Origin: Methylococcaceae bacterium UBA2778
Lineage (GTDB): Bacteria; Pseudomonadota; Gammaproteobacteria; Methylococcales; UBA2778
Assembly (NCBI GenBank): GCA_002352385.1
Contig: DEII01000121.1
Location: 19,959-83,958, forward strand
Reading direction: 5' to 3'
Length of the DNA stretch: 64,000 nt
Below the pieces are notes generated by a model. That model saw nothing but the letters and a program-made list of their open reading frames with translations, ran no database searches and was not told the origin of the DNA. Of this stretch, positions 1-64,000 are shown one piece after another. Both the position numbers and the translations under genes were made by a program. How positions within the stretch are numbered: the first letter of the stretch is position 1; every line of letters starts with the position of its first letter.

Positions 1-2700
1 CAGGGCGAAGACGCCACCGATCAATGCCAAAGGGATATTGGTCAACACCAGAAGGGCCTGCCTGACCGAGCCGAAAGTCGAGAACAGCAGCAGAAAGATC
101 AGGCCGATCGAAACCGGGACCACCACCGCCAATCGCGCGGCGGCCCGCTGTTGATTTTCGAACTGTCCGCCCCATTCGATGTAATAGCCGGTCGGCAGCT
201 CGACCTTCTCACGCACTTCCCTTTGGGCCTGCTCCACGAAACCGACCAGGTCTCTGCCTTTCACATAGCTGCGAACGACGACGAACCGCTGGCCCTGCTC
301 GCGCCCGATCGACACCACGCCTTCGACGCGATCGAGCCTGGCAACGGCCGACAACGGAATGCGCCGGCCATCGGGCAGTGCGATTTGCAGATCGGCAAAA
401 TCGGCGGTGTCGCCCTTGCCGCGCAGAATCAGCGGTGTTCGCTGGATCCCTTCCTGTACCACACCTAGGTTCAATCCTTCCACCTGTGAACGGAGTATTT
501 CTTCGAGTTCGTCGCCCGTCAGCTCCATCCTCCCAAGCGCCGGACGATCGAGGGTAACCTGGAGATACTGCATACCTTCATTTTGGCGGGTGAAGACATC
601 GCTGGCACCCGGTATGGCGCGCAAAACAGCGACAATCTCTCCGGCTTTTGCGTTCAAAATGTCGAGATCGGCACCGTAGAGTTTGACTGCCACGTCGCCG
701 CGAACACCGGTCAGCATTTCGGAAACGCGCATTTCGATAGGCTGAGTGAATCCGTAGGCGACGCCGGGGATGTCGTTCAACACCTGACGGATGGCATCGG
801 TCAACTCTTTCTTGCTTCCCATGCGCCACTCTTCCCTTGGTTTCAAGGCGAAAAATGCATCGGTTTCGTTCAGTCCCATCGGATCGAGACCGATCTCATC
901 AGAGCCGACCCGCGAGATCACATCGAGCACTTCCGGCACTTCCCGCAGGACCGCTTTTTGCACCTGCATGTCCAGCACGGTGCTCTCTTCCAGGGTGATC
1001 GATGGCAGTTTTTCCAGTTGCACGACGATATCGCCTTCATCCATGCTGGGCATGAACGTGCTGCCGATTCGGGTATAAACCAGGCCGGTCAACAGCAACA
1101 GAATCAGCGCGAGAGAAATCACCACTCTGCTGCGCAGCAAGCACCAGTTCAATACCGGCAGATAGAACGTATGCAAAGTTCTCGAGAGCCAAGGCTCTTC
1201 ATGCGACACCCTGCCCAACAGGAAGGAGGCCAGCACCGGGATCACGGTCAAAGACAACAAAAGCGAGCCGCTCAGCGCGAAAACGATGGTCATCGCAACC
1301 GGCGTAAAGAGCTTGCCCTCCAGACCTTGCAGGGTAAGCAGCGGCAGGAAGACGATAATGATGATCAGGGTCCCCGAGATGACCGGAGCGGCGACTTCGC
1401 GGGTGGCGCGGTAGATCAGATGCAGCCTCGGCAGGCGATTCGCTCTCGTCTGATCGGCAAGGTGGCTGATGACGTTTTCCACTACCACGACGGCGGAATC
1501 GACCAGCATACCGATGGCGATCGCCAGTCCACCGAGGCTCATCAGATTGGCGGACATATCGAACTGACGCATCATAATGAAGGTGAACAGGCCCGCCAGC
1601 GGCAGGATCAAGGCAACGGTCAGCGCGGCTCGCAGGTTGCCGAGGAACAGCGCCAGAACGATGAGCACGAGGACGACGGCCTGGCCCAATGCCGTGGTGA
1701 CCGTTTTGACCGCCAGCTGAACGAGTCTGCCGCGATCATAAAAGACATCGACCTTGATCCCTTCCGGGAAGCCCGGTTCGATATCCGCCAGTTTTGCGCG
1801 GACGCCTTCGACCACCTTGCCGGCGTTGGCGCCACGCAGGCTCAGCACCAACCCTTCGACTACCTCGCCCTTTCCATTCTTGGTTACTGCGCCGTAACGC
1901 GTCAAAGCGCCGATGCGCACATCGGCGATATCGTCGACGGTGATCGGTACACTATTGCGCTTGGCGACGGCGATATTTTTGACGTCATCCAGCGTTTTGA
2001 TGCGGCCTTCGGCGCGCACCAGCAGCGCCTCCTCGCCTTCGCTGATGCGGCCCGCGCCGTCGTTGCGGTTGTTCGATCGAAGTGCCTGCGCCAACTCCTG
2101 GATGCTGATGCCGCGTGCCGTCAAGCCGGCGTTGTCGGGAATCACTTCGAAACTGCGGACGAAGCCGCCGAGCGCGTTGACATCAGCGACACCGGGCACG
2201 GTGCGAAGTGCCGGACGAATCACCCAGTCCAGCAAATTGCGCCGCTCCATCAAGGTCAGGTCGCCGCCTTCGATGGTGAACATGAACATTTCACCGAGCG
2301 GCGTGGTCATCGGCGCGATGCCGCCCGTGACGCCGGGGGGCAGATCGCCCCAGATCGTATTGAGACGTTCGGCGACCTGCTGCCTCGCCCAATAGATGTC
2401 GGTGCCTTCCTCGAAGTCGAGGGTGATGTCGGTCAACGCATATTTGGTGATCGAACGCAGCATTACCAGCTTGGGAATGCCGAGCAGTTCGATCTCAACC
2501 GGTGCGGTGATGCGCGGCTCGATCTCTGTCGGGGTCATGCCGGGTGCCTTGATGATGATCTTGACCTGGGTCGGCGAGACATCCGGAAAGGCATCGATGG
2601 GAATGTTCTTGGCGGCCAGCCAGCCGCCGCCCATCAACACGGCGACCAGCAGCAGCATCAACAACCGCTGAGTCAGCGCGAACTGTATCAGCTGCCCCAT
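1..2700 (-). CDS. CusA/CzcA-family heavy-metal efflux RND permease (about 900 aa; C-terminus runs off the left edge)
   Basis: Absent from the ORF track because its stop lies outside the window. My reverse translation from the ATG at 2700-2698 reads MGQLIQFALTQRLLMLLLVAVLMGGGWLAAKNIPIDAFPDVSPTQVKII... and stays open to position 1. It includes SLGGLAIAIGMLVDSAVVVVENV, an RND TM4-type motif. The start overlaps the stop of the upstream MFP gene (TGATG). The 762-aa plus-strand ORF 583..2871 is its antisense shadow. Confidence 0.9.
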   Translation of the reverse strand, partial: MGQLIQFALTQRLLMLLLVAVLMGGGWLAAKNIPIDAFPDVSPTQVKIIIKAPGMTPTEIEPRITAPVEIELLGIPKLVMLRSITKYALTDITLDFEEGTDIYWARQQVAERLNTIWGDLPPGVTGGIAPMTTPLGEMFMFTIEGGDLTLMERRNLLDWVIRPALRTVPGVADVNALGGFVRSFEVIPDNAGLTARGISIQELAQALRSNNRNDGAGRISEGEEALLVRAEGRIKTLDDVKNIAVAKRNSVPITVDDIADVRIGALTRYGAVTKNGKGEVVEGLVLSLRGANAGKVVEGVRAKLADIEPGFPEGIKVDVFYDRGRLVQLAVKTVTTALGQAVVLVLIVLALFLGNLRAALTVALILPLAGLFTFIMMRQFDMSANLMSLGGLAIAIGMLVDSAVVVVENVISHLADQTRANRLPRLHLIYRATREVAAPVISGTLIIIIVFLPLLTLQGLEGKLFTPVAMTIVFALSGSLLLSLTVIPVLASFLLGRVSHEEPWLSRTLHTFYLPVLNWCLLRSRVVISLALILLLLTGLVYTRIGSTFMPSMDEGDIVVQLEKLPSITLEESTVLDMQVQKAVLREVPEVLDVISRVGSDEIGLDPMGLNETDAFFALKPREEWRMGSKKELTDAIRQVLNDIPGVAYGFTQPIEMRVSEMLTGVRGDVAVKLYGADLDILNAKAGEIVAVLRAIPGASDVFTRQNEGMQYLQVTLDRPALGRMELTGDELEEILRSQVEGLNLGVVQEGIQRTPLILRGKGDTADFADLQIALPDGRRIPLSAVARLDRVEGVVSIGREQGQRFVVVRSYVKGRDLVGFVEQAQREVREKVELPTGYYIEWGGQFENQQRAAARLAVVVPVSIGLIFLLLFSTFGSVRQALLVLTNIPLALIGGVFAL

Positions 2701-3803
2701 CAGTCACCGCCTCCCAGTTCCAACCAATTGGCTTTCAATGCCGCCACGCCCTTGACGACCACCGGTTGGCCCGGGTTCAGCCCTTCGCTGATGGTGACCG
2801 ATTGGCCTTCTCTTCCCGCGATCGTCACCCGCCGCGCCTCGAACCCACCTTCGACACGCGCAAACACATAGCTCTGTTCCCCTGCGCGCATCACAGCCGA
2901 GATCGGAAGGTCGAACATTGGCCGGCCGGCCGGCTTGAGCAGCCGCACGGTGACTTTTTGACCGGGCCGTACAGAGCTGTCGTTGCGCTCGATCACCGCT
3001 CTAACCAGTACGCTTTGATTGTCGGGATTGACGCTTTGGCCGATCAGCGTCACCTTTGCTCGGATGTTGCTTCCCTCGATCGTGACCTGATCGTTCAGGG
3101 CGATCGCCTTTACGCGCTCCTGCGGCATACTGATATCCAGCCACAGCTTATCCAGGTTGGCAAGCCGAAACAGGGGCGTCAGCGCACCGACGGGCTGCCC
3201 GGCGACAATCTTTTTTTTCAGGATGACGCCGCCGGCAGGCGCATGAATATTCAGCGTGCTGGACAGGCGCCTCGTGCGCAGCAGCTGTCGGATTTCGGTT
3301 TGGCTCATACCGGCGATGCGGAGCATCTGTTTGGCTTCGTTGACCAGTGTAGCCTGTTTCTTATACTGGCTTCTGGTCTCCTGCCAGCGGCGCTGCGATA
3401 TGACGTCCTCGTTCAGCAGCATTTCATCCCGGCGCATCTTGGCGGCAGCGAGCTGCAATTCGCTGCTGTCATTGAGCAGGTCGCGCTGCAAGGTCAACAA
3501 CTCCGGACTGTTGATCCGGGCCAGCACCTGACCTTTGCGCACCCATTCACCGAGTGCCGCCTCGACGCTGCTCACCAGCCCAGAATAGGGGGCACTGACG
3601 ACAAATTCCTGATTCGGTGGTATGGTGATGCGCGCCGACGCCTGTACGACAGGGACCTCCTGAGTCGATTCGGGTGTGATCATCTCGATGCCGATATTTT
3701 TGATCTGCTGCTCGGAGAGGGACAGATGCGCCCCGCCCAGGGCATTCGGCAACCAGTAGATGGTGATGAAAACGATCAGGGCAAAGGGTATGCTTCTGTT
3801 CAT
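2700..3803 (-). CDS. Efflux RND periplasmic adaptor (HlyD/CzcB/CusB-like membrane fusion protein)
   Basis: 367 aa with an N-terminal signal/anchor (MNRSIPFALIVFITIYWLP). It has the coiled-coil hairpin region (LQRDLLNDSSELQLAAAKMRRDEML...) and beta-barrel C-terminus typical of MFPs. Overlapping start/stop codons link it to the genes on both sides. Confidence 0.85.
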   Translation of the reverse strand: MNRSIPFALIVFITIYWLPNALGGAHLSLSEQQIKNIGIEMITPESTQEVPVVQASARITIPPNQEFVVSAPYSGLVSSVEAALGEWVRKGQVLARINSPELLTLQRDLLNDSSELQLAAAKMRRDEMLLNEDVISQRRWQETRSQYKKQATLVNEAKQMLRIAGMSQTEIRQLLRTRRLSSTLNIHAPAGGVILKKKIVAGQPVGALTPLFRLANLDKLWLDISMPQERVKAIALNDQVTIEGSNIRAKVTLIGQSVNPDNQSVLVRAVIERNDSSVRPGQKVTVRLLKPAGRPMFDLPISAVMRAGEQSYVFARVEGGFEARRVTIAGREGQSVTISEGLNPGQPVVVKGVAALKANWLELGGGD

Positions 3804-5071
3804 GGCGATTCTCCAACGGCCTGGTTGTATCGGGCGATATCGCGCTGCAGCCGTATGCTGCGTTCCCGCGCATTGCGTATGGCGGCTTCGGTACGGGATT
3901 GTATCTTCAGCAGATCGATGAGTCGGATTTCACCCGCTTGAAAGCCGATCCGGCTCATCCTGAGATACTGTTCCGACAGGCTTTTTCGCTCTTCCGCGAG
4001 CGAGAGCTCGACGCGGTCCACTTCCAGTTCGTGTTTGGCTTCGTGAAGCCCCTGTCCCAGCCGGCGCAATAAAGATTGACGCTCCGCCAGCGCTTCGGTC
4101 AATGCCAGGTTGGCCTTGGCGATTTTAGGCGCAGCCACCGCGTCGCCTCCGAAGGGGATGGTGACGGCGACATTGAGACTGTCGATGGTCGGCTCGTTGC
4201 GGAAATCCTTCTCGTGTCTGCTGCCGAGGTAAATGCTGGGCTGCTTTCCCGAACCGGTACGACGAACCCAGTGCACATTGGCCTGCAGGCGTGCAATATA
4301 GGCGTTGGCGGCCGCCAGCAGTGGGTGATTGTCGGCGATCTCGGCCCGCGCACTTTGCCGTTCCTCGAACGCGGCAGGCGCCCGGTTCGATTGGGTCAGA
4401 GTGATATAGCGTCGGCGGGCGTGCATCAATTCTGCTTCCGCTCGGGCCAATGCCGACTTTTTTTCGATCCGGTCGCTCTTGGCGAGCACCAGATCGGCGC
4501 GCGGCAGATCACCCGCGTCGACCCGCCGCTCGACGGTTTCCACCAACCGGTCCGACAGGGTCAGCGCCTGATCGGCAAGATCCTGGAGGTTCTCTTTGAG
4601 CCGCAGATCCCACAATGCGTCGCGTACCAGTCCGGCGACCTGGAGCTGCAGCGCTCCGGCATAGGCTTTGGTATCTTTGTCGGCCTCTTCGGCCAGGCTT
4701 TGGCCGGCGGCACGCTGCCCCCATTTCCATAATGGCAGCTGCAGCTGGGTTTCGAAATAGTGATAGCCGCTGTCATCGAATGGCAAGTCGTTGCCATAGA
4801 TCGCATAGATGTTCGGTGCTCCGGCCAGCAGAGAATCACTGCGCCGCCGCAGCGCATCGGTTTGCTCCTGCTTGGCACCGACGACCGCTGTTTGTGGATA
4901 GCGTTCCAGCGTTATCTGGACAGTATCCTTCAGAGTCAACCCACTGTCCCATACCAGCGGGTCGAAATGAGGTACGAGGGTTTGCTCCGCATAGACCGGC
5001 ATTGACAAGCCCAGGCAGAGCACCGGCGCCCAGACCAGGGGCATTCGGAAGGCAATGAGTATGCTCCGCAT
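3800..5071 (-). CDS. TolC/CzcC-family outer-membrane efflux protein
   Basis: 423 aa with a signal peptide (MRSILIAFRMPLVWAPVLCLGLSMPVYA) and two-repeat coiled-coil OMF architecture. First gene of the OMF-MFP-RND operon, with an ATGA overlap to the MFP gene. Confidence 0.85.
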   Translation of the reverse strand: MRSILIAFRMPLVWAPVLCLGLSMPVYAEQTLVPHFDPLVWDSGLTLKDTVQITLERYPQTAVVGAKQEQTDALRRRSDSLLAGAPNIYAIYGNDLPFDDSGYHYFETQLQLPLWKWGQRAAGQSLAEEADKDTKAYAGALQLQVAGLVRDALWDLRLKENLQDLADQALTLSDRLVETVERRVDAGDLPRADLVLAKSDRIEKKSALARAEAELMHARRRYITLTQSNRAPAAFEERQSARAEIADNHPLLAAANAYIARLQANVHWVRRTGSGKQPSIYLGSRHEKDFRNEPTIDSLNVAVTIPFGGDAVAAPKIAKANLALTEALAERQSLLRRLGQGLHEAKHELEVDRVELSLAEERKSLSEQYLRMSRIGFQAGEIRLIDLLKIQSRTEAAIRNARERSIRLQRDIARYNQAVGESP

Positions 5072-5084
5072 TATTGTTTGCTCC

Positions 5085-5170
5085 GAAACAGGAATTAGGG
5101 AACAGGGATCAGGGATCAGGGATCGGAACGGATGAACCGGTTTTCCGATAACTGTTTCTTGATCCCCGGG
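5085..5170. repeat. GGGATCAG/GGAAACAG-type palindromic intergenic repeat, copy 1
   Basis: Left arm GAAACAGGAATTAGGGAACAGGGATCAGGGATCAGGGATCGG, with a partial inverted partner ACTGTTTCTTGATCCCCGGG at 5151-5170. Lies 14 nt upstream of the OMF start codon. Confidence 0.65.
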
Positions 5171-5179
5171 TTTCAGTAT

Positions 5180-5581
5180 TCAGGTCAATGCGGACCGAGG
5201 GGGAGCGCGGGGCGCGGAGGAGTGATAAAACGAAGTCCGATAGTGCGGGGGTGGAAGCGGGCGCTCTTCTGCCGGGGAGACTCGGGGCCCGGGTGGTTCA
5301 GACAGCCGACCCAAGGGCGCAGCGACGGGATCGAACTGTGGAACGGTCGGTCGATCCTTCAAACCCGACGCGATGCCGACAATAATGCCCGTCTGGCCAT
5401 ACAACTCATACCGGGCGGTCGAGCGCGCCTGACTCTCCTCGTCTGTGTCGAAGACTTCCAGCCCCGGAACATGCACCCCTTCGGGTGATCGGTCGATGCC
5501 CGAATGCGCATGCACCAGTGGCGCCACCATTTGTAGAAGCACCAGAAGGACAATCAGGCCTGTTTGCGGGAACCGAATCAT
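5180..5581 (-). CDS. Hypothetical small secreted or membrane protein upstream of the RND operon
   Basis: 133-aa ORF with a hydrophobic N-terminus (MIRFPQTGLIVLLVLLQMVAPLVHAHS) and a Pro-rich tail. No domain recognised. Support is only the same orientation and its position upstream of the efflux genes. Confidence 0.3.
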   Translation of the reverse strand: MIRFPQTGLIVLLVLLQMVAPLVHAHSGIDRSPEGVHVPGLEVFDTDEESQARSTARYELYGQTGIIVGIASGLKDRPTVPQFDPVAAPLGRLSEPPGPRVSPAEERPLPPPHYRTSFYHSSAPRAPPRSALT

Positions 5582-5753
5582 AGCGCGCTACTATAGGGTA
5601 AGAGTGCGGTGAAAACAAGAGCATGCCCATTCGTCAGCGTTATCGTTTTGCATCCGCGCCCCGGTTCCTGCCGGCTCGGCACGTGCAAGCGATTGTACTG
5701 TCGTTCCGCCAGCGGTTAGAATCGTTCAAGATTCTTAACAGGATCCATACCAC

Positions 5754-5996
5754 ATGACGATGAAACCAGAACCCATCGCCCGTGCGATCGGCTTCAGCCG
5801 TATTTTCGGCCTGTCCGATGCCGTCGCCCTCGGTCTTTCGATCGGTTTGGGGCTTGGATTGACCGCGCTGGCGCTCTTCATCGACCTGCCTGTCTACCGG
5901 GAACCGTTGCTGCGCGATTCGGGCCAGTTTGATCTCAGTTCAAAAATGTTTGCCCGCATCATGTCTCAGGGTTCGATGGGGCGCGTGGTAGAATAA
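5754..5996 (+). CDS. Hypothetical small membrane protein
   Basis: 80-aa ORF with one hydrophobic segment (LSDAVALGLSIGLGLGLTALALFIDL). No family recognised. Confidence 0.3.
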   Translation: MTMKPEPIARAIGFSRIFGLSDAVALGLSIGLGLGLTALALFIDLPVYREPLLRDSGQFDLSSKMFARIMSQGSMGRVVE

Positions 5997-6170
5997 TAAA
6001 CGCCGCGGCAAATGTATTGCCGCCAAACGTTTAGCCACGGCTTCCCGATATAAAATGCAGCGCAAAGGCTCATGCTGTCTCCACTGATCGAGAAGTTGCC
6101 TGCGCCCTGCCAAGCCTTTCGCAGGCTGCTCACTAATAACAAGACATAAACGAAACCCAGATGCGTTGCC

Positions 6171-9100
6171 ATGATTAAAAGAGCTATTCTTTTGCTGATC
6201 GGGATGGCTCTGCTCGTTGCTGCGCAAATCGCCGCCGTTTCGCCGGCCGCTCCTGCAACGACCGTCCGCGGGTCGACAATTCAATTGTCCCCGGATTCAA
6301 TCAAAGCAAAAATCGCTGGGATCGAGGATAACGCCTCTTTGGATAAAGCCGACAAGAGCGCGCTGACTGCGACCTATCAAAAAGCGTTGAGCTATCTGGA
6401 GTCGGCACGCTCGAACGAAGCGGCCGCCGATGCATTCATGCAGGCGATCAAGCAGGCACCAATCGATACCGCACGCTTGGAAAAAAAGATCGTGGAAATC
6501 CGCGCAATGCCAGAGCCTGACCCGTCATTGCTTTCCAAAGAGACGCTGGCGGAACTCGACCAGCGATTGCTTAGCGAAAAAGCCAACCTTGCCGCAGTCG
6601 AAGCCAAGCTGGCTGACTTCGAACAGCAGCTGGAAGCAGAGCGTGGCCGGCCGGCAGCCGCGCGTGAAAGACTGATCGAACTCAAACGACAGCAGGATGA
6701 GCTTGCCGATGCAGTCAAGAAGCTCAAGGCTGCCGGCGATTCTTCTCCCGAGAACAACGCAAAACGCTGGGAACTGGAAGCTCGGACATTGGCGCTGCGC
6801 TCTGAAATGCGGATGCTGGACCAGGAGCTGCTCAGCCAATCGATGCGCATTGCATTGCTCACCGCCGAACGGGATAAAACCGCGGTCAGCGCCGGGCGCC
6901 TCGGTCTCCTCGTACGGCAGCTCGAGGAGGCGGTCAACCGGCGACGCGGTGCGGCGGCCGAGCAGACGCTGGCCGAAACTGCTGTGGCGCAGCGCGAATC
7001 GGCGGGCAAACATCCGCTCGTGCAAGACCTCGCAAAGAAAAATTCCGACCTGAGCGATACGCTCAAACGCCTGACCGTTCTGCTCGATGATGCCAGTGCC
7101 GGCGACGACGTGGCGAACAAGCAGGCAAAGCAGATCCAGAAAGAGTTCAGCAGCACCCGGGAAAAATTGGAGTTCGCGGGAATAACCGTGGCGCTTGGGC
7201 ATATCTTGGCCGCACAGCGGCGTGCCTTGCCGGATCGGCACGAGCTCGAAAAAAAGATCAACCAGAATGAAGCAATGATCGCCAACACCAGCCTGGCGAA
7301 GATTCAAAACGAAGAAGAGAAAAAGCGGCTGAACAACATCGACGCATTCGTTGCCGAGCTCACCGCCAAACTTCCGCCCGACCCGGCAGAAACCATTCGC
7401 GACGACCTGCGCGGGCTGGTACGACAGAGAAAGGAGTTGTTGAAGCGCACGGTTGCGACGCAAAAAGCCTACGTGAGAGCCCTTGGGGAACTCGATTTTG
7501 CGCAACGGCGGCTGCTCGAGGAAGTGGCTGCCTATGACGAATTTCTATCGAAGCGGCTGTTGTGGCTGCGAAGCGCCCCGCCGCCCAATTTGGAGCGGTT
7601 GCTTGCAATACCGGATCAGCTTGCCTGGCTGCTGTCGCCGGCGCATTGGCTCGATGTCACGGAGGTCCTCGTTGCCCAAGCCAAGCGCTCGCCGCTCATC
7701 GGGCTGGCCGGCGCGCTGTTTGCCGCGCTGCTCGTGATGTCGCGGCCGATGTGCCGCAGACTCCAGGTGCTGGGACATAAAGTCGGCAACCCGGTCACCG
7801 ACCGCTTCAGCTATACGCTCAAAGCCTTGGGGCTGACCCTGCTCCTGGCCATGCCCTGGCCGATGCTGCTGGCGACACTCGGCAGGCAGCTGCAATCTGC
7901 GCTGGAAGCGACTGAATTCTCTCGGCTGATCGGTGCCGGGCTGTTGTCGATTGTCCTGCCCTATCTGAATCTCCGCACCTTGAGCGTCCTCTGCGTGTCG
8001 GATGGAGTTGCCGCCGCTCATTTTCGCTGGCCCGAGCATAGCCTCAAACTGGTGCGCCACGAGATTCGGCTGATGATGATGCTTTTTCTCCCAGCCGCCT
8101 TTGTCGCTGTGGTCATTATCGAGCATGATGCGGCCGAAATGGGCGGCGGGCTTGGCCGCTTCTGCTTTCTTCTGGTGATGCTCTCCCTCGGCCTGTTCTT
8201 TTTTCGTTTGTTTCACTCCAAGACCGGCGCGCTGGTTGCCTTCAATACCCGCCACCCCGATACGCTTCTGGCGCGGATGAACAAACTGTGGCTGACGCTG
8301 GGCGTGGCTGTTCCCGTCGTGCTGGCCCTCCTTTCGATCCTCGGCTTTGTCTATACCGCAGTCATACTCACCGCCAGCCTGATCGATTCGCTGTGGCTGT
8401 TGTTCGGCCTTGTTCTGATTCAACAGCTCGGTGTGCGCTGGCTCCTGCTGACACGGGGGAAACTCGCCATGCAAGCGGCAAAGGAGCGCCGGGCAGCACA
8501 GCGTGCTCGACAGGAGGAGTCGGCAGCGGATGGCACTCCGACCGACGGGGTATCGATGGAGGAAGCCGAGCCGGAGATCGATCTTGCCAGCTTGAATCAG
8601 GAGAGCCGCAAGCTTTTGAACATCGTGGTCGTGGTGCTTGGAATCACAGGGCTGTGGATCATCTGGTCGGATGTCCTGCCGGCCCTTGGAATACTGGACA
8701 CCATCGAACTGTGGCGCTATGAAACGATGGAATCGGGAGAACAGAGAACGGTCGCGGTGACCTTGGCCGATCTCTGTGTTGCCATCCTGATTGCGGTTGT
8801 TACCGTGGTGGCGGCCAAGCGCCTTCCCTCCCTGCTCGAAATCATTTTGCTGCGCCGTGTCGAAATGGATTCCGGCAGCCGCTACACGGCCACGACATTG
8901 TTCAATTATGTCATCGTGGCAATCGGCATCGTGCTGTTTTTCAAAAAGCTGGGCGGCAGCTGGTCGCAGATCCAATGGCTGGTGGCGGCTTTGGGCGTCG
9001 GCATCGGTTTCGGACTGCAGGAGATCGTTGCCAACTTCATCAGTGGGCTCATCATTCTGTTCGAGCGCCCGATTCGGGTCGGCGACGTCGTCACGATCGG

Positions 9101-9584
9101 CGACACCGACGGCACCGTCACCCGCATCCGCATCCGCGCCACGACGATACGCAACTGGGATCGACAAGAGCTGCTGGTCCCCAACAAGGAGTTCATTACC
9201 GGTAGGCTTCTGAACTGGTCACTGTCGGACCAGGTGACGCGGTTGTTGATCCCGGTCGGCGTCGCCTACGGCAGCGATGTCGCAAGAACCAAATCCTTGC
9301 TGGCGGACGCCGCTGAGGAGAACGAGCGGGTCCTGACCGACCCGGCACCCACGGTTACCTTCGACGGCTTTGGTGACAACGCGCTCGCACTGTCACTGCG
9401 CTGCTATGTTGAGTTGATCGATTATCGGTTGAGCACCATCACGGCACTGAACGAAGCCATCAACCAAAAATTCACCGACGCGGGCATCTGCATCGCATTT
9501 CCACAGCGGGATGTCCATCTGGATTTCCGCCAGCCGCTGGATGTCAGAATCCAGCGCAAACCTCCGGCGCCCGGTGGAAAATAA
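6171..9584 (+). CDS. MscK/KefA-like large mechanosensitive channel (MscS family)
   Basis: 1137 aa: signal peptide, a long periplasmic coiled-coil region, multiple TM helices and a C-terminal MscS core (GVGIGFGLQEIVANFISGLIILFERPIRVGDVVTIGDTDGTVTRIRIRATTIRNWDRQELLVPN). Confidence 0.9.
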   Translation: MIKRAILLLIGMALLVAAQIAAVSPAAPATTVRGSTIQLSPDSIKAKIAGIEDNASLDKADKSALTATYQKALSYLESARSNEAAADAFMQAIKQAPIDTARLEKKIVEIRAMPEPDPSLLSKETLAELDQRLLSEKANLAAVEAKLADFEQQLEAERGRPAAARERLIELKRQQDELADAVKKLKAAGDSSPENNAKRWELEARTLALRSEMRMLDQELLSQSMRIALLTAERDKTAVSAGRLGLLVRQLEEAVNRRRGAAAEQTLAETAVAQRESAGKHPLVQDLAKKNSDLSDTLKRLTVLLDDASAGDDVANKQAKQIQKEFSSTREKLEFAGITVALGHILAAQRRALPDRHELEKKINQNEAMIANTSLAKIQNEEEKKRLNNIDAFVAELTAKLPPDPAETIRDDLRGLVRQRKELLKRTVATQKAYVRALGELDFAQRRLLEEVAAYDEFLSKRLLWLRSAPPPNLERLLAIPDQLAWLLSPAHWLDVTEVLVAQAKRSPLIGLAGALFAALLVMSRPMCRRLQVLGHKVGNPVTDRFSYTLKALGLTLLLAMPWPMLLATLGRQLQSALEATEFSRLIGAGLLSIVLPYLNLRTLSVLCVSDGVAAAHFRWPEHSLKLVRHEIRLMMMLFLPAAFVAVVIIEHDAAEMGGGLGRFCFLLVMLSLGLFFFRLFHSKTGALVAFNTRHPDTLLARMNKLWLTLGVAVPVVLALLSILGFVYTAVILTASLIDSLWLLFGLVLIQQLGVRWLLLTRGKLAMQAAKERRAAQRARQEESAADGTPTDGVSMEEAEPEIDLASLNQESRKLLNIVVVVLGITGLWIIWSDVLPALGILDTIELWRYETMESGEQRTVAVTLADLCVAILIAVVTVVAAKRLPSLLEIILLRRVEMDSGSRYTATTLFNYVIVAIGIVLFFKKLGGSWSQIQWLVAALGVGIGFGLQEIVANFISGLIILFERPIRVGDVVTIGDTDGTVTRIRIRATTIRNWDRQELLVPNKEFITGRLLNWSLSDQVTRLLIPVGVAYGSDVARTKSLLADAAEENERVLTDPAPTVTFDGFGDNALALSLRCYVELIDYRLSTITALNEAINQKFTDAGICIAFPQRDVHLDFRQPLDVRIQRKPPAPGGK

Positions 9585-9597
9585 GATCTTGCGTAGG

Positions 9598-9672
9598 TTC
9601 TGGAATCTGGGATCAGAAGATAACTTCATCCGCTCTGATCCCTGATCCCCACTTTCCGTTCCCTGTTTCCCG
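9598..9672. repeat. GGGATCAG-type palindromic repeat, copy 2
   Basis: TCTGGAATCTGGGATCAGAAG...CTCTGATCCCTGATCCCCACTTTCCGTTCCCTGTTTCC. It shares the TCTGGAATC..GGG start and the CCCTGTTTCC end with the copy at 25299-25396. Confidence 0.7.
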
Positions 9673-9778
9673 TTGGCGGAACCGCTTCGCCTTCCGCCCT
9701 ACATTTTTGCGGCAACAAAGGTCGCTGGCTGCGCCAGCATCCGTAGGGTGGATGCCCCGGTGGGCGATCCGCCGACTC

Positions 9779-9839
9779 CGGGATCAGGAAACAGGAATCA
9801 AAAAATAGCCTCGTCTGTACTGATCCCTGTTTCCCTGTT
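9779..9839. repeat. GGGATCAG-type palindromic repeat, copy 3
   Basis: GGGATCAGGAAACAGGAATCA...loop...CTGATCCCTGTTTCCCTG, immediately downstream of the radical-SAM gene stop. Confidence 0.65.
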
Positions 9840-9841
9840 GT

Positions 9842-10942
9842 CTAAAACAGCGACATCTGCTGCCCGGCGATCCTCGGCGGGGTAAACAGCTCGGTGTTGA
9901 ACGACGGAGTCTTGCCGAAGCCCAGCCTTTTTGTTGCCAGTCGAAATCGCTGCGCCAGAAGGTCGGCATATGCCCCTTCGCCGCGAAGGCGTTTGCCGAA
10001 AGTGGCATCGTACTCCCTGCCGCCCCGGGTATCGCGAATCCGTTCCATGACGCGCTCGGCCTTGAGCGGCTGGTTGGCGGCGAGCCACTCCTTGAACAGC
10101 ATCCGCGTTTCGTGGGGCAGGCGCAGCAGAACATAGTCCGCGGATTGGGCGCCGGCCACCTTTGCCTCGTCGAGAATGGTTTCCAGCTCGCTGTCGGTCA
10201 GTACCGGGATCAACGGCGCCACCATCACAGACGTGGGTATGCCCGATTCGGCCAGCCGTGCGATGGTCTGCAGCCGGCGCTGAGGCGCCGCCGCCCGCGG
10301 TTCCAGGGTGCGCGCCAGCCGGCGTGAGAGGGTGGTGATGGAAACCGCCACCTGGGCCAATCCATCCCGGGCCATAGCCGTCAGAAGGTCGAGGTCCCGT
10401 TCGATCAGGGACGATTTGGTGACGATGCTGACCGGGTGGTGCGCCTCGCTGAGTACCTCGAGCAGCGAGCGGGTCAATTCAAGCCTGCGTTCAACCGGCT
10501 GATAGGCGTCGGTATTGATGCCCAGCGCCAGCGGCTGGCAGCGGTATTTCGGCGACGCCAGCTCCTCTTTGAGTCGCTCCGGAGCATCGGGCTTGTAGAA
10601 CAGACGGGTTTCGAAATCGAGTCCCGCCGACAGTCCCAGCCATGTATGCGTGGGACGGGCGAAGCAGTAGATGCAACCGTGCTCGCAACCGCGATAGGGG
10701 TTGATCGAGCGGTCGAAGGGCACGTCGGGTGACCGGTTGTAGGTGATGATCTGGCGGGCGGTGTCGACGGTAAGCGTCGTCGGAATCGCTTCGGGGAGTG
10801 TTTCCAGCGTCCCCCAGCCGTCGTCGAACGTTTCATGGCTGCGCGACTCGTAGCGCCCGCTGGGGTTGCTGACCGCAGCCCGGCCTTTTTTGCGCGTTGC
10901 GTCCACGTGATATGATAGAAAATGAGTACCTTGAAATCGCAT
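9842..10942 (-). CDS. PA0069-family radical SAM protein (SplB-like)
   Basis: Carries KKGRAAVSNPSGRYE near the N-terminus and the CxxxCxxC cluster motif (RGCEHGCIYCFAR). The true start may be the downstream GTG near 10906, because the ATG at 10942 leaves almost no divergent intergenic space. Confidence 0.85.
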   Translation of the reverse strand: MRFQGTHFLSYHVDATRKKGRAAVSNPSGRYESRSHETFDDGWGTLETLPEAIPTTLTVDTARQIITYNRSPDVPFDRSINPYRGCEHGCIYCFARPTHTWLGLSAGLDFETRLFYKPDAPERLKEELASPKYRCQPLALGINTDAYQPVERRLELTRSLLEVLSEAHHPVSIVTKSSLIERDLDLLTAMARDGLAQVAVSITTLSRRLARTLEPRAAAPQRRLQTIARLAESGIPTSVMVAPLIPVLTDSELETILDEAKVAGAQSADYVLLRLPHETRMLFKEWLAANQPLKAERVMERIRDTRGGREYDATFGKRLRGEGAYADLLAQRFRLATKRLGFGKTPSFNTELFTPPRIAGQQMSLF

Positions 10943-10974
10943 TCTAACACGTGACTGAAACCGAACAGCCGCCT

Positions 10975-11820
10975 ATGAAATACGTCGGAGCCCATGTCAG
11001 CGCAGCCGGGGGAGTCGAAAATGCCCCGCTGAACGCTCGGAAGATCGGCGCCAAAGCCTTTGCCCTGTTCACTAAGAATCAGCGGCAGTGGCGCGCCAAA
11101 CCTTTGACTGATGAGAGCATCGCAGCGTTCGCGCACAATCTCGACGAAGCTGGTATCTCTCCGACGCAGGTGCTGCCGCATGACAGCTATCTCATTAATC
11201 TGGGACACCCGGAACAGGATGGACTGGAGAAATCGCGCGATGCCTTCGTCGATGAGATGAGGCGCTGCCGGCAGCTCGGTCTGCGGCTGCTCAACTTCCA
11301 TCCAGGCAGCCATCTGAACAAAATCAGCGAGGAGGCCGCCCTGAAACGGGTCGCCGAATCGATCGATCTGGCTCTGGAGGCGACCGACGGCGTCACGGCG
11401 GTCATCGAAACGACTGCGGGGCAGGGAACCAATCTCGGCCACCGGTTCGAACACCTCGCCGCCATCATCGATCAGGTCGAGGAGAAGAGCCGGGTGGGGG
11501 TCTGCATCGATACCTGTCATATCTTCACCGCCGGCTACGACCTGCGGACATCCGAGGACTGCGAGGCCACATTCGCCGAGTTCGATCGGGTGATCGGCTT
11601 TGATTACCTGCGCGGGGTGCACCTGAACGACTCCAAACCGGATCTCGGGGCTCGGGTGGACCGCCATGAAAGTCTTGGCAAAGGGAAGCTGGGGATGGAG
11701 GTTTTTCGCTATCTGATGAACGACAGCCGCTTCGACGACATTCCCATGGTACTGGAAACGGTCGACCCCTCGATCTGGGCGGACGAGATCGAGCTGCTCT
11801 ACTCACTGCAACAGCATTGA
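10975..11820 (+). CDS. nfo: Endonuclease IV
   Basis: [39 protein letters not shown]... matches the canonical Nfo N-terminus, and the AP-endonuclease-2 TIM barrel runs full length. The track ORF begins at a GTG at 10951; I prefer the ATG at 10975, which gives the conserved MKY start. Confidence 0.9.
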
Positions 11821-12001
11821 ACAAGGTAGCTGCCGCACAGCCAGAGCCGGCACGGTGATTTGATATTGCTTCGGCATGATAGTATATTTCATTCATGAGT
11901 ATTGCCTCATGCCGGCGTCGACAACTTAAGGACGCTCTCAATGGTTGCGCACTATCATGATTGATTCAGGTGAGAGCGAAAGTAGGAGTGATCAATAGCT
12001 G

Positions 12002-12559
12002 ATGGCTACCATAGAACCAATCGATCATGATCAGCAGCAGCACGTCATCATCCGCACTGCAGACTTTTTTCGCCGGGCCGGGACGGTGTTCAATCGCCCG
12101 TTCCAAGTCATTCCGGTTGTATTCAATCTCACCGGCCGCGCAGCCGGAATGTACCGGGTCAGCAAAAGGCAGCGCCAGATCCGTTACAACCCATACATAT
12201 TCGCCAAATATTTCGATGACAATCTGGCCGTTACGGTGCCGCACGAGGTGGCGCATTACATCACGGATATCGTATACGGGTTGAGCAACATCCGGCCGCA
12301 CGGGGCCGAGTGGCAGGCGGTGATGCAGGCTTTTGGAGCCGACGCCAGTCGTACCTGTTCCTATGATCTCGAAGGCGTGCCGGTCAGAACCCACAAGCGT
12401 TACGCCTATCGATGCAGCTGCACCACGCATCAGCTGACGACCCGCCGACACAACAACGTGCGCCGCGGCAAAGCCCGTTATTACTGCCGCTACTGCGGTG
12501 AGGAACTCGCGTTATCGACCCCCGGCGAAATCCACATAAAGGCCGGTCAATTCAAGTAG
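12002..12559 (+). CDS. sprT: SprT-family zinc metalloprotease-like protein
   Basis: 185 aa with the HEVAH metal motif (VTVPHEVAHYI) and a C-terminal Cys-rich zinc ribbon (YRCSC...YYCRYCG). Confidence 0.8.
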   Translation: MATIEPIDHDQQQHVIIRTADFFRRAGTVFNRPFQVIPVVFNLTGRAAGMYRVSKRQRQIRYNPYIFAKYFDDNLAVTVPHEVAHYITDIVYGLSNIRPHGAEWQAVMQAFGADASRTCSYDLEGVPVRTHKRYAYRCSCTTHQLTTRRHNNVRRGKARYYCRYCGEELALSTPGEIHIKAGQFK

Positions 12560-12587
12560 AGGGGACTTGACTGAGCAACCGTAAATC

Positions 12588-12998
12588 TCAAAAATCACGA
12601 TTGGACAGGCGGGTCGCCAGTTCGACAAAATGCCGGTCGCAATAATAACGAATCCCCTGCTGGCGACCAAAGAACGGTACTAATGAATTGACTGTCAGCA
12701 GGCCTTTATCGACGACATCCTCCAACAGCGGAATCAATGTCTTTTGGGTGAAGCGCCTGCTGTGATCGTCTTGGATCTTTAAGGCGTTCAGACACTGGAC
12801 GATTTCCCCCGGGAAGGCTGGCTTATAGACCACCGAAAGCAGTTGAACGATCTGCTTCTGCAGCGCCGTGAGCGTGTGATAGGTGCGGGCCAGCTGTGTG
12901 CGTGTTTTTGGATGAGCCATGCAAAAAAGGACGCGGGCTAAAATAGCTGGTTCCAGCGACAAGCAGCGGCATTCTGCCGGGATCGGTCGAAATCGCAT
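12588..12998 (-). CDS. Hypothetical protein
   Basis: 136-aa ORF. A likelier start is the internal MAHPKTRTQLARTY at 12920. No domain recognised. Confidence 0.4.
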   Translation of the reverse strand: MRFRPIPAECRCLSLEPAILARVLFCMAHPKTRTQLARTYHTLTALQKQIVQLLSVVYKPAFPGEIVQCLNALKIQDDHSRRFTQKTLIPLLEDVVDKGLLTVNSLVPFFGRQQGIRYYCDRHFVELATRLSNRDF

Positions 12999-13099
12999 GA
13001 ACGATTTGTCATCGGCAGGCGGAAAATATTATCATCTGGTTACAGTTATGGAACTCTGAACGCACCATTGTACCGTCACCGCGAAAACAGTCCACCAAA

Positions 13100-14008
13100 A
13101 TGAGCGCACCGGATATCGAGGAAGTCAAAAAATACCTGCTTGGCCTGCAGGAGAGCATCTGTCAGTCATTGGAGCAAGAGGAAGCGCGTGTCCGTTTCGA
13201 AGAGGATGTCTGGGACTATGCCGGCGGCGGGGGTGGCAGAACCCGAATTATTCGTTCAGGGGAGGTCATCGAACAGGGCGGGGTGAACTTTTCGCATGTG
13301 CATGGTGATCGGCTCCCGGCTTCCGCCGCAGCGCAGCGGCCGCAATTGGCCGGCCGCCGGTTTCAGGCGGTTGGGGTCTCTTTGGTGATTCACCCTCTGA
13401 ACCCCTATGTCCCCACATCCCATGCCAATGTGCGTTTTTTTATCGCTGAAAAGGACGATGAGCCGGCCATCTGGTGGTTCGGCGGCGGCTTCGACATGAC
13501 GCCTTTTTATCCGTTCGAGGAGGATGTCATCCATTGGCATCGGACGGCGCGCAAAGCCTGCCTGCCATTCGGCGATATGGTCTACCCGAAATTCAAGCGT
13601 TGGTGTGACGACTATTTCTTCATCAAACACCGAAACGAGACCCGCGGGGTCGGCGGCCTTTTTTTCGACGATCTGAACGAATGGGAGTTCGAGCGCTGCT
13701 TCGATTTTTTGCGCAGCGTCGGCGACCATTATATCCCTGGATATCTGCCGATTTTACAGCGCAGAAAAAACCATTCTTATGGTCAGCGGCAACGCGACTT
13801 TCAATGTTATCGTCGCGGCCGTTATGTCGAGTTCAATCTGGTATACGACCGGGGCACTCTGTTCGGGCTGCAATCAGGCGGCAGAACCGAGTCGATACTC
13901 ATGTCGCTGCCGCCTGTTGCACACTGGCGCTACAACTGGCAGCCGGAGTCCGGCAGCGCCGAAGAGGCGCTCTATCAAAACTACCTCAAACCGAAAGAGT
14001 GGCTATGA
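13100..14008 (+). CDS. hemF: Oxygen-dependent coproporphyrinogen III oxidase
   Basis: 302 aa. Motifs [36 protein letters not shown] and [16 protein letters not shown] are diagnostic of HemF. Confidence 0.92.
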
Positions 14009-14662
14009 CTCGGTTCTGTTCGTTTTGATTGCGGCGGTATTTCGCTCCGCCAAGCGCTGGATAACACTGTCCAGAGAGCCGGTTTTAGCCACTTCATTTT
14101 TGAATGTGGTGCGGTAATTGGTCACCAGGCTGATGCCTTCGATGATGATGTCGTAGACCTTCCAGCCGCCTTTTTTATTGATCATGCGGTAGTTCACCGC
14201 GACCGGCCGTGCACCGGGTTGCAGAATTTGCGTTTTGACGATGACCTTCCTGTCGTCCGGTTTCATGCGCAGCGGCAGGTAGCGGATCGACCACGAAGAA
14301 TATTCGGTGAACGCAGCTGCGTAGGTGCGTATCAAGAGCTCCCTGAACTCTTTCCTGAACCGTTCCCTTTGATCGGGGCTCGCCCGCTTCCAGTTCTTGC
14401 CGAGGACCAGTGCAGAAACGCGGTTGAAGTCGACATGCGGGTCGATCACCTTTTCGACGAAGCGCTTGGCTTGCGCGAAGTCCCCCTTCATCTCCTTGCT
14501 TTTCAGTTCCTGCTGCAGCTTGTCCGAGGTTTCCTTGATGATTTGTTGCGGCGGCAACAGCGACTCCTCCGCTTGAACTTGTGCTGCCCCGAATGCGGCC
14601 AGACAAAGGCAGAGAAACGCGTGCAGGGCGGGTGTGCCGCTCAAGAAATGTTTTAGTTTCAT
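14003..14662 (-). CDS. MlaC/Ttg2D-family phospholipid-binding periplasmic protein
   Basis: 219 aa with a signal peptide, then [32 protein letters not shown] and [16 protein letters not shown], both typical of the toluene-tolerance Ttg2D/MlaC family. No other mla genes are adjacent. Confidence 0.8.
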
Positions 14663-14736
14663 CGATAGACTCCTGTAAAATGTTTCGAAGCGTTTTTTTG
14701 CTTACGACAAACCCGATGCGAATGCCGGGACGATAA

Positions 14737-15813
<1,077 letters not shown>

Positions 15814-15871
15814 CGAATCTGTCACTTCGCACATCAATCATCAATTTATTCGATACTGAAAGGGGGAAATA

Positions 15872-16429
15872 ATGTCAAAACCAGAAACAGACAGCCCGAA
15901 TGACACTGTCTCAAACAAACGAAAGTTCCAGGTCGAGGAGGCTGTGCTTATTTTACTGCTTATCTTCTCGCTGGCGGGTGTCGGAATTACCAGTTTTTCC
16001 GCCATCGACGGCTACTGGTATTGGATGGCCATGATCTTCGTCTTTGGGCTCTCGGCCATGCTGCTCGGCTTTACCAAGGCCAAACAGGGGGACCATCTGG
16101 TTCGCGAGCTGTGGGCGGTGCAGTCGCTCCATTGGCTCGGCGTGATAGCCGTCGTCGGCGCGGTGTTTTCACTGCTGCATGCCGGCATGCTGGAAGAAGA
16201 CAGTACCGGCTTGGTCATTCTGCTGATTTTGGCATTGGCCACCTATCTCGACGGCATCCGTCTGGGCTGGCGTTTCAGCATGGTCGGGGTTTTTCTTGCC
16301 ATCACCGCCGTGACTGTGGCTCATATAGACGAATTCATGTGGGTGATCATACCACTTGCCTTGGTCATTGTGGCATTCACCATTTACTGGGGAAAGCGGC
16401 GGGCAAAAAGACGCTCCGAGAATGTCTGA
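15872..16429 (+). CDS. Hypothetical multi-pass membrane protein
   Basis: 185 aa with 5-6 hydrophobic helices. Its stop overlaps the aroE start by 8 nt, suggesting co-translation. Confidence 0.55.
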   Translation: MSKPETDSPNDTVSNKRKFQVEEAVLILLLIFSLAGVGITSFSAIDGYWYWMAMIFVFGLSAMLLGFTKAKQGDHLVRELWAVQSLHWLGVIAVVGAVFSLLHAGMLEEDSTGLVILLILALATYLDGIRLGWRFSMVGVFLAITAVTVAHIDEFMWVIIPLALVIVAFTIYWGKRRAKRRSENV

Positions 16430-17243
16430 CTACGATCGCTACGCGGTCTTCGGACACCCTATCGGGCACAGTCGATCTCCCACGATTCATCGCCATTTCG
16501 CCGAACAGACCGGTCAGGCGAATATGCGGTACACGGCGCAGGACGTGACGGCCGAAACGTTCGATCAAGCGGTCGAACGTTTTTTCGGTGAGGGCGGAAA
16601 AGGATTGAACTGCACCGTGCCGCTCAAAGAGTTGGCATGGTCCATCGCTGACCGCAGAAGCGAGCGCGCGAAGCGCTGCCGGGCCGTCAATACACTGGCA
16701 ATGCAGGATGGTGCGCTGTATGGCGACAATACCGACGGCATCGGGCTGGTGCGCGATCTGACAGTAAACCAGCAGATGACCCTGACCGGAAAGAGCATTC
16801 TGATCCTGGGGGCCGGCGGAGCAAGCCGGGGCATACTCGGACCACTGCTGGAGCAACGTCCGAAACGGCTGGTGATTGCCAACCGCACCGTGGCCAAGGC
16901 GGTCGATCTGGCCGAATCGTATCGGGACATGGGCGAGGTTGCCCCCAGCAGCTTTGCCGATCTCGAAGGACAGAGCTTCGACCTGATCTTCAACGCCACC
17001 GCCGCCAGCCTCCACGGCGCCTTGCCGCCTCTGCCCGACGGCATCATCGCCGCCTCCGGCTGCTGTTACGATTTGGCTTACGGCTCTCAGCCGACCGCCT
17101 TCGTCCGCTGGGGGCAGCAGCAACACGCCGCTCGAAGCCTGGACGGTCTCGGCATGCTGGTCGAACAGGCCGCCGAGACATTCCTGCTCTGGCGCGGCGT
17201 CCGACCTGAAACCGCTCCCGTGATCGAGTATCTGCGCCGCTGA
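16422..17243 (+). CDS. aroE: Shikimate dehydrogenase
   Basis: The internal ATG at 16422 gives MSDYDRYAVFGHPIGHSRSPTIHRHFAEQTG, the canonical AroE N-terminus, followed by GLNCTVPLKE, NTDGIG and the GAGGASRG NADP motif. The track ORF start at 16356 lies inside the upstream gene. Confidence 0.9.
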   Translation: MSDYDRYAVFGHPIGHSRSPTIHRHFAEQTGQANMRYTAQDVTAETFDQAVERFFGEGGKGLNCTVPLKELAWSIADRRSERAKRCRAVNTLAMQDGALYGDNTDGIGLVRDLTVNQQMTLTGKSILILGAGGASRGILGPLLEQRPKRLVIANRTVAKAVDLAESYRDMGEVAPSSFADLEGQSFDLIFNATAASLHGALPPLPDGIIAASGCCYDLAYGSQPTAFVRWGQQQHAARSLDGLGMLVEQAAETFLLWRGVRPETAPVIEYLRR

Positions 17244-17255
17244 AGCCGGCGGTCT

Positions 17256-17293
17256 CCCGTAGGTTGCGGTTGAGGAACGAAACTCAACAAAAC
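17256..17293. repeat. REP-like hairpin element (GTAGGTTG...GTTGAGGAACGAAACTCAAC)
   Basis: CCCGTAGGTTGCGGTTGAGGAACGAAACTCAACAAAAC lies between convergent aroE and the dipeptidase gene, with the stem GTTGAG/CTCAAC. A related CCGTAGGGTGGATGCC...GGCGATCCGCC unit occurs at 9741-9778. Confidence 0.5.
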
Positions 17294-17378
17294 AGCTTCG
17301 ATACGTGCCTAACCGTTGAGTTGATCTTCCACATATCGAGTTCCCGGCCGGGCGGCTCGCCGGTTGCTCCTGCCGAGA

Positions 17379-18101
17379 TCACTCTTCCAGTGATTCGACG
17401 ACGAAATCGAAATAGGTATCGGGATACGGTTCGTTCTTCAAGGTGAAGTGCCACCACTCTTTCGGAAAGTTTCGAAACCCGTTTTCTTGCATGACTTCCA
17501 GCAGCCGCAGACGGTTCAAGCGCTGGACCGTGGTGACAAACGGGCTGTCGGTGTGAGAACGACGATCGAAATAATCGAACGTCGTGCCCATATCGACCGG
17601 CTGCCATTCGGTGAAGCCGCTGTTTTGGTAAGATCGGACCAGACCGACATCCACCGTACTCCCACGGCTGTGGCTGGACCGCTCCGCAATATAACCCTGC
17701 TTGAATAATTCGGACTTGCGCACGTTCGGATAATAGGCTGTTTTCGTTTTCCGGTCCGAACGATCCGCCGCCCAGCGGACGAAATGATACACCGCGCGCT
17801 GCGGCCGATAGCAGTCATAAACGATCAAAGCCAATCCGCGGGATCGAAGAATCCGATTGATTCGCACCAGGCGCGTCGCAGTCGGTCGCGTGAGCAGGCA
17901 AATGGGCGCCTCATACCCATCGATGGGCGTGCCGACAAAATTGTCGGGGCCGGCATATCGCATATCGAGCATGATGGTCGGGTCCAATTCGGTCAGCGAA
18001 ACAAAAGTCTGTCGCTCTTTCGGAATGCTACTGCAGCCGGCCAAGCCCAAGAAGACTGCTGCCAACGCCGACAGGAACAGAGCACACAATCTGAATCGCA
18101 T
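17379..18101 (-). CDS. D-alanyl-D-alanine dipeptidase (VanX/DdpX, peptidase M15D), lipoprotein
   Basis: 240 aa with a lipobox (FLGLAGCSS). Carries RYAGPDNFVG, the SSHSRGSTVDV zinc site and a C-terminal EWWHFT motif. Confidence 0.85.
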   Translation of the reverse strand: MRFRLCALFLSALAAVFLGLAGCSSIPKERQTFVSLTELDPTIMLDMRYAGPDNFVGTPIDGYEAPICLLTRPTATRLVRINRILRSRGLALIVYDCYRPQRAVYHFVRWAADRSDRKTKTAYYPNVRKSELFKQGYIAERSSHSRGSTVDVGLVRSYQNSGFTEWQPVDMGTTFDYFDRRSHTDSPFVTTVQRLNRLRLLEVMQENGFRNFPKEWWHFTLKNEPYPDTYFDFVVESLEE

Positions 18102-18156
18102 GGTGCTACGGGGTTTTCTTCGATATCAGCTGGTCGAGGATCAGTCCGTGAATCAG

Positions 18157-18320
18157 CGTTCCCCCGCAGCTCCTGGTGACGAGGCTCTGCCTCGGCGCCT
18201 TACCCTGCGGCTCCGCCGCATCATCAATTGCTGAGCCGCTGCCAGGCGGGCATTGGCCTCCCGTTGGCCTCTGCTCCCGGTTTCCCGTGGCGGAGCCTCG
18301 GTGCCAGAAAAAAAAGAGGT
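18157..18320 (-). repeat. About 150-nt dispersed intergenic element, copy A (inverted relative to copy B)
   Basis: The reverse complement (...CTCTTTTTTTTCTGGCACCGAGGCTCCGCC...GGGAGCAGAGGCCAACGGGAGGCCAATGCCCGCCTGGCAGCGGCTCAGCAATTGATGATGCGGCGGAGCCGCAGGGTAAGGCGCCGAGG) aligns by eye with 25027-25180. The track's spurious peptides from the two loci are also similar (EQRPTGGQCPPGSGS vs EQRPTSGQCRQGSGS). Confidence 0.7.
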
Positions 18321-18396
18321 TGCACTGCATGCAGCATAGGGGGGGGTGAGGTTTAAGCGCCGCCGGATCGAACAGCGGTCCGGTCTCAAACAACCG

Positions 18397-19146
18397 TCAA
18401 TGCAGCGTCACATCCTTGCCGCCCGCCCCACAACATTTTTTGTATTTCTTGCCGCTGCCGCAGGGGTCGTTGCGGCCGACTTTGTCCGTGCCCACAGGGG
18501 ATGTCGGCGGCGCTCCCATTTTCCGCCGGTATTCATCCAGGGCGTCGCCAAACATCTGGATGTTCTCCACCGCCAGCGGTACCAGCGTAATCAAGCGGGC
18601 GAGCATGCCCAGCTTGAACTCCTCGTCACTCATATCTTCCGGAAAGTCGGCCTTGATCGTGTCGAAATTGTCCATTGCGTCGAAATCTTCCTCCACCAGT
18701 GCCTGAATGATGCCGACGCTGTTGACCACCGGGCCCGACTCCTCGTTCAAATCCTCGGCGACGATGCCGCTCGTCCAGATATCGATGCGCAGCCTCAGCC
18801 CCTGCAAAAAACCGTAGCACCACTCCATCAATGGCTCCAGGTCCGCCTCGCTCAGCCGGCTCATGTCATAGGGGTAGTGCAGTTTCTTTTGCAGGCGCAG
18901 CATATTGTAATGATTGTAGGCATTCATAAGCGCGCCCATTAGCGTATTGGCCAGCTCGATATCGGCGAATTCGGGCATCTCGCCGTCGAAGATCTCGGGC
19001 AGCCATTGGCTGGGAGGGATGATACCGGGTGTAATGGCAACCGCATAGAGGTAGCCTTCCAGTTCATCGATGCTCATGCGCTCAGCCGGAGTCGCCGCCG
19101 CAGCGAACAGTTTTTCCAGCTCGTGCCGGTTGGATTTGGTCAACAT
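18397..19146 (-). CDS. YecA/UPF0149-family protein with C-terminal SEC-C metal-binding motif
   Basis: C-terminus GRNDPCGSGKKYKKCCG is a SEC-C motif, and the N-terminal ELEGYLYAVAITPG fits the UPF0149 family. An alternative start at 19191 would add 15 aa. Confidence 0.8.
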   Translation of the reverse strand: MLTKSNRHELEKLFAAAATPAERMSIDELEGYLYAVAITPGIIPPSQWLPEIFDGEMPEFADIELANTLMGALMNAYNHYNMLRLQKKLHYPYDMSRLSEADLEPLMEWCYGFLQGLRLRIDIWTSGIVAEDLNEESGPVVNSVGIIQALVEEDFDAMDNFDTIKADFPEDMSDEEFKLGMLARLITLVPLAVENIQMFGDALDEYRRKMGAPPTSPVGTDKVGRNDPCGSGKKYKKCCGAGGKDVTLH

Positions 19147-19524
19147 CGTTTCTTTCTCTCGGGTTGTCGAGCCGTGTATGTCGTGCAGCATGAGCCGCGG
19201 CTGGAGCGTTGCGCCTCCGCTTTCGGTTTCTATCCGATCGGTGAGCGGTCGTCCGGATGGCTCGGCGTCTGCGACGACCGCAGACGATCATTATGACAAC
19301 AATCAATCGGCCGATCAAAGACAGTCGGGGGTCAGGCAGTCCGAAAACGGGATGGATGCCTGACGATGCCTCGATTTCAACAGCGAAAACGATTTATGCT
19401 ATAGTGAAGCTGCTCGAGCTTTTCCGGGTGGCCGGCGCGTCACGAGCAGTTGCCCTGGAAGAAAAAATCGCACCGAAAGGCAGGCTGCACGGCGGTTCCC
19501 GCGCCTTGTACAAATGAAAAATCC

Positions 19525-19818
19525 ATGATGGAAATCACCTTTTCACAACGCATTGCCGCACCCGACGGTGTGCTTATCCAGATGCTCGACGGCGAGGCCG
19601 TCCTGCTCAATCTGGACACCGAATCCTATTTCGGTCTGGACGAGGTAGGCGCTCGCATGTGGACGCTGCTGACCGAATCGGACTCGATCCAAACGGCCTA
19701 TGAGGCCCTGCTGAAGGAGTACGATGTTACGCCGGAGCAGCTGCGCGCTGATCTGATCGGTCTGATCGATCGCTTGGCGGAGCAAGGGTTGATCAAGCTC
19801 GATGCGACGATGGAATGA
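19525..19818 (+). CDS. PqqD-family RiPP recognition protein (lasso peptide B1)
   Basis: 97 aa from the ATG at 19525: MMEITFSQRIAAPDGVLIQMLDGEAVLLNLDTESYFGLDEVGARMWTLL... is a typical PqqD/RRE fold sequence. Overlaps the downstream B2 gene by 17 nt. Confidence 0.85.
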   Translation: MMEITFSQRIAAPDGVLIQMLDGEAVLLNLDTESYFGLDEVGARMWTLLTESDSIQTAYEALLKEYDVTPEQLRADLIGLIDRLAEQGLIKLDATME

Positions 19819-20272
19819 ATGCCGGGCTCTGTCTGGCCGGGAAAAACGCTTTCTGTTCGCCGCCTTCATCGTGCAGTCGCTGATCATTCCGGCGCTGCGA
19901 ATCTGGGGTTTTCGGCGGGTCCACGCCTTTCTGCACCGAACGGCGCCAAAGCCACACGCTCTGCCGTCGACGCAGGCAGGGGACGAGCATCCAGGCATCG
20001 AAGAGCTCAGAAACCTCGGGCACTTGGTCAACGCAGCGGCCAATAATAGCCCCATCCGCACCGCCTGCCTCACGCGCTCCCTGGCGCTCTGGTGGTTGCT
20101 GCGGTGCCGGGGGATCGCCTGCGATCTGCGCATCGGTGTCAGTAATGACTCGGGCGAGTTCTCGGCCCATGCGTGGGTGGAATACGAGGGGGCGGTGATC
20201 AATGACAGTCCCGGGTCGATTGGGCGGTTTGCGGCTTTCGATGGGGGCTTGTCCCCTTTAGAGCGGTTATGA
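19802..20272 (+). CDS. Lasso peptide leader protease (B2, transglutaminase-like Cys protease)
   Basis: 156 aa with CLTRSLALWWLL (catalytic Cys region) and FSAHAWVEYEGAVIND (His region), as in lasso B-protein C-terminal domains. ATGA overlap with the cyclase gene. Confidence 0.85.
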   Translation: MRRWNECRALSGREKRFLFAAFIVQSLIIPALRIWGFRRVHAFLHRTAPKPHALPSTQAGDEHPGIEELRNLGHLVNAAANNSPIRTACLTRSLALWWLLRCRGIACDLRIGVSNDSGEFSAHAWVEYEGAVINDSPGSIGRFAAFDGGLSPLERL

Positions 20273-22167
20273 GCGGCATCTTTGGCATCGTCAATTTCGA
20301 CGGTCGTCCGGTTCAAGAGCAAGACCTGTCTCCCATGCTGGCCACTCTGAAACGCCGGGGACCGGACGGGTCTGGGATATGGATCAAAGGTCCGGTGGGG
20401 CTGGGTCATGCCTTGATGGTAACGACGCCTGAGTCTTGTGGAGATAAGCAGCCGGTTGTCGATCGAACAGGCATGTTTTCCTTGACGTTTGCTGGGCGAA
20501 TAGATAACAGGACAGAGTTATCAGCCGCGCTTGAAATTAATAGCCCGCCCCTGAATGACCTTTCCGATGCGGAGTTGGTAATGGAATGCTATAAGCGGTG
20601 GGGAATCGGTTGTTTGCAGCATATCGTAGGCGATTTCGCATTGGCGCTTTGGGATGGCCGAAATCAGCAAATATTCTGCGCCCGGGATGTGCTCGGCATC
20701 AAGCCATTTTTTTATTATTTTGGCAAGGGTACTTTTCGTTTTGCTTCTGAAATTCGACCGGTGATCGAACATGCGCCGATTCAAGTGAGACCAAACGAAA
20801 AGGTCGTTGCAGAGTATCTCGCCGACACACTTCGAACAGTTGACGAGACGCTTTATGTAGATATTTATCGCTTGCCTCCAGGCTGCTATCTCATTGTCAC
20901 CCGCACCGGTCTGAGGATTACCCGGTATTGGGAAGTCACTGGCCTGAAGCCCATCCGCTATCGGACAGATGACGAATACACGGAGCATTTTTTGACGCTG
21001 TTTCGAGAGGCTGTGAATGCCCGTTTACGCACTGTTGGAGGAGTTGCTTCTGAATTAAGTGGTGGTATTGACTCTTCATCAGTCGTTGCCATGATCTCGC
21101 AGCTCCAACACGAGGGAAACATTCCACGCAGTGATTTTAGCACACAATCCCTGATATTCCCTGGCCTAGAGTGTGACGAAAGCGACTACATCCGCGCCGT
21201 TATCGACCGCTGCGGTATAAAGAAACATCGGGCTTGGAGGCCGACACCTTATGACTATGAATGGCATCGAAACCAGGTGAAACGGTATTGGGATATTCCT
21301 GACTATCCAAATGGGGCGATGGCTCATCAGTTTCGCGAGATTCTTGGCAAAGAGGGCGTCAATGTTGTGCTGACAGGGCTAGGCGGCGATGAATGGTTTG
21401 CCGGAAGTCGATACGATTACGCAGACCTCATTCGACAAGGCCGACTCCTGTCGCTTTTCTCCAAGCTGCGGGCCGAGAAGGACTCTTTGGGCTCTGGGAC
21501 GCGCGATGTTCTGCGATATGGTATACGCCCATTGATCCCGGAGCGATTTATCGCGTTGCTTCGGTCACTCAAGGCAAATTCATACGAATCGCATTATCCA
21601 TGGATTTCGAGAACGCTGTTTGATCAAAGCGCATTGAGCGAACGTTTACGGCAACCACCGAACTGGCGGATGCTTCCAACGTACGCACAGACAGAGATGT
21701 TTAGCCGCGTAACGAGCATAATCCAAGTACATGCCATCGAAATGGAGGAACGTTCTGCAGCAGAGCTGGGGCTTGAATTGAGGCATCCGTTTCAGGATCG
21801 CCGCATAGCAGAGTTTGGACTTGCCCTACCTGAAGAGCAGAGAAGGCGTAATGGCATAGGAAAATATGTGATTAGAAAGGCCATGCAGCCTTTGCTTCCA
21901 CGCCTGGTTCTTTCTCGAACTTCCAAGGCCGAATTTTCGGCAGTGTTTATGGAGGCTATTGAAGCACAAGGGAGTCGCGCCTTTGAGAATATGGCCATCG
22001 CTGAAGCGGGCTGGATAAACCGCGACGAAGCCATCAGGATGTATAAGAGGGTGAAAACCGAATATGCTTCTGGCGACCGCGATTGTTGCCAGTACCTCTG
22101 GCCTTTATGGCGTATTTATGGTATGAATATTTGGTATCAGGAAGTGCTTTTAGACTCTCGAGTCTAA
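20269..22167 (+). CDS. Lasso peptide macrolactam synthetase (C protein, asparagine-synthetase B-like)
   Basis: 632 aa. The N-terminus MSGIFGIVNFDGRPV fits a Ntn glutaminase-like domain, and the central SELSGGIDSSSVV PP-loop ATP pyrophosphatase motif fits asparagine synthetase homologues. Confidence 0.9.
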   Translation: MSGIFGIVNFDGRPVQEQDLSPMLATLKRRGPDGSGIWIKGPVGLGHALMVTTPESCGDKQPVVDRTGMFSLTFAGRIDNRTELSAALEINSPPLNDLSDAELVMECYKRWGIGCLQHIVGDFALALWDGRNQQIFCARDVLGIKPFFYYFGKGTFRFASEIRPVIEHAPIQVRPNEKVVAEYLADTLRTVDETLYVDIYRLPPGCYLIVTRTGLRITRYWEVTGLKPIRYRTDDEYTEHFLTLFREAVNARLRTVGGVASELSGGIDSSSVVAMISQLQHEGNIPRSDFSTQSLIFPGLECDESDYIRAVIDRCGIKKHRAWRPTPYDYEWHRNQVKRYWDIPDYPNGAMAHQFREILGKEGVNVVLTGLGGDEWFAGSRYDYADLIRQGRLLSLFSKLRAEKDSLGSGTRDVLRYGIRPLIPERFIALLRSLKANSYESHYPWISRTLFDQSALSERLRQPPNWRMLPTYAQTEMFSRVTSIIQVHAIEMEERSAAELGLELRHPFQDRRIAEFGLALPEEQRRRNGIGKYVIRKAMQPLLPRLVLSRTSKAEFSAVFMEAIEAQGSRAFENMAIAEAGWINRDEAIRMYKRVKTEYASGDRDCCQYLWPLWRIYGMNIWYQEVLLDSRV

Positions 22168-22459
22168 AACTGATGAAGGATGCCAATGATTTAAATACAG
22201 TTTTTTGTATAGGAGTGCCGTTACGTTGGAATGAACATTCTTCAATCGGCACGATTAGGATGCATTTAGGCGTAGCCCGCATTCCGTGCTTACTCTATAA
22301 ATCGATGCGCTAGCATGCTTTTTAGTACAGGAATAAACAATGACTTGTGCGCTCAACGTGTTCAATTTTCGTCTTAGAAAAAGCAATCGATAAGTTCGAG
22401 CGCGGAAGCCCCTCCCCCCGGATGCACGTCAATTCTAAATCCACAAGAGGAGTCTCAAA

Positions 22460-22633
22460 ATGCAAAATTCAAATGAACACCCAGAAAAGCGACATATGGA
22501 GATTGAGCCTCGAAAGAAGCGGAAGTACCGGGGGCCTCTCATACAGAAATATGGTAATATTTCTGAACTGACCCAGATGCCGGGCGGCAGTGGAGTGCCA
22601 GAAGGCGCCAGTGGGAAAAACCATCCCCTGTAA
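22460..22633 (+). CDS. Lasso peptide precursor (A peptide), 57 aa
   Basis: Below the track's apparent length cutoff (no ORF shorter than 60 aa is listed). AAGAGGAG Shine-Dalgarno 7 nt upstream of the ATG. Translation: MQNSNEHPEKRHMEIEPRKKRKYRGPLIQKYGNISELTQMPGGSGVPEGASGKNHPL. Y23/P26/I28/G32/T38 fit the leader motif YxxPxLx3Gx5Tx, placing Thr at -2. The only acidic core residue, E48, is core position 9. Confidence 0.7.
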   Translation: MQNSNEHPEKRHMEIEPRKKRKYRGPLIQKYGNISELTQMPGGSGVPEGASGKNHPL

Positions 22634-22922
22634 TATACATTGGTACAAGACGTCAATGGCCGCTTCCAGAAATATGCCCCTAGGATAAATTGCTCGTTCC
22701 CGGTAGTTTGGTGGGGACGGGCATAGTCCGCGTTCCGCGCTTCTCAATAAATCGATAACTTCGTGCTCCTCCTGAATGACGACATCGAGCACAAATACAC
22801 AAACGGTGGAGTCATTTTTCTCCAGGGAAAAACTGATCAGTCGGGTAAAGCGCGGATGGCTGGTTGTGCCCTATGGGATTCACTTTGGAAAGGTCTAACT
22901 CAGAGGTTTTGAACCAATCGAA

Positions 22923-23906
22923 TTGAGAGAGCGGCCATTGACATTCTATCGGTTATGTGACTTTTTAATCGAGAGCAACGTCATACTCTCCGGCCTTTTG
23001 GCCGCAGGCAAGGCGGATACACGACAAACCTTCCGGTTGCGCCCGGTGCGACCGTCATTTCTAGTCATTGATAACTGGTTACGCCATCAGAAGCTTCCTG
23101 ATGGCACTGAATGGCTGTCGGTTGCTCGCTTGAAGGGCGAATATCTCCTGCGCTTTACCAACTTGGCCGACTTCACGGTCTCGGCAGATGGTTGGCAGAT
23201 TAACTGCTACCCCCACGGGAACATCGTCAACGAGACCGCTAGCCACCTGTTGCTGGACCAGGTGATTCCGGCAGTGTTAGCCCATCAAGGCGAATTGGTT
23301 CTGCATGCCTCCGGCGTGGTCAGCGATTACGGCGCCATCGCCTTCTTGGGCGAGTCAGGATCTGGAAAGTCGACCCTGTGCGCCGGCTTCAATCGGGCCG
23401 GGTTTCCGCAATTGAGCGATGACTTTCTTCTCCTGCGCGCGAGCAAGGATGGCTTCGTGGCTGTCCCTAGTTATCCGGGGCTGCGTCTGTGGCCAGACAG
23501 CAGAACCGCTCTGAAATGGGAAGCGGCCGATACGACGCCCGTTGCCCATTACACGACCAAGGAGCGCTTGGATACCTCCTCCCACGGTCTTCCATTCTGC
23601 TCGGTCCCCGTGCCAATCACGACACTGTTTGTACTCACTTCTCCTGACGAAACGATGAAAACAGACCAAGTGAGTATAGAACCGCTCACACACCAAGACG
23701 CCTTTATGGCATTGCTGAAATACTCTTTTCGTCTGGATATTAGTGATCGGGAACGCAATAAGAAAGCATTTCGGGACATTGCCGAGACTGTATCCAAACT
23801 GAAGCTCTTTCGGTTATCGTATCCCCGCAAAATGGCAATGTTACCGCAAGTGCGAACGGCGATTTTGGAGCACCTTGCAACTGAGGAGAGAGCGATGGAA
23901 AAATAG
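22923..23906 (+). CDS. HPr kinase/phosphorylase-like protein (candidate lasso peptide tailoring kinase)
   Basis: 327 aa with LHASGVVSDYGAIAFLGESGSGKSTLCAGF, a P-loop in the context typical of the HprK C-terminal domain. Lies directly downstream of the precursor. TTG start as given in the track. Confidence 0.75.
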   Translation: MRERPLTFYRLCDFLIESNVILSGLLAAGKADTRQTFRLRPVRPSFLVIDNWLRHQKLPDGTEWLSVARLKGEYLLRFTNLADFTVSADGWQINCYPHGNIVNETASHLLLDQVIPAVLAHQGELVLHASGVVSDYGAIAFLGESGSGKSTLCAGFNRAGFPQLSDDFLLLRASKDGFVAVPSYPGLRLWPDSRTALKWEAADTTPVAHYTTKERLDTSSHGLPFCSVPVPITTLFVLTSPDETMKTDQVSIEPLTHQDAFMALLKYSFRLDISDRERNKKAFRDIAETVSKLKLFRLSYPRKMAMLPQVRTAILEHLATEERAMEK

Positions 23907-24061
23907 AGGGGGATCAGCGATACTTTTTGATGTCACGCGGTCTGAGGTCTTCCTTCCACATCCCCAAGCTCCTTCGCCAATCCTGCTACGTTGCCTTGTC
24001 CTGTCCCCCGTGTCTCCGGCGGTATATCCCGCTCACCGTCCTCGAACAAGGCTTTCACCCG

Positions 24062-24352
24062 TCACGCACCCCACTCCCAAAACCCTTGCCTCCCCGTCGC
24101 CGGCACCGGCTCCACCAGCCGGGCAGCACAGACCACGACGCCGCGCGGCAGGGTATCGAAGCTGCAGCCGGCGCGCGCCAGGGCCTCTTCGATCTTCGGT
24201 CTGCCCCGGTAGCGTTTGATATCCCTGCTGGTCTTGGCGGCGTGGATCGCCAGCGGTCCGCGGTAGTGGGTGGACCATGAGCGAGTCTCGAACCGTTTGG
24301 CGCCGATGGCGACCAGGGTGGCCCATGGCTGCCAGAGTGTGATTGCTTTCAT
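24062..24352 (-). CDS. ASCH-domain protein
   Basis: The internal ATG at 24352 gives MKAITLWQPWATLVAIGAKRFETRSWSTHYRGPLAIHAAK..., the usual N-terminus of small ASCH proteins. The track ORF extends to 24451. Confidence 0.65.
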   Translation of the reverse strand: MKAITLWQPWATLVAIGAKRFETRSWSTHYRGPLAIHAAKTSRDIKRYRGRPKIEEALARAGCSFDTLPRGVVVCAARLVEPVPATGRQGFWEWGA

Positions 24353-25026
24353 CGGAAGAGCTGAAAAAAGGGATGGTTTGGACCAAGCGAAAGAGATTTC
24401 TCTTTTCGTTGGGAGCTCGAGCACTCTAGCGGATAGAATGGCCTCGGTCAATGCGGCAGCGGGCGATCCGACAACGGTTGGGCTCTCTACCGCTTTCCGC
24501 AGCTTTTCTATTGATAATCGAATCTTTATGTTCGATTATGAGGCCGTGAACGGTGCGGAATTCATCAGGAGGGTCAAGCTCATTGGCAACCGCAACCGCA
24601 ACCGCAACGGCGTCGATGTCTGTCTTGTCGGCTGTCATGGAAAAGGCAGCTGTGCAGTGACGGATGATAATGTCCGAGAGTTCGAAGAGCGGAGCGAGGG
24701 TTGCATTCGAGGAATCTTTGATCAATGTATGGGTTTGATTTACACTGCAACTACTGCAGGAGGCGTGGTCTGTCCTCGTTTTCATGTGTTCCTTTTTTGG
24801 TCCTATGTTATGGCTGTTTTGTTCGGTTCGATTGGCTGTCGCTGCTGCATGTGTCAGTTGATTGATAGGCGGTCGATTGAGCGGGCAAAGAACTCTTCGG
24901 AAATAGTGCCAAGAAAATACACCGTATCATGGCGGAACCGCTTCGCGTTCGGCCCGACGCCCAGGCCTGCTAACTTAATGGCATTGAGGTGAGCGGGCAA
25001 AGGCGTGCCGGTTCCCCCGGTCTATC

Positions 25027-25180
25027 TCTCTTTTTCTGGCGCCGAGGCGCTGCCTCGATGCTTTCGTCTTGGCGGTTCCGCCGCCGAAATCGGGGAGCAA
25101 AGACCAACAAGCGGTCAATGCCGACAGGGCAGCGGCTCCAGACGTGGTGATGCGGCGGAGCTGCTGCGGCTAAGTGCCGA
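25027..25180 (+). repeat. About 150-nt dispersed intergenic element, copy B
   Basis: CTCTTTTTCTGGCGCCGAGGCGCTGCC...GGGGAGCAAAGACCAACAAGCGGTCAATGCCGACAGGGCAGCGGCTCCAGACGTGGTGATGCGGCGGAGCTGCTGCGGCTAAGTGCCGAAAAGG. Homologous to copy A, with an internal insertion of about 30 nt. Confidence 0.7.
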
Positions 25181-25202
25181 AAAGGAACTCAGCCATTTTG
25201 AT

Positions 25203-25236
25203 CCCCTCATCCCAGCCTTCTCCCGGACGGAGAAGG
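25203..25236 (-). repeat. REP-like unit CTCCGGGAGAAGG..GGGATGAGGG, copy 1
   Basis: The reverse complement of CCCCTCATCCCAGCCTTCTCCCGGACGGAGAAGG matches the units at 32235 and 62548. Confidence 0.55.
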
Positions 25237-25298
25237 AGCGCTCCATCCTGATTCGACAGCATTGATTTGGAGGGTGGGCGCGCGCGGGAGCTGCGGAC

Positions 25299-25396
25299 TC
25301 TGGAATCGGGAAAAAGGAATCACGGATCAGATAGGGATGAGTCAATTTTTTTCATTCCCACTGTCTGATCCCTGATTCCCGATCCCTGTTTCCTGG
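25299..25396. repeat. GGGATCAG-type palindromic repeat, copy 4
   Basis: TCTGGAATCGGGAAAAAGGAATCACGGATCAGATAGGGA, an AT-rich loop, then TCCCACTGTCTGATCCCTGATTCCCGATCCCTGTTTCC. The arms are imperfect reverse complements. Confidence 0.7.
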
Positions 25397-25466
25397 TACT
25401 GGATCACATGAAACTGTTGCACAACAAAACGCTCGCTGCTCGGCAGCTGCAATTCCAAAAAGCACA

Positions 25467-27017
25467 ATGACACGAACCAAACGATCCAGCAACCTGAAAC
25501 TGTGTCGGGTGGCCATCGATACCTATCGCGAAAACGTCGCCTATATGCACCGCGAATGCCCGATCTACCGGGCTGAGGGGTTTCAGGCCTTGTCGAAGAT
25601 CGAGGTGAGCGCCGATGGCCGCCGCATCCAGGCTCTTTTGAACGTCGTCGACGACGATGGAATCGTCGGTACCGATGGTCTGGGGCTGTCGGAGCAGGCG
25701 TTCGATCAACTGGGGCTGGAGGCCGGCGGACTGGTTCAGGTCGCCCAGGCCGAACCGCCGGGCTCGATGGATGCGGTCCGCAGCAAAATCGCCGGTGAGC
25801 GGCTCACGCAGGAAGATTTCCGGGCGATCGCGAAGGATATCGCCGCGCACCGCTACTCCAAAATGGAGATGGCGGCATTTCTGGTTGCCGCGGGCCAGGC
25901 CGGTCTGGACCGCGATGAAGTGCTCTATCTCACCCGCGCCATGACCGAGACCGGCGAACGGCTGAATTGGCACGAACCGCTGGTGGCCGACAAGCATTGC
26001 ATTGGCGGCATTCCGGGCAATCGCACATCCATGCTGGTGGTGCCCATCGTTGCTGCCCACGGCATGTTGATCCCCAAGACCTCCAGCCGGGCCATCACTT
26101 CGCCGGCCGGAACCGCGGATACGATGGAGATGCTCGCCACGGTCGATCTGCCGATCGAGCGGCTGCATGAGATCGTCCGCATGCATCGCGGCTGCGTCGC
26201 CTGGGGCGGCAACGCCAATCTTGCACCGGTCGACGATATTCTCATTTCGGTGGAACGGCCGTTGGGCATCGACTCTCCAAGCCAGATGGTGGCTTCCATT
26301 CTCTCCAAGAAACTGGCGGCCGGTTCGACCCATCTGCTCATCGACATTCCGGTCGGCCCCAGCGCCAAGGTGCGTCACATGCGCTCCGCTATGCAGCTGC
26401 GCAAACTGTTCGAGTTTGTCGGCGACCGGCTGGGACTGCACACCGAGGTGATGATCACCGATGGTCGACAGCCCATCGGCCGCGGCATCGGGCCGGTACT
26501 GGAGGCGCGCGATGTGATGCAGGTTCTCAAAAACGATCCCGAGGCACCGTTCGATCTGCGGCAGAAAGCGCTGCGCCTGGCCGGCCGTGTGATCGAATTC
26601 GATCCGGACGTGCGCGGCGGTCAGGGCTATGCCATCGCCCGCGACATTCTCGAGTCCGGACGTGCACTGGCGAAAATGGATGCGATCGTCAAAGCGCAGG
26701 GCGCCAGTCAGGCACAGCATGCGACCGGCCGCTTCACCTACGATGTCAATGCCGAGCGCAGCGGCGTCGTCAGCCGCATCGACAATTATTTTCTGGCGCG
26801 GGTGGCGCGGACGGCGGGTGCGCCGATGGATCACGGCGCAGGCGTCACCCTGCTGAAAAAAATAGGCGACAGCGCCAAGAAAGACGAATGCCTCTATCGG
26901 GTCTATGCGGAATTCCCGGCCGACTTCGATTTCGCCAAGAATCTCAACAGGCAGCACGGCAGCGGGTATACGATCGGCGAGGAGAGCGACATACTCGAAC
27001 CTTATGTCGAATTTTGA
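25467..27017 (+). CDS. Thymidine phosphorylase family protein (long, AMP-phosphorylase-like type)
   Basis: 516 aa with an N-terminal extra domain, then [52 protein letters not shown] and SKKLAAG, motifs of the glycosyl-transferase family 3 pyrimidine nucleoside phosphorylases. Confidence 0.88.
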
Positions 27018-27200
27018 AGTATCGGGCAGAGATGCTTATTCGCCTTCGAAGAGTCCTGCCGGCAGAGACGGATACCAATGATCGTTGACGATTTCGCCGC
27101 AGCCGCTCTCGCCGGTTCATCAGGGAAATCTCTGCGGAAACGGCGGATATCGGGCCCTCTCCATAGGCCGCAGGCGCTCTGATCGAAACAGGTCCCAACC

Positions 27201-28070
27201 ATGCAGATACTCGGCTTTCCTGATTACGATGCGCAGGCACAGCGGCTGGCGAACGAATTGAATGCGCCGTATTCCGCAATCGATCTGCACCGGTTTCCCG
27301 ATGGGGAAAGCCTCGTCCGTCTGCCGCTGCCGCTTGCTGAACCGGTGATCATCTGCCGCAGTTTGAACCTGCCGAACAGCAAACTGGTCGAACTCATGCT
27401 CGCAGCGGCAACCGCCCGCAGCCATGCGGTGCAGCGCTTGATTCTGGTTGCGCCCTATCTCTGCTACCAGCGTCAGGACACTGCGTTCCGGGCCGGCGAA
27501 GCGGTGAGTCAGCAGATCGTCGGCACTTTTCTGGCCCGTTATTTCGATGAACTGATTACCGTCGATCCGCACCTGCATCGCGTCGATTCGATCGAGGAAG
27601 CGGTACCCTGCCGCCGTGCGGTCAGCTGCACTGCGGCACCTTTGATGACCACCTTTTTGCGACGCCAATCGAACAACCCTTTGCTTGTGGGCCCTGACAG
27701 CGAGTCGGAACAGTGGGTCGCTTCCATTGCCCGCACGGGAGAGCTGGATTATGTTGTCGCGTCCAAATCTCGCCGGGGAGACCGGAGCGTGGAGGTTCAG
27801 CTCCCTGCGTTTGAATACACAGGGCGGGAAGTCGTTATTATCGATGACGTCGTGAGCAGCGGCTGCACGCTGGCGACCGCCGCCCGGCATCTGCGCCGTG
27901 CCGGTGTGCGCTCCGTCGACTGCCTGGTCACCCACTGCCTTTTGACCGCCCGAGCGGAAACAGCCTTGCACGAGGCAGGGATCGAGCGGATTTGGAGCAC
28001 CGACAGCATCGAGCATGCGTCCAATGTGATCGAATTGGCGCCTGTGCTGGCCGCGGCGGTAGTACAATAA
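27201..28070 (+). CDS. Ribose-phosphate pyrophosphokinase family protein
   Basis: 289 aa with FPDGESLVRL, VAPYLCYQRQD, ITVDPHLH and the PRPP-binding loop VVIIDDVVSSGCTL. Confidence 0.85.
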   Translation: MQILGFPDYDAQAQRLANELNAPYSAIDLHRFPDGESLVRLPLPLAEPVIICRSLNLPNSKLVELMLAAATARSHAVQRLILVAPYLCYQRQDTAFRAGEAVSQQIVGTFLARYFDELITVDPHLHRVDSIEEAVPCRRAVSCTAAPLMTTFLRRQSNNPLLVGPDSESEQWVASIARTGELDYVVASKSRRGDRSVEVQLPAFEYTGREVVIIDDVVSSGCTLATAARHLRRAGVRSVDCLVTHCLLTARAETALHEAGIERIWSTDSIEHASNVIELAPVLAAAVVQ

Positions 28071-28292
28071 CCGAGCGACTGTCATCGGCCTGCGACGGGG
28101 AGAGCGGCTTTCCGGCCGCCGTTTTTTCCATCAGCAGGATTTGATATAGTGTCGTGGTCCGCAAAAGAACGGTTTCCATCACCGGGCAGAGTGCGGAAGC
28201 CACCCTATTTTTAGGCTGTTCGCCCATATCCCGGCCGCTTCATCGGCTGGCGTTTGGAAACAAGAACAGGTGTCAGACAGAGGAGAAGCATC

Positions 28293-28817
28293 ATGCCAAA
28301 AACAGCGGTTCCGTTCATGCTGGTAGCAGCCTTGACTATTTTAGCGGGCGTCCGGCCAGCCATGGCCCAGGATGATCAAGAGAGCGGTTGTTTCGAATTG
28401 GCAAACCGAACCTACAAGCTGCTGAATGCCGCCCTGGCAAGTGAGCGCCTGGCCCATTTCAAAAAGCCCGATCACCGGTACTCGCAGGAGAATGTGCACA
28501 AATTCGGAGCCGAAGATTTTGCTGGCGACCCGAAAGTCTCGTTCGCCGAAGCCCAGGCTGAGCTGGATGCGGCTTTGGAACTGCTCGAGCAGGCCAAGGG
28601 AAAACAGTGTCTGAACAGAGAGCTGCTCAGTGCGGCTCAGGACAATCTCTCCGATGCAAAAAAGATCGACGCCTTCTTGCAGGAAAGAGTTGCCGAGCTG
28701 GGCGGGCCTCCGGTCGACATGACCGCCGAAACCTATACCGCCTTTCTAGCGAAAGCCGTCGATTTGAAGAAAGAGGCGCTGCTGCGTCTGATCGAGTCGA
28801 ACTTTGGCAGGCAGTGA
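28293..28817 (+). CDS. Hypothetical secreted protein
   Basis: GAGGAG Shine-Dalgarno upstream of the ATG at 28293. Signal peptide MPKTAVPFMLVAALTILAGVRPAMA, with a helical, charged remainder. No family recognised. Confidence 0.5.
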   Translation: MPKTAVPFMLVAALTILAGVRPAMAQDDQESGCFELANRTYKLLNAALASERLAHFKKPDHRYSQENVHKFGAEDFAGDPKVSFAEAQAELDAALELLEQAKGKQCLNRELLSAAQDNLSDAKKIDAFLQERVAELGGPPVDMTAETYTAFLAKAVDLKKEALLRLIESNFGRQ

Positions 28818-28885
28818 AGCGGCGCGCAGACTCGCCAGTCGAGTACGCACCGACATGGCCAAGCGATAAGTTCGTGGTGGCTTGA

Positions 28886-29608
28886 GTGCATCTGGAAAAA
28901 TTGCCGGCCGTGACCGAAATCGTCCCCATCCCCGGCTTCTCCCATCCGGTCAGCTCCATTGTCCATCTCGTCGGCGCCGGCGTCTTTTTCGCGCTCACCT
29001 TTGTTTTGCTCTCTCGTGCACGCGGTGACATCGGGCGATTGGTTACGCTCGGCATCTTCTCGTTCGCCTGCGTCTCCATGTTGTCGATCAGCGGTGTCTA
29101 TCATCTTCTATCACCCTATGGCATTCCGCATTTGGTCTTTCAGAGAATCGACCATGCCGCCATCTTCGTGGCCATCGCCGGAACCTTTACACCGCTCGAA
29201 TGGATTCTCTTCCCCGGTGTGCGGCGGTGGGTGATGATCATTCTGGTCTGGGTGCTGGCCATCACGGGAATAACCCTCAAAGTGGTGTTTTTTGAGAGTC
29301 TCCCGGAATGGGCGGGCCTGGGCATGTACCTGGGGCTCGGTTGGATCGGTGTGATATCGGGCATCGGCGTTTGGCGGAAATACGGCGCCCCCTTGCTCAA
29401 GCCGCTGATTTTTGGCGGGCTCGCCTACACTGCCGGCGCGGTATTGGACCTGATCCGCCAGCCGGTGATCATTGCCGGGGTGATCGGCCCGCATGAATTG
29501 CTTCATTTTGCAGTGCTGGCCGGAATGGGCTTTCATTGGCGGCTTCTGTATAAAGCATTAGAGCACGAGCCTGGCAGCTCCCGTACGGCGGGCGCTACCG
29601 GAAAATGA
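28886..29608 (+). CDS. Hemolysin III / PAQR-family membrane protein
   Basis: 240 aa, 7 TM helices, with the SGVYHLL and RIDHAAIFVAIAGTFTP motifs characteristic of the HlyIII/YqfA family. GTG start. Confidence 0.85.
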   Translation: MHLEKLPAVTEIVPIPGFSHPVSSIVHLVGAGVFFALTFVLLSRARGDIGRLVTLGIFSFACVSMLSISGVYHLLSPYGIPHLVFQRIDHAAIFVAIAGTFTPLEWILFPGVRRWVMIILVWVLAITGITLKVVFFESLPEWAGLGMYLGLGWIGVISGIGVWRKYGAPLLKPLIFGGLAYTAGAVLDLIRQPVIIAGVIGPHELLHFAVLAGMGFHWRLLYKALEHEPGSSRTAGATGK

Positions 29609-29757
29609 GAGCGTTCAAATGCTCCTGCAGAGCAATGGAGGAGAAAAATCGAATGACAAAGTCGACGCTTGCAAAGGTGGATTTGTGCCGCGTGCGACTG
29701 ACTGTTCTACCGAAGGTTTCCAGGGATTCGCCGATCTTGCAAAGAGACGACTCTCAC

Positions 29758-30486
29758 TCATTGCAAAAGCACGCGCTGCAGCAGCCAACTCCAGACGGCC
29801 TCAAATCGCTCCACTAAAACCTTTGCCAGCGGCGTATAAAAAAACCAAGCAAGAATGATGCCGCAGACAAAGACTGCGCCGACCAGTTCGTCCGACAGCC
29901 AGTGCGCACCCGCCACCAAACGAGGAATCACATACATCACGGCCAGTACAACAGACGCCCAGCCATACCCTCGCTTCAGGTAACAAAGGCTAAAGCCGGC
30001 GATGATAAAACCGACCACGCCATGGTCGCCTGGAAAGGTGTCATCGGAATAGTCCTTGGTCTTGAACCCGCTCACCCATTCACTGAGATGAAACGCGTCC
30101 CGAAACTCCAATGTAGCGCTGTAGCGATCGATCGGCAGCAGATTGCCGATCCGTGTTCCTATGAATGCGGCGATGGCAGCGACGCTGATGACGGCAAGGT
30201 GCCAGGCCCAGCGTTCCCTTCCGGCATGCAGCCCGGAGATAATGAAAACCGAGAGCAGGACGAGCCCGAAAAGGTAATCGAACCACTCGTGATTCATCAC
30301 CGCCCAGAACAGGCGCCAAGCATCGCCGCCCTTCTTCAGGCTTTGATCAGAAAAACGAAACCACCCCTCGTCGAGCGACAACCAGAGACCGCGGGTCGGC
30401 TCGAACAGCCAACTCAAGAGCAGCAGCAGAAGTGCTGCGTGAACGATAAGCAGACGCTTAGGGGACCATTGATATGTGTCGTTCAT
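29758..30486 (-). CDS. PAP2-superfamily phosphatase (membrane)
   Basis: 242 aa. The acid-phosphatase motifs are FPGDHGV and RLVAGAHWLSDE (PSGH / SRxxxxxHxxxD type), set among 6 TM helices. Confidence 0.8.
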   Translation of the reverse strand: MNDTYQWSPKRLLIVHAALLLLLLSWLFEPTRGLWLSLDEGWFRFSDQSLKKGGDAWRLFWAVMNHEWFDYLFGLVLLSVFIISGLHAGRERWAWHLAVISVAAIAAFIGTRIGNLLPIDRYSATLEFRDAFHLSEWVSGFKTKDYSDDTFPGDHGVVGFIIAGFSLCYLKRGYGWASVVLAVMYVIPRLVAGAHWLSDELVGAVFVCGIILAWFFYTPLAKVLVERFEAVWSWLLQRVLLQ

Positions 30487-30565
30487 AGATAGGGGTTAGA
30501 TGGTTGGAGAATCATGCGGTATTCGAGCCCTTCCGGTTTCGGTCGACGGCTGCGGACATTGTTGG

Positions 30566-32089
30566 TCAGCGCGGCTCGAGGCGATAGTTCTTCGCCAGAA
30601 AACAGTAGATCCTGCGCATCGAATCATCCCCTATGGCCAAAAGGGGGTAGGTGAACGTCGCTGCCAGGGTGACTTCATCGAAATACCGGCCGAGCAATTT
30701 CTTTGCCGGCGGCGACAGCTGCGGCTGTGTCGAGACATACAAGGCGTCCATGCCATTCAAGGTCTGCGGCAGTTCCCACATGCTGAGCTGTTTGGCGAAG
30801 CTGCCGACGATATCGTGCGCATAGGCCCTTTGGTGCGTCGGAGAGTACAAAGTAATGTAGGCGGCAGTCTTATGCGAGTCGGTGAAGATGAAGACCTTGT
30901 CCTTGCCGCCCAGCTTCTTCTGCAAATCGACGATCTGATGGGTGAATCCCTTCCAGCCGCTCCAGTTGTTCACCTGAACGATCTGAAAACCCGGAACGAT
31001 GAACAGAATATAGAAAGTAGCGACCAGTCCGACGGACAGCCAGGCGCCTCGGGAAAACCATTTCGTCCGAAACGGATTCGAATTCTGGATCAACAGAGCG
31101 ATGGCGACGATGGCGCCGAGGTAGCCGGGCAGCAGCCAGTGAAATTTGACCTTGGACGTGAGGCTGATCAGGGTAAACCCGATGATCAAAAAGACACCGC
31201 TCAAAAAGTGGAGCCGGGCCGGCCGCTGAGTGCGCCACCCGGAGCTCATGGTGATGCAGCTTTTGACGAACAGGACGAAAACCAACGGGGTCAACATCGC
31301 CAGCTGCGTTGCAATGAGCTGCAGGAAATAGCCGATATGAATGGTGCGCCCGCCGGTGGCCTCTTTCGCCCGTTGGCTGAACTGCATCAGGAATGAGACC
31401 CAATCGTGCTGCCAGTTCCAGACGACAACCGGCGTGAACACCACGACTGCGACGTCCATTGCCAAATAGGGATAGGGCGTCAAAAGGGATTTTCGCAACT
31501 TTTTGTCGATCAGCAGCGCAATCAAAATTCCGGGCAGGATCGCGACTGCCGTGTACTTGGAGAGCAGGCCGAAGCCCAGCGCGATGCCGGCAAAAATAAA
31601 ATTCCGCGGCCTGGCCGTGATCCGGAATTCCTGAATGAAATACAACACCAGCAGCCAGAAAAACAGAAGCGCCGGGTCCGGCTGCTGGATGACAGCGAAT
31701 ATATTGGCGAACAGCGTCAGGTTGAACAGCACAACGGCAAGAAAGGCGGTGTTCTTCGCTTCTGAATCGGAATGGTCAGCGAGCGCCCGCCGCGCCGTTT
31801 GATAGAGGAGAATGTTGGTCAGCAACGACCAGATGACAGCCATGAACTTGATGCCGTAGCCGTTGTCTCCGAACAGCGTGGTCCCCAGAAGGATAGAATA
31901 GCCCACGAGCGGCGGGTGATCGACGTAGGATAATGCAGGATGTTGCGAATAGAGCCAATAATAGGCTTCCTGAGCCGTCACCGGCGCGAAGCCGATATAA
32001 ATGAGTCTGAACAGGGTCAGACCGATGATCAGCATCCATGCCTTGTCTATCCTCTCTAAATCGAAACTGCCAATCCGAAGTGTTGTCAT
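30566..32089 (-). CDS. GT39/GT83-type (ArnT/PMT-like) membrane glycosyltransferase
   Basis: 507 aa, multi-pass. The N-terminal APVTAQEAYYWLYSQHPALSYVDHPPLVGY loop is typical of the dolichyl/undecaprenyl-phosphate-sugar-dependent glycosyltransferase 39 family. Confidence 0.85.
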   Translation of the reverse strand: MTTLRIGSFDLERIDKAWMLIIGLTLFRLIYIGFAPVTAQEAYYWLYSQHPALSYVDHPPLVGYSILLGTTLFGDNGYGIKFMAVIWSLLTNILLYQTARRALADHSDSEAKNTAFLAVVLFNLTLFANIFAVIQQPDPALLFFWLLVLYFIQEFRITARPRNFIFAGIALGFGLLSKYTAVAILPGILIALLIDKKLRKSLLTPYPYLAMDVAVVVFTPVVVWNWQHDWVSFLMQFSQRAKEATGGRTIHIGYFLQLIATQLAMLTPLVFVLFVKSCITMSSGWRTQRPARLHFLSGVFLIIGFTLISLTSKVKFHWLLPGYLGAIVAIALLIQNSNPFRTKWFSRGAWLSVGLVATFYILFIVPGFQIVQVNNWSGWKGFTHQIVDLQKKLGGKDKVFIFTDSHKTAAYITLYSPTHQRAYAHDIVGSFAKQLSMWELPQTLNGMDALYVSTQPQLSPPAKKLLGRYFDEVTLAATFTYPLLAIGDDSMRRIYCFLAKNYRLEPR

Positions 32090-32234
32090 TGGTATCGAAA
32101 ACTCCCGAACCGGCTGGACCGGTCACTTAATATTCAAACAGAATATACCATCGATGCATCTATCCGCTCCCCCTATCACCAATCAGCCCTCGTCAGTGGG
32201 AAAAGGCTGCGAGCGGTCAGTGGTTCCACAGTTT

Positions 32235-32261
32235 TCTCTCCCTCCGGGAGAGGGTGAGGGG
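32235..32261 (+). repeat. REP-like unit, copy 2
   Basis: TCTCTCCCTCCGGGAGAGGGTGAGGGG, a self-complementary core CTCCC-TCCG-GGAG-AGGG followed by GTGAGGGG. Confidence 0.55.
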
Positions 32262-32313
32262 ATCTGAACAATTACCCACCGATCCGTCGCGCCGCCGGAG
32301 CAACGGCAGAAAC

Positions 32314-32886
32314 TCACAGCTTATAGACAACAACCCCTATAATCACGAAAGCAACGGTCGCCCACCCAAGCCGGTCGATGTATTTGTGCAACGTCTTTTC
32401 CAGGGGTTCCCCGCCCCAGGCCAGAAGCAGCGCCACCAGGAAAAACCGCCCGCCTCTGCCGATGAAGGAAGCCGCAACGAACGGCAGAAACGCCATCGAG
32501 AGCGCGCCGGCCGCAATGGTAAAGACCTTGTAGGGAATCGGTGAGAACCCGGCAAGAAAAACCGCCCAGAATCCCCATTTTTCGAACCACTCCTGAGCCA
32601 TGTTGTATTTCTCCCAATAACCGAGTTGGTGAATCCACGGCTCGATCAGATCAAAGGCAAACGCTCCGATCAGATAGCCCAGCATGCCGCCCAGCACCGA
32701 AGCCACCGTTGTCAACAAGGCATACCACAGTGCCCGCTTCGGCCGCGCCAGGGCCATCGGCGCCAGCATCACATCCGGCGGTATCGGAAAAAATGAGGAT
32801 TCGGCAAAGCTCAAGGCGGAAAGATACCAAACGGCATGCTTGTGCCGGGCCCACGCCAGCACCTTTTTATAGAGAAACGAAAACAT
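32314..32886 (-). CDS. YqaA-like DedA/SNARE-associated family membrane protein
   Basis: 190 aa with FAESSFFPIPPDVMLAPMAL and GFSPIPYKVFTIAAG, motifs of the YqaA subgroup. Confidence 0.85.
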   Translation of the reverse strand: MFSFLYKKVLAWARHKHAVWYLSALSFAESSFFPIPPDVMLAPMALARPKRALWYALLTTVASVLGGMLGYLIGAFAFDLIEPWIHQLGYWEKYNMAQEWFEKWGFWAVFLAGFSPIPYKVFTIAAGALSMAFLPFVAASFIGRGGRFFLVALLLAWGGEPLEKTLHKYIDRLGWATVAFVIIGVVVYKL

Positions 32887-33004
32887 TCGATGGTCCCTGG
32901 GGAAGAAATGTACGAAAGGATAGGGAATTCAACGAAACTTGGCAATCTATTTATTCGAAACCACGCCCGTGGAGGAAGCTGTTTCGCGACGGTATGCCCT
33001 CGAC

Positions 33005-33247
33005 CCTAGGAGGCTGTCCGAGAATAGCGATCGGTAGCGAGGGTGAGACTGATTGAGTCAGATTATTGATGGAAACCATCCTTGGTTTCCACCCCTTCGG
33101 GGTCGCTAACGCGGCCCAAATTGGCTCCCGGCCAATTTGTCGATCATTTGAGGCGAATAGTGGGCCTATTTTAAAAAAAGATCGGGAAATCTGGCCAATT
33201 CAGGTTCGGCCGCAGTCGATCAGTCTGTTCTCGGACAGCCTCCTAGG
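33005..33247. repeat. MITE-like miniature element with perfect 20-bp terminal inverted repeats
   Basis: The left TIR CCTAGGAGGCTGTCCGAGAA (33005-33024) is the exact reverse complement of TTCTCGGACAGCCTCCTAGG (33228-33247). The interior holds three consecutive hairpins: GGAAACCA-TCCT-TGGTTTCC, ACCCC-TTCG-GGGT and TTGGC-TCCCG-GCCAA. Confidence 0.7.
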
Positions 33248-33378
33248 AGATCGTCGATCTTTTTCAGCCCCAGCCCCAGCAGTGCCGGGGCGTTGGGATT
33301 GTCCATGCGCAGCAGACGCCACGCCGCATGCTCCTTGTGGAGACGGCGGAACCGGGCGTTTAGTTCGTGGAAACTCAT
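33220..33378 (-). pseudogene. Orphan 5' gene fragment (52 codons) resembling a DUF3375/JetA-type N-terminus, running into the miniature-element TIR
   Basis: My reverse translation gives MSFHELNARFRRLHKEHAAWRLLRMDNPNAPALLGLGLKKIDDLLGGCPRTD*. The AWRLLR-DN-AP segment recalls the N-termini of DUF3375 proteins as I remember them. The last codons and the stop are supplied by the right TIR at 33228-33247. No obvious SD. Confidence 0.3.
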
Positions 33379-33544
33379 TGTTTATGTTGGTTCCATTGAT
33401 GGTTCACAGTCCGGCCATAACATATCATGTGCATTATGGAACATTTCTGCACAATATAAGGTATCAAAAAATTCCGGGCCGTATTCGCAGCCACCATCAG
33501 GAAATCCGGAAAAAACGCAGGCAGGATAATCTCCCGCTCGCGGC

Positions 33545-33805
33545 TTATGATGGCTTCCTATCCTGCAGCGCGCGCCGAATGCGCTCCCGTGCCTGCTCGG
33601 GCAATCGTTCGCGGGGTGAAAAACACTCCGGATCACCATGCCGCACGCGCTTGAACGCCCGCTCGAGAAAGCGCAGATGACCGACATAGCGCCTGCACAG
33701 TCGACAGAACAGAAGATGCAGCCGCATCCCCCAACGCTGACGGCAGGTGAGCGGTGCATCCAGCGTTTGTGAAGCCAGATGCGCAACATCTTTACAGGAC
33801 AACAT
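33545..33805 (-). CDS. Anti-sigma factor (zf-HC2 type)
   Basis: 86 aa. MLSCKDVAHLASQTLDAPLTCRQRWGMRLHLLFCRLCRRY carries the H-x3-C-x2-C zinc-finger anti-sigma motif. It starts 6 nt after the sigma gene stop. Confidence 0.7.
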   Translation of the reverse strand: MLSCKDVAHLASQTLDAPLTCRQRWGMRLHLLFCRLCRRYVGHLRFLERAFKRVRHGDPECFSPRERLPEQARERIRRALQDRKPS

Positions 33806-33810
33806 GTCGA

Positions 33811-34401
33811 TCAGCCCCCTTCTTTACCGAACCAGTGGGCGTCCAAACAGTTGCGCAGCCGAAGACGCATCCGAGACAACATCACCCACAGATTATTAAT
33901 CGTCGAAATATTCAGAACCTCACAGATTTCATCGCTTGACAAGCCGTCGATCTCACGCAGCGCGAACAGCCGGCTCAGACGGGGCGGCAAACCCTCGACG
34001 CAATCAGCCAGAACTCGCCAGAATTGATCCTGCTCCAGCGACTCGTCGGGCCTGGACCAGTGGCCCACATCCATCCGCCAACGGCCACGATCGTCGAAAA
34101 CGGAATCGGCCGCGTGACTGATCATTGCGTCGTCGACATCCTGCACGGTTTCGCGGCTCGATTTACGAAAATAGTCGACGATTTTGTGCTTGAGGATGCC
34201 GGTCAACCAGGTTTTTTCCGAAGCATTGCCGGCGAACCGATCCCGTGCTTTCAATCCGGCGAGCAGGGTCTCCTGCACCAGATCCTCGGCCAGCGGCTCA
34301 TCGTGAACCCGCGCCATCGCAAAGCGGTAAAGAGCATCTCCATATTGGTCCAGCCATTCGGCAGGATTCGATCGGTTTGAGGTCATGGGGTAACCCGGCA
34401 A
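33811..34401 (-). CDS. ECF-type RNA polymerase sigma-70 family factor
   Basis: 196 aa. Region 2 is ALYRFAMARVHDEPLAEDLVQETLLAG and region 4 is LPPRLSRLFALREIDGLSSDEICEVLNISTINNLWVMLSRMRLRLR. Confidence 0.88.
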   Translation of the reverse strand: MPGYPMTSNRSNPAEWLDQYGDALYRFAMARVHDEPLAEDLVQETLLAGLKARDRFAGNASEKTWLTGILKHKIVDYFRKSSRETVQDVDDAMISHAADSVFDDRGRWRMDVGHWSRPDESLEQDQFWRVLADCVEGLPPRLSRLFALREIDGLSSDEICEVLNISTINNLWVMLSRMRLRLRNCLDAHWFGKEGG

Positions 34402-34591
34402 TTAACGTTCCAGACCGGCCATGCTAAAGCAGGCCGCGGCGGCAGGCAAACCGCGTTCCGTTATTCCGGCAATTTTCATTCTGGATAATCGCGCAGAAAA
34501 AATGACTGCGTCCGCCTTTTCGCGCCGTTTTTTGGCGCATTCGTAGCAAATGCAGCGAGCACCAACGCGTCGTACTTGTTTACTTCCTCGC

Positions 34592-34675
34592 TCACCAATC
34601 AGCACCTGTCAACGGAAAAGGCAGCGACCACCCCGTGGTTCCAGCCTTCTTCCACTGACAGGTGCTGATTGGTGA
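34592..34675. repeat. Perfect 20-bp inverted repeat separated by 44 nt
   Basis: TCACCAATCAGCACCTGTCA (34592-34611) and TGACAGGTGCTGATTGGTGA (34656-34675) are exact reverse complements. Located in the non-coding region between the ECF sigma gene and the CIS operon. Confidence 0.75.
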
Positions 34676-34837
34676 CAAGGGGGGAAACGAATGGATACGC
34701 TGCAATTGAAATTCATCCCCATCATTAATCCTTCATGTATTTGATCTAGATCAAATCGTTTTTCCTTTTTAAGGTTAAAATTGCAACTATCTCTATAGAA
34801 GCGAATCCTTAGCCGTCCTATGAAACGAGGCAAGCGG

Positions 34838-34966
34838 CCCAGGAGGCTGTCCGAAAAGAGGGCGCTTGAATTCTATAATACACTCTATTGTGGAATGGAA
34901 TTTAAACAAACACATTATACGGTATGAAAGAGGGTTTGGCTTCGCGTTCTCGAACAGACTCCTAGC
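34838..34966. repeat. Second, shorter element with degenerate copies of the same TIR
   Basis: CCCAGGAGGCTGTCCGAAAA (left) and TTCTCGAACAGACTCCTAG (right, 34947-34965) resemble the 33005/33228 TIRs. The interior is unrelated and AT-rich. Confidence 0.55.
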
Positions 34967-35237
34967 GCAAGCATTTCAAAGAGCTTTATTGAAGTTTCAC
35001 CGTCTTATAGGGGTCGGCCGGGCACGCAGGGGCATTTTTCAATCGGTTTGCGCATGCCAACGCAACCCCCGCAAAAAATCTGCGAACGCCAGCTACCACG
35101 TTCGGGATTTCCGAAAACGGCGAAACGTCAGGAGCTTTTTTCAAAAACATAATTCATGTGTCGAGGTGTAAGACTGTTGTGCTGATTCGTTCGGCTTCAA
35201 CCGATACTTTTTAGAGTTTCCAACGGAGGATTAAACA

Positions 35238-36800
35238 ATGCCAACATCATTGAATTATCCAGGCGTCTATGTCGAGGAAATTCCCAGTGGTGTCCGTACG
35301 ATCACCGGGGTTGCCACTTCCATCGCTGCTGTCGTCGGTAGAGCGAAACGCGGGCCAATCGATAAGGCCACGGTCATAAACAGTTATGCCGACTATGAAC
35401 GCCTTTTTGGTGGGCTCGATCTCACTAGCAAGATGAGCTTTGCCGTCCGGGATTTTTATCTAAATGGTGGTCAGCAGACGGTAATCGTGCGAATTTACCA
35501 TGCGGACCCTCCTGCGGAACCGGGTGGAGACGCTCCTCCATCGTTGGCAAGCCTGACTGCCGGAAATGTCGAACTCGAGGCAGCCAGTCCAGGCGCTTGG
35601 GGCAACAGGCTTCGTGTCATTGTCGATCATGACGACGCAGCGACCGCGGACGTCGCTGAGCGCCAGGAGGTGGAAGTCGGAGACCTTTTCAATCTCACCG
35701 TAGAAGAAAACGTCGAAACAGGACGGCGAGAGCGTTTCCTGAACGTGACAGTCATAGCAGGACCGCGCCAGCTGGATAAAGTCCTCGAAAATGAGTCCGA
35801 ATTGGCTCGCCTGGCTGAAGGCGCCGACTTGCCGGAAACGAGACCGTCGGATAGTACCTATACGGTGACAGAAGCCAATCGGGCCTCCGATGGTCAGCCG
35901 CTCGCCGTTAACGATTATATCGGAGACAGAGTTCGAAAAAGAGGCCTTTACGCACTAGAGCAAATTGACCTGTTCAATCTTCTTTGTTTGCCCTCGGAAG
36001 GGGAAACATCGGATTATCCCGCCGGTTTGCTTGCATCTGCGGCCAGCTATTGCGAAGACCGCCGCGCAATGCTTCTCGTGGACTCACCCAGCAGTTGGAG
36101 CAATAAGGATAGAGCGAGGAGTGGCATGGCTACGGGTGTAGGAACCAATAGCAAGAATGCCGCGATATTTTTCCCCCGCCTGAAGCAGCCCAATCCGCTT
36201 CGCGACAATCAAATCGAGGAATTCGTGCCGTGCGGCGCCGTGGCGGGCGTGTTTGCACGCACCGATGCGCAGCGCGGGGTGTGGAAGGCGCCCGCGGGTA
36301 TCGAAGCAACCTTGAAAGGTGTTCCGGAACTCAGCGTTAACCTGACAGATCCGGAAAACGGGGAACTCAATCCACTAGGCCTGAACTGTTTGCGCACATT
36401 TCCCGTCATTGGCCGGGTCGTATGGGGCGCGAGAACACTGAAGGGGGCAGATGTGTTGGCCCATGAATGGAAGTACACCCCGGTAAGACGGTTAGCGCTT
36501 TTCATAGAAGAAAGCCTGTATCGCGGTACCCAGTGGGTCGTTTTCGAGCCAAACGACGAGCCCCTATGGGCTCAAATCCGACTCAATGTCGGTGCCTTCA
36601 TGAATAATCTCTTTCGCCAAGGCGCCTTTCAGGGCGTGTCACCCCGGGATGCATATTTTGTCAAGTGCGACAAGGAGAGCACGACACAGAACGATATCAA
36701 CCTCGGCATCGTGAATATCGTTGTCGGCTTTGCACCGCTTAAGCCGGCCGAGTTCGTGGTTATCAAGATTCAACAGATCGCTGGCCAAGTCCAGGTTTGA
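35238..36800 (+). CDS. Contractile tail sheath protein (CIS sheath)
   Basis: 520 aa. N-terminus MPTSLNYPGVYVEEIPSGVRTITGVATSIAAVVG and C-terminus ...AYFVKCDKESTTQNDINLGIVNIVVGFAPLKPAEFVVIKI are the conserved ends of phage-tail sheath family proteins. GGAGGA Shine-Dalgarno upstream. Confidence 0.92.
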   Translation: MPTSLNYPGVYVEEIPSGVRTITGVATSIAAVVGRAKRGPIDKATVINSYADYERLFGGLDLTSKMSFAVRDFYLNGGQQTVIVRIYHADPPAEPGGDAPPSLASLTAGNVELEAASPGAWGNRLRVIVDHDDAATADVAERQEVEVGDLFNLTVEENVETGRRERFLNVTVIAGPRQLDKVLENESELARLAEGADLPETRPSDSTYTVTEANRASDGQPLAVNDYIGDRVRKRGLYALEQIDLFNLLCLPSEGETSDYPAGLLASAASYCEDRRAMLLVDSPSSWSNKDRARSGMATGVGTNSKNAAIFFPRLKQPNPLRDNQIEEFVPCGAVAGVFARTDAQRGVWKAPAGIEATLKGVPELSVNLTDPENGELNPLGLNCLRTFPVIGRVVWGARTLKGADVLAHEWKYTPVRRLALFIEESLYRGTQWVVFEPNDEPLWAQIRLNVGAFMNNLFRQGAFQGVSPRDAYFVKCDKESTTQNDINLGIVNIVVGFAPLKPAEFVVIKIQQIAGQVQV

Positions 36801-36811
36801 GGAGAAGAAAA

Positions 36812-37339
36812 ATGGCAGATCCTCGCTACAAAATTGATCGTTACGATCCTTACAAGAACTTCAAGTTCCACGTCAAATTTGGTACGAAGACCGTAGCCGC
36901 GGTCAGCAAAGTCAGTGCGCTCAAGCGCACTACTGAGGTGGTGACACATCGGGACGGGGCGGACCCAAGCACGAGCCGCAAGTCGCCGGGCCGCACCGAC
37001 TACGAAGCCATCACGCTGGAGCGCGGGGTAACCCACGATATAGAGTTCGAGCAGTGGGCCAACAAAGTGTGGAATTATGATTCGGGAGCCGGCTCAGAAG
37101 TCTCGCTCAAAGATTTCCGCAGGGACGTCACGATCGAGCTACTCAACGAGGCGGGTCAGGTGGCGCTGAGGTACAACGTCTACAATTGCTGGGTGTCCGA
37201 TTTCCAGGCATTGCCCGAGCTGGATGCCAACGCCAATGCCGTTGCGATCCAGACCTTGAAACTTGAAAACGAGGGCTGGACGCGTGACGATACGCACACG
37301 CCTGAGGATGAACCTGAATTTACGTTGCCGGAGGCCTGA
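36812..37339 (+). CDS. Tail tube protein (T4 gp19-like / conserved phage tail region protein)
   Basis: The ATG at 36812 follows a GGAGAAG Shine-Dalgarno. MADPRYKIDRYDPYKNFKFHVKFGTKTVAAVSKVSALKRTTEVVTHRDG...YEAITLERGVTHD matches the tube family pattern. Confidence 0.9.
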   Translation: MADPRYKIDRYDPYKNFKFHVKFGTKTVAAVSKVSALKRTTEVVTHRDGADPSTSRKSPGRTDYEAITLERGVTHDIEFEQWANKVWNYDSGAGSEVSLKDFRRDVTIELLNEAGQVALRYNVYNCWVSDFQALPELDANANAVAIQTLKLENEGWTRDDTHTPEDEPEFTLPEA

Positions 37340-37342
37340 TCG

Positions 37343-46317: not shown

Positions 46318-46608
46318 ATGTTTCAACCGACAAGCCGCTACTTCGAATTGGAAACAGCAACCTTCACCGCACGATCCGGGCGCGAAGTAGCTTACACACG
46401 CCGCCGGTTTCTCCCCGTCGAAACCGAAGGCACGGTATTGGCGGAGCACACCGTCACTCAAGGTGAACGGCTGGATACCATCACCGCCCGCTATCTGGGA
46501 GAAGCGGAGCTCTTCTGGCGGCTGTGTGACGGCAACAACGTCATGCGCCCGCAGGAACTGACCTCGGCGGTCGGCAACCCGATAAAAATTTTCCTGCCGG
46601 AGGCTTAA
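46318..46608 (+). CDS. P2 gpX-like / LysM-like tail protein
   Basis: 96 aa. HTVTQGERLDTITARYLGEAELFWRLCDGNNV is the LysM-like motif of tail protein X homologues. Confidence 0.75.
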   Translation: MFQPTSRYFELETATFTARSGREVAYTRRRFLPVETEGTVLAEHTVTQGERLDTITARYLGEAELFWRLCDGNNVMRPQELTSAVGNPIKIFLPEA

Positions 46609-46617
46609 GGGACACCC

Positions 46618-47775
46618 ATGAACCTTCTCGGTATCCACCTGAAATTGATGATCGGCGGGCGCAGTACCGTTCCGCCCCCTGCCCCGCCCAAGTTAAGCGA
46701 GGCATTGCAAAGTGTGGAAGTCAGCTACAGTGACCAGGGCCGCTCAGGCTTCCAGCTGAGCTTCCGCATTGGCCGTGGTCTGATGGATTTTCTCGATTAT
46801 TCACTGGTAACCGAAAGGCTGCTGAAGCCGATCAACAACCGCGTCATCGTTCTGGTCTATTTCAACGTAACGCGCCACGTGCTCCTGGATGGAATCATCA
46901 CCAACCACCAATTATCGCCCAGCAGCGACCCCGGTGCCGCCACGTTGACGGTGACCGGCGAAGATGTCAGTGTGTTGATGGATCTTGAGGAGCGGCGGCA
47001 ACGACAAGAGCAGTCGGATTCAGATTATGTAGAGAATATTTTAACTAATTATAAAGAGTATCAACTTCATTTGCGTCGTGGCGATATTTCGGAGCGGGCA
47101 AGCCGGACACCCAATGAGCAGGAATCCAAGCCGATGCAAGCAGGGGTTTCGGACCGAGAATACATCGAATCACTCGCCAACCGCTATGGCTATCTGTTCT
47201 ATGTCAAACCGGGCCAAACACCGGGCACCAATGAGGCCTATTGGGGCCCCCCGAATCGCTCCGGTCGGCCGCAAAAAGCGCTGTCAGTGAATATGGGCCC
47301 CCTCACCAACGTCGAATCCGTCAATTTTCAATTCGATGCGCTCGGTCCGACGCAGGTCAGCTTGCTGCAAGACGGTGAAGAGCAGCCGCCGATCGCCCAG
47401 CCATCAGCCGCAAGGCAAGGCAGGCCATTAGCCAGCGAACCCGCCACCGCTCATCGCACCACGGTGTTTGAAGATACCGGCTTGTACGATCAGCAGGCGA
47501 GTGAGACAGGTGCGAGAGACCTGGCCCAGGCACGATTCGACGCTTCGCTGAACGACCCCATCACGGGCTCCGGCGAACTCGATGCGCTGCGTTACGGCGG
47601 CATTCTCGAAATGGGAAAGCTGGTGGACCTGCGCGGTGCCGGCCGCAGCTACGACGGGACTTACTATGTCAAGAGCGTCAGCCATCGAATCGACATCCGC
47701 AAAGGGAGTTACAAGCAAAGTTTCACCCTGACCCGCGAGGGATTCGGCGCCACCAGCATGAGGGTTAGCGTATGA
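46618..47775 (+). CDS. Baseplate hub protein (phage late control gene D / gp27-like)
   Basis: 385 aa. N-terminal LKLMIGGRSTVPPPAP...VEVSYSDQGRSGFQLSF and C-terminal YDGTYYVKSVSHRIDIRKGSYKQSFTLTREG are typical of gpD-like hub proteins. Confidence 0.8.
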   Translation: MNLLGIHLKLMIGGRSTVPPPAPPKLSEALQSVEVSYSDQGRSGFQLSFRIGRGLMDFLDYSLVTERLLKPINNRVIVLVYFNVTRHVLLDGIITNHQLSPSSDPGAATLTVTGEDVSVLMDLEERRQRQEQSDSDYVENILTNYKEYQLHLRRGDISERASRTPNEQESKPMQAGVSDREYIESLANRYGYLFYVKPGQTPGTNEAYWGPPNRSGRPQKALSVNMGPLTNVESVNFQFDALGPTQVSLLQDGEEQPPIAQPSAARQGRPLASEPATAHRTTVFEDTGLYDQQASETGARDLAQARFDASLNDPITGSGELDALRYGGILEMGKLVDLRGAGRSYDGTYYVKSVSHRIDIRKGSYKQSFTLTREGFGATSMRVSV

Positions 47776-48272
47776 CCACAGAGCGTTACTATGGAAAATA
47801 CCGCGGCACGGTGGAAAACAATGTCGATGACAGAGAAACGGGCCGCATCGAAGTCGGTGTGTCGACGGTCATGGGCGCCGGCAACAAGAACTGGGCCATG
47901 CCCTGTGTTCCCTATGCCGGCAACGGCGTCGGCTTGTTCGCGATACCGCCTCGAGGCACCAGCGTCTGGGTCGAGTTCGAAGGCGGCGATCCGGGCCGCC
48001 CCATCTGGACCGGTTGTTTCTGGAACGAAGGCGAGAAGCCGGTGGATCCGTACACGGTTGACAAGAAAGTGCTTAAGACCGCTCAGGGCACCATCACCAT
48101 CAACGATGCTTCCGATTCAGCGGGTATCACCATCGAAACCAACAGCAATCCAAAAATGAAAATCGTCCTGGACAGCAATGGAATAGAGATCAACACCGGA
48201 AACAGCAAAATAATGCTTGCCGCCAACCCCAAGCAGGTCTCGATCAACGACGGCGCATTGGAGGTGATCTGA
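47772..48272 (+). CDS. Spike protein (gpV/gp5/VgrG-like OB-fold plus beta-helix)
   Basis: 166 aa. YYGKYRGTVENNVDDRETGRIEVGVSTVMG...NWAMPCVPYAGNGVGLFAIPPRGTSVWVEFEGGDPGRPIWTGCFW is the canonical baseplate assembly protein V / gp5 N-terminal pattern. Confidence 0.88.
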   Translation: MTTERYYGKYRGTVENNVDDRETGRIEVGVSTVMGAGNKNWAMPCVPYAGNGVGLFAIPPRGTSVWVEFEGGDPGRPIWTGCFWNEGEKPVDPYTVDKKVLKTAQGTITINDASDSAGITIETNSNPKMKIVLDSNGIEINTGNSKIMLAANPKQVSINDGALEVI

Positions 48273-48595
48273 TGCCGGGCTATCTGCTCCACCAAGGGGC
48301 GACAGTTTTGTGCGCACACGGCGGACAAGCGCAGCCGACCGCGGTTAATCCACGGGTGAAGATCAATGGTCAGTCCATCGTGACGCAATCCAATTCCTAT
48401 ACGATATCCGGTTGTTCCCTGCCACCGCCACCGAATGCCAACGGACCTTGTGTGTCGGCGCAATGGACCCGCGGAGCGGTCCGGGTCAAGGCAGGCGGCG
48501 TCCCCGTGCTGCTGCAGGACAGCCAGGCAAGCTGCGCGCCGACGGGAACCGGCTTGACTATTGTGACCACGCAAACCACGGTGAGAGGGACCTGA
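48272..48595 (+). CDS. PAAR-like spike-tip protein (DUF4280-type)
   Basis: 107 aa. MPGYLLHQGATVLCAHGGQAQP... with conserved Cys/His spacing, located directly after the spike gene (TGATG overlap). Confidence 0.75.
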   Translation: MPGYLLHQGATVLCAHGGQAQPTAVNPRVKINGQSIVTQSNSYTISGCSLPPPPNANGPCVSAQWTRGAVRVKAGGVPVLLQDSQASCAPTGTGLTIVTTQTTVRGT

Positions 48596-48958
48596 ATGAA
48601 CATTGACGTCCCTTTTTGCTTCGACAGCCGCGGCCGCACCGCCTCGGACGACGATCATGATCATATCCGCGACATGATCGAACAGTTTCTGTTCACCAAT
48701 CCCGGTGAGCGCGTCAATCGTCCCGAATTCGGCAGCGGCTTGCTGGGCATGGTATTCGAGCCCAACAGTCCCGAGTATGGCGCGGTTTTGCAGCAAGGGA
48801 TCGAAGCGGGCCTGCAGCGTTGGTTGGGCGATCTGATCGAGGTCCGTTCCCTGCAGGTTATCAGCGAAGAGGCGGTGCTGCGGGTGGTTTTGCAGTACGC
48901 GGTACGGCCCAGCGGCGAGGCACGCACGGAGACCTTTCAGCGGAGCATGGCGCCATGA
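48596..48958 (+). CDS. Baseplate wedge protein gp25/GPW-like
   Basis: 120 aa. IRDMIEQFLFTNPGERVNRPEFGSGL matches the GPW/gp25 lysozyme-like fold motif. Confidence 0.88.
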   Translation: MNIDVPFCFDSRGRTASDDDHDHIRDMIEQFLFTNPGERVNRPEFGSGLLGMVFEPNSPEYGAVLQQGIEAGLQRWLGDLIEVRSLQVISEEAVLRVVLQYAVRPSGEARTETFQRSMAP

Positions 48959-51891
48959 ACGAATCGAACTTGATCTGCCTCGACGAGCGGCGGCGCCATC
49001 TGGTCCGCGAAAAAGGGCTGAACGGGCTGGATTATCTGGAAGTCAGCGACGACCAATTGAAGTTGACGGTGTATTTCCTGGCCAAGGCGCCGGAAGATCT
49101 GCAAAAAGAAAATGTTGTCATCAGAGGCGGGCGCCGCATCCGCGGCATTCGGGTGATCGATCTGAGATTGTGTATTCAGGCCGATCCCGCCCGCGATGAC
49201 TGCGTGATCCTCACCGTCGATCGCTTCGGCGACTTCTCTGACTACACCCTTTGTCTCGTGGGTCTGGATGAACAGGGCCGGCCATCGCCTCATGCACTAC
49301 CTGGATTCGATCCCCGCTACGCCTGCCTGGATTTCAGCTTCAAGGCCGGGTGCCCCAGCGATTTGGATTGTAAACCGATCGATGTCTGTCCGTCGCCCGC
49401 GAATGTTGAGCCGGAAATCGACTACCTGGCAAAAGACTACGCCAGTTTTCGTCAGCTGATGCTCGATCGTCTCGCCTTGACCATGCCTGAGTGGCGCGAA
49501 ACGCATGTGCCCGACATCGGGGTTGCGCTGGTGGAGCTGCTGGCCTATACCGGTGACCAGCTCAGCTATTATCAAGACGCCGTCGCCACCGAGGCTTATC
49601 TGGATACGGCGCGGCAACGCATTTCCGTGCGGCGCCATGCGCGGTTGGTGGACTATCACATGCATGAGGGCTGCAATGCACGGGCCTTCGTGTGCGTGGC
49701 AACAGATGCCAGGGTGGACCTCGAACCCGCCGAGCTATTCTTCATCACGGGCAAGGGGCTGGACTTCAACAAGAGATTATTGACGGCGGAGGCGTTGCGC
49801 GGGATTCCGGGCAGCCGCTATGAAGTGTTCGAACCCGCGAATGTCTCGCCGCGAAGTGTCGAGTTCCGGCTAAGCGATCTGAAGTACCCAGGATGTCCGG
49901 CGGTCAAGCTGCGGGACCGGGAAGACCCGATATCCGAATACATCTACGGCACTTTTTCATCGGAAACACAGGGCATGCTGGCGGAGTATACCGGTGACGG
50001 TGCGCGACGACCCGGTGACACTTTGCAAGAAGCGCTGGTGGCCGAGTTCAACCGATTGTTGTACAGGCCAGATCTTTACCATCGGTCCCGTTTCGCGGCA
50101 ATCGAGCTTGGCGACGATATCCGGACTCTCCTCGACTCGAACCCACAGGGCGATGAACTGGCGCGCCTGAACCGGGTTTTGTTGCAGCGAGCGTACCCGC
50201 AGGAACTCGCGACTGTCCGGCAGCCGGATGATCCGATATGTCTGGATCCGGATCACAATGAAATCCGCTTTTATACATGGGGCGATCAGGAGTGCTGCTT
50301 GGGGCGCGGCACGATGAGCGCGGTCCTGGCGGATGCCTGGCTCCCGATGGGCAGGGCGGGTGAAGAAACGACCGATATCGAAGAGTGCCGGCGGCTGCGG
50401 GTCCTGGGCCAACTGCAGCCCGGAGACGTACTGATCTTCGAAGAGATGAAGGGGCCCAAGACAGGCAATCCGGCCGACGCCGATCCGGAACATCGGCACG
50501 CGGTACGCCTGACGCACGTTTTATTCGATATCGACCCGCTCACCCACCAGCCTATCGTACATATCGACTGGGCGGAAGATGACGCGTTACCGTTTCCCTT
50601 GTGCCTGTCCGCCATCGGGCCTGCGCCGGAATGCCCGCTGCTCGAGAACATCAGTCTTGTTCGCGGTAACGTTATTTTGGTCGATCACGGGCGCAGCATC
50701 GGCCCGGAAGACCTCGGCACGGTTGCCGCCGAACCGACCGAACCGCGTTGCGAAGGAGAAGGACAAGCGGCGGAAGTAGAGATCCTTCCTGAGGGCTTTA
50801 CAGCGCAATTGGAGCACGCACCTTTGACGTTTGGCGAGCCTGTCGCAGCGGAGATGCCGGCCTCCGCCATGATGGACCAGTATCCCCGCCAAGCCCTGCC
50901 TCAAATTGCGCTTGCCGCCAAGCGTACGTTGGGAGACAGCGAAATTGTACGGACATGGAGTCCGACCGATGATCTGTTGAACAGTCGGGCCAATGAACGT
51001 CGCTTTGTCGTCGAGCCGGACGGAGAAGGTCGCGGACATCTGCGCTTCGGTGACGGCGAACTCGGACGTCTGCCCGAAGCGGGCACTATATTCCTCGCAA
51101 CCTACCGGACCGGCAATGGCCCTGCCGGCAACGTCGGCGCTGAATCCATCTCCCATCTTGTCCAGCGTTCAACGACACTCAGTGGAGTGCAGCTTACTCC
51201 GCGCAACCCACTGCCCGCCAGGGGCGGGATCGCGCCGGAACCGATGGCCGATGTCAAGCTGTTTGCGCCGCACGCATTTCGCAGCGAAATACAACGCGCC
51301 ATCACCGCACAGGACTATGCACACATTGTCATGCGCGATTTCAAGGCAGAAGCCCAACGAGCCGCGGCCAAGCTTCGCTGGACCGGCAGCTGGGTCGAAG
51401 TGCTTGTCGCGGTCGATCCAAAAGGCGAGGTGAACGCAGACCCGGAACTGTTGAACGAGATCGCAAAACATCTCTACCGCTATCGTCGCATGGGACACGA
51501 CGTTGTCGTTGCACCGGCCCGGTATGTTGCCTTGGCAGTGGAATTGACCGTTTGCGTCCTGCCGAATTATCTGCGTGGCCAGGTCAAGGCGGCCGTACTG
51601 GAGGTCTTGAGCAACCGCATGCGTCCGGATGGAAAGCTTGGCTTTTTCCATCCCGACCGTCTGAGCTTCGGAGAAGGCGTTGCGGCCAGTTCTCTGGTTG
51701 CCGCTGTCCAAAATCTCCCGGGCGTGGAGAGCGTTTTCGTCGACAAATTGAAGCGTCAATTCGAAGATTCGCAGGATCTCCCAGAGGATGGAATTTTACG
51801 TTTTGGACCGCTGGAGGTTGCCCGATTGGACAACGATCCCAACCGGCCTGAAAACGGCGTTTTGCAACTGAAAATGGGGGGTGGAAGATGA
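48955..51891 (+). CDS. Baseplate J-like (gp6-like) wedge protein
   Basis: The ATG at 48955 overlaps the gp25 stop (ATGA), giving 978 aa. It has the N-terminal MNESNLICLDERRRHLVREKGLNGLDYLEV pattern, a central DYASFRQLMLDRL...ELLAYTGDQLSYYQD segment and a C-terminal baseplate J region. The track ORF starts upstream, inside gp25. Confidence 0.85.
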   Translation: MNESNLICLDERRRHLVREKGLNGLDYLEVSDDQLKLTVYFLAKAPEDLQKENVVIRGGRRIRGIRVIDLRLCIQADPARDDCVILTVDRFGDFSDYTLCLVGLDEQGRPSPHALPGFDPRYACLDFSFKAGCPSDLDCKPIDVCPSPANVEPEIDYLAKDYASFRQLMLDRLALTMPEWRETHVPDIGVALVELLAYTGDQLSYYQDAVATEAYLDTARQRISVRRHARLVDYHMHEGCNARAFVCVATDARVDLEPAELFFITGKGLDFNKRLLTAEALRGIPGSRYEVFEPANVSPRSVEFRLSDLKYPGCPAVKLRDREDPISEYIYGTFSSETQGMLAEYTGDGARRPGDTLQEALVAEFNRLLYRPDLYHRSRFAAIELGDDIRTLLDSNPQGDELARLNRVLLQRAYPQELATVRQPDDPICLDPDHNEIRFYTWGDQECCLGRGTMSAVLADAWLPMGRAGEETTDIEECRRLRVLGQLQPGDVLIFEEMKGPKTGNPADADPEHRHAVRLTHVLFDIDPLTHQPIVHIDWAEDDALPFPLCLSAIGPAPECPLLENISLVRGNVILVDHGRSIGPEDLGTVAAEPTEPRCEGEGQAAEVEILPEGFTAQLEHAPLTFGEPVAAEMPASAMMDQYPRQALPQIALAAKRTLGDSEIVRTWSPTDDLLNSRANERRFVVEPDGEGRGHLRFGDGELGRLPEAGTIFLATYRTGNGPAGNVGAESISHLVQRSTTLSGVQLTPRNPLPARGGIAPEPMADVKLFAPHAFRSEIQRAITAQDYAHIVMRDFKAEAQRAAAKLRWTGSWVEVLVAVDPKGEVNADPELLNEIAKHLYRYRRMGHDVVVAPARYVALAVELTVCVLPNYLRGQVKAAVLEVLSNRMRPDGKLGFFHPDRLSFGEGVAASSLVAAVQNLPGVESVFVDKLKRQFEDSQDLPEDGILRFGPLEVARLDNDPNRPENGVLQLKMGGGR

Positions 51892-54848
51892 AACCGGAGC
51901 ATTGTGGCTGTTGTGAAGGCGTGCAGCGTCGGACCCCGCAGGCTTTAGCCAACCGTCCGGGGCTCTCGTCCCTGGCGTATCGCATCGGCACACACAGCAG
52001 CTTTCTCGAGACCATGAAAGCCCGCCTTTCCGATTCGTATGTGGACGTTTGGATCAAGGAAGACGGCGAGGAGGCGCGCTATCTTCAAGCCATGATGAGC
52101 CGTCATCCCGAGGTGGCGGTCGAGCTGCTGCAAGAGCAAGAGACAAAGAAAAAGTATCGCATCTACCGGCTGCACGCGCTGACCACCCGGGATCCCAGCG
52201 ATCCGAGCATCGCTTTGCTCGACGCTTGGGCAACGGTGGCGGATGTGCTTACCTTTTACCAGGAGCGTATCGGCAACGAAGGTTATCTGCTGACCGCAAC
52301 CGAGCGTCGTTCCATCGTGCAGCTCGCAAATCTGGTTGGATACACGTTGAAACCCGGTGTCGCCTCGAGCGCCTTTCTCGCCTTCACCCTGGATAAAGGC
52401 TACAAGACGTCGATCCCCGCAGGCACCCGGGGCCAGAGCATGCCCAACCCAAGCGGATCGCCTCAATCCTTCGAGACATCGGAACCGTTGCAGGCACGCG
52501 AGGAGTGGAGCCGGATCCAGCCACGCCGGACCATGCCGCAGTTTATTACGGATAAAACGCACACGCTTTACCTAAAGGGTGTCGCGACAGGGTTGAAGCC
52601 GAACGATCCGCTGTTGGTCATCGACCGTAGCGGCGAGCAATTCTTTCGTCGGGTGCTGAGTATTGAGCCCGATCCCGAGTCGGATCGCAGCAAAGTGGTG
52701 TTAACCTTATTCGCAGAGGCTGAAATACCCTCTGCGGAACCAAAAAAGGTGTCGCTGACAGAGGCCCTTACCGACCTGATGGGGCCTCTATCCAAATCGC
52801 CGTCGCTGCCGCCCCGCAGCGCGCGGACGCTCAAACGTGCGCCAAAGCAGGTCTACGGCCCATCCGTGGATACCAACCTGAAGCTGTTGAGTGCACTGAA
52901 AAAAGCGCCCGATGTCTACGCGGCGATCGAAGGCGTGACGGCTCAAACCGGACCTGCTCGGGTGTATGCATTTCGCACGACGGCCGCCTTGTTTGGCAAC
53001 AATGTTCCGAAGCAGATTACCTATGCATTGAGAACGAACCAGCCGTTGCCGCCAGAGAACTGGCAGGAATGGCCGATTGCTGATGACGAGAGGTCTAATG
53101 TGGCCTATCTGGACGGTGCCCACGACAAGATCCAACCGGGCAGTTATATCGCAATCAGAACAGTTGACTCAGATGCGCAGGTGTTCGGAAGCGTTACTGT
53201 GCATACCCTTCCTCGCAGCCAGTACGGCATCAGCGCCAAGACCACCAGGATCACATTGCCGGAAGGGGAGACATGGAGGGAGGATCCACCTGATCCGCTC
53301 GAAGATCGTAGGGATTTTTTCACTGAACAAATCCGCGGGACCGTCGTCTACGCCGAAAGCGAACCGCTCGAGCTGGCCGAGGAACCTATCGTAGAGGATA
53401 TCGGCGGGGCAACGATCGAGCTGGACGGTCTATATGAAGGACTCGAAGCGGGGCGCTGGTTGATCGTCTCGGGCGAACGCAGCGATATTGCGGCGAGCCG
53501 CAGCACTGCGAACGGTGACGAAGACAATTCAGAACTCAAGGCCAGCGGCGTCAACGCCAGTGAGCGGGTGATGGTTTCCGGTGTCTCTCACCAACTGCGT
53601 AAGGCTAAGGCGGACCAAAAACAAATCCTTCCGGGCGAAAGCTTTCACACAGTCCTTACGTTGGCAAATGAACTAGCCTACACCTATAAGCGCGACAGCG
53701 TCGTTATCCATGGCAACGTCGTTAAAGCCACGCAAGGTGAAACGCGTCGGGAAATCCTTGGAAACGGCGACGGAGCACGCGCGCGGCAGACGTTTACGCT
53801 GGCTCAGTTGCCATTGACGCATTTGGCGGCGCCCACGCCCGAGGGCGCGCAAAGTACCTTGAAAGTCCGGATCAACGATGTACGCTGGCACGAGTCCGAC
53901 AATCTGTTCACACTTGACGCCAATGCCCGCGGCTACATCACACGCACCGATGACGAGGGCAAAACGAACATCATTTTCGGCGATGGCATCCATGGGGCGC
54001 GCCTCCCCAGCGGCAGTGAGAACATAAGCGCCATGTACCGTTCCGGCATCGGCAAATCAGGCAACGTCGGTGCCAAGCGCATCAGCCTGCTGGCCACCAA
54101 GCCTTTGGGCGTAAAAGCAGTCATCAACCCTCTGCCCGCCACCGGCGGGGCTGATGCCGAAGGCCGCGACCAGGCTCGCGAGAACATACCGCTGGCACTC
54201 ATGGCGCTGGACCGCATCGTTTCTGTGCAAGACTACGCCGATTTCGCACGCAGCTACGCAGGGATTGCAAAAGCGAGCGCCGCCTGCCTTCCCGCTGCTG
54301 ATCGACAGGTGGTTCATGTCACGGTGGCCGGCGTGGATGACATTCCCATCGACAGGGACTCCGAATTGTATCTCAATTTATACCAGGCACTACGCAGATA
54401 TGGTGATCCCCATCAACCGATTCGCCTGGCAACCCGGGAGCTCATGCTGCTGGTGATTTTTGCCGGCGTGCGGGTTCTGCCCGACTATCAATGGGACAAG
54501 GTCGAGCCGCGGGTACGGCAGGCGCTGCTGGATGCTTTTGCCTTCGAGAAGCGGGCGCTCGGCCAGGAGGTGCTGCTGAGCGAAGTCATCGGTGTCATTC
54601 AGGCAGTATCGGGGGTGGCCTATGTGGATGTGGATATTCTCCACGCGGTGTCCGAGGACGTTACACCGGAACATCTGGAAAAACTCGCGGACACTTTAAA
54701 GAGCCAACAGCCAGCCAAACGCATTCCAGTCGGTACGGCCCACATTGCGACAGATGATCACCGCGTGATAAAGCCTGCGCGGCTGGCTTATCTCGATCGA
54801 GAGTTACAGAACGATACCCTTGTTCTCTGGGAGCTGACTCATGAATGA
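51888..54848 (+). CDS. Putative baseplate assembly protein (gp7-like large wedge subunit)
   Basis: 986 aa. The N-terminal CGCCEG...RPGLSSLAYRIGTHSSFLETMKARLS and DPSIALLDAWATVADVLTFYQERI are typical of the large baseplate protein that follows baseplate J in eCIS loci. Confidence 0.8.
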   Translation: MKPEHCGCCEGVQRRTPQALANRPGLSSLAYRIGTHSSFLETMKARLSDSYVDVWIKEDGEEARYLQAMMSRHPEVAVELLQEQETKKKYRIYRLHALTTRDPSDPSIALLDAWATVADVLTFYQERIGNEGYLLTATERRSIVQLANLVGYTLKPGVASSAFLAFTLDKGYKTSIPAGTRGQSMPNPSGSPQSFETSEPLQAREEWSRIQPRRTMPQFITDKTHTLYLKGVATGLKPNDPLLVIDRSGEQFFRRVLSIEPDPESDRSKVVLTLFAEAEIPSAEPKKVSLTEALTDLMGPLSKSPSLPPRSARTLKRAPKQVYGPSVDTNLKLLSALKKAPDVYAAIEGVTAQTGPARVYAFRTTAALFGNNVPKQITYALRTNQPLPPENWQEWPIADDERSNVAYLDGAHDKIQPGSYIAIRTVDSDAQVFGSVTVHTLPRSQYGISAKTTRITLPEGETWREDPPDPLEDRRDFFTEQIRGTVVYAESEPLELAEEPIVEDIGGATIELDGLYEGLEAGRWLIVSGERSDIAASRSTANGDEDNSELKASGVNASERVMVSGVSHQLRKAKADQKQILPGESFHTVLTLANELAYTYKRDSVVIHGNVVKATQGETRREILGNGDGARARQTFTLAQLPLTHLAAPTPEGAQSTLKVRINDVRWHESDNLFTLDANARGYITRTDDEGKTNIIFGDGIHGARLPSGSENISAMYRSGIGKSGNVGAKRISLLATKPLGVKAVINPLPATGGADAEGRDQARENIPLALMALDRIVSVQDYADFARSYAGIAKASAACLPAADRQVVHVTVAGVDDIPIDRDSELYLNLYQALRRYGDPHQPIRLATRELMLLVIFAGVRVLPDYQWDKVEPRVRQALLDAFAFEKRALGQEVLLSEVIGVIQAVSGVAYVDVDILHAVSEDVTPEHLEKLADTLKSQQPAKRIPVGTAHIATDDHRVIKPARLAYLDRELQNDTLVLWELTHE

Positions 54849-57045
54849 AACAAGCGATCGCCTGTATGAACTGCTGCCGGTTGTTTACCGCCAGCGCGAC
54901 GCGGAACAGGGCTGGCCGCTCAAGGCGCTCCTGAGAGTGATCGGCGAGCAGGTGGGTGTGGTGGAGACGGACATCGCCCAGCTTTATGAGAATTGGTTCA
55001 TCGAAACCTGCGAAGATTGGGTGGTGCCGTATATCGGCGACCTGGTGGGCTACCGAATCGTCTATGAAGCGGGCGAACCTGCTGAGCCATCCTCGCCGCA
55101 GGGGCGCTTGCGCAACAGGATTCTGATTCCCCGCCGCGAAGTGGCGAATACGGTTCGCTACCGGCGGCGCAAGGGCACCCTGGCCTTGCTGGAGTTGCTG
55201 GCGAACCATGTCGCCGGCTGGCCGGCACGAGCGGTCGAATTTTACCGGCTGGTCGGTTGCCACCAAGCGGTCAATCATCTGCGGCCCCAGCGCGGGCGTA
55301 CGGTGGATGTTCGCTTAGGCGATGCCTTGGAAAGGCTGGACGGGCCCTTCGATGAACTGGCCCATACCGTCGATGTTCGGCGCATCGATTCCCACCGGAC
55401 ACCCGGGCGCTATAACCTGCCCAATGTCGGCGTATTCGTGTGGCGGTTGAAGTCGTTTTCGGTAACCCAGGCACCGGCCTATTGCATGGAGCCGGTTGGG
55501 GATCATTGCTACACGTTCAGCGTTCTCGGCAACGATGTACCATTATATACCCGTCCTCAGCGCGAGGCTGAACCCACCGATATCGCCGGTGAGCTGAACC
55601 TTCCGATTCCAATTCGCCGGCGCGCGCTGGAACAACGCCTGACCGATTATTATGGCGAAACAAAGAGCTTTCACATCTGGCTGGAGGTTGAGATCCCCTC
55701 CGGTAGCGGCGAATCGGGTGAGGTTCTTGACCGCGTAGCCGTGCCACCGGAAAAAATCATCGTGGCCGACCTGACCGATTGGCAGTATCACCCGATTTCA
55801 GACCGGATTGCGCTCGATCCGGAACTCGGCCGGATATCCTTTTCGCCCAGAGCGCTGCCCAAGGGCGGCGTGTGGGTCTCGTATCGCTATGGCTTCAGCA
55901 CCGGGATGGGCGGCGGAGACTACGCGCGCTCTTCCATCCAGCAAGAAAACGCGAAACGCTACGCCGTGGGTGAAAACCAAGAACACAAAACCTTGACCGA
56001 AGCCTTACGGAAATGGCAAGAGGATTCGGAGACTGATGAAAATTCGCCGCCGAATGCAGTGATCGAGATCACCGACAGCAGCGCGTATGTCGAACACCTG
56101 AAGGTGGTCATTCCGGAAAACCGGAGCCTGCAGATCCGTGCCGCCAACGGGGTGCGCCCGACCCTTCGACTATTGGATTGGCACACGTCGCGTCTGGACG
56201 ATTTGCGGATCACCGGCGAGGCGGGCAGCCGTTTTTCAATCGACGGTTTGCTGATCACGGGCCGAGGGCTGCATGTCGAAGGGGCGGTCGCTGCGGTGGC
56301 TATTCGTCACTGCACCTTGGTGCCCGGCTGGGGCTTTCTATGTGAACCCGAGTCGGCGCGGGCCGTCGAACCCAGCCTCGAGCTGGTGAATACGGGTGCG
56401 TGCGTCACGATAGACCACAGTATTATCGGACCGATCCAGGTGATACAGGATGAAGTCCAAGCCGATCCCATCAAGCTTCACATCAATGACAGCATCATCG
56501 ACGCCACCAGCCGTGAGCGAGAGGTATTGGGTGCGCCGGGCGGCCTATTCGCCCATGCCGATGTCACTATAGTGCGCAGCACCGTCTTCGGGCGCATCGA
56601 AACGCACGTCATCGAGCTGGCGGAAAACAGCATTTTCCTGGGACCGATTCGGGTTGTTCGACGCCAGCGCGGCTGCATGCGTTTTTGTTACGTGATGCCG
56701 CATTCCCGCACCCCCAGGCGTTATTACTGCCAGCCCGATTTGGTCGAAAAACCCATTAAGGATCGATTCGACCCCGACACCTGTTCTGCCGAAGATCGCG
56801 ACCGGGAGATTAACCGTGAACGCCTGCGGGTAAGGCCGCTGCTCAATAGCACACGTTATGGTGATCCGGCCTATTGCCAATTGGCAGACGATTGCGCCGA
56901 CGAAATCAAGCGGGGGGCCGATGATCGGTCCGAAATGGGAGCATTTCACGACCTGTATTCACCGCAGCGGGAAGCCAATCTGCGGGCGCGGCTGAACGAA
57001 TACACGCCGGCCGGTATGGACGTCGGAATAATCACCGCAAGTTAA
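54841..57045 (+). CDS. Phage tail protein (P2 gpI-like N-terminus) with large C-terminal extension
   Basis: 734 aa. RLYELLPVVYRQRDAEQGWPLKALLRVIGEQVGVVETDIAQLYENWFIETCEDWVVPYIGDLVGY is the tail protein I-type N-terminal domain. The remainder is repetitive and beta-rich. Confidence 0.75.
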   Translation: MNETSDRLYELLPVVYRQRDAEQGWPLKALLRVIGEQVGVVETDIAQLYENWFIETCEDWVVPYIGDLVGYRIVYEAGEPAEPSSPQGRLRNRILIPRREVANTVRYRRRKGTLALLELLANHVAGWPARAVEFYRLVGCHQAVNHLRPQRGRTVDVRLGDALERLDGPFDELAHTVDVRRIDSHRTPGRYNLPNVGVFVWRLKSFSVTQAPAYCMEPVGDHCYTFSVLGNDVPLYTRPQREAEPTDIAGELNLPIPIRRRALEQRLTDYYGETKSFHIWLEVEIPSGSGESGEVLDRVAVPPEKIIVADLTDWQYHPISDRIALDPELGRISFSPRALPKGGVWVSYRYGFSTGMGGGDYARSSIQQENAKRYAVGENQEHKTLTEALRKWQEDSETDENSPPNAVIEITDSSAYVEHLKVVIPENRSLQIRAANGVRPTLRLLDWHTSRLDDLRITGEAGSRFSIDGLLITGRGLHVEGAVAAVAIRHCTLVPGWGFLCEPESARAVEPSLELVNTGACVTIDHSIIGPIQVIQDEVQADPIKLHINDSIIDATSREREVLGAPGGLFAHADVTIVRSTVFGRIETHVIELAENSIFLGPIRVVRRQRGCMRFCYVMPHSRTPRRYYCQPDLVEKPIKDRFDPDTCSAEDRDREINRERLRVRPLLNSTRYGDPAYCQLADDCADEIKRGADDRSEMGAFHDLYSPQREANLRARLNEYTPAGMDVGIITAS

Positions 57046-57064
57046 TGACATAAGGAGAAGAACC

Positions 57065-64000: not shown

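Follow-up and report, generated by a model that had tools for sequence, protein, structure and literature searches.

Results

Gene content and organisation of the cluster

On the forward strand of the window (the whole 64 kb stretch of DNA that was analysed), five co-directional genes lie between positions 19525 and 23906 in the order B1-B2-C-A-K (Table 1). A sequence-only reading had described them as lasso peptide genes encoding a PqqD-like B1, a Cys-protease B2, an Asn-synthetase-like cyclase, a precursor and an HPr-kinase-like protein; all five open reading frames are in place, and profile matches, together with catalytic residues and a synteny conserved in about 80 related loci, bore out every component. 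In profile searches the family assignments of all five proteins were far beyond chance, and at the level of sequence the identities of the genes and their catalytic residues can be regarded as established. As had been claimed, B1 overlaps B2 (by 17 nt) and B2 overlaps C (by 4 nt, ATGA), and the translational coupling of B1, B2 and C is counted as an expression signal for a working cluster. The DNA downstream of K is poorly coding for about 1.5 kb.

Table 1. Features of the lasso peptide locus, in window coordinates.
Feature	Position	Strand	Basis
B1, PqqD-type RiPP recognition element, 97 aa	19525..19818	+	profile matches
B2, leader peptidase, 156 aa	19802..20272	+	profile matches, catalytic residues
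C, ATP-dependent macrolactam (lasso) cyclase, 632 aa	20269..22167	+	profile matches, PP-loop
ATAAATCGAT motif, copy 1, AT-rich C-A spacer	22297..22306	+	exact match
Ribosome-binding site AAGAGGAG of precursor gene	22445..22452	+	read from sequence
A, precursor, 57 aa	22460..22633	+	profile match, motif, synteny
Predicted core region MPGGSGVPEGASGKNHPL	22577..22630	+	junction comparison with 65 + 64 related precursors
Candidate phospho-acceptor S44	22589..22591	+	
Ring acid E48	22601..22603	+	
ATAAATCGAT motif, copy 2, A-K spacer	22747..22756	+	exact match
K, HPr-kinase/PEPCK-fold P-loop kinase, predicted precursor Ser kinase, 322 aa	22938..23906	+	profile, motif, model

B1 matched the Pfam profile PqqD (3e-18), the NCBIfam profile lasso_PqqD_Bac (5e-15) and the solved lasso RRE TbiB1 (5v1u; 1.5e-11), and is 28% identical to BsfB1 (E 1e-10). 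For B2, the match to NF033537 lasso_biosyn_B2 (2.9e-26, 92 bits) exceeded the cutoff of 33 and Transglut_core3 was matched with 1.3e-25; it contains a Cys-His-Asp triad (Cys89, His123 and Asp135, with a His-to-Asp spacing of 12), of which Cys and His align with those of BsfB2 (36% identity over part of B2). The cyclase consists of an Asn_synthase domain (9.5e-44) plus GATase_7, carries the PP-loop SGGIDSS at residues 264–270 and starts with MSG, so that it is devoid of the Cys2 glutaminase nucleophile. Its match to the lasso cyclase profile NF033535 (1.8e-142) reached 476 bits and thus stayed below the curated cutoff of 525, which was counted against the main reading. The triad and the PP-loop answer the question, raised by the sequence-only reading, whether B2 and C retain catalytic residues.

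The open reading frame of K spans 22923–23906 and would encode 327 aa from a TTG codon; the alternative TTG at 22938 (322 aa) is the more likely start, because it is used in public gene calls and matches the family N-terminal consensus MxxYxxCxL. K matched TIGR04352 HprK_rel_A (1e-12) across the P-loop region, and its relatives carry PF27840 ScmC. A Pfam search with K itself gave no match, its relative P0041 scored 25.4 bits against Hpr_kinase_C (cutoff 33.3), and phmmer with K retrieved zero PDB homologues. As the Hpr_kinase_C gathering threshold was not reached, an assignment of K as an HprK/P orthologue was rejected. The AlphaFold model of K (pLDDT 92.9) retrieved PEPCK (2.7e-7) and HprK/P (1.4e-4, TM 0.55–0.63 normalised to target) in Foldseek, and K is a distant member of the HPr kinase/phosphorylase superfamily. 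It is 26% identical to BsfK (E 1e-11) and keeps all eight BsfK catalytic residues (H128, G143, G146, G148, K149, S150, D166 and D167) with the same spacing as in BsfK (H148...D187), a motif invariant in 33 relatives. The kinase fold and motif thereby uphold the HPr-kinase-like tailoring gene that had been proposed, with the refinement that K is of the BsfK type and not of the paeninodin type, because the precursor ends in Leu.

The precursor gene had been called hidden, a description that was not borne out: it has a strong ribosome-binding site, whose end is separated by 7 nt from the ATG at 22460, and the gene calls in NCBI, JGI and ENA data already contain it. The product matched NF033528 lasso_cyano (8e-5), and its motif and position are shared with the precursors of 61 related loci. 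Its leader, with the motif Y23-x2-P26-x-I28-x3-G32-x5-T38-Q39, agrees with YxxPxLx3Gx5Tx, Ile replacing Leu (Y23-R-G-P26-L-I28-Q-K-Y-G32-N-I-S-E-L-T38-Q39). After T38-Q39 follow M40-P41, then G42-G43-S44-G45-V46-P47-E48 and, beyond Glu48, the 9-residue tail GASGKNHPL. Just two exact copies of ATAAATCGAT occur in the 64 kb, one upstream of A and one upstream of K, suggesting a possible promoter or operator element.

Related clusters and accessory genes

Relatives of K are present in 198 species genomes, and the B1-B2-C-A-...-K synteny recurs in about 80 loci from these, the usual order being B1-B2-C-A-(methyltransferase)-K-(nucleotidyltransferase)-(ABC exporter). The precursor does sit after the cyclase, as had been pointed out, and this is the family norm and no peculiarity of the window. 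The uncharacterised B1-B2-C-A-(PRMT-like MT)-K-(NTP_transf_5)-(ABC) clusters (L002–L081), from Acidobacteriota, Nitrospirota, Chloroflexota, Methylomirabilota and other hosts, share gene order and protein families with the window (35–46% identity for K, E values down to 1e-167 for C) as well as the leader K-x-Y-x2-P-x-L-x-(E/x)-Y-G-x5-T-Q. The closest metagenomic relatives of K (L082/L083) are 57% identical to it. A methyltransferase occurs in 54 of 81 related loci, and a nucleotidyltransferase and an ABC exporter are likewise present in most of these clusters, whereas the window has none of the three. Among 65 candidate precursors from 61 related loci, Thr occupies position -2 in 63, one of positions 7–9 is acidic in 60, and positions 2–6 hold Ser or Thr in 63; the core begins with Gly in 44 and ends in Cys-Leu in 26, an ending that the window core does not have. 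Two of the relatives (P0127 and P0137) are named 'lasso RiPP family leader peptide-containing protein' at NCBI.

That no exporter accompanies the cluster had been claimed for several kb and was confirmed across the 64 kb by a tblastn search in which four ABC exporters of related clusters served as queries; the sole match was a gene at 61.6–62.4 kb that encodes PstB. The window likewise yielded no remnant of a methyltransferase or of a nucleotidyltransferase. A linked exporter is absent within 10 kb in 12 of 38 fully covered relatives, a minority state that is not rare; methyltransferase, nucleotidyltransferase and exporter are all absent, as in the window, in 1 of the 38, which was counted against the main reading, and the joint loss of three accessory genes could mean decay. 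In Bradymonadales a cluster without D has been reported, and some clusters there also are without N (PMC10368454). As linked exporter, nucleotidyltransferase and methyltransferase are all missing, the product would be exported by an unlinked system or act inside the cell.

The leader/core junction

The main oddity of the locus, which the sequence-only reading had passed over, is a pair of apparently extra residues, Met-Pro, at the leader/core junction, which reads ...ELTQ-MP-GGSGVPE... in the window and ...ELTA-GGSG... in relatives. Depending on whether the core starts at M40, P41 or G42, E48 becomes residue 9, 8 or 7. Cleavage after the conserved Thr-x would give Met1-Glu9, a candidate 9-residue ring with Ser5; at this place a small residue would be expected, Gly or less often Ser, Ala or Cys, and Met as first core residue was found in none of the 65 related precursors. 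Cleavage before the conserved GGSG would give Gly1-Glu7, a candidate 7-residue ring in which S44 becomes Ser3 as in BsfA, at the price of a cut 4 residues after Thr that leaves Met at -2 and shifts Tyr to -19. The lack of Met starts among the relatives and the displaced residues of a Gly start were both counted against the main reading. S44 takes core position 3 only with the G42 start; the position of Ser/Thr within core residues 1–6 varies across the family. The remaining and less likely candidate core would give a Pro1-Glu8 product. The three candidates correspond to calculated monoisotopic neutral lasso masses of 1672.799, 1541.759 and 1444.706 Da.

When 64 more related precursors were included, the Met-Pro junction was unique except for Met-Thr in P0173 (L127), a second, independent precursor with the layout TQ-M-x-GGSG-x2-acid in a C-A-K context. 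In the 'PGGS' precursors (P0174 of L124/L125, the P0144 group and L095), GGSG is likewise displaced from the Thr-x site, by +1 (Pro only) as compared with +2 in the window and in P0173. From Pro onward their cores are near-identical to that of the window (PGGSGAAEGGSGKNHPA against PGGSGVPEGASGKNHPL), with 13 of 17 residues identical in P0174, a precursor that is 48% identical to the window precursor (E 7e-11). The PGGS-type loci differ in gene order (B2-K-C-A, or D-B1-K-C-A and B2 encoded on the other strand), and their enzymes show only about 30% (cyclase) and 34% (kinase, over part of its length only in L124) identity to those of the window; L125 and the window come from the same metagenome sample. 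It seems rather probable that there is a small subgroup, made up of the window precursor, P0173 and the 'TL-PGGS' precursors, in which GGSG is displaced by 1–2 residues from the Thr-x signal and one accepted lasso rule fails.

Discussion

Among characterised systems, bsf of Bradymonas sediminis FA350 (BsfA/B1/B2/C/D/K/N; Duan 2023, PMC10368454) is the closest; it shares with the window a B protein split into B1 and B2, a cyclase and a K that resembles HPr kinase. Both kinases have the identical motif H-x14-G-x2-G-x-G-K-S-x15-D-D and P-x-LRLW, and both precursors the leader YxxPx(L/I) and a G-x-S-G core motif (GTSGNEVD in BsfA, GGSGVPE in the window). The bsf cluster differs in gene order and in possessing D and N; the canonical -2 residue is Ile in BsfA and Thr in the window, which then adds Met-Pro before GGSG, and the ring acid is Asp8 in BsfA and, in the window, a Glu 7 residues from the first Gly. 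BsfK phosphorylates Ser3 of the GTSG... core, with activity and its B1 dependence shown experimentally (Duan 2023, PMC10368454). On heterologous expression of bsf a mature lasso peptide was never obtained (PMC10368454), which was counted against the main reading.

We consider, with a probability of roughly 0.8, that the locus is a functional-looking minimal cluster whose product would be a lasso peptide of class II (no disulfide), probably in phosphorylated form. From the homologous bsf system we infer in what order the steps run, that phosphorylation depends on B1 and which residue is the phospho-site, the last by way of BsfK, a homologue of K with 26% identity; this distance was counted against the main reading. 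B1 would bind the 57-aa precursor at its leader motif YRGPLIQKYG....TQ, and K, to which B1 presents the substrate, would transfer phosphate from ATP to Ser44 of GGSG while the leader is still attached. B2 would then remove the leader by means of Cys89/His123/Asp135, and C would adenylate Glu48 and link it to the new N-terminal amine, so that the tail is trapped within the ring.

An improbable alternative is a decaying remnant that makes no mature lasso peptide, having lost exporter, nucleotidyltransferase and methyltransferase and gained a 6-nt insertion at the cleavage site. The rarity of the joint absence among relatives, the poorly coding DNA beyond K, a junction matched otherwise by P0173 alone and an exact precursor sequence that occurs as a singleton in a set of 5.8 billion protein clusters would fit decay, but none of the four enzymes is truncated or has lost catalytic residues, the precursor retains its strong ribosome-binding site along with a perfect leader motif, several independent datasets yielded identical genes on assembly, and P0173 independently shares the junction layout. 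In addition, conservation of the core with P0174 while the cyclases diverge argues for selection on the product.

Doubts about K itself carry still less weight. Its relatives match Pfam ScmC, a family of putative function, and most have an NTP_transf_5 gene after K that the window does not have; in pseudomycoidin NTP_transf_5 adds sugars to the phosphate (PMC8498205). K might thus be a ScmC-like ATPase or scaffold leaving no phosphate, or might provide a transient phosphate handle for a missing enzyme such as the nucleotidyltransferase. However, it keeps the full BsfK catalytic motif, mutation of which lowers BsfK activity, and some Bradymonadales clusters are likewise without N (PMC10368454). 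Hardly credible is a paeninodin-type cluster, in which K would (poly)phosphorylate a C-terminal Ser of the precursor like PadeK, ThcoK and SyanK. Lasso genes do occur together with a homologue of HPr kinase that acts on the linear precursor in Firmicutes (paeninodin/pseudomycoidin) and Proteobacteria (SyanK type, Sphingomonadales); those clusters also have an ABC exporter and, in many cases, a nucleotidyltransferase or a sulfotransferase (PMC8498205). The sequence already contradicts this reading, as the precursor ends in ...NHPL and a C-terminal Ser occurs in just 3 of the 65 family precursors; moreover BsfK, which shares its motif with K, is less than 21% identical to PadeK/ThcoK/SyanK and acts on Ser3 (PMC10368454).

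The cluster is a fairly ordinary further example of a widespread, already described family and, apart from the Met-Pro junction and its compactness, mainly confirms known biology. It is a compact five-gene addition to the BsfK-type phosphorylated lasso peptides, none of which has yet been isolated as a mature product, and, being 4.4 kb long and free of accessory tailoring genes, it is convenient as a construct toward a first one. If the displaced-GGSG subgroup is real, either B2 cuts 3–4 residues past the conserved Thr, with Leu/Met at -2 and Pro at -1, or the cyclase takes Met as residue 1 of a 9-residue ring, or, most exotic because a tertiary-amide isopeptide results, it takes Pro as residue 1, which would keep the 8-residue ring preferred in the family and is what canonical cleavage predicts for the +1 class. 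The Met-Pro junction and its PGGS relatives constitute a natural test of B2 site choice and of the N-terminal tolerance of the cyclase.

Five genes of a lasso peptide cluster

All five open reading frames that the sequence-only reading had combined into a lasso peptide cluster at 19525-23906 were found on the plus strand of the window, and each was assigned by profile searches with high significance. The overlaps claimed for B1/B2 and B2/C were borne out as well and amount to 17 nt and 4 nt, respectively. B1 matches the solved lasso RRE TbiB1 (1.5e-11), and the catalytic residues whose loss would have spoken against the cluster are present: B2 contains Cys89, His123, and Asp135, and the cyclase C carries the PP-loop SGGIDSS at residues 264-270. 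The N-terminus of C reads MSG and is therefore without the glutaminase Cys, and in the profile search this protein scored 476 bits against NF033535, slightly below the curated value of 525. A strong Shine-Dalgarno sequence (AAGAGGAG) ends 7 nt 5' of the ATG of the precursor gene, which had been described as hidden but is already present in public gene calls. The more likely start codon of the kinase-like gene is the TTG at 22938, which is used in public calls, matches the family N-terminal consensus, and gives a protein of 322 aa. At the level of sequence, these data show the predicted gene identities and catalytic residues, and the profile matches and catalytic residues support the interpretation as a lasso cluster with an HPr-kinase-like tailoring gene.

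Genes of the lasso peptide cluster and their profile matches
Gene	Positions	Strand	Length (aa)	Match
B1	19525-19818	+	97	PqqD 3e-18 (profile search)
B2	19802-20272	+	156	lasso_biosyn_B2 2.9e-26, exceeds curated cutoff
C	20269-22167	+	632	lasso isopeptide cyclase NF033535 1.8e-142; also Asn_synthase, GATase_7
A	22460-22633	+	57	'lasso_cyano' lasso precursor model 8e-5
K	22923-23906	+	327	HprK-related kinase A 1e-12, P-loop region only

Genomic surroundings and intergenic regions

The cluster is flanked by housekeeping genes, with hemB, aroE, a D-Ala-D-Ala dipeptidase, and a UPF0149/SEC-C protein upstream and an ASCH-domain ORF, thymidine phosphorylase, a PRPP-synthetase-like gene, and a hemolysin-III protein downstream. 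Between about 20.3 and 23.0 kb, GC is lowered to 43-52%, compared with about 58-60% in the flanks, and this dip suggests horizontal acquisition; no tRNA gene was found in the window, no convincing direct repeats flank the cluster, and no mobility gene was recognisable among the flanking ORFs tested. The claimed absence of an exporter held when four ABC exporters of related clusters were used in tblastn, the sole match, at 61.6-62.4 kb, being PstB, and tblastn with ten representatives detected no remnants of exporter, nucleotidyltransferase, or methyltransferase genes near the cluster. Genes of MscK and PstB type would be compatible with a proteobacterial host. The approximately 1.5 kb downstream of the kinase gene (23907-25466) show scant convincing coding capacity; apart from short ORFs without assignment, they contain a single ASCH-domain ORF, located on the minus strand (24062-24451, Pfam 6e-5). 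Elsewhere in the window, positions 35238-58444 hold a gene cluster for an eCIS/PVC-like extracellular contractile injection system, with genes for a tail sheath (35238-36800), a Pvc16_N protein (39047-40255), an AAA ATPase (40252-42318), an eCIS_core domain fused to thioredoxin (43826-45529), two baseplate proteins (TIGR02243, 48820-54848), and a DUF6519 protein (57065-58444).

No canonical terminator was found 3' of the precursor gene, and the RNA of the A-K spacer is only moderately structured (z = -2.4 versus shuffles). A stable stem-loop is predicted at 22691-22725, about 58 nt past the precursor stop codon and with no U-tract after it, and might function in RNA processing or stability. 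Within the 64 kb, the 10-mer ATAAATCGAT has exactly two copies, one in the spacer that precedes the precursor gene (22297-22306) and one in the spacer that precedes the kinase gene (22747-22756); these copies are adjoined by the partial repeats AATCGATAAGTTCGAGC and AATCGATAACTTCGTGC, and it may constitute a common promoter or operator element of A and K.

Comparison of K with BsfK and proposed order of steps

None of the Pfam models matched K at threshold and phmmer detected no solved homologue. An AlphaFold model obtained with 33 relatives as input was confident (pLDDT 92.9, pTM 0.91), and Foldseek searches with this model returned PEP carboxykinases (2.7e-7) and HprK/P C-terminal domains (TM 0.55-0.63, normalised to the target), in both cases over the model's P-loop kinase domain. 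In the bsf cluster of Bradymonas sediminis FA350, BsfK acts on the leader-bearing precursor and phosphorylates Ser3 in the core GTSGNEVD...; it is strongly stimulated by BsfB1 and requires H148, G163, K169, S170, D186, and D187 for activity (Duan et al., 2023; PMC10368454). When K was compared with the translation of bsfK as printed in PMC10368454, 26% identity was observed (E 1e-11), and residues H128, G143, G146, G148, K149, S150, D166, and D167 of K are spaced exactly as in BsfK; the motif P-x-LRLW is common to both proteins.

With a step order inferred from bsf and general lasso biochemistry, B1 would bind the leader of the precursor, K together with B1 would phosphorylate Ser44, B2 would take off the leader, and C would adenylate Glu48 and bring about ring closure around the tail. 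A linked transporter is absent in a third of the relatives too, and a Bradymonadales cluster without the ABC exporter has been reported (PMC10368454).

Precursor family and displaced leader/core junction

A small ORF at the position of the window precursor was seen in 61 related loci and encodes K-x-Y-x2-P-x-L-x2-Y-G-x5-T-x followed by a core. Among 65 candidate precursors, Thr is found at -2 in 63 and Gln at -1 in 34, the core begins with Gly (44), Ser (12), Asn (3), or Thr (3) and never with Met, and the acidic residue is core residue 8 in 43, residue 9 in 14, and residue 7 in 2-3. A Cys-Leu C-terminus, often behind Met-rich tails, is seen in 26 of the 65. The leader of the window precursor is perfect through T38-Q39, with Tyr at -17, and is followed by M-P-G-G-S-G-V-P-E-G-A-S-G-K-N-H-P-L. 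A profile search with related precursors defined a subgroup ...ELTA/GGSG(x3)E... of 53 members, 42 of them with the first acid at position 8, and compared with this subgroup the window precursor contains two additional residues on the N-terminal side of GGSG. The same layout is displayed by P0173, a precursor from a locus with the order C-A-K (L127; ...ELTQ/MTGGSGQRD...), and six precursors plus that of locus L095 read ...TL/PGGS(K/G)xxEGxSGK..., with a displacement by Pro only (+1 class). From Pro onward, the core of P0174 (PGGSGAAEGGSGKNHPA), one of these six, is identical to that of the window in 13 of 17 residues, whereas the cyclase of its cluster is only 30% identical to C. In this second lasso cluster (L125, L124), which has the order B2-K-C-A, the core is more conserved than the enzymes; L125 originates from JGI sample 3300001750, the source also of L001, in which a portion of the window sequence is found. 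The conservation of the core across strongly divergent enzymes speaks for production of the peptide and for selection acting on it.

Three core readings were compared. Cleavage before GGSG is preferred, at a probability of about 0.45, and would give a core Gly1...Glu7 with Ser3 placed as in BsfA, Met at -2, and Pro at -1; hydrophobic -2 residues (Ile, Val) are documented among the kinase-linked lasso group (PMC10368454). This start needs no Pro N-terminus in the +1 class and its 7-residue ring fits the small tail side chains, but Tyr is shifted to -19 and 7-residue rings are rare in the family. Canonical cleavage after T-Q (Met1...Glu9, Ser5) is a somewhat weaker candidate: Thr stays at -2 and Tyr at -17, and 14 of 65 relatives have a 9-residue ring, but Met1 is not seen in the family. 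A core Pro1...Glu8 is distinctly unlikely: in both displaced classes it would retain the family-preferred ring of 8 residues, and its first residue coincides with the onset of conservation, but an X-Pro bond would have to be cleaved and a secondary amine acylated. The remaining probability falls to a non-functional precursor. Predicted neutral masses are 1672.799 (Met start), 1541.759 (Pro start), and 1444.706 Da (Gly start), or 1752.765, 1621.725, and 1524.672 Da, respectively, if phosphorylated (+79.966 Da).

Distribution and gene order of the family

At least 809 homologues of K, nearly all unnamed, are present in the protein collection, and relatives occur in 198 species genomes, including those of Acidobacteriota, Nitrospirota, Chloroflexota, Methylomirabilota, Myxococcota, and several proteobacterial lineages. 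In 80 loci, the prevailing order is B1-B2-C-A-(PRMT-like methyltransferase)-K-(NTP_transf_5 nucleotidyltransferase)-(ABC exporter), so the position of the precursor after the cyclase, correctly described in the sequence-only reading, is the family norm and no peculiarity. The PRMT-like SAM methyltransferase lies between precursor and kinase in 54 of 81 loci (e.g., L070, 4027-5172; L045, 10978-12162), and the nucleotidyltransferase follows the kinase in related clusters (L002-L081). Flanks of 10 kb were complete in 38 loci; a transporter is linked in 26 of these and just one shares with the window the lack of all three genes, methyltransferase, nucleotidyltransferase, and transporter, and therefore the window cluster is an unusually stripped-down version of the family. 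The closest relatives of K (57% identity) belong to a cluster with an ABC gene (L083) and to one with a normal Gly-start precursor (L082). As to near relatives of the entire cluster, a metagenome scan with the cyclase yielded no match above 39% identity over the full length, and the precursor as query returned only itself.

Two of the kinase loci, L015 (9117-13465) and L030, possess B1 and K with no cyclase detected, L015 also having a B2-like ORF, and L031 contains K and a B2-like ORF, again with no cyclase detected. Their precursor-like ORFs keep the leader motif; the cores, rich in Gly/Arg or Gly/Asn/Met (e.g., SGSGRRRGPGRGRGRGRGRGKGKHKGW), lack an acidic residue at positions 7-9. These loci may represent a phosphorylated, non-lasso kind of RiPP, similar in this to the kinase-dependent LPP family described from Bacillota (PMC13381572).

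Alternative explanations

The rarity of the triple gene loss and the singleton status of the precursor speak for a decaying remnant, but with intact enzymes, a ribosome-binding site for the precursor, an independent occurrence of its layout in P0173, and a conserved core, decay is unlikely. That K is not a kinase, or that the phosphate is a 'transient handle', appears still less probable. In the earlier paeninodin model, the kinase phosphorylates a C-terminal Ser (PMC8498205); this model was rejected for the window precursor, which ends in Leu, and it also misfits the family, as a C-terminal Ser is found in 3 of 65 precursors and Ser or Thr within positions 2-6 in 63 of 65. Contradicted by the sequence, it is very improbable.

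The combination of lasso genes with an HPr-kinase-like tailoring enzyme dates back to 2016 in the literature, that of the ring-Ser variant to 2023, and the family to which the window locus belongs is widespread. What distinguishes this locus is its minimal gene set together with the displaced leader/core junction, the latter being common to few other precursors.

Follow-up and report, generated by a model that had tools for sequence, protein, structure and literature searches.

Between genes for a lasso cyclase and an HprK-like kinase, the 64,000-nucleotide stretch of DNA analysed here (the window) carries a reading frame of 57 amino acids, which raises the question of whether it encodes the precursor of a lasso peptide and, if so, which residue starts the mature product and closes its ring. 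The frame (22460..22633, stop codon included; this and the other genes and sites described below lie on the plus strand unless stated) translates as MQNSNEHPEKRHMEIEPRKKRKYRGPLIQKYGNISELTQMPGGSGVPEGASGKNHPL. The ORF, its residues and its Shine-Dalgarno sequence AAGAGGAG (22445..22452, 7 nt upstream of the precursor ATG, read directly from the sequence) are as an initial annotation had described them. Y23, P26, I28, G32 and T38 match the leader motif YxxPxLx3Gx5Tx, with Q39 next. The predicted leader comprises residues 1-39 (22460..22576) and contains Tyr(-17), Pro(-14), Ile(-12), Gly(-8), Thr(-2) and Gln(-1); the predicted core MPGGSGVPEGASGKNHPL comprises residues 40-57 (22577..22630), an assignment based on conservation in relatives and on the pattern of synonymous changes. 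In this 18-residue C-terminal part, which follows T38-Q39, E48 is the sole acidic residue, and its codon (22601..22603; core Glu9) would specify the isopeptide acceptor.

In a six-frame translation of the 64 kb, the pattern Y..P.[LIVM]...G.....T. was matched once, by the precursor ORF, while 200 mononucleotide shuffles gave a mean of 0.19 matches per window, or 0.015 when the match also had to have a short tail in which one of positions 7-9 is acidic. The protein is called exactly by public gene callers (NCBI, JGI, ENA and Logan), and it was missing from the ORF track because its 57 residues fall below the usual 60-aa cut-off. An overlapping minus-strand ORF (22469-22792) matched no NCBIfam family. 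Against the curated precursor models, the peptide scored 22.5 bits with NF033528 (lasso_cyano; E 8e-5), under the cut-off of 33, and 13.8 bits with NF033521 (lasso_leader_L3), under the cut-off of 19; it is therefore related to both subfamilies and a member of neither. Leaderless translation that starts at the internal ATG can be set aside: the initiator Met, being followed by Pro, would be removed, and the Pro thus exposed is a residue unseen at position 1. In summary, this is a short ORF beside B1, B2 and C genes, with the leader motif and with Glu9 combined with a first residue other than Pro, as in lasso precursors.

The genes around the precursor are those of a lasso cluster. B1 (19525..19818), a PqqD-like RiPP recognition element of 97 aa by the public call (present in public record L081), matches Pfam PqqD with an E value of 5.7e-18 and NCBIfam lasso_PqqD_Bac, under its cut-off, with 8e-15. 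B2 (19802..20272), which overlaps B1 by 17 nt, is a transglutaminase-like leader peptidase (Pfam Transglut_core3, E 1.3e-25) that scores 92.4 bits against NCBIfam lasso_biosyn_B2, over the cut-off of 33. C (20269..22167), overlapping B2 by 4 nt, is an asparagine-synthetase-like lasso cyclase with Pfam Asn_synthase and GATase_7 domains; it fits best to NF033535, the model for lasso isopeptide cyclases (lass_lactam_cya), at 476 bits and short of the cut-off of 525. K (22923..23906; in the public gene call it starts at 22938 and has 322 aa) is an HprK-related peptide kinase, with a partial match to NCBIfam HprK_rel_A that lies under the cut-off (E 1.2e-12). The order in the window is B1-B2-C-A-K, the precursor (A) lying between the cyclase and the HprK-like kinase, and B1, B2 and C are joined by overlapping stop and start codons.

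In the reading that we propose, the ORF would encode the precursor (A) from which the adjoining B1-B2-C genes make a class II lasso peptide. From the known biochemistry of lasso peptides we infer how it would be processed: where it is cut, how large its ring is, and that it is threaded and phosphorylated. Binding of the leader by B1 would depend on Tyr(-17), Pro(-14) and Ile(-12), and B2 would cut after Thr(-2)-Gln(-1) to release MPGGSGVPEGASGKNHPL. The ATP-dependent cyclase C would then form an isopeptide bond between the Met1 amine and the Glu9 side chain, and the tail GASGKNHPL would be threaded through the resulting macrolactam ring of nine residues. The HprK-like K probably acts before the leader is removed, phosphorylating a Ser of the precursor, the conserved candidates being Ser5 in the ring and Ser12 in the tail.

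A search with the 57-aa peptide as a single sequence returned only the peptide itself, and the closest cyclase to that of the window is 47% identical. A cyclase profile, run against a single genome of each species, gave 80 loci; about 40 of them encode a peptide with the same leader motif, mostly immediately downstream of C with a K homologue next. Homologues of the precursor surfaced once a profile had been built from 24 precursors beside related cyclases; this profile retrieved 120 more family members. The precursors that accompany the three best matches of the window cyclase all sit between C and K. Moreover, the nearest cyclase relatives carry TQ/MPGGS...EG.SGK.H precursors (here and below the slash marks the predicted cut), in agreement with the precursor call of the initial annotation. 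P0222 (locus L083), with the sequence ...YGALEELTQ/MPGGSLQTEGASGKNHKK..., is 64% identical to the window peptide; it lies 4 nt within the end of the gene for a cyclase that is 43% identical to the window C. The precursors of the three best cyclase matches read TQ/MPGGSISVEGHSGKIHKK... (P0003), TQ/MPGGSTDYEGASGKIHKK... (P0005) and TQ/MGGSGGGGDGQSS... (P0004), and a metagenome scan added that of L084.

A word-index-free HMMER scan of 1.84 billion representatives of 50% identity clusters returned 41 proteins, about 20 of which have Met-first x/MPGGS...EG.SGK.H cores, so the Met1 core of the window is not a one-off. The P0246 locus (L093), which was examined, has the C-A-K order again, as do all six contigs with enough downstream sequence. 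The core MPGGSxxxEGxSGKxH is common to P0222/L083, L084, L085, L087, L093 and the P0241-P0278 members, and precursors encoded directly after cyclases that are 43-47% identical to the window C keep M-P-G-G-S-x3-E-G-A-S-G-K-x-H. The window peptide has the same pattern throughout: Met after T-x, then Pro2-Gly3-Gly4-Ser5 and Glu9-Gly10-x-Ser12-Gly13-Lys14-x-His16, encoded between C and K. Met-first precursors are thus a widespread and previously undescribed family within a type of lasso system that is itself already known.

The codons of the window and L083 precursors were compared from Y23 on. Of the 16 core residues M40-H55, 13 are the same in both peptides, and at 8 of these 13 the codons differ, among them a Ser whose codon has switched from AGT to TCT; divergence has been free at core positions 6-8 and, apart from the motif residues, in the leader. 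This pattern agrees with the plus frame of the precursor. By the codon comparison, the core is under purifying selection, and in residue identity it is, on this comparison, more conserved than the enzymes that would make it (43-47%). That the core is nearly unchanged across cyclases at this distance points to a specific, conserved molecular target. As judged from its sequence, the ORF is a real, translated and functionally constrained peptide gene.

Several members of the wider family differ from the window peptide in ways worth recording. The precursors at L083 (722-922), L084 (481-693), L085 (5952-6146) and L087 (5952-6146) carry long Lys/Pro/Arg-rich tails after the core, for example HKKIRPHKPKPKPKLM; the window peptide has no such tail and ends in ...NHPL, so the tail is a variable appendage. 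A sister group of precursors (L003, L037, L088, L090, L092 and P0271) ends in -CL, as FKMPCL, MMPCL, MMACL, NMTCL, LVCL or ATCL. PrmA/PRMT-like methyltransferase genes occur at L086 (4192-5316), L090 (3407-4570), L092 (4376-5566) and L094 (313-1470), between the precursor and kinase genes in L090, L092 and L094 and after the kinase gene in L086, which suggests that these related clusters form a further tailoring subfamily. P0251 (199 aa) and P0256 (268 aa) each contain four tandem lasso-leader-like modules (Y-E-x-P-x-[LAV]-x3-G-x5-T...) and look like multi-core or concatenated precursors. In the archaeon Halosimplex salinum (L027), two adjacent precursors at 9113 and 9273 read TE/TGSGNNKQGD... 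and TR/TGSGTNKVGD...; in the standard register the first acidic residue of both is at position 10, implying a shifted cut or an unusual ring size.

Where, then, does the core begin? The initial annotation had placed the cut before M40 from the leader register, and the homologues, with the same Tyr, Pro, Ile and Thr spacing, bear this out. With Met as the first residue, Tyr, Pro, Ile and Thr stand at -17, -14, -12 and -2, as in every relative found, and YxxPxL at -17 to -12 is described as constant in lasso leaders (PMC10368454). When cores are counted from the residue after T-x, Asp or Glu occupies position 7, 8 or 9 in 114 of the 120 profile members. Their first residue is Gly in 47, Gln in 30, Ser in 17, Ala in 9, Glu in 7, Met in 4, Phe in 3, Leu in 2 and Lys in 1, and in the relatives that begin with Gln, Glu, Lys, Asn, Phe or Leu a later core start is impossible. 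Within the subfamily having the [DE]-G-x-x-G motif, the acidic residue is at position 9 in 29 of 38 members. Those with the acidic residue at 8 begin with Ser, Ala or Gly, and those with it at 9 begin with Met (23/29), Ala (3), Leu, Asn or Ser; Met is the dominant position-1 residue of the nine-spaced members.

The initial annotation had pointed to homologues with the cleavage register at a Gly as the place where its Met1 prediction could fail. In P0263, TQ/GPGGSIADGASGM (GPGGSIAD), Gly replaces Met, there is one fewer variable residue and the acceptor is at position 8; downstream of the precursor come a methyltransferase gene and a K homologue that is 34% identical. P0263 keeps the cut right after T-Q, since beginning its core at position 3 would leave a ring of only six residues, and the check comes out for the predicted register. 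To our knowledge, a six-residue ring is not among the ring sizes of lasso peptides. We consider the Met1-Glu9 ring quite likely, and it is nearly as likely that the whole reading holds, namely that the window ORF is a lasso precursor whose Met-first mature peptide closes a nine-residue Met1-Glu9 ring.

The strongest competitor, which the initial annotation had already raised, is a cut after Pro41, with the core GGSGVPEGASGKNHPL and a seven-residue Gly1-Glu7 ring (Gly42-Glu48). This core is compatible with the sequence: nearly all nine-spaced members have Gly, Ser or Ala at position 3, and since these are also canonical first residues, a Gly3-Glu9 ring could be drawn in most of them. Gly moreover serves as isopeptide donor more often than any other residue, other members of the cyclase clade (the QSLINRE... 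group) are predicted to make seven-residue rings, and the tail GASGKNHPL, which consists of small residues with bulky plug residues absent, would fit a smaller ring better; in a nine-residue ring, small tail residues would be weak steric locks. Against this, starting at Gly42 displaces Thr from -2 to -4, as had been noted initially, and YxxPxL to -19 to -14, whereas the spacing in relatives is constant (PMC10368454). The residue at -2 would become Met, Ala, Asn, Leu or Ser in different members, although it is supposed to be critical, and the corresponding Gly of the eight-spaced cousins (SGGSxxx[DE]) is an internal ring residue. The same shift applied to P0263 leads to the six-residue ring discussed above. 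With the relatives disfavouring it in these ways, we regard the seven-residue ring as improbable. The cyclases themselves were also compared for residues that track Met1 versus small first residues, and a single column (K227) separated the two groups; given this one column and a window C equally distant (44-47%) from every other cyclase, we cannot name a specificity determinant.

A start at Met1 had also been called unusual in the initial annotation, and this is only partly so. It is uncommon, and our search of the searchable literature found no characterised natural Met1 lasso peptide; it is not exceptional, as peptides starting with Trp, Tyr, Phe and Glu have been characterised. The list of first residues given there (Gly, Ala, Ser, Cys and Leu) is incomplete, Pro alone being reported absent (preprint 10.1101/2020.11.25.399105; PMC13632552).

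Returning to the Met1-Glu9 peptide, is the cluster active and its product threaded? A second and still less probable alternative holds that the precursor is real and conserved and that the cluster is silent or decaying here, or that the product is an unthreaded, branched-cyclic peptide. Some features of the locus would fit it. No transporter, exporter or immunity gene adjoins the cluster in the window, while relatives L085, L087 and L089 have ABC-2 transporter genes in theirs. AT-rich gaps of about 290 nt lie on either side of A, compared with 5-110 nt in relatives, and the GC content over 21000-23000 (the 3' end of C, A and the flanking gaps) drops to 46-51%, against about 55-60% in the surrounding genes; in the gaps themselves it is as low as 46%, with about 57% around them. 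Promoter and terminator signals in 19100-24300 are at or under shuffle expectation, and the plug residues of the tail are small. Yet all five ORFs of the cluster are intact, the kinase keeps every residue of its catalytic motif, a strong Shine-Dalgarno precedes the precursor and, as the codon comparison indicates, the core is under purifying selection.

The weakest alternative, that this frame is open by chance and that the true precursor of the cluster is encoded elsewhere, could appeal to the single-sequence search that returned the ORF alone and to its scores under the NCBIfam cut-offs, but it is effectively refuted by the bias of substitutions to synonymous ones, the dozens of homologues recovered by profile searches and the subfamily comparison, the ORF being besides the sole motif match in 64 kb and its slot between C and K being conserved in related loci.

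The gaps around A contain possible control elements. Three copies of a ATAAATCGATAA-like motif flank A within 22293..22766 (22297-22308, 22382-22393 and 22747-22758, by motif scan, in the slightly wider stretches 22293-22308, 22382-22401 and 22743-22766); the motif has 6 matches in the 64 kb, 3 of them inside 460 nt, where chance would give 2.8 per whole window. These copies are possibly operator sites, that is, candidate binding sites for a regulator. The predicted RNA folds of both intergenic gaps were no more stable than those of shuffled sequences, and an Rfam scan of 17000-26500 gave nothing credible. Further out, an imperfect inverted-repeat pair (18207-18312 and 25031-25164; 91 nt at 75% and 27 nt at 85% complementarity) encloses a 6.8-kb segment with a UPF0149/SEC-C gene, the entire lasso cluster and an ASCH-domain gene. 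More short intergenic repeats pair 25181-25230 with 62553-62602 and 32169-32209 with 34642-34682, suggesting a dispersed repeat family rather than the ends of an island.

What would the kinase do to this peptide? The K sequence LHASGVVSDYGAIAFLGESGSGKSTLCAGFNRAGFPQLSDD contains the motif H-x14-G-x2-G-x-G-K-S-x15-D-D, spaced exactly as H148-G163-G166-G168-K169-S170-D186-D187 of BsfK, residues that matter by mutagenesis in that enzyme (PMC10368454). In related clusters the K homologues come after the precursor and have weak Hpr_kinase_C matches. A search by sequence found no solved lasso cyclase or peptide kinase. Because the window core ends in Leu, a C-terminal Ser cannot be the target of K, and in most family members too the last residue is not Ser. 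BsfK, assisted by B1, phosphorylates ring Ser3 of leader-bearing BsfA (PMC10368454). Position 3 of the window core is Gly and the conserved hydroxyl residues of the family are Ser5 and Ser12, so the phospho-site, if any, differs from that of BsfA and may be either of these.

Modifications of the pseudomycoidin tail help to hold the thread (PMC6993621), and by analogy it is a reasonable idea that a phosphoserine might lock a slim tail in a nine-residue ring. One can go further and suppose that the Met-first nine-spaced peptides are a distinct constrained subfamily in which Met1 is selected, the core is more conserved than the enzymes and the slim tail is locked by a kinase-installed phosphoserine (Ser12 or Ser5). 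Taken whole, this is a doubtful though not negligible proposal. If the phosphoserine lock were true, phosphorylation would be part of the lasso topology and not a decoration.

If the Met1-Glu9 ring is confirmed, the window peptide would be the first characterised natural Met-donor lasso peptide among those that we found in the literature, and it would add a kinase-linked family whose phospho-site cannot be the usual C-terminal Ser. The family also offers a natural panel of position-1 variants (Met, Leu, Ala, Asn, Ser and Gly) for the study of cyclase tolerance and ring-size control. The understanding of how lasso peptides are made is unchanged by this precursor.

Known systems resemble the window cluster in different parts. 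Fusilassin and cellulassin have Trp1-Glu9 rings and halolassin a Tyr1-Glu8 ring (preprint 10.1101/2020.11.25.399105), palassoptides start with Phe1 and Glu1 (PMC13632552), and one cyclase takes every position-1 residue except Pro (PMC13632552); together, these examples indicate that cyclases can use bulky N-termini. As predicted for the window peptide, none of these peptides uses a small residue as isopeptide donor, and the ring of fusilassin has nine residues and closes on Glu9. In contrast to the window, these systems are actinobacterial, have no kinase and carry hydrophobic, bulky tails, and none has Met1 or the MPGGS...EGASGK core. The searchable literature held no mention of an MPGGS or EGASGK motif. 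The best-scoring curated models for the window A and C are NF033528 (lasso_cyano) and the cyanobacterial-type cyclase NF033535, and lasso_cyano-type loci (L007, L008 and L023) share the leader shape and the C-A-K order; the cyanobacterial cores, for example QGGPAFRVD...ITS, are unrelated to that of the window and often end in Ser.

With respect to phosphorylation, paeninodin, the substrates of ThcoK and SyanK, and pseudomycoidin are lasso peptides phosphorylated at the C-terminus (PMC10368454, PMC6993621). Clusters of the paeninodin type encode, like the window, an HPr-kinase-like enzyme, which in their case acts on the precursor before leader removal; these kinases modify a C-terminal Ser, whereas the window core ends in ...NHPL. 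The BsfA/BsfK system of Bradymonas sediminis (PMC10368454) differs from the window in having N and D genes, which are absent here, and in its precursor, where BsfA has Ile(-2), Gly1 and a Gly1-Asp8 ring in place of Thr(-2), Met1 and the predicted Met1-Glu9 ring. It shares with the window a split B1/B2 cluster with an HprK-like kinase, an identical spacing of the kinase motif H...G..G.GKS...DD, and a precursor with YxxPxL at -17 to -12 and a C-terminal residue other than Ser (PMC10368454).
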